The position numbers and the translations under genes are program-made. 64,000 bases of DNA from Piromyces finnis finn (lineage: Eukaryota; Fungi; Neocallimastigomycota): NCBI GenBank assembly GCA_002104945.1, contig MCFH01000006.1, forward strand, positions 434,001 through 498,000. The letters are read 5' to 3'. The notes under the pieces are model-generated. The model saw nothing but the letters and a program-made list of their open reading frames with translations. It ran no database searches and was not told where the DNA came from. Below are positions 1 to 64,000 of this stretch, piece by piece (the first letter of the stretch is position 1; each line of letters begins with the position of its first letter).

Positions 1-645
1 GACATTAATATTATTACTATAATTTAATTTAATAATAGATATTAAAAAATAAAAAAAAAAAGGGAATAAATAGGAGTAAATTATTATTAAATGTAAAAAA
101 AAAAAAAAATTATATATATATATATTATTTAATTAATAAATAAAATCACTTTATATTTTTTCTATATCTTATATATTTTATTTTTTAAATTATATGATCT
201 TATATAAATTATTAAATATTTACAATAGAGTACTGTACTTTATTATAATGTTCCTTTTATTAATCATACTTATTGCTATTTTGTTTTATATTATTATATA
301 ACCATATAAATAAAAATTATATCAATATAAGGATTAACTTATTTTGACTAAATAATTGAAAAAAAATGTTTGGAATTCTAATAAATGACTTATAAATTAT
401 AAAATAAAAAGAAATTAAATTGTTTTAATATATTAAACATTGATTTTAAAATTGAATTATACAGTATCGATATACTATTAATAAAACTATTTATATTATT
501 ATTCTTACTTGAATTCTTATGATGAATAAAAGAAAGAATAAAATATTAATTATTGGTATTAATTTATTAGTTTCCTAAAAGTGATGCTGTTTAAAAAAAA
601 TTAAAAAGATAGAAATAATTATTATTTATAATTTAATGATTATGC

Positions 646-2349
646 TTAATTTCTATTTTTGCTAATTATTATACTATCAACGAGTGATTTTCTATTACCA
701 CGACTATCATAACTACTGACACTACTGTTATGACGATGATGATGGTGATGTTTATGGTGTTGTCTATTTTGTAGTGGATTATCTATTGGATATTTTGGTA
801 ATTTAGGTAATTTTGGGATACTTGGTTTTTCAATTGTTAATGAAATTGGTTCATTATTTTCTTCATCTAAAACAACACTAATATCTTCATAATTATCACT
901 TCCATCTATTAATCTTTGGTAATTATCACTTCCATCTGATAAACTTAATTGATTATTTTGTCTGGTTAAAGTTAATTTACGCTTAGCTTCTAATTCCCAT
1001 GGTTGAGGTAATGAATAATTTCTTTCACTTTCTTCTACCTTAATTGCATCATAATATATTTGTTCACCTCTGTAATTGTTAAGACCATCATGAGAATCAA
1101 CATCACTATTGTTTCCACTTATATTATGATATTTATTATTCTTTTTTGATTCATATACAAAGTGACCTATCACTGTAAAGCATAATAATGCACCAATAGC
1201 TGGAAAACCTACTGTCTTGAAATAATTTTTATTACCTTCTACATTATCGGTTTTAACTTTTTCAATATCTTCTACAAGTATAGTATTAACAGACCATAAA
1301 CATAAACCACTCATTGTTGCTGTATTATTATTAGTGTATGCCCAAACTCTAATAAAGTATTTTTCGTTCTTTTTAAATTTTATGTATGGATTCCAATTAA
1401 CTTCATTTATATCACTTGGAATATTGTCGTCGATTATAATAGTTTCTGTGGTTGGATAGGCAATATAATCATCTCTTCTAGTCAAATTAGCGTGTAATTC
1501 AATTTTAATTGAAGAGCTTGGTTCAAATTCATCAACGGTTTTCCATTTAATATTAACAATAGAGTCTTCATTAAAAACATTTGGTGTACTAATAGTAATA
1601 TTAAAACCATGGTGATCTTTATTTATAAAGATAAATTTATTAGTGAAATTTCTTTAAATATTCAAATTATATATATTTAAAAATACTCACCAAATTCACT
1701 CCACTTAACCACTAATTATTTAAATTTTTATGAAAGAAATGATAAAAATAAAAAAGGTCATTATTTTTTGCTATCTTTTTTATTATTATTTTAATTTTTA
1801 TATTTACTTACAAGTTAAATCTTCTTTTAAAATTTGATGCTTATCAATTAATTCAGCTTTTGCTTTTTCAACTCTTACAGTCTTATCTTGAGATATATTC
1901 TCTACACGTGTTCTATTGTCGTTATTTTTAACACCATTATTTTGTCTTGTATTGGAAACATGACTGTATACAATTTGCTTAGTTGTACTCTGATCGTTTT
2001 GACTTGGGCTACCTTGGACATTATTATTTGCAATATTACTATTTTGAATATTATTATTTTGAATTCTGCTACTTTGATTTTGATAATGATTATCCTGTGA
2101 ACTATTTTCTTGAATTTTATTATCTTGATTTTGATTATAATTATCAGTACTACTACTACTTTGTCTGTTTATTTCAATTTGGGTATCTGTCTGAGTATTA
2201 ACTGCATTATTTTCAGAAACTATATTCTTTTGATAAACAGATGGGTTAAAATATGGTTGACTATTGTATTGCTGACTATTAGCTGAAGATATTATTGTTA
2301 CTGAAAAAATAAAAAGTAAAATGAATAAATTCATATTTATTAAATTCAT
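646..2349 (-). CDS. Type I membrane protein: signal peptide, N/Q/S-rich low-complexity region, small beta-rich ectodomain (Ser-Thr-rich/Kre9-like or FN3-like), one TM helix, long cytoplasmic tail with Pro-rich and His-rich segments
   Basis: Three exons join in frame: 2349-1812 (donor GTAAGT), a 21-nt exon 1711-1691 (donor GTGAGT) and 1616-646, reading ...EDLT-LVKWSEF-DHHGFNITISTPNVFNEDSIVNIKW... This links the 181-aa and 279-aa ORFs. The TM segment is VGFPAIGALLCFTVIGHFVY. Confidence 0.75.
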
Positions 2350-4648
2350 TGTTAGTTACTTTTTTTGAATATATATATTTTTAAATAATTCTAAAATAAA
2401 TTTTATTGTATATAATGTAAATACTATATTGTTTATTTTTATTATAAATTTGTAATTATATCATATACACATTATTTTAAATATATATTTTAGTTCATAA
2501 AAAATAAAAAGTTAAAAACATAAAATTATACTTTTTTTATATTTTTATATTTTTTGTTATAAAAAATTTTAGTTATCTTGCTTTATATTTGATTTTGCTG
2601 ATTTTGTATATATTAATAAATTAACATATATTACAAATGTAATAATTATATTATACCAATATAAATTGTAATATTTTTTAATAAAGTTAATATAAAATTA
2701 TTATATTTAAAGTTATATAAAAAATTAATATAACATTGTAGTCTATTGTTTGATAGAATTACTTTTAAAAAAATCGAGTATATTAGAATATAATTGGTAA
2801 ATAAATAGTATATTTCCTGGTTTTAAATAATTATTATAAACACAACTTAATATGAAAAAAATTAATTATTATTTATTAATTTTTATAATATATTAATTTT
2901 TATTATTATATTATTACGCCCTTAAAAATTAATAAAAAAAGAAAAGAAATGCAATGAAATAATTGGTCGATAATAATAGTTTTTATTTCAAATATATAAT
3001 TTTAAGTAAATCATTTAATTAAATTTCAAGTTAATAATTTCTTGAATTAATATATTCTGTTCAAGAATTAATATATGTAATAATATATAGAGTATATATT
3101 AGAAGTGTAACAATTTGTTAAATGATTTCTATATAATAGCATATAATAGCATATTTAATAAATTTAGTACGGTGTCACCCATAAAAATTTTATGTTTGAC
3201 AGGTATTTAGTCATATTTAAGAATAATATTTTATTAATTCTCAAATAAAAATCTCAAATAAATATTTTGAAACTAATGAAATGATAATAAAATGTTAAAG
3301 AATTATTGCAAAAAAAAATATGTAATTTTATTGGAGTTAAAAAAAAAATAAAATCTATTTAAATCAATGATTATGAAAATGTTATTTCGTTAGAGCATAT
3401 AAAGGAAAATTATCAAATAAAATATTTTATGATATAATGCTTTAATGCTTTATTTATCATCATTATTAGATTATTAATAAAATTATTAATAATCTATACT
3501 CTTAATAATTATAAAAATTTTCTTTAAAATATAATAAAATGTTTACAAATATTAAAATCTTTAAAAAAAATGCAAAGATATGTTAAAAAAATTATTGCTA
3601 TCATTCTATAATTACTTTTTACATGAATATATAGATATTTATGATAAAAAAAAAAAGAAGAAAATCAACATTTCTATTTCTATATTAATTTTTTTTTTTT
3701 TTTTGAAAAATAATAAATTCAATAATATTTTATTTTTGTTTATTTTTTTTTTGTGTGTATGTTTAAATGTCTGATATGAAACTCTAATTTATATAAATTT
3801 TATTTTTTGTTACACGAGATAATTATTCCTTAATATATTATGTATAATATGATGGTAAAAATGTTGATTTTTAAATAAAAAAACGGCATTCATTTTTTAA
3901 TGTAAACAAATAAATATATTAAAATTTGTATAATCCTTGAAACATAAATATATTTTTGAAACCTCAAATTTTTTTTTCTTTTTCTCCTTTTAAAAGAAAG
4001 AGATATTTTATCCTTTTAATAAATTTTTCGTGTATAAAATATTTATGATATCTAATTAATAGAAAGACAAATAATAAAAAAATTATATATTATAATCATT
4101 AAGATTATAGAATTATAACATTTTTGACAGATAAAAAATTTTTCTATTTTTCCAAACTAGATAAAATAATGTGTAAAAACCACATGTTACACAAATGAAT
4201 ATAGTTCATCATATTAATTTTTCTTTACTAAATGACTCAAAACCATTTTTCATATATTAATAATTATTACATATTAAAACTAGAGAATTTTTTTTTTGTT
4301 TGTTTGTTTTTTTAATATTTTTGTGTATTCTTTCTACATACAATGTGTATTAATTAACAATTATTCCTATTATTTTTTCTTCATTATTTTATTTCATATT
4401 ATTAATTAAAGCTTTTATTTTTCAATAGCCTTAAAAAAACTTTAATTATATATTATAAAATAAATTGTGTATAAAAAAAAATATACAAAAAACAATTATA
4501 TTTAACTTTTATCATTTCAAATTGAAGTTTTTGTTTTATTGCTTAATTTTATTAAATATTATTTTTTTTAAAAAGTAATTATATATATACATTTATTAAT
4601 ATTTATTAAATTACATTATTAATTGTATATTTTTATTAGATGGTTATT

Positions 4649-7600
4649 TTATTTTAATTTTAATTCCTTAGCAATATTATCAGCAGCAATTGGGTGGTAG
4701 AAATTGATATTCTTTTTAAAGGTAGATATAGCTAAGTCAGCACCATTTTTGCATTTGAAAAGATATCTTTTTTTTTTTAATATTCAATAGTGTTAGTCTT
4801 TTAAAAATAATAATAGTAATAATAAGAATAAAATATATTAAAAAAAATTTACCTGTAAAGTGGAATAACAAATTTCATACGACCTTGTTCTTCAACGAAT
4901 TTAACAACTTCCGGGAAAATTGGTTCATAATTGGAATTTAAACATAATATTTGCCAGAGGAAACGAACTTCGCTATTTTTAGTTTTTGTAAATTCATATG
5001 CCTTATCCATAGCTTTAATAAAAGTTTCACTAAATGGACCTTCTTCAGTAATCTTTGAAACAAAGATCATAAGTTGCTTAGCATCAAAATCTTTAATATC
5101 CTTTAATGAAAATTCATCAAATGATGTAGAATCTTTTTTATTAATCCATTTATTTGCTAATTCATCACACATATTTAATAAAGTTCTATCAAATTTTGGA
5201 TCAACTGGTGGCTTTTTTATTGTTTTTTTTTTTAAAAAAAAAAAAATAATAAATAAATAAATAAAAAAAAAATTAAAACATCAGTATTAATGATTCATTA
5301 TATAAAATAATACTAATAAATTAAACAAAAAAAAAAATATAATCTTACCATGCCATAACCATATAACCAGGTATTCCAGTCAACACTATCTAAGACCTTA
5401 ATCTTGGATTCATCATGCTTTTTAAAGTATGAATATAAGAAATCTTTCCATTGACTAGTACTAAGTGATTTATTGGTAAAGTGGATAACATATTCTAATG
5501 TAGTATAATAACAACAATAATATATTAAGTTGTTTTTTAATTAAAAAAATTTTTTATTTATATTTATAGCATTAAAAATTAATATTTTACCTTTAAGGAA
5601 TGGATCTGTTTGTTTAACAGATTTATAATGATATTGGAAAATTGAATTTAAAAAATTACATATTAATATTAATATTAAAGTATTTTAAATATATAATTGT
5701 AGTTAATAATACCAAAAACCTTTGGTCCCCCAAGAATTTTTTCCAAATAATATAATAAATTGAAACCTTTTTCTAAAATTTTTTTATTAATTTTTCATTT
5801 TATAATGAAATTAGTTTTAAATGGTATACCATTGCTTTTTCTTAATCATTAATAGATATTTTTATAATTTATAATCTATCTTTACCATATGGAACAGTTG
5901 AGAAACTTTTATAAAACAATAAATTAGAAAATATTATATTTTAATATGGTTTATTATTGTCGTTGTTATCATATTTGTTACAATTTTATTTAAATATATA
6001 CCTGTCATCTGGATCTTTTTCTCTTAAATCTGGAACAAGAGAAGTAAAGTATTCTTCTTCCTTACCATATGAATTAACGGCTTCCTTTAAATCGCTCCAA
6101 CCAATAATAGCAGAGAAATCTCTGTATGCTTCACCATGTAATTTACTAAGAATTTTTCTTTCAAGATACATCTAAAATATTAATAATTAATGTCAATTAG
6201 CTTTTTTATTATTGATATTGAATAAGAAATATAAATAGATGCAATTTAATGACTTATCACTTACAGTGTGACCTTCATTTAGCCAGAAATGTTGCTTTTA
6301 TTAAGAGTAGATTAAAGTTTAATTATTTTTTTATTCTTACTATTTATAAATATTATATATTAATTATGGAAAATAGCATCTTATACCCAGTTACTGTTAG
6401 TAACTAAATTACCAGTCCAACTGTGTGAAATTTCATGAGCAACAACATCGACTAATGATCTATCTCCAACAACAATAGTCTTTTATTTAATTGAAAATAA
6501 AAAAATTAATTTGTTAATTTATTTTTCATTTCAATAAATAATATAAAAATGTACGTATAATATATATATAAGAAATATTACTGGAGTAACAAAAGTTAAA
6601 CATGGGTTTTCCATACCACCAAATGGGAAGGATGGTGGAAGGCTAATTTAATCATGATAATATAAATTATAAGTCATTAATTGACTTTAACTAATTTGTT
6701 TAGTCATTATTGTTATCAATTAGCTTACACTAATAAATCATAGACACCCCAAACGTATTCAGTTAACTATTACATTAATATAGTTAATATAGCTATATTT
6801 TTACTATTTTTTTAATTTATTAAAAATTTCCATATACGTACATATTCTTCACCAATTTTAATGAAATCTTCAGTATTAGCAAATTCATAAGCAGCTTTTT
6901 CTACAACTTCTGGTTCAGACCAAACAGTTGAACGTGGTCCAATATTAATACCTTTAAGATTACCTACAGCAATAGCAAGTAAATATGCCTATTATAAAAT
7001 CATGTTTATCAAATAATTATTGTTACTATTAATATTTTTTTTCTGTTGATGGTTGTTGTTATTTTTTATATATTTAATTTATTATTATATTATTTATATT
7101 ACTGGAATTTTCATTTTTTGTTCAAATTTGTATGAAACATAATTATTTTCAACAATTTTTTCGTCAATTAAAACAGCACTCATAAGAGCTCTTAATTCTT
7201 TTGGAACAACCATTTCAGCATCATAAGTCAATTTAATAATTGGTGTATCCTAAAAATTATAAATGTTAATAGAAAAGGTATATATACATTATATAAAAGT
7301 ATAAGTTATTTACTTGACATGGAACAACACTTCTTGCATGAATTGCCTGTATTTTAAATTATGTATATTTAAATATGAAAAATGAATAATATTTTACGAT
7401 AATTTATTTATTCATTTATTTCTACTCATAATAATTAAAATAATGTTTATTTCTCTCCTTACTTCACATTGAGTATAAAGATCTTATTATTAAAAAAAAG
7501 GATAAAATGAATTTTTGAATTATTATTATTATTGAAATATAAAATAATTTTGTATATATTGGTTAATTTAACTTACATGGATATTTCTTTCCTTCAGTTT

Positions 7601-8445
7601 GACTAGTAAAATATATTGTATTAATAAATGTATAATAATTAAAATAACATTGATAATAAGATTTTAAATTTATATAATAAATTAATATTTAAATACAATA
7701 TTTTACCTTGGTTCTAACCATTGGCAAGCTGAACATTCTGGTGTAGTTTCATAATTAATTTTAACATTAACTTTTTGTTGCTTTAACATATCATCAGTAA
7801 AAATAATTCTTAAAGCTTGACCATACATTGAATGAACATTTCCTAATTTAAACTAATATAATTTTATTTTCATTTTAAAAATGAAATTTCAAATTTTAAA
7901 ATAAATTTCAAATTAATTTAAATGTTTTAAATTACTGTTTTATACTTTCAGAAAATATATATATATTCTCGTTGCTTTTATTTATATTATAAAAAAAATA
8001 TTATTTCAAATTATTATTGTTATTATTATTAAATTGAACTTACATCTAATGAAATTTCCTTATTATCTTCTTTAAGCCAAGAAGCTGAAAATATTTTTAA
8101 ACCTCTGGTATCCAATATAAATTCGTTAACACTATTGTCAACAATTTCAACTTCATTGATAACGTAACCACTTAAAACTTTTCTTTCAAATTCGGTTTTT
8201 AAGTTTAATTTCATATGATTGACTTTAAAATTATCAACGTTTGAATAGGAATTTGGATCAACTTCCCAATTATTTTCAGAAGTAGTAGTTGTCATTTTGT
8301 ATAATAATGAATCTTGTTTCGGTAATGCTTTTAAAATATCTTCTCTTATTTCACTGTTAGTTGATATTACTGGTTGAATATGAAGAACAACGCTTAATAA
8401 AACAAAAAAAATAATTGAATTATTCCATATATTTATTTTATTCAT
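4649..8445 (-). CDS. LTA4H: Leukotriene A4 hydrolase-like M1 zinc aminopeptidase, multi-exon, with an N-terminal signal peptide
   Basis: Motifs across exons: [64 protein letters not shown] (HEXXH), [39 protein letters not shown] at 8445, stop at 4649-4651. Confidence 0.93.
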
Positions 8446-9229
8446 TATGATCTTTTTTTTATAAATGTTTTTATAAAAAAGTTTTTTTATATTAAAAATA
8501 TAATATATGTTTTTGTATTTTATTTTTATCACGAATTATATAATTATTATATTAAATGTATATATTAATAAAAGTAAATAATATGTATAATTACCTTTCT
8601 TTGAAATTATATTCAACTTAATATTTATTTAAAGAAATAAAAAAAAATTTACAAAATATAATTTTAATAAATAAATATCAAAAATTAATTAATATTTCTG
8701 TATCAACTTTTGAATGTAATTTTTTTTTAAAAAAAATGATAGAGAATTAACAGAGTTTAAACCGAATTTATTCAAAAAATCAATATTATTTATAAAAAGA
8801 AAAAAAGAAAGATATTTTAATATTCATATCCGTTTAAGTATATATGTTTGTGTATATATTCATTATATAATGAACTATTTTACATATAAAAGGTATTTAT
8901 TATAATTAGTTTTTAAATGATATAATCTTTTAATTTTATTATTTAAAATATGATTTTCACCTGATTACATAGTTTTTAATTTAATCTATGAATAATTAAA
9001 AGTATTATTTTAGCAATAATTAATATTTTAATAATTAATTAAAAAAAATAGATTAACTTTTTTTCATGCAATTTTAATATCACCTAACCTCTTCTAATAC
9101 AATTAATTTAATATTAATAATATTTTATTTGGTGTAAGCATTTTAAATTTTATTAAAATTTTTTAATTTGAAGAAAACAAATTATATTTTTTTTATTTTT
9201 AAAAATCAAAAATTAAAAATTAAAATAAA

Positions 9230-10639
9230 ATGGATTTCTTTCCATTATATCAAGATATTGTATCTAGCAGATCATATTATGAAGAAGCAGATTATATTTC
9301 CGAAGATATAGATGAAATTCCAGAAGAATTTAGACAACCATATATTGTTGTATGTGAAAATAATCAAATTTTATAATTAAATCAATAAATTATTATTTTT
9401 ATTTTTAATTTCTCTAATGAATTTCTATGTATATGTATACTTAATATTAAATGAAATATAAAATTCTGAAAATAAAGTGGACTTCTGAAGTTGAAAGTAA
9501 ATTAAAAAGTGTTCTTGATGTATCAAACATTATTATTGGTTTAAAACAAGCAGGTACAGCCTATGTCAATTCTCGCTTTACTTCGAAAAAAGCTATAGGA
9601 ACCTTAATTTTACCAGAAATAAATATTGTAAATATAAAATTAATTATTATTATTATAATAATAATAATCTTGATATCATATATATAAATACTAAATATAA
9701 AATTTTATTTGTACATTTGCTTTTTTTTTTTTTTTAAACTCTTCAAAAGTCAAAAAATTGTTTAAACATTCATAATACTACCAACAAATCATGTAATATT
9801 TATATTGCAAATGAAAAAAAACCAACTTTAATAGTTACTTGTAATTACAATGTTTCTCAAGAAAGAGCATATGATTGGAGTAGACTTCTTTTATCAAATG
9901 TTAAAACCGAAAAGTATTTTTTTTTTTATTCAAAATTTTATAATACATTTTCTTTTTATATTTTTTATATAATTAAATTATATATACACTTTTTTCTGGT
10001 AATAGAATAATTATATATGATACTCTTGATGCAACTGAAATTAAAACTGATATTTCAAGTGAAGGCTTACCACATCCACCATACTTAAGAAAATTAACTA
10101 CTTCAAATTACATAATTGTAATTATTATAATTTCTTTTTTAAAAAAAAAATCATATAATTTTATAATGCATCAATATATTTATTTTTTATTATTATTTAT
10201 TTATTTATTTTATTAAACAAATATTAAATTAGAATGATAATATAAAAACTCTTGAAACTCCAAACTTTGTTCAAGGATGTTCAGCATCAATTATGTCATG
10301 GGTATGTTGAATTCCTTAAAAATTTATATCATTTTACGAAATTTATGTTTAATATATAATATATATAATATACTTATAAAATTTTAATTAAAAAAAAATT
10401 AGTGTGAAATTAATAATATTAAGGCTGTATTATATTTAAGTCTTAATGAAAATATATACGGAAAATCCGAAACTACTGTTGAAACTTTAGAAGCTTTTGA
10501 TAAATCGTTTAATACTCTTACTCAAGAAGAAGCTATTATATCTGGAAATACTTTCAAAAAAGAAGAGTTAACATCTATATATAAAAATAATTTTGTTACT
10601 AGAAATAGCATTTCCAATAAATCTTTACTTTATACCTAA
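9230..10639 (+). CDS. PSMG1: Proteasome assembly chaperone 1 (PAC1/PSMG1-like), multi-exon
   Basis: Spliced translation MDFFPLYQDIVSSRSYYEE...PPYLRKLTTS...LETPNFVQGCSASIMSWCEINNIKAVLYLSL...KSLLYT* resembles the PSMG1 C-terminal half and its terminal xxYT. Confidence 0.72.
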
Positions 10640-11035
10640 ACGAAAATAAAACATATATATATATATTATATCTTATCCTTAGTCTTTTTCTTATGTAATA
10701 ATCAATTGTAGTAATATAAATATAGCTATCTATAGTAGTTTTAATTATATGCTATATATTTAATTAGCTATAGTTTCTTTTTTTTTCATGTAGAAAAAAA
10801 GTAATATCTAATTTCCTTTTAAAAATATGAAGAGAACCTTCTTTTAATAATGATATAAAATAAATAATAATAATAAAATAAATAAATAAATATTGTCAAA
10901 TATTTAAAATCAACAATTTTTTTTTAACAGAATCAAATATCTTTAATCTTTATTATTAATTTAATTAAAATTATAATACATGTTATAAAAAAAATAAAAT
11001 TAAAATAAAATTTAAAAAATATGTTTAAATAAACA

Positions 11036-11520
11036 TAAATGAAACAGTCAGTAGTTGAAATGGATTTTCCTATTAAGTAAAATATTGGATCTTTCTTGTT
11101 CTGATTTTCTACTGATTCATGTCGAATTATCATCATTGAACATTTCTGAATACCAAAATCCATTTCATTATGCATCGCCCATTCGTTAACTCTTTTTAAC
11201 AACTCTTTTAAGCATCTTCTTAACGGAGCACAAATAACTATATCATCTGCAAAAAATCCACCATAATACCAAATACCTCCTAAACTGACTTCGAGATCTT
11301 TGTATTTTAATGAAATTATTCTTAAGGCCATATTCTGAAATTCTAGTGGTGACAATTTTTGAAATCATCTTAATACCATTATTGATAAGTAATATACCAC
11401 AGTAGTTATCGCAATCAAAATCAACAAATAGCAATATTAAATAATATAACAAATAATGGATATAAGATTAACTTTATGCTTTGAATCTAAAAACTTTTTG
11501 ATGATTACCAACTATTTATG
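11036..11520 (-). mobile_element. Degenerate non-LTR (LINE-like) reverse transcriptase fragment
   Basis: Two frames give DNYCGILLINNGIKMISKIVTTR (NYRGISL-like) and GFFADDIVICA...NEWAMHNEMDFGIQKCSMMII (FADD catalytic motif). The sequence is frameshifted, internally deleted and truncated. Confidence 0.8.
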
Positions 11521-11559
11521 CTATAAATGAAAATGAAAATAAATTATCAATACTAAGTT

Positions 11560-11590
<31 letters not shown>

Positions 11591-12056
11591 ATAATTAATT
11601 TTAAATCAGTATAAAAAATTATTTACAGCATACTATAACAAAATATATTATTTTGTTATGAAGAACTACATTATATATTTTTTAATGATTATATGTTTTA
11701 GTTAGTTTGTTATTTAATAAAATTTCTTTTCAGTTATTCTTATCATTACTTCATTTTCATAATATTTATTTTGTTTTTATACACAAAAATTATTATATAT
11801 ACTACTACACTCTTTGAATTAATGTTTTAAACATTAAATATTATTTTTTTTTTTATTTTATATTATTTTTAATTTTTATTATTACATAAAAACAATAAAG
11901 ATAAATTTAAATTATTAAAAATTAACATTAAATAATAAATAAAAATTTTATATACATTTACCAAAAACTTTATTAAATAAAAATAAATTGTTTACAAATC
12001 ACTTTTTTCTAAATAACTTTTATAAAGATATATTTTTATATACTTCTTTTTTATGC

Positions 12057-12650
12057 TTAAGCCATAGAAATTTGACTACGAACACTTTCTAATCCTCTAC
12101 GTTTAGCACGCTTAACCATGAAAAAGATACCAGCTGATGAGAGAGCAGCAGCTCCTACAAGACCAGATGCAATCTTAGCTGGATCAATTGTAGTATCAGT
12201 TTTGCTAGTGTCATCAAGTGCAGCAATTGGTGAACTTTGAGCTTCTTGTTGAGCAACAGCAGCAGCTTCACCTGAGGCACCTGTAAACATTGGAGCTGAA
12301 CTTTCATTTTGTTGAACTGGTTCTAAAGTTGTTCCTGGGGCAGCAGCACTTTGTGGGGTAGTTTCTTCTGGAACAGAGGAATCAGGAGTACTTATTGGAG
12401 GGCTTACTGGATTACTTTCAACATCTGAGCTTTCTCCGTAAGCATCTAAAGCATCAATTCCAGCATTATCTCCATAATCATCTGAAATTTCACCACCTGC
12501 ATTAAGATTATCATAAGTGTTTTGTGGAGCAATATCTGTACTATCTGGAATTTGATTGCTTTCTAAATCTGAAACTATACCTCCATCATAAACTTGGGCG
12601 TAAGCTAAAGCAAATGAAGCAGCAATGGTTAAAATTCTTGTAAATTTCAT
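12057..12650 (-). CDS. Secreted, acidic S/P/A/T-rich cell-surface protein with a C-terminal TM anchor and basic tail (197 aa, intronless)
   Basis: Signal peptide MKFTRILTIAASFALAYA, low-complexity body, TM IASGLVGAAALSSAGIFFMV followed by KRAKRR. GC content is higher than the surroundings and codon use is strongly biased. Confidence 0.85.
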   Translation of the reverse strand: MKFTRILTIAASFALAYAQVYDGGIVSDLESNQIPDSTDIAPQNTYDNLNAGGEISDDYGDNAGIDALDAYGESSDVESNPVSPPISTPDSSVPEETTPQSAAAPGTTLEPVQQNESSAPMFTGASGEAAAVAQQEAQSSPIAALDDTSKTDTTIDPAKIASGLVGAAALSSAGIFFMVKRAKRRGLESVRSQISMA

Positions 12651-13514
12651 TTTGTAAAATTGATTTATTTATAAGTTTAAAAAATCTTTATTTTTAATTA
12701 TGAATATTAATATTTATTGCTATAATTATATATATATATTGATAATAGGCTAAACTATATATATATTATAAACTGATTATTTATTATAATCAAATAATAT
12801 TTAAATATATTTTCACTTTATTTTGAAATTTTTTAAAATTATTTACTTAAATTTTTTTTTTTGTGAAATATTTTTCTCTTTATATAATAAATAATATTTT
12901 CTAAACAAAATAAAAAATGATATATGGCGTTTTTTTTCTATTCCTTTTTAATTATGTTTATCATTGTTTCAATATATTTTGTATATCAATATTTATTTAT
13001 TGGATTTATTTTAATAAAAATTTAATATATAATATGAAATAGAACCATTAATATATATTAATAAAATGAGTTTTATTTAAATAATATATTATAGTATATT
13101 AATGTTATATAATGAAATAATATGACAATACTTTATTGAACGTTACACGGACAAATATTGTTACCGCTTAATTTTTTATAATAACTTAATATTAATTAAA
13201 GTTTTTAGGATTGGAAACAAAGTGTATAATATAATTTACTTTATGTATTAAAACTTTAATTATAATAATTAGCTAATCCTTAAATTATCATAATAAAGTA
13301 GGTCGTTCCAGATTATTTCTTATTAATATAAAATCATAAAATCATTTTATTGCTAGATGAAGTATTCCATTTCTTTGAATTTTATGATAATTATATAATA
13401 TTACTTTATATTGCTTTGTATATTTATTTATAAAAAATTAATGTATATTAATGTTATTAATGTATTACATTTTTATTGATGTGACAAAGTGATTTTTTTT
13501 CGTATCCTTTACAT

Positions 13515-14005
13515 ATATAAGACTTCTGGTTCAACCTGCAAGTGTCATTGCCTGTGGATTTTCCCCTTCTGTTTTTGCCATGGGTTGGGTTATGATATTA
13601 AGGTAAGTATTAATGAATTTTCTAATTTACTACTATGATAATTACACTCATTTAGCCTGCCTGAGAAAGTTAAAGTGTACATGGTACATTCCAAATTAGA
13701 ACTTAATAAGTGGTGACTTAGGCTATGCCAAATACACATAATATTCTTTAATCAATTTAAGTGTAAACATTAGGGGACGGTTGACACGTGATCAAATTGA
13801 CTATAAGAGGCTTAGCATTGTAGTTGTGAAATATCGTACAACGACATGCATCTAATGTACATGGATTAAGTGAGCGTCGAAGCTGAAGAAACAGTATGAC
13901 AGACCAGGAGGGTCACAACCACCTAGCTATAGGAATGAGCCAACGTTTCTCTAAGAACCACCATTGAAGCTAACTCTGATCGATGGGAGAAATGTACTCG
14001 GAAGT
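13515..14005. other. GC-enriched island with no intact ORF; probably a decayed repeat or transposon relic
   Basis: GC is clearly above the flanks. A short + frame reads TSGSTCKCHCLWIFPFCFCHGLGYDIK, followed by AAG|GTAAGTAT. All frames contain stops. Confidence 0.35.
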
Positions 14006-14506
14006 TAAAAAAAATATTAAAATAATATTCAAGGATTAGATATATATAATTTTTATAAACATTTAAAATATTTCATCTTATAAAGATATCCCATATAATA
14101 TAAATATTATAAAATAAAATTTTTATTAAACTTTAATGTAATACATTATAATTTATAGTTATATTATTTTAATCTTTTTTATCATTAAAAATGAAAGTAA
14201 TAATAAAGTAAAAAGTTAAAGATTTTATTTAAATGGTAAATAAATTAACTTGAACATTGAAAATATGAATATATATATAGAAAATAATTTAAATATATAA
14301 TTTTTTATAGTTTTTTAAAATATTAATTTAAATAAAATTCAAAATAAAATAATTTTAAAAATTTTAAAGTATAGGAAAAATTAAAAAATTCGAAAATTAA
14401 ATTATTATATTTATTTTTTCGATATATCCATCTTTTTAATGTAGTAAAGATAATAATGATATTAATAAAATTTTATAAAAATTATATTATTTTCATTTAG
14501 TAAACT

Positions 14507-17500
14507 ATGGCGCTATCAAATATTATTTATATATATATTTTTTTAATTTTATGTTACTCTGATATAATATTTTCACTAAATCTAGTAGTAGATGATAATG
14601 AAGACAGTATTGAAAACTTGGCATCAACAATTTCAAATTATAATAAAAATGAAGAAATTACTGTAAATTTTGATAAAGATTATTATAAAGTATCTAATAA
14701 TGGAAGAAATAAGTTTAATATAAAATCTGATGTTGTCTTCTATAGTGACAAAGGTGCAATTTTAGATTTTCAAGAATCAGGAATTACAGCATTATATCTT
14801 ACATTTATTGAGAAAAATTATAAAAAAGTAATTTTTAGAAATATTACATTTTATAATTATGGAGAAAATATTGCTATGATATTGGTAGATTCATTAGAAG
14901 ATTCAAATAAATATACTGTTGAGTTTGATAATTGCACTTTTACGGATAGTAAAAGTAAAATTTATTATAATAAAGTAGTATGCATTAAGCCTGTACAATC
15001 TGTTCCATACACAATATTTAATAATTGCAAATTCATGTTAGTATTATAACATTAAAAAATATTTAGATTATATTTTATATAATTGATATATATTAAATTA
15101 ATTACATATTATTCTAGTAAATCAACCCTAGCATTTTATATCTATCACTCTCAAAAAGATTATAATGTTGTAAGTTCATGTAAATGTTATACTATTACAA
15201 TAAATAATTGCTATTTTGATAATGTTTCGTCTATTGGAACATTAAAAACCGGTGAACTCATCATAAATAATAGTATGAAATTTTATTATTTTTATGAATA
15301 TCATATTAAATAATTAGTTGATTAGTATTAAACTATTTTTAATAATTAAGGTTATTTTACCAATCTTCATGGTGATATAGATAATTACAGTGCATTATTA
15401 TTTTCTGAAACTAGAGAAAATGTAATAAAAATAAATAATTCAACATTGGAAAATATTAATGTTCAATATAATCTTCCTCTATTTTATGTTACAAGAACAA
15501 CTTTTGAGTAATATATATATATATTGTATATATAGTATACAATTTAATAATATGAAACTAATCTCTAATCTCTATTAATATATATTAAAAGAATTTATAA
15601 TACAACTTTTACAAATTGTCATACAAATTCAGAATACCTAATATATTCAAAATTATCAAAAGATTATAATGGAATAAGTATAAAAGACTCTATGTTTTAT
15701 GGTAAATGAAAATTAATATAATAATTATTCGTTCATTTGATAAATAAAAATTTTTTATGCGACTAATAAATATTTATTGTTAAACAATTAAAAATATAAT
15801 ATAATATAATATAATATAATATAATATAATATAATATAATATAATATAATATAATATAATATAATATAATATAATATAATATAATATAATATAATATAAT
15901 ATAATATAATATAATATATAATATAATATAATATAATATAATATAATATAATATAATATAATATAATATAATATAATATAATATAATATAATATAATATA
16001 ATATAATATAATATAATATAATATAATATAATATAATATAATATAATATAATATATAATATAATATAATATAATATATAATATAGATATTAGTTCTTTAA
16101 TTGATGGCATTGAAAATGATATTAAAATATCAAATAGTATATTTAAAAATATTACATCACGATCATCGTTACCTATTATTTTAAACTCTAAAGACTCAAC
16201 TGTTAATATTAAAAATTCAATTTTTAAAAATATTGTGTATGGTTATTATAATTATTTTATTTTATATAACATAAAATTGTATTTATTTATTAATTTATTT
16301 AATATATTATGTTTTTCACATATTTAAATTATGAAAATAAAGTTCTCTTAGAAGTGCCTTATTTAATGAAGAATCTACATATTATATAATAAATAGTGAT
16401 TTTGATGATATTATATCGAACTCAAAAGCATTAATAAATGTGTTATATCATGATGCTTCATTTATCGACTCCACATTTAATAAGATTTTATGTAATGGAG
16501 ATGGTGATGATTCTTCATTAATTATTTTTAATTCAAGTGAATATGCTAATTCAATTGAATTCCAAAATATAATATTTAAAGATTCCCAAACAAATGGTGA
16601 TTTTATTAAAATTAATGGATATTCGTCAATTGTTAATTTTAGAAATACTACAATATACAATGTCTTATCTTATGGTACCATATTAAGTAGTAAATCAATA
16701 GGGGTTGGTTATTTAAATAATAAAAATATAATTGATGATATTTTTATATTTATTTATGATATAATATAAATATAACATTAACATTATTAATTAAATATTA
16801 AATTCTAGTCAAATATATTAATAGAAAATAGTTATTTTTACGATAATAAAAATATAAATAAACTAAAATGTGGATTAATATTCAGTAGTAATGATATTAA
16901 ATTAAATATTAAAAATACTGTTATTAATGGTAATACAATTAAAAATAATGGAGGTGCATTGTAAGTATATTATATAAATGCTTTTATAAATATTATTATG
17001 CTAGTCTACTATATATTATATATATATATATAATATAATGATCAATTAATAATATTAACTGTACAATATATATAATACCAAGATGTTTTAATAATATAAA
17101 TTCAATGAACATACATATTTCTTCGTCTGTTTTTAAAAATAATAAAAGTTTAAATGGAGGTTCTATGTATTTTTATCAGCCAATCAACTCAGAAACTAAT
17201 AACTCTATAGATCTAATTAATACACAATTTATTAATAACGAAGCAGACCAATTTGGTGGTGCAATTTATTCAAATTTTGAATTAAATGTATTAAATGCAG
17301 TAAATATTACTTTTATTGAAAATCATGCATACGCTGGTGGTGCATTATATATCAATAGCAATTATAAAAAAACAATAAATTCTTTAAATTCGAAAAATAT
17401 ACTTTATATTAATAATACTGCAGAATCCCATGGTAAGGATTTAGCTACTGACCCATATATAGTTAATTTAATGCCATCGGAATTAAGAACTTTTAAAATA

Positions 17501-19621
17501 ACAAGCGGTGAATTATTTCCATTACGTTTCAATCTAACTGATGAATATGGACAAATAGTAGAAGATTTATCTAAATTTTACTCAAATATAATACTTACTA
17601 TAAATATTTCAAATAACGACGATGAATTAATTAAAGTATACGGGAACTCGTGTTATTTTTCGAAAGGTAATTTCATTTAATTTTAACCTTTTATTTCCTA
17701 ACATTTGGAATTATTATACTAAATTTGTTTTTAACTATTTTTTAATTAATAATACTTGATTAGGAATTTGTGAATTAAATAATTTTAAAATATATTCTTC
17801 TTCCCCTACAGTAGTATATTTCAAAATAGACATAGAAAGTAGAAATAATAATATAAAAATTAGTAATAATAATGAATATTTAAATTTAACTGTAAAAGAT
17901 TGTACAACGGAGCAATTTAAAATATTTCATAAAGAAAAAAAAGATGATATACAAAGTATATATCATTGTGAAAATCCAATTTGCAATGATGAATGCCCTA
18001 TTAAAAATAACACAGCTATTTGTATTAAAGGAGAGAATGGTGATATAAACAATAAAATAAATAATATTTGTAAATGTGTTGATGGTTGGACTGGTGATAA
18101 TTGTGATACAATGGACATGACTATTTTTAAGTATATTATGCATATTTTAATATTTTATTATTTAATTGATAAATAATATATTCTTTTATAGTCTAACTGA
18201 TTCATAAATAATATATAAAATTTATAGTGATTTGAATTATCGTTTAGTTAGTTTTCCAATAATTATTTCTATTATTGGAACATTAATATTTATCACTATA
18301 TATAGAAAAGAAAGAATAATAGCAGATAGTGGATACTTTAAATCTACTTTAGTTTTAATTGGAATATTATTTTATCAATGTAGCCTCAATTATAATAATT
18401 TTTCAAATTTTACAAATTGTTCTATAAAATTTATATTTAAACATCTGGGATTTTTAATAATTTATTTACAATTCTTTTTATATATTTCAACAAGTTATGA
18501 ATTAGGAATTGATATAAATGATATTAATCTAATTAATAAAATGTCAGGAAGTCAAAGTCAAATTCAAAATACAAATAAAAAAATAATAAACAGAATTTCA
18601 AGAATTATAAATATTAATAAAGAAAATTCAGTTATGGAAAAAAGTAAAGAAACTGAAAGTACAAGATTAAATGAATCAATTATAAAGAGTTTTGAAAATG
18701 AATTAACTAAATTCAGTGATATAAACAATAATACTAGAAGTAGAAATAATAGTAAATGTGTTTCATCAAAATTTTCATTACTTGATATAAGAGATGATGG
18801 ACATGATAATTTAAAAAAATTAAATAAATGTATAAAATCTATTCACGAATTAATTAAAGAGATATCTATAATTTTTATTAGTTCATTTATATTAATAATT
18901 GGAATAGTAATATATAATGGAAATAGCACAGAAACTTTGTATGTTCAAGAGTATAAAGGAAAATGGAGATATAACTGTCCATTGGATCATATTAATATAA
19001 TGTTTAATTTGATAGAAGCTATTTTAACATTGTTTCTTTTATTTATTGTATTTAAAGTGTTGAATTATACTTATATATTTAAAATTGTAAAGTATATTGG
19101 GTACTCATCCTTCATATTAATTGCTGCAGGACCTATGGCTAGCGTAATAATTATTCCCATAATATATAATAAATAAAAAATCTAATATATTAAATAATTA
19201 AACTAATATATATATATATATTCATAAAATTATTGTATTGTATATAAATTAATAGTTAATTAGTTATGCTGTATTATATAATAATAGTCATTCCTTTATT
19301 ATATATAATGCACTTATTAATGGAGCATGCAACTGGATATTATTAATTCTTTTTTCATGGGATAAATTTTATTATATTTTAACAAAAAAGGGGAATGATC
19401 CTAATTATTATTTTTTACATCTAAAAAAGCATAGTAAAGAATGCATTATTCATCATTCTTATTACTGTAATTGTATAGAAATGGATAATGAATATAATCT
19501 AGATATCATAAATAAATACATAGATTTTTATAAATATTGTTCTCAAATAATTATACTTGAAAATGGAAGATTGAAATATGTAAGACTAAAAAATAAAAAT
19601 CAACTAAATTTTGTAATATAA
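14507..19621 (+). CDS. Large receptor: signal peptide, parallel beta-helix (pectin-lyase/POMP-like) ectodomain, EGF-like module, class C (7tm_3)-like seven-TM domain
   Basis: About 10 exons join in frame with GT-AG introns. Repeated F.N..F.N and GGA(I/L)Y motifs (NNGGAL, NGGSMYF, FGGAIYS, AGGALYI); EGF-like CKCVDGWTGDNC; seven hydrophobic segments from 18240; ECL2 KWRYNCPLD; stop at 19619-19621. Confidence 0.85.
15793..16083. repeat. (ATAAT)n pentanucleotide microsatellite, ~290 bp, intronic
   Basis: Directly visible tandem array with a few ATAT phase slips. It generates the spurious 15763-16110 (IILYY)n ORF. Confidence 0.97.
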
Positions 19622-21356
19622 AAACCTATTTTGATACCTTTAAATAAATTATCACATTCACATTCCTGTGATATATTTTATAAGTACAAATTATTTTAAA
19701 TATTGAATAGCAAAACAAAAATCATTTAAACCTATTAGAATAAATTAATATTTAATATAATGCGTTTTATATTTGCTATTAATTAAATCAAATCAATGAA
19801 TAATTCTGTATAGTAATATTATATAATATATTTCCTTTGATTTTCAAAATTTAATTCAAAAGAAGTATTGATTCTTCATAAAATAAACATTATTATGATA
19901 ATAATTAATATTATTTTATCTAATACTAAAAAAAAAAAAATTTATTTAAAATTCATATATATTTTCTAAAATCTTAATTCGTTTTATTTTAATAATAATA
20001 AAAGTATAAAATGAAACTATTTTCTTTTCGATTATTTATTTATTGAAATTATTTAAAATAACTAAGTCATAAAAAAAAAGTTAATAAAAAAGTCTTATTA
20101 ATAATTGATAAATAAATACTAGCATTTAATAAATTTATATTTGTATATTATTTAATTTTGGTATAAATAATAAAATAAATAATGAGGATAGTATTCCGTC
20201 TTTTATATGAAGATATTAAAAATATAAATATTAACGAAAAGGATAGAAAATTCAAAAATAAATTAATATATATTTTTAATGTTAATTGTGGTATATGAAG
20301 AAGATAATTATAGTTAGGAGATAAGAAATAATAATTCTGAATCTATCATAAGATACAATCAATTAAACTGATGATAATAAAATAAAATCAACAAATAATA
20401 ATTTATATCATTAGAAAGTAATATTGAAAAAATGCAAAATATGAATATTCTTTCATATTTTTGCATTTAAATTCAATATACATTATCTTGCGGGTGTAAT
20501 ATAGAATTCTTTAATTGATTATATATATAATACTAATTTAGAATCTTTTATATAGATATCATTGTATCTAAAATAATGAATTTAACATAGACAGAAATGC
20601 AGAAAAGTAATAAAATAATAAAATAATAATAAATAAATATAGCAAAGGCTATAATTTAAATTAATTATATGTGTAAAATTTTATAAAGGTATATTAAAAT
20701 AAATAACATAGAGAGTATTATTATAATATTTTTAATATTTCAAAAACTCAAAAAATTAGATATATATGAACAATTATTGAATGGAATAAGATATTTAGAT
20801 ATAAGAATTGAAACAAATAAAAATAACAAAATGATAAATATTTATAAAAAAAAAAAGCCATGATATTATAAAAACAATATATAATTTCTTTGAATAAATA
20901 ACAAATAGTTTTTGTTTAAATTTCTTATTATTTTATATTAATTAAATATTTAGTTCTTTTTTGGTGTTTTTTTTTTAACTTTGCAAAAAAACCAAATATT
21001 TTTTTAATATCTTTTTTAATTTTAATACTAGATTAATAAATATATTAAATGTGGGGTAAATAGACTTTTTTACCTACCAAAAAAACTATAGTTAATATTA
21101 TACTTTTTTAATAATACTAACCAATCATTTTAATTTAATATAAATAATATTTTTATATATTTAATATTTTTAATATATTTTTTTTTTTTAAAAACACAAA
21201 CTATAAAATAAAATAATTTTGAAAAATATTGTTTAATATTTTGTAGATTTAGAAAGGTAAACTTACAAGTTAAGAAAAAAAAAAATTATTGTTAAATTAA
21301 TAATATAATATTGGAATAAAGATACTAAAATAAAATAATGTTATTTTTAATTTAGA

Positions 21357-22660
21357 ATGTTATTTTTCTTAACTTTAACACAAAACTGTAATTTAGCCTG
21401 TACCTATTGTGGTTCAGATGGTAATGCTGATATCGAAAATATATTAGAAGAAGATCAACCAAAAGAAATCAGATATAAATTAAATAATTTAGAAAAATTA
21501 AAGAATGTAAATATAAATACTTATTACTTAAAATATTTAATTTTTTATGAAAAAAAGAAAATAAATATTCAAATATTTATATATTTTATAAAATCTCTAA
21601 ATAGATTAAAGATGATTTAATTATATGTTTTTACGGTGGTGAACCATTATTAAAACCAAGAATTATTAAAAAGGTTATTGAAATGCATCCAAATGCTAAA
21701 TTCTGTTTACAAACAAATGGTACTTTATTAAATCGTTTCAATACTAAATTATGTAATCAAATGGATACTATCTTAATTTCTGTTGATGGTGGACCAGAAG
21801 TTACTAACAAAAGTAGAGGAAATGGTACTTGGGAAAGAGCTATTGAAAATGCTAGATATATCAGAAAGAATGGATACAAGGTAAAAAAAATATTTATATA
21901 GTATATTTTTTTAATATATTATAATTTCTTATTAAATAATTATTAAAATAAATATATTTTTTTTATTTTAAAGAATGATCTTGTAGCTCGTATGACTACT
22001 TCAAATGTTAGTGATATTTACAGAGATGTCAAAGATTTAATTGAATTAGATATTTTTGATCATGTTCACTGGCAATTAGATACTCAATGGTCAACCCCAT
22101 GTTTCGCTGGTTATGATGATTTCTTAGATTGGAGAGATAATAATTACAATGTTGGTATAACAAAATTAGTTAATTGGTTTGAACAAGAAATTGTTGAAAA
22201 TTCCAGAGTATTAGGTATTGCTCCATTCTTACAAGTTATTCATGATATGATTACTGGAAGAAAAACCCGTCTTCGTTGTGGTTCTGGTTTAGATTCTTTC
22301 AATGTTGATACTGGTGGTGAAATTAATCCATGTCCAATTGCCCCAGAAACTCAAGAATTAGCTATGATTCAAGATGATAACTTCCAAACTCCAGAATCTT
22401 TAAGAGATTCTGTTAAAATTGCTGGTTTATGTACTGATTGTGAAATTTTAGATTTATGTGGTGGTCGTTGTTTATACGCCAATCAAACTATGTGGTGGGG
22501 TGAAGAAGGTTTTAAAGAAGTTTGTGTTACTGTTAAACATTTAATGAATGAACTCAAACGTATTTTACCAAGTATTAAGCAAGCTATTGCTGATGGTAAA
22601 ATTGAATTAGAAGACTTAAACTATCCAAAATATAATAACTCTGTTGAAGTTATTCCATAG
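21357..22660 (+). CDS. Radical SAM/SPASM protein of the AF0577 (TIGR04084)-like family, 3 coding exons
   Basis: Exons 21357-21506, 21605-21880 and 21974-22660 join in frame. Motifs: CNLACTYC (CxxxCxxC), FYGGEPLL, LQTNGTLL, ISVDG, SPASM-type CGSG...CP...CTDCEILDLCGGRC, WWGEEGFKEVC, terminal NNSVEVIP. Confidence 0.9.
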
Positions 22661-23200
22661 ATTAAAAATATTTATTATAAATTATTCATAAATATCAAAA
22701 AAAAAAAACACTAAAAACTTATAGAATATATTTAAAGTAACAATTTTAAACAAACAATGTAAAATTTTAATCGATTTTCTTTTTCTTTTTATCTCTTTAA
22801 ATTGTAATGAATTTAAAAGTATAATAAAAATTTTAGAATTCATATAACTTATTAAAATAATAAATAAAAAATTTAATTTGAAATAATCAATATTTAGGGA
22901 AAAAATAATCTTTTTAAAGGAAAAATATAAATGTATCATGAAATATAAGAAATATTTATTTTTTAATATTATAGATAATTATTTTATTTTATTTAAAATA
23001 AATTTTCATTTTACATATTTAATTACTATTCTATTTTCTAAAAGTTTGAATGAATATTAATATTTATTATTATGAATATTACAAAGAATATATATATCTA
23101 TTCTCTATAATCTTTTATTATTATTTTTTATTTGCTTACTAGAATGTATATTTAATAATTGGATTAAAGATAGATTTTATTTTACTATAGTTAATCATAT

Positions 23201-26035
23201 TTATTCAACATCATCTTCATCAACAACAGATGCATTTCTATTTCTCATTTCGGTATGATAAGCATTACTACTTTGAGATACTGTTGAATTTAAAATAGCA
23301 AATGGACTAACAACACTGCTTTTATTAGAAACGCCTGTATTCATCATCATTTCATCTCTAAATTCTTTAAATTTTCTTTTTTCTTCATATACTAATCTAT
23401 CTTTATCTTGTTGGGAAAGATTATTTTCAGATAAAGCTTCATAGAATAACATATATACATAGGAGCTTCCATTATTAAATAATTCCATTTCTGGATCTAT
23501 AATTAATTCAACAGAACTATCTGAAATTCTAAACCATTGATATTCATCTAATTCTGCTTTGGTATCATTATTCTTTTCATTTTGACTTTCTGCTTTTGAT
23601 TTATTTGTGGTTAAATATTCAGGTTTTTTAAATAGCTTTTCCCATTCAGCATAATCTGTAACTTTATTACTTATAAGCTTCTTAATTTGAGCTTGTAAAT
23701 CTTTACTTAAACTACCACCACGGCGAACTCTTCTATAAGCAATAAAATGACCATAATCATGACTACCAAAATGATAAACAGCAGATTGTAAACGGTAAAA
23801 ACTATCATAATATTTTGGATCATTTGGATTCATTAAATTCTATATTATATTTATAAAAAATAAAAGTTAGTATTTTTTTTTTTTTTTGAAAGTTTTTAAA
23901 CTTATTTTACTTAATAAATAATTTAAATATATAATAGTTACAAAACTTGTACTGAAATATTCATTATTGTCCTTGTTGGTGTTTGTACACCATGGTCTAA
24001 TATTTAAATATTCTGGATATTTAATTGGACTATTATTTCTCATATTATAGCTATATGAAACATGAATAGATCTTTGGAAGTGAAAAGCAAGAATTTTTGG
24101 TGGTTTTGCAATTAAAACTTGTTTTGTTGTACTTCTAGATACCATTCTAACTGGATGAATTTCTTTTGGATATTCAATTTTATCTAATGGTATTTCATGC
24201 ATATCTTTTTTAAAATCTATAAAACTTTTTTGTAAATTTTTCAATCTTTCTTGTTCTTCATTTAATGATTTTTCTATTTCTTTAATTGTTGGTGTATTAG
24301 ATTTTGATTTCTTTTTATGTGATTTTTTATTTTTGGATGATTTTTTATCATTTTCTTCAGATACTGTTTCAGTTTTTTCCTTTTCTTCTTTATGAAGTTT
24401 ACTTTTTTCTTTTTTTAATGCAAGTAATTCTTTTCTAACATCAATTTTTTCTTTTATTTTTTCCATTTCATCTTCAGTACCTTTGATTGTTGCTATTAAT
24501 GAACAATATTCACAAACTTTGTCGGTAATTATTTCAGGTGCTATATATGATTTAAGTAATGATTCTAAGGTACATGTTTGCTAAAAAAAGGTAACATTTA
24601 TTAAATAAATTATATCTATTAATAAAATATATTTTAAATATTAAATTAAAAAGTATATTATATATACATTATTTGGAGGAATTAAGGTTATTTGATCAAT
24701 AACAAAATGACGAATTGCTGTCTTTTTACATTAAATAAGTATATTAATTTTTTAAAATTAGTTTTAAGTTATTATTTTCATAATATATATATAAACATTT
24801 AATGATGCTATTAATTTTTATTTTTTAAATAAACTTACTGTATGATTACATATTCCACATGTAATTTTACTTGCTATTAATCCTGTAAATGGACTATTTC
24901 TATTTTTTAATTGTTTCTTATTATTATTGATTAAGTTTCCATTATATACTACATTTCCCTTAATAAATGAAGAATCTCTAGTTTTATTCATAATTGATTT
25001 TAAAAAAGAAATATCAAAAAGAGATGTTGTTTTTTTATTATTTAATATATTTTCTTCTTCGGAAGTCAATTCTGAAGATAATAATGAATATAATTCATTT
25101 GCATCCTTTATTAAATTTAAAAATAAAAACAAAAAGATATTTTAATTATTATATTTTTAAAAAATTTTTATGCAAAAAATAATGATTTTATAAACCTGTT
25201 GATCATAATAAGTCAATCTTCTTGAAGCTCCCCTTGTTAATGAATTATGAAAATCTGAAGGTCTAAATGATCTCATACCACTTTTGGTATTATTAAGTTC
25301 TATTATGTATAAATTTGCACATTTAATTTAATAATAAATATATGCATTTATTTAATTTCAAAAATTCTATACTTTGAAATTCATACTTGCTGTAATATCT
25401 ACTAAAGATTTTGAAATTGATTTATCATCTATTTTTTCAGTTAATAATGATTTAATATATTGTTCATACTGTAAATATATTAAAAAACTTGGCAATGAAG
25501 AAAGAGACTTTCATTTATAATATAAATTTATATATAATTATACATTAATTATTTAATGTTTATTTTAAATAATAGTATCAATATATAATAATTACTTGTA
25601 AAATTGAATTCATAAAACATGTGTTTCCCATATTTGTTAATCCAGGTGGGAAAAATGCAACTATTAAATAATGATATATAAATATATAAATTATATAAAT
25701 AAAATAATAGCATTAAATGACTATTAATAACATTTGAATTTCTTTTTTAATCAAAATATTATTAATAAAATATATAATATTATCACTAAATATATATTAC
25801 CACCATCATCATCGTCATTTTTCTTATTCTTATCTTTTATTTTTCTTTTTTTCCTACTTTTGCTTTGACCGGTGTGATTAGAATAATGGTAATTATATAT
25901 TCCAATGCATAGAATTATTGATAAAACACCAACTCCGTATTTTACAACTTGATTTTCAGTCATTGATTCCATGAATTTTTTAATATCATATAAATTTATA
26001 TATTGATTTATAATATTTTCGATACCGTGTACCAT
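23201..26035 (-). CDS. Ubiquitin carboxyl-terminal hydrolase (USP family) with N-terminal TM anchor, USP30/Ubp16/Ubp1-like
   Basis: TM YGVGVLSIILCIGIYNY; Cys box PPGLTNMGNTCFMNSILQ; finger Cys pairs CGIC and CEYC; His box HFGSHDYGHFIAYRR; WFRISDSSV. Multi-exon. Confidence 0.88.
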
Positions 26036-26041
26036 GACGAT

Positions 26042-26073
<32 letters not shown>

Positions 26074-26258
26074 TTGAGTTATAATGATTTTTGTTTATTG
26101 CTTCTATAATAAAATACTTAATTATATTTATTCTAATAATTAAAAATATATAATTAATTTTATTATTAAATTCACATTTAATAAAGATTATAAGCAATAT
26201 AAAAATTAATTTTTAATTTTATATATTATATTACTTTTTCGTTTTTTAATAGTTAATG

Positions 26259-26294
<36 letters not shown>

Positions 26295-28146
26295 TTATTT
26301 TTTTATTTTTATTATTACTTATTTTTTTGGATTTTTTTTTTTAAAAAAGCATTTATTCTTTAAATTGAATTTAAATTGAATTTTATATTATTAATCTTTT
26401 ATTTTCTTTTTACTTTCCACCATCATATTAATATATAATTTTTATTTATTTGTTTTTAAACCAATTAAAACCTGATACATGATTCTCACGCTAATCCATA
26501 TTTTTATATATAAATTACATATATATTAAATAGATTGATGATAATATTTTAAAATTATTTATTTATTTATTTGAAAGAAAGTAAAAATATATAATAGTAA
26601 TATTGTTTCATTATTTTAATAAAAATATATAAAATTAAATATTATTGTACTTTTTTATAATTCATGCTACTATACATATCATTCTAATAATGCTTATATA
26701 TATATATATTATAATATTTTTATTTACTTTATGTTAAAAAACTATAATAAAGTATAATATTTATTAATATCAGAAGAAATATTTATATATATTTAAATAG
26801 GCATACACTTTTTTTTATAATTCTATTATTAAAAATTGCTAATCTTATGCAGTAAATAATAAGGTATTTATTAATATAATTTAAGTATAATTTTTATTCT
26901 AAAGCCGTCATAAGTAAATAATAATGTTATGGAATGTATGCCTTTTAGTATTTTCAATTTTCAATTTGTTTATATAATAAATAAATATATTATTTTATGG
27001 ATGAAAGTATAATAAATATATTTTATCCTCCTCCTCCTGAAGTGATCATTATTGCTTCTATTGGAATGGATTATAAATTTATTTGGAAATTAAAAAATAT
27101 AAATATTATATTTTTAAGTTAAGGTATATGTGTAACATTGAAAACTTTAATTAATAAAATAATAAATATATAATATTTAAAGTTTATAAATATTATAATT
27201 TTTTAGGATAATATCATAAATTCTGAATATTATTCATTAAAGTTAATATATATATTATAATATTTATTAGGAGTAGTGTCATCTATATATTCTTGACATA
27301 TTTATTTATTTTTATATTAAAAATATTGTTTAAATCTTCATATATATAATTAAAATATAAAACAAGGTTCAATATATTTAATATAATTTATAATGCCAAT
27401 AATATGTAAATCTATTAACATTATTATTAATAAAAGAAAAAGTATTTTACAAATATTAATTAAAATATAAATAAATAAAGAAACCTTTCTTTTTTCTTTT
27501 TTACTTTTCACCAAAACTTTCGTTTTTTTTTATTATTACATAATATATAATAAATATTAATATATAAATATTTTTAAAAAAAAATATAAAAGTAGTAGTA
27601 ATAACAAGGATAAAGACAATAATTGAAGGTATTTTTTTTTTTTAAAAAAAAAAACAAAATATTATAAATTTATATATAAAAAATGAAATTTAATGTAAAA
27701 TTAATAAATATGAAATTCAAATAAGTATAATATTATAAAAGTTGAATTTGGATTATACTATAATAAATATAGAAATTTAGTTATGAAAAAATTTCAAATT
27801 AATAATATAAATTACAAAGCCATTTACATTATACCTTATAGTTAATCAAAAATTTATACTTCAATATTATATATACTAAAGTATATAATTAAATATAAAT
27901 TTTATTACTGTAAAAAAAAGATAAATAATTACAAGAATAAATAGTTATAAAAAAAATAAAAGATGAATATAACATTAAATAATACATTAAAAAGTAAATA
28001 TATTTAAAAAATTATATTTATATTAAGATAAATATTTATTTTTTTAATTTTTTTTTTTATATATATATCAAATAGAGTATTTTTATTATATATAAATCTT
28101 TAAAAATATAATACATATTATTATATATTAGTAATAAATATAAACG

Positions 28147-29784
28147 ATGTTAAAATCTAATAGCTCAAGTAAGGATCCAACTGATATTCCAATTGAAACT
28201 GGTTCTGAATCTAAAATTTCAGAATCAAAAATAGAAAAACAAGATGAAAACATAATTGAAAATGTTGCAGAAAACAATATTGAAAACAAAGACAATTCAA
28301 TGGAAAAAGAAAAATTAAAAGAAGATAATGAAAGATTAAAGGTTGATATAGAAGTTTTATCAAAAAAATTACATGATGCAGTTAATAGAATAGGTAATCT
28401 TGAAAAAGCATTAGAAAACAAAACAGATGTTATTGAAACTTCAAATAAACCTTCTCTTACTTATAGTACAACAACAACAACTACTACTACTACTACTTCA
28501 TCAATACAAGCTGGTGGAAAAACATTTACTTCAGTTGATTCTGGAATACCAATTTCAAGTGATGCAAGTATAGTAATAAAAATGAAGGATTTAGAAAGTA
28601 CTGTTGATAGATTAAATAAGCGTTTATTAGAAGAAGTGGAAAAACGTTCTGAACTTGAAACTTCTCATTCTGCATTAGTACAAGAAACAGAAGACTTAAC
28701 TGTAAAACTTTTTGAAGAAGCTCAAATTATGGTGGCAAATGAAAGAAAAGAAAATTTTGAAAAAGATAAGCAAATAAAAAAGCTTAAATCTATTATAGAT
28801 GAAAAAGATCATATAATTCAAGCTTTAATGGAGGAAAATAAAACATTAAAGATATTTATACAAAATAATACAAATAAATTAAATGATGCTGAATCTGAAG
28901 CTTCCTCTGCATTAAGTAATTTAGGTGAACCAGAAGAAGATGATACAGAAAGTAATAGAAACTCCAAAAGAATATCAGTAAGAACTAGAGCATTAAGTAA
29001 TGTAACAGAGAAGTTATCAGCTACACCCTTTTCACCAATAAATTCAATATTAAGTATTGAAAATAATTCTAATGATGCTACCTATCAAACATTTGCTTAT
29101 CAAACTATCAACAGAGAATTGCATTTTGATAATAAAAATCCATATTATAATGAACTTTACAATTATATTAAATATAAACATTATGATATATTAGAACACT
29201 CCAGATTTACAAAAAGGTGTATTGCTGAAGAAATTGAACCATGCCTTGATTTCCAACCAATTAATCCCGATTTATTAACTATCACTACAAAATTAGCACA
29301 TTATAATTATGTAAGAAGAATTGTAAGAGCTTGTAGAGAAAATACTTTAATAATTAAAAATATTTATGAATACCCAGATAATACCAATATATCAACAGAT
29401 GTAGATAATAAAAATGACAAAGAATTTAAAGTAACCAAGGTAGATAATATAACATGTTCACTATGTTTAAGAAATCATTTACCATTACCATTAAATAGAT
29501 GCTTTATGGATGAAGAAGACAGAGAATTACAGTTAAACGAAAAAACTCAAAGTCAAACTACTTATGTTTGTAAATACTGTAAAGAGAGACTTTTAAGTGT
29601 TTTTGATTATTATGGATATATGAAATTTGTAAGAACTCACTTAAAAGATAATAAAGCAAATGAAAAACCAACAGAATATTGTCATAATCTTTTTGGAGAT
29701 TTATTAAGAATTCGTGAAAGAATGTATTGGGCAAAATTCGGATTAGTTGGTAAAGACTACGGTGTTAATATAAGTTTATATTAA
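28147..29784 (+). CDS. SEC2: Rab guanine-nucleotide exchange factor Sec2/RAB3IP-like (545 aa, single exon)
   Basis: Coiled coil with ETEDLTVKLFEEAQIMVANERKE (Sec2p motif ELEELTASLFEEANKMV-like); C-terminal CSLC...CKYCKERLLSVFDYY...LRIRERMYWAKFG. Confidence 0.85.
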   Translation: MLKSNSSSKDPTDIPIETGSESKISESKIEKQDENIIENVAENNIENKDNSMEKEKLKEDNERLKVDIEVLSKKLHDAVNRIGNLEKALENKTDVIETSNKPSLTYSTTTTTTTTTTSSIQAGGKTFTSVDSGIPISSDASIVIKMKDLESTVDRLNKRLLEEVEKRSELETSHSALVQETEDLTVKLFEEAQIMVANERKENFEKDKQIKKLKSIIDEKDHIIQALMEENKTLKIFIQNNTNKLNDAESEASSALSNLGEPEEDDTESNRNSKRISVRTRALSNVTEKLSATPFSPINSILSIENNSNDATYQTFAYQTINRELHFDNKNPYYNELYNYIKYKHYDILEHSRFTKRCIAEEIEPCLDFQPINPDLLTITTKLAHYNYVRRIVRACRENTLIIKNIYEYPDNTNISTDVDNKNDKEFKVTKVDNITCSLCLRNHLPLPLNRCFMDEEDRELQLNEKTQSQTTYVCKYCKERLLSVFDYYGYMKFVRTHLKDNKANEKPTEYCHNLFGDLLRIRERMYWAKFGLVGKDYGVNISLY

Positions 29785-30148
29785 TAATAATTATTATTCA
29801 TTATAATGTAAACGCGTTAATAGATTTGTAATATTAAAAAATATAAATATTAATGATAGGAATATTAAATATATATATAAATAATAAAATAAAAATTTAA
29901 AATAATACAATAAAAAAAGTTTTTATTTTATTTTATTTTTTTTTTTATGTTATTTATTTCTATTTATAAATTGTGTATATTTAAACACATATAATATATG
30001 CAGCATTATATATAAAATGGTTATATTATTATTTTATTTATTTATATTTAATGATAAATATTAAATATTACATTATATTACGTTTTATGTGTGGTGGTAT
30101 ATATATTTATATATATTACTATTACAATTAATAAAATTTTTATTATCA

Positions 30149-30179
<31 letters not shown>

Positions 30180-30365
30180 ATTATTTTTCATGTTTTTTTC
30201 AGTAAATCTAAATGATAGTAATTATAATAGAGTTGTTGATATAAAAATTATTAAAAAAAAAAAAAAAAAAAAAAAAGTACTTTATAAAATGAAATAAAAA
30301 AAAAAAATTTCTTTATATACAAATAAAATTTACAATAAAATATAATACATAATTTTTTGGTTTAA

Positions 30366-33300
30366 TTAATTTGCATGATTTCTTCTTGGTGGATTATTTA
30401 TAGAAGAAGCCGAAGTTAAATTTGAAGTAATAATTTGTTTTCTTTGTATTGATTGTAATAAATTACCTGAATTAGAACGATCTGGAATACCACGATGAAT
30501 ATTTTCGTTCATTAAATTACTTTTCATATCTATGGATAAAATATTTTGTTGCTGAGTTATATAATTTATGGATCTGCTATTATTTTGAATTTGTACTACT
30601 GATTTATTTAGTAATTCTTGGAATACTTGATTCTTTACATTATCATTCAATACTATACATGTATGTCTACTTTCAATAGGTTCATCATAAATTATACCGA
30701 AAGAATATGAAAATATATTACTAATTGCATTAAATTTTTCTGAAGCATCTTCTTTCTCAATAGGATCAATTGAAAATCTTTTAATTAAACCATATAATCT
30801 TCCAGTAAAATAGGGTAAACGAATATTTGATATTCTTTCTTCATCTTTATCAATTAAACCATTTTTCCATGTATCAATGGCCAATTCATATTCTCCTGAT
30901 ATTAAATGATATAAACCTCTCGCAAGAGCCAAAACTGGAATACTAATTAAATATGCTACAAAATATTTTTCCAATGTATTTATTAAAGTTAGAAGAATAC
31001 CAATACATACCGTTCTTTCATGATTATCTATCATAAATACTCCATTATTATATGCAAAGTATAGTAAATCAAGTATATGTGGGAAACTAATCAAAGCTCC
31101 CCAACTTGGATGACCTAATCTATCTAAATACTTTACTATTTTAACTAAACCACTTTGTACATTTTCAATTAAAGGAACACCAAATCGATAATAGACTTGA
31201 CCTACTATTCCATAGTATACCAATTGAATACTGTAATTAGTAGTGTTCATCTTTTCCGTCAATTCGCTTAAATTTTTCATGATGGTTAGAGTTGGAGCCA
31301 TATCTTCTTCTTCATTTTGTAGAAGAAAATTCATAAATACACATGCATAAGCTAAACATTGGTTTTTCCAGCTTTTTCTCTTAATTAACATTTCGGATGA
31401 AGTTTTTAAACAATATTCTGTATTTCCTGAGTGGAACTCAGTAAATGCTTTCATAATTACCCCTTTATCCCATAATGCCATTTCATTTAATTTAACGGAT
31501 TGAGAAATTAAATAATCCCAATGACTTAATGCATTTTTCCAATCCCCTAAAATAAAATAGCATTGTGCTAAGGAATCGTGGATTAAAAGAATATCATAAG
31601 AAAGGGTATTATCAAAATTTTCTAAATATAGTTTTGCTTTATTCATTGCACATATTCCAACTTGAAAATTGCGTTTTTCATCTATTGCACTCGTTATATA
31701 TTCCATACTATATAATGAAAGAATAAGAATATATTTTATATCTACTTTTAGTTTTGATGACCACATAAGTGCCATTTTTATACTCAGTTTAAATAAATTT
31801 TGTTTATGTAAATAGTTATAAATCTCACTAAGCAATAATAAACATCCCCGTACAACCTTGTATTTTTTTTCTTTTTTCTTTTTATATGAAAACGATTCAA
31901 AATTATTTTGATATAATACATTATTATGTCTATTAACTTTTTTTAACAGCCACCATAAACTAAATCCACCAGATGGTATTTGGACATCCATTAACCTTAG
32001 TGATATAATTATATGATTTTCTGCTTCTTTATATTTTTGAATAGCTAAATATGCTTCCCCTATTTGTTTATGCCATTCACTTAGAGTCCAATTACTGACT
32101 GCTGTAAGTTCAGTAGAATATTGTTCATACCTAAATAGTTTAAACAATATTCTGTAATATTTAATTGCTTCTTGCATTGATTTAAGTTTAAAGTAATATT
32201 TACAAACTTTTTCTAAATACACTTTTGTTTTTTGTTTATCCGGACTATGAGAATAATGATCATAAATACTAACAAGTAAATCTTGTCTTTCTGGATTTGA
32301 TATAAATTCTTGCTCGAAAAAGTGAGCAAAATATAAATGAATTTCTTCTCTTTTAGAAAATGTATTTAACGTATAAATTGCTTTTTGAATCATATCACTA
32401 CTAAAGGCATATGTACTCTCTAACCATTCATCTGAATCTTGATAAATCAACTTCAAAAATCCATATTTATCTAAACTCTTAAATAATGCTTCGGGTGACT
32501 CATTTTCATCATTTAATATTTCATCACTTCCAGAATTTAAAAAATTATAATCTTTTTTATATTGAGTACTTATAAAATTCTTTATATCAATAACTTTAAA
32601 TTGACCAACAACAGAAGCAACCCTTAAAAATTCTTGATAGTCTGAATTTAGTTTATCAAATTGTGCTACCACAATAGACTCAATATCTCCACTAGGAAGA
32701 ATAGTTTCTAAATCTATTAGATTATCATCCTTTTGAGCAATAGTTAATGATCCATCGCTACTTAATCTAAAGTGAGGAAGTTCCAGCATCCATTGTGTCA
32801 TTCGACGAATATATATAGGTGTACCTTAATAATTAAAATAGGGTGTATTATAATATATTATATAGTTATAATTAAATAAATAAGTAACAATATTATAACT
32901 AATAATTAATTATTATTATTGATTATAGTATTATGATAATATGCAACTATTTCATAATAAGAAAAATTCTAATTATTTTTTCATATATTTTGTATTTATT
33001 ATGTATAATACCTTGTGTTCTTTCAAATATAACTTTTAAAATCGATTCACTTACACCAGTACACTTTCTTTGAAATTTTATTGTACATAAATCTTTAATA
33101 ATTTCACATGCTGCTTCTTCAGAAATACTTCCTAATACAATATTAACAGTTCTTTTTAATTTTGCAATATTTTTAAGTGTTTCTAATCCCTTTTCTTTTG
33201 TTGAATAATATGTTTCAGGGCAAGTAAATAAGCACAATAACATTTTAGCTGGTGATTTATATAACAATTCTGTTAATTTCCAAGAGATTGGATCAAGGTA

Positions 33301-36300
33301 TTGTAATTGATCAATAACAATTATTAATGGTGTTTTGTATGTTAATTTTGTTATCAGCCTTACAATAAGATTACTAAATTCTGATATTCTGTTCTCAGTA
33401 TCATCATCTGATATTTCATTTCCAGGAACGATATTTGGGAACATTAAATTAAATAAAGTTATTAATTCAGGGTCTTCACCCAGATAATTTAAGGTTTCCA
33501 TTATTTTTGAATTAAAAAAATTTAATCGTTTTTCTTTTCCATTATTATGTTCGGAATCACAACTTTCTATTGAACCTGATGAACCAACGTCTTGTAAATA
33601 AAAGTTTTGTTTTTTACTAGATATAGAAAATCTATTGCTTCTGGGTGATATTTTTTCTTGTAAAAACATTTGAATATCATTACTTGATGATTTCATTGAT
33701 TCTGTACTATGGAATTTAACTAACTCATTTTGAGTTTTTTCAATAGCATTCATTTGTAAAGAATCTAATGGTTTCTTTTGTTGCAATACTTGACATATAT
33801 TTATTATTTCAAGTATTATAGATTTATATGCTGAAAAAATAGTTGTTTTTTCCAATTTCCTCGCTACACTTGTACTAAAAATTATAATTATTTATATAAA
33901 GTAACTTTAATTTCTAAATTTCGTTTTTTTTTTTTAAATGTGATACTAATAAATTATTACTTACCAAACATTAATTTTATTTTTCTTAGCTTCTTTTATT
34001 AATAATTCTGCTAGTGGCATTAAACCTAATCCTTCAACACCTTGTACCAGTAGCGTTCTTCCTTCACATAATGTAGAATAACTAACTAATAAATTCTCAA
34101 TTTTCTCTATTTCTTTCTCTCTACCAATAAGTTCAATTTCTGTTGTAATTTTTGGTAAGTGAATTGGCATCACTGAACTATTTACAGGTTGATATGCTGC
34201 AATTGATTTTGATTTACCCTTTACTTGTAACGTTCCTATAGATTTATATGATATTATTTCTTTTGTTAATTTATATGTTTCTTCATCACATAAAATTGTA
34301 TTTTTTTCAGCTTTCATCATAAGACGAGCTAAGTTGAAAATTTTGTTTTTATATTTATATTAAATAGTAATAATTAATAATTATTGAAATTAAAATTAAT
34401 TGAATATTCCTTTAATCATTCATATTTTTATATATTTTTTTTAAAAGAGTTTAAATAATTATTTTACCAGCCATGTTTACTGAATCACCAACAACAGAAT
34501 AATCTGCTCTATCTTCGTTACCCTTTATTATTTTTAATAAATATTTATTCATTTAAAAAAAGTTTTTTTTATAAATTTGTTAAACTTCCTAAAATTTATA
34601 TATTATATAATATATTAGAATAAATATAAAGTATTGCATACAATTCCTCCAACCCATGTCATTCCAGTTCCAACACCAATTGTAAAATTATCATTTACTC
34701 TTTTCATATTTTTACATATTTCTAGTGCTGCTTCTATACCAACTTGAGCATCATTTTCATGAGATAATGGAGGAAGACCAAAGTATATTAATATAATTGC
34801 ACCTTTATCATCAATAAGAAATTGACGTAATATACCTTCTTGTAATACTAATGCTCTTTGGACAGCATCTAATGATTCCTGTGCTAATGAAAGATCATTT
34901 GAATTTTCAAATCGAATGTTACTTATCTTTACAAATACTGTTGTTATTCTACGTAATTCACTAAATTTAATTAAATTTTTTGTTCCTGATTCTATTTTTG
35001 ATAATGCACCTTCATTAATGTATTCCTTCCATATATTGTACACTTCTTCATTAAATTTTTTAGAATATTTACTATAAACTGTTTTAATATCATCACCAAA
35101 ACCCCCTTCAATGTCATTTACTGATTTATCCTGAATAATAGCTAAATATTCATTAATTGCTTTTATAATATTTGAACAAAATAATTCATCCTTCATTAAC
35201 TTTACAACAGTTGTTTTTATTTCTTCAGTCTGATTACAATAATATGATTGTGATAAATTATTAAAAAAATTTCTTTCTTTGTCTAATTGAGGTGGTTCTA
35301 CTTGTTTTAATTCAATTAAATTTTCTATATTTGGTAATTTACTAAAAATAGACTTTTGAAAAAATATTAATTTAACATTTTTTATTGTTGCTTCCATAAT
35401 AATTGCTCCTTTTTGATGGTTACTTATATCAATGTTTGGATTAGTAAATAATTTAACAAATTGTTTGTAAAATTGTACTGACATTGCAAGTTGACCTTGT
35501 AATAATAAGAATAGTTTATATTATAATATATATTTATTGGTTTTTATGAATATTTTTAATGATCATTAAATTATTAATATATATTTATATATTATTTCAT
35601 TTGTTTTATAAATACCTGCTTTAGCAAAATCCAATATTGATGCTACTTGATTGACAGCACCTCCTATAAATAGTAGTTGTTATTTAGTATTAATTAATTA
35701 ACAATAGTAATTTAATTTAATGAAATATAAATATAATAAGTGTTATAATTAATATTTATTAATTAAAACTATTATTATTTTATAACATATTTTTAACTTT
35801 TTACCTGATATAAAATGTTCCCATCTACCCGGGTATCCACCAACATGAACATTAAATATTGATCCTAAACCCAGTCCAATATGTATACTTAAATCAATTT
35901 TTAGATTATCTATTTCTACTGTATATTTACTTAGCTCTGCTAATAACTGTAAAGAACATCTTACTGTATTTAATAATAATGCTAATTTTATTTCTTCATA
36001 TTCTTCTTGCATAATATATTGATATTTATTTATATCATCAATTGTCCAGCATATAACAATTGCATCACCTATTGTTTTTAAAAATTTTGCATTTTATATT
36101 ACATATATTGTTCTTCATATATTACAATGTATTATAAATATAAATATATTTGAAAAAAAAAAAAAGATTTTTACCTGCAAATTTTACTATAATATATTAT
36201 ATAGTATAATATAATATAATATTATATTAATATATTATTATATATTATTTATATATTATTAATATAAAATTATTTTACCTAAATCTCCTTTATAACTAAG

Positions 36301-36662
36301 AATAATTTTTATCATTTTATCTAAGTAACCATTCATTGAATTTGATAATAATTCAGGACCAATGCTTCCTCTTTGTGCTAAATTTGATGCTAAATTACTA
36401 TAACCTAATTATTAACATGAATATGAATAAATATAATATTAATAATTTATTATTGATAATAATACAGTTTAAGCAAATATTTATTCATTATAAAACTAAT
36501 AGCACATCACATACCACTAACATCAACCATCATTGCTATTCCATAGCATTCTAAAGATTTCGGTTGTAGAGTACAACCTACATGATTACAAAAATATTCT
36601 CTAACATGTGAAGGAATGTATTGCAATATTGAAAAACATTTTTCAACATAATCATAACTCAT
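30366..36662 (-). CDS. Soluble adenylyl cyclase-like (ADCY10-type) protein: two class III cyclase domains, STAND/AAA module, TPR-like helical C-terminus
   Basis: C1: MMVDVSGYS...GDLVKFAGDAIV...IHIGLGLG...VGGYPGRWEHFISG. C2: ELRRITTVFV...FLIDDKG...FGLPPLSHENDA...VGDSVNMAARLMMKAE. Then ELIGREKE, LIIVIDQLQYLDPISW, TQGTP and a long helical tail. About 11 exons join with GT-AG introns. Confidence 0.88.
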
Positions 36663-38255
36663 GATTATTATTTAATATAGTGGGTGATATTTCACACCCT
36701 TTGTAATAATAATTTAGAATTTATAAAAAAAAAAAAAAAGAAAAATTGTTCTATTATAATTTCAATTAAATATATATGATGTAAGCGTTTTTTTAATTAT
36801 TGTTAATCTATTTTTTCTTATTGTGTAGTAAAATAACATATATTATATTAATATTCTTCTTTTCCTATATTTATTCTAAAATAAATAAATTCCAAATATA
36901 TTTTTCGTAAAATTCAAAAATATTAAATCTTTAGTTAGATAATTCCTGCTTTATTTCTTTTATTATTCTTTCTTTAGAATATATATTGTATTATGGTTTA
37001 TTTAGATAATTATATTGTAATTTTAAATATTTATTGCTTGTACCTTGAATAAATTTATTTATTATTCAAAGTAAATGTATAATATAATGTCAAAATTCTG
37101 ATTTATATTTTGTATTTTTTTTTAAAAAAATTTTTTTATAATATATAGTTGAATAAATTGATTTTAATAGTAACTACTTCGTCAATACTATTTTTTTTTT
37201 TTCAGTAAATTTTAAACAGTCTAAAACATGTAAATTATAAAATTACAATATATAATACTATTTATTCCTAAAATATTATTAACTTTAATATCATATTCAT
37301 ATATTCATAATTAATTAAAATATATAATAAATTTTTTGATACTTTTTATGAAATAAATTGAAATAAATATAAATAAAACGAAAAAAAAAACTTTAAAAAT
37401 TAATATTTAAAAGTTTTTAAGAATTTAAATAATAATGATTTAGATTTATTCTAAAAGTATAAACTTTAATTTTATTTAAAAATGAAAAAAGAAATAAAAT
37501 ATAATTATAATTATATATTTTATCGTATTATTTCATGTATTATAATTTTTGAGATTTATTTAATCTTTCTTTTCATGAAAAATACAATTATTAATATATA
37601 TATTTTATAATTTTTAAGGTAGAATCATTTATAAAAATGTTAAAAACTAATCTTTTTTTTTTTTTTAAATTCATACAAATTCATTTATTTTAATAAATAA
37701 TTAAATTTTCTTTACCTTATTATTCAATAGTATGATAATGATAAAATATAAATGTATTAATTGAATAATCTAAAAATTCTTTTTTATGTAATAGTTATTA
37801 ATATTATTAAATATAGTAATTTTTTTCCAATAAGTTAAATTAACTATATTTAAAATTCAATAATTTAGTATTATGAAAACTTTCTATTAATAAATTTATC
37901 ACTTACTTTAAAAACTATATTTCTATTAATACAAATTTTAATATTTTTATAAAAATTATATAAATTTGAATTTGTTTCCAATTTTACCAAAAATTAAAAG
38001 AATAATACAATTATAGAATTATAGCTATAAAATATATAAAATATATATAATAACCAAAAAAAAAAAAAAGAAAAAGAAAAAGAAAAAGAAAAAAGAATTA
38101 TTTAATAAAATTACATAATGTAATTATTTAAAAGTTTTTATTATAAATATACAGTTAATAATCTTAAGTAACAGCAATTTTATATGAAATTTACTCATAT
38201 TCTTATATAACTAATAAGAAAATATGAAATTAAATAAAACTTCCAATTAAGTTAT

Positions 38256-39148
38256 TTAGTGTTGGGTTCTTTTCAGATTCTTTTCTATACTGTTTCATTT
38301 TTTCTTTAGCTTTAATAGTACTTTCACAATCTTCTGGTGGTTCTGAGTTAGGATCAATTGGATCATATATTAATTTTCCAACATAAAAATATTGATTATT
38401 ATGACTCCAAAATTTATCCCATGAATCAATAATCTATAATATTATTATTTAAATATGTTAATATTCTGGTGTTTATATATATATATAATATATTAAATAT
38501 ATTTGTACAGATATTTGATCTTCATCTAGACCACGTAGATCATGTGTCCAATGAGACTTATCTGATAAACAACCAGTTACTAAAGCCCTAGAAGAGTCTC
38601 TTCCCGCAAAAAGATGATAACCAGCACCTGGCTTTTATATATATATATTAAATTGAATAGTTTTTATTTTTAATATTGATAATATTCATATTGATATTGG
38701 TCTATAAATAATAAAATGAATAACACATACTCCATAAAAATGTCTTCCTGCAGTTACATCATAAACATTTCCTCTATAAATAATAATAATAATTAATGAG
38801 TATTAAGTTTTAATAAATATTTATATTACTATTTACTTTCTATTTTAATCATTTACTTGCATGAAAGATAGATAGGCTTACTAGGATCTGTTCCGTCATA
38901 TTCAGCTAATTCCTTTTCTGTAAAAATTCTTTCTTTTCTCTATTTTTTTTAATTAACAAGATCAAATGGATAATCCATTAATTCAATTTATTTTATTTTT
39001 TTATTTTTATATCTAATAAATATAGTTTTAAAAATCTATTTTTTTTTTTTTTTTTACATAACTTTATTGATATTAATGATTAATTAATATATCTTTCCAT
39101 AATTCTACTTTTTTTTTTTTATCACTAAAATTAATTTGTTTTCTTTTA

Positions 39149-39199
<51 letters not shown>

Positions 39200-39489
39200 T
39201 ACATCATCATCATCATTATTATTTATATTATTATTACTAAATTCTATTTGAAACATAGATACATATATATATTAATAAAGGTATTTACTGGAATATATCT
39301 TCTCCAATTTGGAACTTTTCTTCCCCAAGTAAAAGTATTAGTTATTAGATATGACGCAGCAAAATAAAACACAATTCCATTTAATATAAATTTAAAAAAT
39401 AAAGAAAAAAAACCACCATTTTTTTCTTTAAAATCTTTTTTTAATTTAATATTATTATTTATTTTCTCATTCTTAATTTTTTGTTTTTC

Positions 39490-39492
<3 letters not shown>
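38256..39492 (-). CDS. Membrane-associated progesterone receptor (MAPR)/cytochrome b5-like heme-steroid binding protein (Dap1/neuferricin-like)
   Basis: N-terminal TM, then FTEKELAEYDGTDPSKPIYLS...[37 protein letters not shown]...YVGKL across 5 exons. Confidence 0.9.
39147..39202. repeat. (ATT)n trinucleotide microsatellite, intronic
   Basis: Visible tandem ATT run in the first intron of the MAPR gene. Confidence 0.85.
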
Positions 39493-39523
<31 letters not shown>

Positions 39524-39763
39524 TGAAAATGTAAAATTTATGTTTGTGTGGAAGTGGATTAATTTATATTAATATTTTCAATATTTTTATAAATTACAAA
39601 AAACTTTATTCAAATAAAAATTTCTTGTTGCTGCTAATTAATTTATTCTGAGTTTAAATAATATTAAAATTAAAATTTTGGTAAATTTATACAACATATT
39701 AATAATTATTATTCTTGATATGATTATTTAATTTTTATTGAAATAAAGTAATATATAAATAAT

Positions 39764-42700
39764 ATGTTTCGATTAAACAAATTTTGGCAACAGCCTTTAC
39801 CTAATGATGAAGATGAATCTAGCAGCCAAAAAGTTTTTAAAAATAATTTCTATATAAATGGTGGAATGATACTAGCAGAACTAATTGAAAATGGACCATG
39901 TAATATTTCTCATTAAAAATTGTATTTAATAGATTCTTCAAAATTAAACACTGATAAATATATTAATTCATATAAGTCTAATATAAATATTTTTATAATA
40001 ATAATAAAAAAGTAAATATTATAACCGGTTGTTTTGACGGTATTATTCGAATATATTGTCCTCATGGTCGTGAATATGTTCCTCATGATCTACAGTTAGA
40101 AAAGAGATTAGAACAACCAATTTTAGGATTGGGTTTTTCTGATTTTATAAAGTAATACTCCTAATAAATTATTTTTCAATAAAAATTAGTACTGAATAAA
40201 TAATAATATAATATGTTATATAAATAAATAGTAAAAATGAAAATATATTAGCAATTCTTCATCCAAATGAAATTAGTTATCATTCAATAATAGGTATAAT
40301 TAATTAAATTTATATAGTAAAAATTATTAAATAAAATTGAGATTAATATGAAAATAATAATAAATAATAATAATATATATATTAGTGATAGAAGGTTTAG
40401 ATATACACGGAGTTCAATTTGATATAAAAAAAATTAGTTCTGTTTCTCTTCCTTCTAAAGCAATATCCTTCTTCTATGAAAATTTCTTTAATAGTGGTAA
40501 AAAAAAAGGATTATCTTTGATGAAAATTACTATTATAATTATTATTATGATATATATATTGTTTATTAAAAATAATCTACTTTGTTACTTACTGTAATAA
40601 AACTAACTAATAATAAAAGATAAAGCATTATTATGCGTCCAACTATTTAATGGAAATATAATATTCATAAATGGTGAACAAATATATTTTGAAAAAAACC
40701 TTCCAAATGCCTTGCTTTATTACCCGATTAAATATATTCCATATAATGACACATTTTTAATTAATACCTTATCATTTCAATTAATGTGTTTAAAGTTTGG
40801 AACGGTAATTGATGAAAAACAAAAACAAAAATCACTTAAGCAATCTATCATACAAAACAATTTAGAACCTCAAGTATGTAAATAATAAAATTTTAAAATT
40901 TCAATAAAATTAAAAAAATACTAAAATATATAAATTATGCAGGTACTATGGAGTTGCTTAATAGGTGAAAGTATATCTAATATATGTATTTCTAAAAAAT
41001 ATGAAAAAAATCAAGACGGACCTAAACTCATTGCTCTTGGTATTTTTAAATATATATAAATATATTTCTTTTCAAGTTATAAATAATAAATATATTATAT
41101 ATATTACCTTATAGGAACAACATCTTTATTCTTTATATCACATAAAGGTGAATTATTATCATCTATAAAATTTGATAGTACCCCAACAAATTTTTACTTA
41201 TACCCAGTATATAAGAGTATATTATAATATTCATACTATATATTATTTTATGTATCAATTGATCAATTATTTATATTTTTATTTTTATTAAATAAAATAA
41301 CAGACGATCAATTATTGAGAGAAAACCTTATGGTTGTAACCTTATCAAATCACTTATTAATATATAGTTCTCATAAATTAGTTTGGACTGCAAAATTAGA
41401 AAAAAAAATAGTTAATATCGCTGTTGCAAAAATAAAGTTAGTTCTTCTATCTTTTATAATTTTGTTTTTTATTGTATTATTAAGATTTATCTCCATTAAA
41501 AAATTAATTTTTTCAAAAAAAAAAAAAAAGTGATATACCAGGAATGATAATAACATTAGATATTAATGGTCAAGTGGAAATATGCTATTTGGGAACAAAT
41601 ATATACACAACACCATTACAACAAATAGAAGTAGATAAAGATTATAAAGAAATGGAAAATGAAATGAAGGATTTAACAGAATTGATAGATAAATATTCAA
41701 AAAGTATGTATATTAATTTTAATATAATAACAAAATTCTTAAAAAAAAATAAAAACATTAATGCTTACGTAAAATATTTAGATGAATATATACAAAAAAA
41801 AGAACATTCATTAATCACTATTGATACTCACATTCCTTCCATAATAAATAAATCAATGGTAAATATAAATATAGCAATGAAATATATTAAATAAACTTTC
41901 AAATATAATAACAGTTTAAAAATATAGAGTAAGGCACCTTCAGATTCAATATCACCATTATATGAAGTTGAATTTATTATAAAAAGCACAGCAAATTTTT
42001 CAATTCATAATATTAAATTACTGTTATCTCCTGTTGAACCAATTGTTGCAGTAAAGCCATGTCAAATTATTGACACAATATGTAATTAAATATTATGTAT
42101 AAATATATACATATGTTATTTAAGCAATATTAATAATGTATAATCTCATTATTATATTCATAGCGAACGGGAAAATAACAGTTCCTGTAATGTTTTATGT
42201 GAAAGATCATATGCCATGTAATTTAGACTGTCAAGCATCAGTAATATATTCCTTACCAAATTCTGGTAATACTTAAATTATAAAGTATTAAAATTGAAAT
42301 CTTTTATTAATCCAATTATTTTCAATTATAATATTAATAGATGAAACTCAAACAGTAAATTGTTCTTTCAAATTCCCTATAATAATATGTGGAGAGTTAG
42401 CTGCACCATCAAAAGATAATAAGTATAAAGTAAGCGAATGATTAATATATAATTAATTTGGCATCCAATATAATATTTATATTAATATTTATATTGCTAA
42501 TAAGTTAACCGTTGAAACAAATTTACCAATTGTATTATTACCTGAGATGTATAAAGGTAAATTTTTATTATTCCATAAATTTAATGATTAATTAAAAGAC
42601 TAATGATTTTCTTCAATTAGATATATGTCCAAAAGAGGGTGTGATACCAAAATATATGAATAAAAATATTGTAGGATTTAAATATTGGAATAAAATGAAT

Positions 42701-43848
42701 GCAACAATAAATGGATCAACCAGAAGAGGTAGTTTATACATATTAATGTATTTATTCTTTATAGATATATAAAACTTAATAAAAATTTAATACTTAATTA
42801 TAGCGAGATATAGAATATCATCGAATTATATTGAAGCAATATATCTTTTATTATTGGATATGAAAAATAGAATAAAACAAATATCAAAGTAACATTACTG
42901 AAATAATAAAAAAATATTATTTACTTTTTCTTTTTTAAGCAATTTAATAAATATTAAAAATTATTATTTATAGAGAAAAAATGACAGAAGAACTTGATAT
43001 AAAATATCAAGAATCTTATGAATTTGATGACTATATTCCATATTTTGATGATTTGATAAATGTATATAATAATTTAACAAACTTGTAATATATATTGTAT
43101 ACTATTAGACAAAATATTTAATCATCCCTAAATTTATATGCTATATTATTAAATTATATAATATTTAGAAAAATGAAAAATTAATCATGCTGACAGACGA
43201 CATTAATAATAAAACTTTACAATATAAAGTTATTCAGAAAAAATTATTGTTACATTATAAAGATAAAATACCAGTTTCATTAATTGGTCTTCGTAGTTTA
43301 CTTGAAAAAACATATGAATCAATTCATTCAATATCAGGAGAAATAATAAATCTTAAAAAAGATATAAAGATTTCAAATTACAATTTTATATTAATATCAT
43401 ATATGTTACTAGAATTATGGAGGTAATATTATAACAACCATTTTATATATTAACAATTTTTTATAGAAACTTAAAAAATTAATGTAAAAATATTTTTTAT
43501 GCATTAAAAAAAAGTATGAAAGACTTTGCACTAAAGCACAAAGAAAATTTTGATTTATTATTGCAATCTTTTTCACCAAGACTTTTATTATTATCAGAAG
43601 AAAGTAATGACTTTTATATAGAAACTATCATTAATGTTATAAATATTATATTAAAGAAAGAAAAAGTGAAAGGTAACTAATTATAAATTAGTCTATTATT
43701 AAAATCATTTTATTCCCAATTCTAATATAAATATTATTAAGTTACCAATAATAATAAAAAAGGTTTATTTATAGAAAGCTTAAAATCACTGAATAATTAT
43801 ATGAATGAAAAAGCTTTTCTTTTTAATGAAAATGAAAATACTAATTAA
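39764..43848 (+). CDS. BBS9: Bardet-Biedl syndrome 9 protein (PTHB1), BBSome subunit, many exons
   Basis: MFRLNKFWQQPL...IITGCFDGIIRIYCP...DLQLEKELEQPIL...LAILHP...LCVQLFNG...LWSCLIGESI...LMVVTLSNHLLIYSSHKLVWTAKL...LDINGQVEICYLGT parallels the PTHB1 N-terminal propeller. Confidence 0.85.
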
Positions 43849-44190
43849 ATAAAAAAATATTATCTTTTCAAAAAAAAAAAAAAAAAAAGATATTAATTAT
43901 ATATAAGAAATAAAACTTTGATAACTTAGCATGCCCAAAAAAATATTTGATTTTTAATTTTTTTTTTTTTATTAATAATATTAATATAAATTAAAATGCT
44001 TAACTTCATAATATTAAATATTAAGAAGAAAAAAAATTTAATTAATAATTTAACAAAAATAAATTGTACTTTGTAATTTTTATAATTCGTACCATTCTAA
44101 TATAAAACTAAAAATTGAAATCCTGAAAGGTAAAATAATTTCCATTATGTCCATAGTATATATTTAAAATTTAATATCATAATTAAATTT

Positions 44191-46809
44191 TTATACTTGG
44201 AAATTTTCTGATTGAAGTAAATAATCTATATCTTCCGAAAGCCATAATTGGTCATTATTTTCGTTTAAAGAAATATCATTAGTATTAATATCAGTCAATG
44301 ATCCTAAATCTTTACTTTCATTTTCTTTTTGATTCTTTTTATCTTCATCGGGTAATGGGAATTGAGATAATTGAGTTGCCTGGTTCCAACTTGCATCATC
44401 TTCTAACCATTTCATTGTATCATTGTTATCATATAATGTATCTAAATCTTTTAAAAATTTATTACTTTGATCTTTACTTGGATCTATTTCACTAATAATT
44501 TCAGTTGATAAATCAGCAGATTCTTGTAACTTTGTCTTAGGGTTATAAAGCATTGAATCAAGAATATTTAAATTATCAACGTTTTCAATTTTAACAATAT
44601 CGTCAGTAGAGAGTATATCAATATTTTTATTTTCAGTATTTACTTCATTACTAATGGAAGATCCTATATTTGATTCATTATTTACTATTATACTATTATT
44701 CTTTACTTCATTTTGATTTTCTTTAATATTGTTATTATTATTATTATTATTATCTTGTATAATTATTGAGTCTTCTTTTGTTAGAGATGTAGAAGCAGGC
44801 ACAACAGTAGAAGTAATAGTATCAGGAGGAGTTGTAGTTGATACAATATTAGCATTAGCAATAGACGATCCTGTAGCAGCACCAGTAACGGCTACAGTTT
44901 TAACTCCTGTATTAACTTCTGTATTAGTAGTAGCATTAACTGTTTTATCTGAAGAAGTAGTTGTGGCGGCTCCGACTAACTGTCCAGTTGTTGTAGGTAG
45001 TACTGATTTCTCAATTCCTATATTTTGCTGGTTTGCTACAATAGGGTTTTGAATATTGTTATTACTATTATTATTGTTGCTGTTGTCATTATTATTATTG
45101 ATATTATTGTTATTATTTAAAGTAGCACCAATATTAATATTAGTTTGTGGCATAAGCATATTATTATTATTATTCATATTATATAAATTTTGTGTATTTT
45201 GATTTATCATACTTTCTTGTTTCATTGCAGCAGCTTTTGCTGCAACTTTTGAATTAATTGAACTATTAATAATTGCCTTAATTGGTGATGTTGGCATTCC
45301 TGTAGAAGCTAACTTACTAATATTTGCTGGATATGGTTGATTTGGTATAATAGTTGACATTGTTGGAATAGAAGAAACAATTGTTGTCAATGGAATTTTC
45401 TTTGTTAAATCAGATTTGTTATCAGGAGACATCATCATTGAATTAATTTGATTAGCTGTATTTGGAAGATTTGTTACAGATCTTGAAATTGGAGATGGTG
45501 TAATAACAGCTGCATTACTTGGGGCCAATGTTACAGTAGATGGTATTCCAGAATTAACAATATTAGTCGCTGGAATTATATTTTGATTGTATATCATTGT
45601 CGTTGCAGTTGTCGTCGGAACATTTGAAACGTAAATATTACTTTGAGGAATGGATGGAGGACTTTGGGAAGTTTGGGTTGTCTGGTAATTCATTCTATTC
45701 ATATACATTGGATTTCTTGAATTTATTGGTTGATTTTTTTGACCTGGATATGACATACTTTGAAGTGGTGACATTTGAGAATTAGAAGGATAGCTAGGTA
45801 TTGTTGGATTTGGTGCAGTAGTATAAATTGGAACTTGAGATGGCGGTTGAGTATACATTGGTGGTACAGGTGAAGTAGCTAATTGATTAGTATTTCTTAT
45901 TTGTTGTGGTTGTTGTTGAATTGGAATCATTGTATTTTGAGGAATTATTCTTTGAATACTATTAGTTTGAGCAGCTGTTGTTGTTTGAATATATGAATTT
46001 TGCATTGGCATTGGTTTAGTTGACTGAATACCTTGAGATCTTATAGAATATCCATAATTAATATTTCCCTGTTGAGTTTGTTGCAACGGAACAGATGATT
46101 GCGTTTGAGTTGTATAATCTAAAAATTATAGTAAGATTAAAATGTATTATTATATTGCATATTAATTTTAAAGACGATTTTATTATAAACCTACTCATAT
46201 TTGTAACTGGTAATTGATAAGCATTCATTGGTGGTGACATTCCGATTGGATATTGTTTCTGTTGATAAACATTGTTCATAGATGATACTGGAAGAATTGG
46301 TTTTGATGCAATATTTAACATTCCTATTGGCCTTGTTGCTCCATTTTGAATAGTATTCGAAATTGTTCCTGGTGGATATTGCATATAATATGGATGTGCT
46401 GGATCATTTGGATAATATAGTTTACTAGTTGAATCAGTTCCTAGTGGATCGTTAACATCTCTTTTTATTTTTGCACGACGATTTTGAAACCATATCTGAA
46501 TTTGTCTTGATGACATACCTAATTCTTGTGCTAATCTATTTCTTAGCACTGAATTAGGTTTTTGTGTATGTTCATATATTTCAGATAATATTCTTGTTTC
46601 TTTTTTTACAATTATATAAATACACATTTGTTAAAATATATAATATATTATTTTTATATAAACATATTATTTTTACCTTCTGGTGTTAATCTTCTCCTCC
46701 TTTTTACCTCACGATTATGTACTCCATTGCCACCTTGTTCAGATTCTTCAATTTCATCTGTAATAATTTCATCATCTCCAATTACAGCTGTGTTTTCTTG
46801 TTCAGCCAT
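44191..46809 (-). CDS. Homeodomain transcription factor with long Q/N/P/T-rich region and acidic C-terminus
   Basis: Three exons; RRRRLTPEETRILSEIYEHTQKPNSVLRNRLAQELGMSSRQIQIWFQNRRAKIKR (helix 3 WFQNRR, Q50). Confidence 0.9.
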
Positions 46810-48105
46810 ATTTTTTAATATTAATGTTATTTATAATTAAGATGACTTTTAAATTTATTTAATTTAAATTTCTATGCTTATTTTATATTTTATTGAATAA
46901 AAAATATTGATATTTTTTATTTTACAATTTTAAGCATATTATATTTTTAATTCTTTATTTTTCTTCACTGAAAAATTATCTATATAAAAAATTTATTATC
47001 AGTAATAAATTTTTTATGATTGAATAAATAATAGATATAAATATAAAAAATATATATATATATAAAGAAAATGAAAAAAAAAAAAAGAATGAAATAAAAA
47101 AAAAATATTTACTTCTTATATTTGCTTTAATACTTTAACAGTAGTATGATATTAATTAAATATAATTAATGGTTAATTTAAATAATCTGTAACTTTAATA
47201 ATCATAAATATTTCATAAAATTCATGTAATGATTGGAATTTTAATTAAATTTAAAATGTATAAAAACCATAGAATAAAGTTAATTAAAAAATTGATGAAA
47301 ATAATGGTGATTAAAATTTCTTAATTAAAAGGAATATATTTAATTATTTGAATTTTTTAAACTTATAAATAAATTAATAATAGCATATATTTACCAACAA
47401 TAACAAAAGTTCCGAATTCTTTATCCAATAGTATTAAAATTACAAAACTATCAAATTAACTTTACATTTTAAATTAAATACTAAATTTAGATATAATTAT
47501 CAAATAAAGAAATGATTTTAATATAAAATGTGTAAATTAACCAATTCAAAGTTTAATTGTACAACCTTATTTATTATAAAAAAAGGAAAATAATTTCATA
47601 AAATCAACATTAAGGTTACACAATTATTATTATATCAAAATAAAAAGCATGTTACAAATAAAATAATAATAAAAAAAAAGGAATTTTTAAATAATTTTTT
47701 ATTTTATTATTTTATTTTATACTTAAATAATTTATTTTAATAATTAAGATTATATATAATATAATATAATAATAATTAAAAAAAAAATTATATTATCGTA
47801 ATTAATATATTTACTATTTCTTTTTATGTTATATCATGTTTTTATATTATAAAATATAAGTATTGGCTTTAAAGCTATAATTTTATAATTAAAGTTTTTA
47901 TCTTGTAATTTAAATTTTATAATAATTAACTTATTATTCTTTCAAATTATTTTGCTATTGTACATTTTAAATAATAAAGTGTATTTTACATATAATAAAT
48001 TTTATAAAATGATTGGCTTAAATATACATTTATACATTATACACAAATTCAAATAGTATCATAATTTATTGATATTCATAATTATTTTATTAAGCTATAT
48101 ATATA

Positions 48106-53259
<5,154 letters not shown>

Positions 53260-53482
53260 TTTATTATTAATAAAACCACATAATAAAAAATGTATATAAA
53301 ATAATTACAATTATTACATCTTATTTATTTAAAACATTATTCTTTTTTTTTTTTTTTTTTTTTTTTTGAAATAAGTATTTAAGCATATATAAAGTTTTTT
53401 AATTTATTCTTTATTATTAATCATTATTAACATTTCGGTTATAACCATAATTATGAATAAATACTATAATTAATAATAATAA

Positions 53483-53516
<34 letters not shown>

Positions 53517-53652
53517 TAATAAAATAAAATAAAAATATGAAAATAAAAATTAAGAAAAAATATATTCTTAAAAGTTGTAATAAAGAAAATAAAAAAAAAA
53601 TTTTTTTTTTTATTTTAATATTTTGTGTTATTATTTAATTAAACTTTATCAA

Positions 53653-55258
53653 TTAATTTTTATTTTTTAATGAAAATAAGGAGGATAAAAATGAGGATTC
53701 TCGTTTAATTTTTGAATTTGATAAAGATATAGAACTATGTGAACGATTTAGATCTCTATTTAGTGAACTTGTTGAAGATCCTAAATTCAATAATTCATTT
53801 GAAAAAGTTAATTCACTAGTTTTATAATCTACTTGATAGTAATTATCAATTGAAGGGGAAGAAATAAGGGATGATAGTGTACTACTACTTAAATTAAGTT
53901 TTGATCTTGATCCATTTCTTGATGATGATAAAATATTACTTCTACTTTTAGTAAGTTTAATTTTACTTTTATTACAATCATTATTAACTGTACTTTTTGA
54001 TTTTAATCCTTTAAGATTACCATCTGAAAAGTTTAAGTTTGAACAGCTACCACTACAATATTTATTAATTGGTTGAGGTGCAGTATATGGCATTTTTGAG
54101 AAAAACACTTTAACCCTTTCTTCTTCAGATGACCAATGAGAAATGCATAATCTATATTCTAATGGTATATTAACATCATTTCTTCTAATTAATTGATTTC
54201 TTTTTTCAAAAGTTTCGAAGAACGGACCATGACAAAATGAGCACTGATGTACAGATCCTAAATATTGTTTTAATTCGTCGGAAAGATCATCTGTAATTGA
54301 AATATTTCTTCTAATAATTACTCTGGATGCTAATTCCTTAAGACTTGGAATTTCTTTTGTAAGTGAAGGAACACACGATGAATAAATTAATGGACAGTTG
54401 TTTATTAAGATTTTTTGTAAAGTTTTAATATTACATATTTCAGCTGGAATGGAAACAAGTTGGTTTGAACTTACATCTAATGTAATTAAATTCTTTAATT
54501 CTTTGAATTCTTGTTGTAGTTCCACAATATTATTGTTACTTAAATTTAATGTTTTTAACTTTTTTAGATTTTTTAATTCAATCGGTAAATAATTTATCTT
54601 ATTGTAAGCCGCTATTAAAGTGTCTAATTTTCTTAACATTCCAATTGAACTAGGTAATGTTGTTAATACGTTGTTGGAAACATTTAAAACTCGTAAATTT
54701 ATTAATAGTCCTATACTTTCCGGTATTTCTCTTAAATAATTACAACACCTATTAAAATAAATTTTATAAAAAAATATATAAATAAATTATATAATGAGAA
54801 TTTTTTTATAGCATCATTATATAATGATTTAAAAAAAAAAAAAAATAAAAAAATAACTAAAAAATTTTCTTATTTTATACTATTATGTTATATTAAATTA
54901 TTATATTAAAAATTGATTCTAAAATTTACAAATTTAGACTATTGAGCAATGTTGAAAATATAGCATTAGGAGAAATCTCTATTATTTTTTTTGAACAAAG
55001 ATTAATATTACTATAATCATCTAAATCTTCAACTTTTAAATAAGTTCTATTTGTTTCTTCTTCATATATATATTCTTCAATACTATTCTTTTGAGATATA
55101 ATTGAACTTGTAGTTATTTCACTAACAATATCGCTACTTTGTGGTGGTGCATCTTGATTATTATTACTATTATAATCAATATGTTTTTTTTCCGGTAGTG
55201 TATTATTTATAATTCCAATTACTATATTTCCATCAGACTTGCTAATTTTATTACCCAT
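53653..55258 (-). CDS. Leucine-rich repeat protein with putative N-myristoylation, BC-box-like motif and Cys/His C-terminal module (LRRC58-like)
   Basis: Two exons; MGNKISKS start; LRRs (LRVLNVSNNVLTTLPSSIGMLRKL, LKTLNLSNNNIVEL); PSLKELASRVI...LKQYLGSVHQCSFCHGPFF...PLEYRLCISHW; Ser-rich tail. Confidence 0.75.
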
Positions 55259-55799
55259 TACTAATATTATTTATATTTTTATTTTCGATATTATATATTA
55301 ATATTAAAATCAAAGTTTCATTTTTTCTTTTTTTTTTTTTTCTTGACAGATATTATAAAAGAAAATAAAATAATAATTTTGTTACAGTTACATAAGAAAA
55401 AATAATTTAAATAAATAAAATTATAATTCAAAAATTTTATTGGATAATTAATATAAATTTAATTTACATATTTATTTAATAATTATTTTATTATACAAAT
55501 TTTTTTAATAATGTTCAATATTTTTTTTTTTATAATTACTATTTTATTTATTTTTAATGTGCGATATTTTAATTGTCAATATATATTAATTATTAATATA
55601 ATTATTTATTTTCTTCAAATATTATATTAATGCTTTTAATATATTTTTATTTATTTATTTATTTAGATTTTTAGATTAGTATATATTTAATTAATGTTCT
55701 TGTTTTAAAATAACCAAAAAAAAAAAAAAAAAAAAGAAAGAAAAAATTTAGATTAAGCGAGTATAGGATAAATTTTTTATATATATTTAAAAATTTTGA

Positions 55800-57976
55800 T
55801 TAGTTATCATCATCATCCGTTTTTTCTCTGTATCTTTCAATTCCCTTATCTTCTGCACTTTCATCGATAATGCCAGCCATTTTCAAGAAGTTTCTATCAA
55901 ATTCACCGTCTGCATTTCTTAAATTAATATTATTTCTTCTTTCAGCTTCATTCTTTTCAAATTCCCAAGCCTTTTTTTGAGCTTCAAGAGATTCCTTTCC
56001 TCCGAAACCAGCAACAACAACTTCAATAATATCGAAATTCTGAGTGAAACTAGTTTCACTTGGTGTATAAGTATTCAAAAAATCAGAAAGAATATCGTAT
56101 TGGTAACCTCCTTTTTGGAAGAAGTTATTAATCCATAAACGGTGCATACCAACTTTTCCACCAAAACCAATACCGTTTTTATTGTTGCAATTAATATAAT
56201 TAGTATTTTTCTTTGTTCCTTGGCAAGATTCAAAAATTGGGTTTAATTCAAAAATAGAACATTGATTATTACCCCAATATGAATTATTAAATTTCCATGG
56301 TGGTTGAATAAATGCTCCTGTAACAACTTGTGTTGTATCTTTGACATTTGATAACTCTCCAATTATGAAAAGAGCTGTTGATCCTGGATAATAGCGAACA
56401 CATTGTTCATATCTGCTAAGACTAAAACCATCTTTAGTAGCTTGATATAAAACATCCATATTAATATGACTTTCCATACAATTATTTGGTACAAACCATG
56501 AAAAAACGAATAAATGTTCCCAAGTGATATCACAATTTAATTTAAGAAGATTATCCATATTAGCAATAATACCATTTCCTTTAACACCATTACTTAACAA
56601 ATAGATTGACTTGTTATTAGAATGATTAGTATTGAAAAGTCTGTTATATATAAAAGTGGATAATATTCTAAAAATATTAGGAACACGAGTGAAATACCAT
56701 TTACTCCAATCTTTCCATGATATCATATAATTATTTTTTTCTTCTAAAGAAGAAGACCTTATCTTCTTTGGTAATGAAAAATCTAAAGTAGATGAAATGA
56801 AAGATTCATCAATTTTAATTTCATCAGGATTGATAACTATATCATGGTCATATTTGTCAATTGTATTATAATCAAAGAAATCCTTTTTTTGACTATTATT
56901 GATTTCTTCTTTAATATTTTTATTAGAATCATGTATATTTGATAAAGTTTGTAAAACTTCATTTGGCATGTCCTTATCTAAATTTTCTTTCCATTTATTT
57001 GTCAATTTTTCAATTAATTCAGGATTAACATCCTCATTTATATTTTTTTTATTTTCTTTGTTTTTTTCTTCATGTTTTTCTTTTTCCTCTTTATTTACAA
57101 TGTCTTTTAATTTAATAATAGATAATTGATGTGCTTTTGAAATCCATGCTAAACCCAACACTATTTCTTTAATTTTACTATATAAAATGGTGACAGTATC
57201 CTCCTTACTATTTAAACCTAACAATTCGTCTAAGTCATCAGAAGTTTTATCCTCTTTGGATTTATTTTCCTTTTGATTTTCAGCCTGTTCATCCTGTAAT
57301 GAATAATAAATACAATGAATTCTTTTTTCATTTGTTAATACTTCTTCATCAAGTTTCATACAATATACAGAAACAGCAAATAAAAATTGTTCAAAATCAA
57401 GTTTATCTGTTTTTTCATATTTATTTAAATATTTTTGAATATTAGTTTCTTGTTCAAAAGCATTGACTTGTTTTTTAAGATATTTTAAGCATTTAAATGA
57501 ATGATATAATATTTTTCCAAAATTATTTAAATTATTTGGAAGTTTTAAAAATTCCTTTTTTTAAAAGATATAACAAGGAGTAAAAAAAAAAAAAAAGTTA
57601 CATATGTATATATATAAATATATATATAGATATATATGTATATGTGATAAACATTTATATAATATAATATACTTACAATGAATTTTTCCTCTTTAATTTC
57701 TCCTTGAGAAATTATTTTCTCTTCTAATTCATTATTTTGAATTTCTTTTCCTTCCTCAAATTCCAATTTTGCATCACATAAAGCTAAAAATATATTTTTT
57801 AATGCATTTTTTTCACTACTTGAAAATAATGCTAATAATGGATATCTTTCCATATATTTATTTTCTTGATTTACTTCTTTATTTTCAACCTCTTTTACAT
57901 TTTTAACCTTTTCTAATTTATTTTTTTTATCTTTTTTTACTTTTGTTTCTTTTTTTTTACTTGGTTGATTACCCAT
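55800..57976 (-). CDS. RTC5: TLDc-domain protein, Rtc5/mEAK-7-like, putatively myristoylated
   Basis: Two exons; MGNQPSKK start; TLDc motifs LYQATKDGFSLSRYE, YWGNNQCSIFELNP, GIGFGG, VVAGFGG; C-terminal QKKAWEFEKNEAERRNNINL...DRNFLKMAGII. Confidence 0.8.
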
Positions 57977-57989
57977 TTTTTATTTTTAT

Positions 57990-58033
<44 letters not shown>

Positions 58034-58090
58034 ATAAAATTATTTTTCTTCTTTTTTTAAAAAATATAAAATTTTTAAAGTAAAAAATAC

Positions 58091-58163
58091 TGCTTGAACT
58101 GGGGTTTGAACCCAGGACCTCGTCCGTGTGAAGGACGCGTGATAACCACTACACTACTCAAGC
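58091..58163 (-). tRNA. tRNA-Val (anticodon CAC), intronless
   Basis: The reverse strand folds into a cloverleaf: acceptor GCTTGAG/TTCAAGC, D-arm GTGT-AGTGGTTATC-ACGC, anticodon arm CGTCC-TTCACAC-GGACG, T-loop GTTCAAA. Confidence 0.95.
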
Positions 58164-58799
58164 ACCAATTTCTGCCCATTTTTTAATAACGAAATTAGAA
58201 AACAAGAATAATTAAAACAAAAAGTAATCTAATCCATTATTAAAATAGACTTTTTAAATCCTTTTCTTCTTTTTTTTTTTTTTATTTCTCTTTTATCATC
58301 TTTTATTATTTTTACTAAAAATAAAATAAATAAAAATAGTTAATCTGTTAGATCGTTTTATAAAAATTATAGAGTAATTTTTATCACTAATATTTAATAT
58401 ATATTCTTTTTATTGAATTTTTATATATTTTTAAAATTATTAATATATTTATTTTTTGTGTTTATTTACTTAATTTATAATATCTACATTATATATTAGG
58501 TTATATAATGCACATTAATAATATTAATAAAATAAAAACTGTTAAACATTAATAATTTAACTTAAATCTAGAAATATGTAGAATAGAATAGAATTATGTA
58601 TTACTAATATATTTAGTCATAGAATATTCTCATGATAAATAATACGCCACAATCCTTAGTATAAATAGAGAATAAATTTATGAACTATTTATGTACTTTG
58701 TAATTACCTTTTTATTAATAATATTAATAAATAAAGTTTATATTAAAAACAATATTATAAATTTTCTCAGATTAAGAGTCTCAAAACTTTCTTAATACC

Positions 58800-61700
58800 A
58801 TGGATTACAATTTATTCAAAGGCCCTTCTCTCAATGGATCCAACTTTAACGCCTGGTACAACCGTACCAAGAATACTTTGACTGCATTTCAACTTAGTCA
58901 ATATATTGAATCTGACGTCATTAATAATTTAAAGAAAAATAATACTACTCCGGATGTTTTAAACAATGCCAGAATCGAAAATGCCAAAGCCCTCGGTATC
59001 ATTTATGGAAGTATAGATGACAACATTCATAACTACCTAAGAGGACTTAATACAGCTTATGAAGTCATGAACAAGTTAACTAAACTGTTTAAACAAGACG
59101 ATGCTGTAAACCTTGAAGCCTGGTTAAATAAGATTAACAATATGAAGGCTAGAAATGAAAAAGAAATTATAAAAACTCTGAGCAATATGATGGAACTTTT
59201 TAGATTAATGGAATCAAATAATTCAAAACTTACCGAAACAGAAAAAATGCGGTACATGTATAACTCATTACCCAGCAATATTAGAAATATTATAATCCTA
59301 TCAAACACTTACAATACTTCATCAGAATTATTCAACTCTATCAAAGAAAGAATTAAAACTATGAACCATGCCGATGAAATAACACCTCCAAAAATATTTA
59401 TAAATAGTGAAGATAAAATGGATATCGATTACCTTGATAAATTTTTCCATAAAAATAAAAATAATAATTTTAGAAAGGATTTTAAACAAAATAAATACTG
59501 CGATATTTGCAAAAAGAATAATCACAATACTGAAAACTGCTACTATAATTCAAAAAATAATAATAATAGAAAATCAAGCCACAATACAAGAAGGTCAAGC
59601 CACAAATCATACCACAATAGTCAATATAATAAATTTAATGGAAAAGTAAACAATATCTCATACGATATTAACAAGCAAAATATTAATAATTACAATGATA
59701 ATTTTACACTAGATGAACTTAGACCGATACTAGAAAAACACAATATAAATTCCATTCAAATAAACAATGGTTTAAATAAGAATATAAATAAATATCATAC
59801 ATGTTGGATATACGATACAGGTGCGTCAGAACATGTTACAAATAATAAAAATATCCTCAAGAATTTTCGCTATAAGAAAATTAAAATGAACTGTGCTAAC
59901 AATACAGTATGCTACTTTGATGGATTCGGTACATACGAAGGATATATAAATAATTATCCGATAAAATTAGCCAACGTATACTATTCTAAACAATTAAACA
60001 AAAATTTAATTAGCGGAATTAAACTTAGTAACTCTGGATTTAAAAGTACTATAAGTCAAGAAAATAATAAACCATATATCATAATTAAATCTCAAGATAA
60101 CAAGAACATTTACAAAACTTTCTCAAACAATGATAATAGCTTTCTTATTCATACTAAAAACAAAGAATTCAATTATAAGCAAATATTCAATATCAATACT
60201 TCAAATTTTAATGAAACATTATGGCATAATCGACTTGCTCATTACTATAATAAAGATCTCAAAAAATATTTAATTGATCACAATATTTCCAAAAATTTTT
60301 GTAATGAATGCAAAGCCAGCAAATTAAAAAGGAAGCCCCACAATAAAATTACTCCTAAAGCTTTCGAAATCAATGAAGTTATCCACTCAGATATTATTGG
60401 CCCACTTACCGAATCTGTTAATAAAAAGAAATATATTCTTACTTTCATTGACGATTTTTCAAGACACTCTTGGATATATCTACTTTCTTCTAAAGCTGAA
60501 GCTCCTAAAATAATTACTGAATTTTTAACCCTTATTAATAACCAATCAAATGATCACAAAGTTAAATATTTCAAAAGTGATAATGGTAAAGAATACACTA
60601 ACAAAAAGGTTATTAAATTCTGCAAAAAACATGGAATTATCAAATTATTTTCTCCTCCTTACAACCCAGAAAATAACGGAATTGCAGAAAGGTTCAACCA
60701 AACAATCATTTCTTCAACCAAAACTTTACTATATTGGAGCAAACTTAGTCTTAATTTTTGGAATTTTGCTGTACAATATTCTAATTATATTTATAATTTA
60801 GTTCCTCACCAAAGCATTTCAAATCATATTCCATACGAAATTTATAATGGTAAAAAAGCTAATATTAACCATATCAAAGTCTTTGGATGCATTTGCGAAT
60901 ACAAAATTTTTAATCAAAACAAAAATAAGTTATCACCAAATACTGCTAAAGGCATATTTTTAGGATTTAATACAAATGCGAATTCATATATAATAATGGA
61001 CTATAATAAACAAACCATACATCTGGTTAGAGAAGCCTACTTCCACGAAGATACTCCTGTAAAAGTTTTACTAAACTTATAATTTAATATTAAAATATTA
61101 AATTAAATAAAAGGTTAAAAGATAACTAGGTTAGAAAAAAAATGTTTTATTAAAATAATCTTAATTGATTTATAAATGAATAATTAAATTATGTATTATA
61201 GTTAAAATAATTCCTTTTTATTTTATTTAAAGAATATATATAATAATAAGATTATTTAATAGTAATACTTATTAAGTATTAATAAGATAATAATCTTTAC
61301 AAAGATTTAATTCATAAAACTATTCTAAACTATTTATACTATTTGTAATTTTACATTTAATAATAAAATAACTTTTCAATACATGATTATATTCATAATA
61401 TATTTTATAATACTTAAACTAAACTTAAGACTTATTCCTAATTATTAAAAAATAACTATTGTTTATAATATTCATAATATTAATTATTTCTTAATTATAA
61501 TATAATTCATTGAATATAATATTAATAATTATAATCCTCTAGTTCAAAGATTATAAATTATGTTATTGAAATAATTATTATAAAATAAAGTTAATTAGTT
61601 CCGGAAAATAATTTTAATTTAATTAAACAATAATTTTTTATACTTTGAGTGAATGATTTATGTTTGATATATCAGGGGTGATCATTCTCTGAATAAACAA

Positions 61701-64000
61701 TTAATCATTGCTAACAAAATATCTTTAAATTGGAATATCTCGTGAACCAGCAGAGATATTGACCTGATTTTAAGATATGTTGTTTGTCTCGAGCGTGGCT
61801 TTCTAACGAACTTAATTATAACCAAAACATTTTTATTCAAAAATCGTCATTCGTTGAGGAGATACGCGTGTTTTTTCTTATTCCATTTTAACGATAAGGG
61901 TTAAAGTTATTTATTATAAAAATTATTAAGGGTTAAGGTCATATTTTAACCTTTTCTAAATTTTTAAATATTTCTTAATAAAATTTTATAATTTATTTGA
62001 AAATAAAATATTTGTTGATTTTGAATTTTCATAAGTGATTTCACAATTCCAAGTGATCTTGAAATTGTAATTTCACTAGTATTCGTGACAACTCCTGCTA
62101 ACTACTCTGCTGACTCCGAATCAACAATTAAAGATCCATACGATTTTAATTCTTATGTCCCAATGGTTAATGACAGTTCTACTAAGTTCGACCCTCCAGA
62201 GTTCGATTCCGCCAACAGTACCAATTCAGAAATTTTTAATTATAACCCAATCACAAATATTTCACCTAACCCTTCAGATAATTTAAATGAATTTTCAGGT
62301 ACTACATCAAAATTTTCTGGTGAAACATCAAAAATTTTATCCAATTCAAATAATGAAAATTTTAATTTAAATAATCAAAATTTTAATAACAAAATTTCAA
62401 ATTCTGAAAATGATTATAATCTTGAAATTTCAAAAAACATTTCAAGAAATTTCTCGTCAAATAATGAGTTTAACACACCAAATGATAATTATAATGACAC
62501 AGACACATCTAATGATATCAACGTTAATTATAATAATCAAATTTCTCCAACTCCAACAAATAATGATCTCGAAACTCATGATGAATTTCTTAATACAAAT
62601 TATTTTCCTTCAAATAATTTTAATAATTCGACTCCTATCATAAAAAATAATAATTTTAATAATTTTTCAAATAATCCAACTAATTTTTACGACCAATTTT
62701 CCACATTTAATACAGATACAAATCATAAAATTCCTAAAAGAACTACCAGTCCACCTATTAATCCAAATCTCAAAAGACTTAATTCTTATTCTTACCCTAA
62801 AATTGATTCTATTTCTTCAATACATACATCAATTCCTATAACCTATCAAGATGCATTATCAAATGCTAATAGTGACAAATGGATTAATGCTATTAATGAT
62901 GAACTTAACAATCTTTATAGAAATAAAACTATGACATTCGTTAAAAATCTTCCCAAAGGTAAAAATGTTGTTACCACCAAATGGATTTTCACTATTAAAA
63001 CAGATGAAAATAATAACATTACTAAATATAAAGCACGTATTGTAGCTAGAGGTTACACACAAAAATATGGCATTGATTTTGAATTTACATACTCTCCAAC
63101 TTTAAATTTTGATATTATTAAACTTCTTCTTGCTATTTCAGCCAAATTTAAATGGAACGTTTACCAATTGGACATCAAATCTGCCTACCTCCATGCAAAT
63201 CTAGATACTGAAATTTATACAACTATTCCCGAAGGTGATAAAAACTATGGTAAAGGATTTTGGAAACTGAATAAAGCTCTATACGGACTCAAACAAAGCG
63301 GAAGACAATGGAATGAATACATTTCTACTTTTCTTATTAATCATGGATTTTCTCAATGCACTTCAGACTATTGTATTTTCTTTAAAACTTTTGATAACCA
63401 AATTTCTTGCATTATTGGACTTTATGTCGATGATATGATTATTTGTGGAACAAATCTTGAACTTATAAGTATAATCTCACAAATTAAATCGAAATTTAAA
63501 ATTTCTAACTGTCAACCTATCCATTATTTATTAGGTATTAAAATTGAAAACAATAATTTTTCTTATTCTATTTCACAAAAACATGTTATTGAAAATATTT
63601 TAGACCAATATAATCTTAATAACTGCAGATCTCGAAAAACACCATGTACTGGTGATAATGATTCTGAAAACACTAAACGATTTGATACGACTATTTACAA
63701 AAGTTTAATTGGTTCTCTTATTTATATTGCTAGATGTACAAGACCAGATATTTCTTTTGCTGTTCACAAAGCTGCTCGAAAATCTGAACAACCTACTATT
63801 TCCGACTACAACAAAGTTATAAATATTATCAAGTATCTTAAAACTACTATAGACTACAAAATTACTTATGATGGTAATGGAAAAATTATTGCATTCACTG
63901 ATGCTGATTTTGGGGGAGATAAGACGGATGGAAAATCAACATCAGGATATATAATTCTTATGGAAAATAATCCAATATGTTGGTGCTCAAATAAACAACA
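58800..64000 (+). CDS. Copia gag-pol polyprotein, split into 58800-61057 and 62096-64000
   Basis: Removing 61058-62095 restores GAT ACT CCT GCT AAC in frame. My manual translation of 62096-64000 has no stop codon up to the window edge. Confidence 0.88.
61058..62090 (-). mobile_element. Solo LTR (1033 bp), probably Ty3/gypsy-type, nested in the copia pol
   Basis: Termini TGTAAA...GTGACA, flanked by a 5-bp direct repeat ACTCC at 61053-61057 and 62091-62095. No ORF. The reverse strand begins TGTCACGA; orientation and superfamily are inferred from that start only. Confidence 0.85.

Follow-up and report, generated by a model that had tools for sequence, protein, structure and literature searches.

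The gut fungus Piromyces finnis carries a real, intron-bearing and host-adapted three-exon gene for a radical SAM/SPASM enzyme of family TIGR04084 (rSAM_AF0577), and this gene falls within a single, monophyletic branch of eukaryotes in a family that is otherwise archaeal almost throughout. The family would have entered eukaryotes once, from an archaeon probably of an Asgard lineage, and would then have spread among eukaryotes partly via eukaryote-to-eukaryote transfer, including one event between fungi and oomycetes in either direction, with no direct gain from rumen archaea. We consider the explanation as a whole, in which the product is a cytosolic enzyme with this history and the mechanism described below, to be probable.

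The window, a 64,000-nt stretch of P. finnis contig MCFH01000006.1 (positions 434,001 to 498,000, forward strand), contains the gene at the positions listed in Table 1. The spliced product was 100% identical over 370 aa to ORX57164.1, deposited as 'radical SAM enzyme [Piromyces finnis]', and the deposited gene covers the same 1304-nt span on a scaffold of 1.31 Mb. The initial annotation, made from the letters, had proposed a complete enzyme of about 370 aa interrupted by spliceosomal introns of 98 and 93 nt, and the exact model bore out both proposals. GC content was 24–32% in the exons versus 9% and 4% in the introns. The host-like codons and typical eukaryotic neighbours that had been claimed for the gene were likewise found, with a GC3 of 0.146 inside the range of the other long ORFs of the window (0.10–0.26), a 1282-aa gene upstream and a UCH hydrolase downstream. 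The protein has no N-terminal extension, since its cluster motif already begins at residue 11, just like that of the archaeal homologues; this agrees with the proposed absence of a targeting peptide. A TargetP call of a signal peptide is reported for ORX57164.1 (Ciach et al., 2024; PMC11291939, supplementary table) and we regard this call as spurious, caused by the hydrophobic first beta-strand. For a suggested 5'-UTR intron (21258-21355), UTRs taken from related transcripts were aligned to a spliced and an unspliced model, and with neither did the scores depart by more than about 2 SD from those of shuffles.

Table 1. Positions of the P. finnis TIGR04084 gene and its parts in the window.
Feature	Position	Strand	Basis and remarks
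Whole CDS, three exons	21357-22660	+	Splice model; 1113 nt encoding 370 aa
Exon 1, codons 1-50, containing the radical SAM cluster motif	21357..21506	+	Splice model; TIGR04084 profile positions 3-37; matches ORX57164.1
CX3CX2C motif (C11, C15, C18), site of the SAM-cleaving [4Fe-4S] cluster	21387..21410	+	Read from sequence; invariant in alignment
Intron 1, 98 nt, GT..AG, phase 0, 9% GC	21507..21604	+	After codon 50
Exon 2, codons 51-142	21605..21880	+	PF04055, 46 bits; TIGR04084 profile positions 43-129
GGEP motif, exon 2, with the SAM-binding GGE (G61-G62-E63)	21635-21646	+	Read from sequence
QTNG motif, exon 2	21710-21721	+	Read from sequence
Intron 2, 93 nt, GT..AG, phase 0, 4% GC	21881..21973	+	After codon 142
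Exon 3, codons 143-370 and stop	21974..22660	+	TIGR04084 profile positions 131-347, 206.7 bits; TIGR04085, 32.7 bits
Exon 3 content: FDHxHWQ (family-specific), SPASM domain, C-terminal invariant YPKYNNSVEVIP	21974..22660	+	Invariant alignment columns
Seven SPASM cysteines (C244, C262, C295, C298, C304, C308, C326)	22277..22525	+	Invariant; predicted ligands of two auxiliary [4Fe-4S] clusters

Against TIGR04084, for which membership is set at a curated cutoff of 225 bits plus end-to-end coverage, the whole protein scored 332.6 bits (E = 2.3e-99), with residues 7–370 matching profile positions 3–347 of 347, and the three exon pieces gave collinear matches of 16.6, 87.9 and 206.7 bits. The second-best NCBIfam family, the PapB-type ranthipeptide maturases (NF047865), reached 107.8 bits against a cutoff of 340, and the anaerobic sulfatase maturase profile TIGR03942 reached 50.6 bits against a cutoff of 349. 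The AF0577-type assignment thus stood when set against anSME, and the name 'Anaerobic sulfatase-maturating enzyme' on the Phytophthora citrophthora orthologue is unsupported because the TIGR03942 score is below cutoff and the resemblance structural only. Exon 2 alone matched PF04055 (46 bits; gathering score 29.5) and the SPASM domain (TIGR04085 / PF13186) gave 32.7 bits with the TIGR04085 profile (cutoff 27). The CxxxCxxC, GGEP, QTNG and cysteine-rich SPASM tail named in the initial annotation were all found, and they were invariant in an alignment of 14 sequences from eukaryotes and Asgard archaea (C11/C15/C18; Y60-G-G-E-P64; Q86-T-N88). The SPASM membership pattern (CX9-15GX4C, gap, CX2CX5CX3C, gap, C) was complete with seven cysteines (C244-x12-G257-x4-C262; C295-x2-C298-x5-C304-x3-C308; C326), each invariant in the same alignment, as were the residues of two family motifs, FDHxHWQ (F170, D171, H172, H174, W175, Q176) and YPxxNNxxExIP (Y359, P360, N363, N364, E367, I369, P370).

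Orthologues were found in four gut-fungus genera: Piromyces, Neocallimastix (two copies), Anaeromyces and Pecoramyces. Intron positions were compared between Piromyces and Neocallimastix; in the latter the introns lie after codons 50 and 142, both in phase 0 and at the same codons as in P. finnis, and the gene was therefore resident before the two genera split. Values of dN/dS were 0.025–0.059, showing strong purifying selection on the gene. Seven transcript contigs from close relatives (roughly 1.3–3 kb) carried an uninterrupted 1113-nt ORF and aligned to the locus as three blocks with both introns skipped, and in the 96.8% group of contigs four printed 3' ends finished in A-rich, poly(A)-like runs. 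From these intron-less contigs of relatives we infer that the P. finnis gene is spliced as well. In 'organism A', four runs contained 0.54–0.69 of the 31-mers from positions 21200–22800, approximately the expectation for intron-free mRNA, and the exact pattern of the exon 2 to exon 3 junction had 0 matches among metagenome contigs.

Eukaryotic homologues were present in Neocallimastigomycota, an ascomycete, Phytophthora, Blastocystis, Euglena, Archamoebae, parabasalids, Anaeramoeba and Pygsuia, with no animal or plant protein among the matches listed. The 19 named eukaryotic sequences formed one clade (SH-aLRT 100), which was also recovered with a 17-sequence subset (UFboot/SH-aLRT 100/100) and after addition of Euglena and T. 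vaginalis (SH-aLRT 99), and its stem was long (0.33–0.42). The only 'bacterial' contig inside the clade carries SPRY and GDA1/CD39 genes and is therefore taken as a mis-binned eukaryote. Fungi and the oomycete formed a subclade (100/99) with Neocallimastigomycota and the Phytophthora group as sisters (98/62; SH-aLRT 86 in the tree with Euglena and T. vaginalis), and the closest kin of the gut-fungus proteins were the ascomycete Cirrosporium and Phytophthora rather than gut protists. No vertical spread of orthologues across aerobic fungi was seen; beyond the gut fungi, Cirrosporium and one close relative were the only fungal carriers found. The Cirrosporium intron lies three codons from intron 1 of P. 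finnis, in the same phase, which speaks, suggestively but not decisively, against a gene foreign to fungi. Pelomyxa and the fungi have no intron position in common, the Pelomyxa introns lying elsewhere and in other phases, the genes of Anaeramoeba and P. sojae are intron-less, and no gene model with GT/GC-AG introns could be rebuilt for Blastocystis.

Among prokaryotes the family was mostly archaeal, as had been stated at the outset. A GTDB search returned more than 570 matches, of which the best 80 loci were all but two archaeal with Njordarchaeota at the top (47–48% identity), and no rumen methanogen genus or order appeared in the titles of those best 80 loci out of the more than 570 matches. 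A Protein Atlas search gave generic archaeal radical SAM clusters only. What the initial statement overlooked was the broad eukaryotic branch, and because this branch includes the aerobes Phytophthora, Cirrosporium and Euglena the implied tie to anaerobiosis is weakened. The nearest prokaryotes to the eukaryotic clade were all Asgard (Njord, Heimdall, Hod, Asgardarchaeia, Atabeya). As the tree is unrooted, the Asgard sequences are scattered and the sister group of the eukaryotes had a support of 56/90 (UFboot 56), we rate an Asgard donor as likely only.

The source first put forward for this gene, rumen archaea or else other gut anaerobes, found no support. Such an origin would require that a gut-fungus ancestor received the gene straight from archaea of the rumen or gut, or from bacteria, apart from other eukaryotes, and that introns were gained later. 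The overwhelmingly archaeal make-up of the family among prokaryotes, the methanogens living alongside gut fungi and the few archaeal (Methanobacteriales) transfers into gut fungi that Murphy et al. report all speak for such a gain; however, the gut fungi nest inside the eukaryote clade (100/100), beside the ascomycete and Phytophthora, and a tree that forced them outside it with the archaea was rejected by the AU test (dlnL 75.3, p-AU 0.00275). The top archaeal identities of 47–48% were, moreover, to marine or hydrothermal Asgard MAGs, versus 63% to Phytophthora over exon 3, and neither this gene nor any other radical SAM entry occurs in the text or available supplement of the HGT preprint by Murphy et al. 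Direct gain is therefore very improbable in our view. Contamination or mis-assembly, with the ORFs coming from a co-cultured prokaryote, has an archaeal family name and nothing more in its favour, and its probability is practically nil given two spliceosomal introns at 4–9% GC, the host-like GC3, a 1.31 Mb scaffold with eukaryotic genes on either side and the same gene with the same introns in another genus. The earlier judgement that this is not contamination was correct: the gene is a genuine fungal one.

Two further histories bear on how the gene moved within eukaryotes. In the first, which is possible though doubtful, the ancestor of the gut fungi received the gene from an oomycete or another eukaryote, and the gene is foreign to fungi. 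This transfer accords with the sister grouping of Neocallimastigomycota and Phytophthora, with the rejection of stramenopile monophyly (Phytophthora with Blastocystis; AU p = 0.0116), with the near absence of the gene from other fungi and with the flag raised by Ciach et al. (2024), but Cirrosporium and P0144 (intron-bearing, in an ascomycete context with an NLR neighbour) branch just outside together with P0005, fungal monophyly with Phytophthora outside was not rejected (p = 0.317), and a fungus-to-oomycete transfer, or vertical fungal descent followed by loss, fits equally well. Vertical inheritance would instead bring the enzyme from the Asgard-related host at eukaryogenesis into the last eukaryotic common ancestor, with massive loss leaving scattered and mostly anaerobic survivors. 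We judge this unlikely: although one well-supported, long-stemmed clade spans Obazoa, Amoebozoa, Metamonada, Stramenopiles and Euglenozoa and has only Asgard archaea as nearest prokaryotes, the branching inside it disagrees with the species tree (stramenopiles p = 0.012; Amoebozoa p = 0.027; Metamonada p = 0.047), introns lie at different places in Pelomyxa and fungi with none in Anaeramoeba, the distribution is very patchy and the sister group is weakly placed (56/90). The rejections of amoebozoan and metamonad monophyly were marginal, and the extent of transfer between eukaryotes is uncertain for this reason. If vertical descent were true, the family would mark the Fe-S radical chemistry of the archaeal parent. 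The eukaryotic clade would then be a protein maturase ancestral to eukaryotes that animals, plants and most fungi have lost, acting on a protein conserved in archaea as well as eukaryotes, an idea to which we likewise give little credence. The preferred reading remains a single archaeal entry followed by partial spread from eukaryote to eukaryote.

Gene neighbourhoods were compared over 80 archaeal loci, with a flank of up to 8 kb on each side, and no partner was conserved across phyla. Lineage-restricted neighbours were a convergent GNAT gene (15/80 loci), a VTT/DedA protein (11/80) and S26e (4/80). No small precursor-peptide gene was conserved beside the 80 archaeal genes or visible in the flanks in the P. 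finnis window, where no substrate gene adjoins the enzyme gene, as the initial annotation had observed, and no neighbours were common to P. finnis, Cirrosporium, Pelomyxa, Anaeramoeba, Blastocystis and P. sojae.

The N-terminal [4Fe-4S] cluster would reductively cleave SAM to a 5'-deoxyadenosyl radical, which would take a hydrogen atom from the substrate, and the SPASM domain is predicted from its cysteine pattern to hold two auxiliary [4Fe-4S] clusters. Since a leader-peptide recognition (RRE) domain is absent, the enzyme may, in the manner of anSME, modify a protein or peptide whose gene lies elsewhere. Its first auxiliary-cluster segment is of the CteB type, without the extra cysteine of anSME. 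This may point to an open coordination site on the iron that a substrate cysteine could occupy, as in enzymes that form thioethers; the fourth ligand could also be a different residue. Sequence alignment, along with what the structure paper on CteB reportedly describes, is the basis for this reading of the first auxiliary cluster. Because fold and cysteine pattern resemble those of anSME and CteB, a leaderless protein- or peptide-modifying role is, by analogy, the most likely one. For the substrate itself we slightly favour a protein or peptide, and a small molecule, cofactor or lipid seems rather unlikely. Also considered and dropped were an O2-independent stand-in for deoxyhypusine hydroxylase or for further protein hydroxylases of the oxygenase type, and connections with sulfatase maturation or with diphthamide synthesis.

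TIGR04084 enzymes are uncharacterised in every organism. Searches for 'TIGR04084' or 'AF0577' found no literature on either as a family, the AF0577 matches being accession-number noise, and nothing on the TIGR04084 family emerged from searches that paired radical SAM with anaerobic protists, with Asgard or with Phytophthora. Already public are the gene's annotation as a radical SAM enzyme and its flag as transferred with an oomycete donor: Ciach et al. (2024; PMC11291939, supplementary table) list ORX57164.1 as an HGT candidate that has 2 introns and a support of 100, with Phytophthora as approximate donor. New here are the one coherent eukaryotic branch of TIGR04084, with gut fungi, an ascomycete, Phytophthora, Blastocystis, Euglena, Entamoeba, Trichomonas and other anaerobic protists, and the Asgard archaea as its nearest prokaryotic kin. 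For gut-fungus evolution, the gene shifts from the class with a rumen prokaryote donor to the smaller eukaryote-related class. The substrate, once found, would reveal a new radical-SAM modification common to archaea and diverse eukaryotes and could matter for parasite and oomycete biology.

The structure model (pLDDT 81, pTM 0.85) had its best PDB matches in Foldseek with anSME (TM about 0.7), followed by CteB, ChlB, TigE, SkfB and SuiB, all of them protein or peptide modifiers. The anSME entries (PDB 4K36-4K39; TM 0.65–0.71, E down to 3e-13) share with the fungal protein a compact radical SAM barrel plus SPASM without an N-terminal RRE, and anSME also has a substrate protein encoded elsewhere. 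However, identity to anSME is only 19–20%, the extra cysteine in the first auxiliary-cluster segment of anSME is absent, and nothing ties the fungal enzyme to sulfatases. The top PDB sequence match was the sactipeptide thioether synthase CteB (PDB 5WGG/5WHY; profile E = 3.4e-23), which has the C-G-S-G...C first auxiliary-cluster segment in common with the fungal protein, and the seven SPASM cysteines align with the auxiliary-cluster segments of both CteB and anSME. In contrast, the cluster motif lies near residue 105 in CteB versus residue 11 in the fungal protein, from which the leader-recognition domain is absent. Neither the N-terminal RRE nor the adjacent precursor of RiPP maturases with leader recognition (CteB, SuiB, SkfB; sactipeptide/ranthipeptide type) was found. 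The archaeal TIGR04084 proteins, such as those from Njordarchaeota, Heimdallarchaeota and Hodarchaeales MAGs, differ in that the fungal gene has two spliceosomal introns and the AT-rich codon usage of its host, and its product belongs to a distinct, long-stemmed clade of eukaryotes. They are nevertheless collinear with the fungal protein over the full length (40–48% identity), are similarly of about 360–370 aa without extra domains, and display the same CX3CX2C, GGEP, QTN, FDHxHWQ, 7-Cys SPASM and YPxxNNxxExIP elements.

Three open reading frame pieces fused through two introns into a single coding sequence, whose predicted product of 370 aa was identical (100%, 370/370 residues) to the deposited 'radical SAM enzyme [Piromyces finnis]' (ORX57164.1; P0138). 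The deposited gene covers the same 1304 nt of MCFH01000006.1, a scaffold of 1.31 Mb, and the gene model of the initial annotation is thus that of the public record. The window is very AT-rich (13-28% GC in 2 kb bins), with the coding sequence (GC 0.297, GC3 0.146) inside the GC3 range of the window's other long open reading frames (0.10-0.26). The earlier statement that the gene is not contamination was borne out by its introns, its host-range GC3 and the large scaffold with eukaryotic neighbours.

Coordinates of the P. finnis TIGR04084 gene, its introns and its neighbours in the window
Feature	Position	Strand	Description
TIGR04084 gene	21357-22660	+	three pieces, 1113-nt coding sequence
Intron 1	21507-21604	+	98 nt, 9% GC, GT..AG, phase 0
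Intron 2	21881-21973	+	93 nt, 4% GC, GT..AG, phase 0
Upstream neighbour, 1282-aa protein gene	14507-19621		typical eukaryotic gene
Downstream neighbour, UCH-type ubiquitin hydrolase gene	~23200-25660	-	typical eukaryotic gene

The whole protein scored 332.6 bits against TIGR04084 (curated cutoff 225), and its exons, as separate pieces, matched this profile collinearly (3-37, 43-129 and 131-347 of 347). Other NCBIfam families were far under their own cutoffs (PapB, the next best, 107.8 bits vs 340; QhpD 69.6 vs 453; anSME 50.6 vs 349), and the AF0577 family call made from the sequence was therefore correct. A Pfam search detected PF04055 and NCBIfam the SPASM domain TIGR04085 (32.7 bits vs a cutoff of 27). 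Across an alignment of 14 eukaryotic and Asgard members, C11, C15 and C18, Y60-G-G-E-P64, Q86-T-N88 and the seven-cysteine SPASM pattern (C244-x12-G257-x4-C262, C295-x2-C298-x5-C304-x3-C308, C326) were invariant, as were a family-specific F-D-H-x-H-W-Q motif and the extreme C-terminus, Y-P-x-x-N-N-x-x-E-x-I-P.

Orthologues with 95-98% identity were found in Neocallimastix (two paralogues), Anaeromyces, Pecoramyces and Piromyces sp. E2. The Neocallimastix paralogues (P0130 and P0131; N. californiae and N. lanati) are near-identical and lie on different scaffolds, with one copy in the other gut-fungal genera. The Piromyces sp. E2 model (OUM60764.1; P0121) is short (345 aa vs ~370) and probably mis-modelled. 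In N. californiae the introns (132 and 76 nt) follow codons 50 and 142 in phase 0, as in P. finnis, and are therefore older than the split of these genera. Metagenomic gene calls of the same cluster included partial products (73, 105 and 222 aa; contigs of up to 13 kb) and full 370-aa products (contigs of 1.2-1.4 kb). Seven contigs carrying the full product were examined, six encoding a protein 96.8% identical to ORX57164.1 and one a protein 97.6% identical, and the 1113-nt reading frame was uninterrupted in 7/7. Against the window they aligned in three blocks, with the alignment breaking off at 21505/6 and 21880 and resuming near 21605 and 21974; the four 3' ends read, all of the 96.8% group, finished in A-rich, poly(A)-like runs, and one full-length-product contig carried an adapter remnant. 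This shows spliced mRNA in close relatives of P. finnis. For P. finnis splicing the evidence is indirect, in that, of the 31-mers sampled from 21200-22800, a fraction of 0.54-0.69 was present in four runs of one organism, where by our own arithmetic intron-free mRNA would give ~0.65-0.70 and same-strain genomic DNA ~1. The dN/dS among gut-fungal orthologues was 0.025-0.059, and the gene is under strong purifying selection in gut fungi.

With exon 3 as the query, a word-index search recovered 1201 relatives, and the best named matches beyond gut fungi were all eukaryotic: Phytophthora spp. (63% identity), the ascomycete MAG Cirrosporium novae-zelandiae (58%), Pygsuia, two Anaeramoeba species, Tritrichomonas, Histomonas, Pelomyxa, Mastigamoeba, three Entamoeba species and Blastocystis. 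Trichomonas vaginalis and Euglena gracilis came up in a second search. Asgard archaea ranked after all named eukaryotes, at 43-49% identity. The Blastocystis sp. JDR model (P0026) is short (332 aa vs ~370), could not be reproduced from its own locus using GT/GC-AG introns and is probably mis-modelled. The gene in Cirrosporium is genuinely fungal, with a single phase-0 intron of 203 nt and a NACHT/NLR gene beside it on a scaffold of 763 kb. The Cirrosporium intron is three codons away from intron 1 of P. finnis, within a linker of variable length, the four introns of the Pelomyxa gene differ in position from those of P. finnis, and the Anaeramoeba and P. sojae genes are intron-less; intron positions do not help in tracing the origin of the gene. 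Three ENA metatranscriptome clusters (P0167, P0169 and P0180; ~430 aa, one with 389 member sequences) form an abundant subgroup of the eukaryote clade beside Anaeramoeba, with an N/K-rich N-terminal extension of ~60 aa, which may represent a targeting sequence or translated 5'-UTR.

Scanning 185,579 GTDB species gave at least 572 matching stretches encoding a relative. Almost all of the 80 loci kept were archaeal, and they included Njord-, Heimdall-, Hod-, Thor- and Promethearchaeota, Thermoplasmatota, Bathy- and Korarchaeia, Methanoperedens, Archaeoglobaceae and Hydrothermarchaeota; none of the 80 record titles named a rumen methanogen genus or order.

In maximum likelihood trees (LG+C20+F+G4), 19/19 named eukaryotic sequences together with metagenomic ones formed one clade (150-row tree; SH-aLRT 100, stem 0.42), which was recovered at 100/100 (UFboot/SH-aLRT) in a careful 83-row tree and at SH-aLRT 99 after adding Euglena and T. 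vaginalis. The gut fungi fell in a 100/99 subclade with Cirrosporium (and protein P0144), protein P0005 and the Phytophthora group. The initial annotation had proposed acquisition from rumen archaea or other gut anaerobes. Direct acquisition from rumen archaea is rejected in view of membership of this pan-eukaryotic clade, whose nearest prokaryotic kin are Asgard-like, and of the AU test, in which a tree grouping gut fungi with archaea, apart from the other named eukaryotes, was rejected (dlnL 75.3, p = 0.00275). A strictly vertical line of descent from the last eukaryotic common ancestor is disfavoured; the pairing of the stramenopiles Phytophthora and Blastocystis was rejected (p = 0.0116), and monophyly of Amoebozoa (p = 0.027) and of Metamonada (p = 0.047) marginally so. 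Our reading is that the gene entered eukaryotes once from archaea, probably from an Asgard donor lineage, and that some eukaryote-to-eukaryote transfer followed, including one transfer from fungi to oomycetes or the reverse. A tree joining Neocallimastigomycota to Cirrosporium with Phytophthora outside was not rejected (p = 0.317).

The region where the eukaryote clade attaches was weakly supported (56/90), and its other members are Asgard-labelled except for two MAGs nested in the Njord group. These two ('Thermoprotei archaeon' QMSP01000024.1, L013; 'Nitrososphaerota archaeon' CAZFGR010000006.1, L022) encode TIGR04084 proteins tightly within Njordarchaeota, reflecting either outdated NCBI labels or movement of the gene between lineages. 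The only 'bacterial' sequence within the eukaryote clade came from an 'uncultured Lachnospiraceae bacterium' MAG (CAZHGC010000051.1, 1-8373; 51% GC; L011) and branches beside Mastigamoeba and Pelomyxa. Because this contig carries SPRY-domain and GDA1/CD39 apyrase genes and its TIGR04084 protein has an acidic N-terminal extension, it almost certainly comes from a gut protist and was mis-binned into a bacterial MAG.

Ciach et al. (2024; Evol Lett, PMC11291939) give ORX57164.1 in their supplementary table 'Protein summary', along with ORX79565.1, ORY41121.1 and ORY24503.1, in Cluster_520 (152 proteins, 4/152 fungal, adjacent-branch support 100), with 'approximate donor Phytophthora', 2 introns, KO K06871 and TargetP 'SP'. 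A gene-level HGT call with oomycete affinity was therefore already published; the gene and its HGT status were public, and novelty is modest. Murphy et al. (bioRxiv 487215) reported 34 eukaryotic events and six archaeal events only in gut fungi, all Methanobacteriales, and neither their text nor the accessible supplement mentions radical SAM. Since aerobes (Phytophthora, Cirrosporium) and the facultative Euglena have the enzyme as well, it is more than an anaerobic adaptation. What remains of interest is a strongly conserved, uncharacterised and putative radical SAM/SPASM maturase common to archaea, gut fungi, oomycete crop pathogens and several human parasites.

The AlphaFold2 model of ORX57164.1 (pLDDT 81, pTM 0.85) was closest in fold to anSME (4K36-39; TM 0.65-0.71), followed by CteB, ChlB, TigE, SkfB and SuiB. 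All of these are protein- or peptide-modifying radical SAM enzymes whose C-terminal cluster domain is SPASM or related to it. The TargetP signal-peptide call is in our view an artefact, because the modelled barrel has its first beta-strand at residues 2-6 and the N-terminus is flush with archaeal N-termini in the alignment. In established radical SAM chemistry a cluster cleaves SAM and the 5'-deoxyadenosyl radical abstracts hydrogen. Here the CX3CX2C cluster would cleave SAM reductively, the resulting radical would take a hydrogen atom off the substrate, and the SPASM cysteines would hold two auxiliary clusters. A literature search found no paper on the function of the family. In P. sojae (JH159157.1; L096) an NPP1 gene lies upstream of the orthologue and a 289-aa TP_methylase gene (PF00590, a family that also takes in diphthine synthase; 12188-13057) lies 3 kb downstream, probably by coincidence.

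Because ORX57164.1 lacks an N-terminal leader-recognition domain, and no partner or precursor gene conserved across phyla was found at 80 archaeal or six eukaryotic loci, it most likely acts, like anSME, on a substrate encoded elsewhere. We lean slightly towards a protein or peptide as that substrate, and a small molecule, cofactor or lipid is less likely. By sequence profile the top PDB match was CteB (E = 3.4e-23), with anSME next, and in ORX57164.1 the first auxiliary-cluster segment shares the pattern C-G-S-G...C with CteB and lacks the extra cysteine of anSME. In CteB a substrate cysteine reportedly binds to an open iron site of the first auxiliary cluster, and the CteB-like segment of the gut-fungal enzyme may point toward thioether-type chemistry, as a lead rather than a result.
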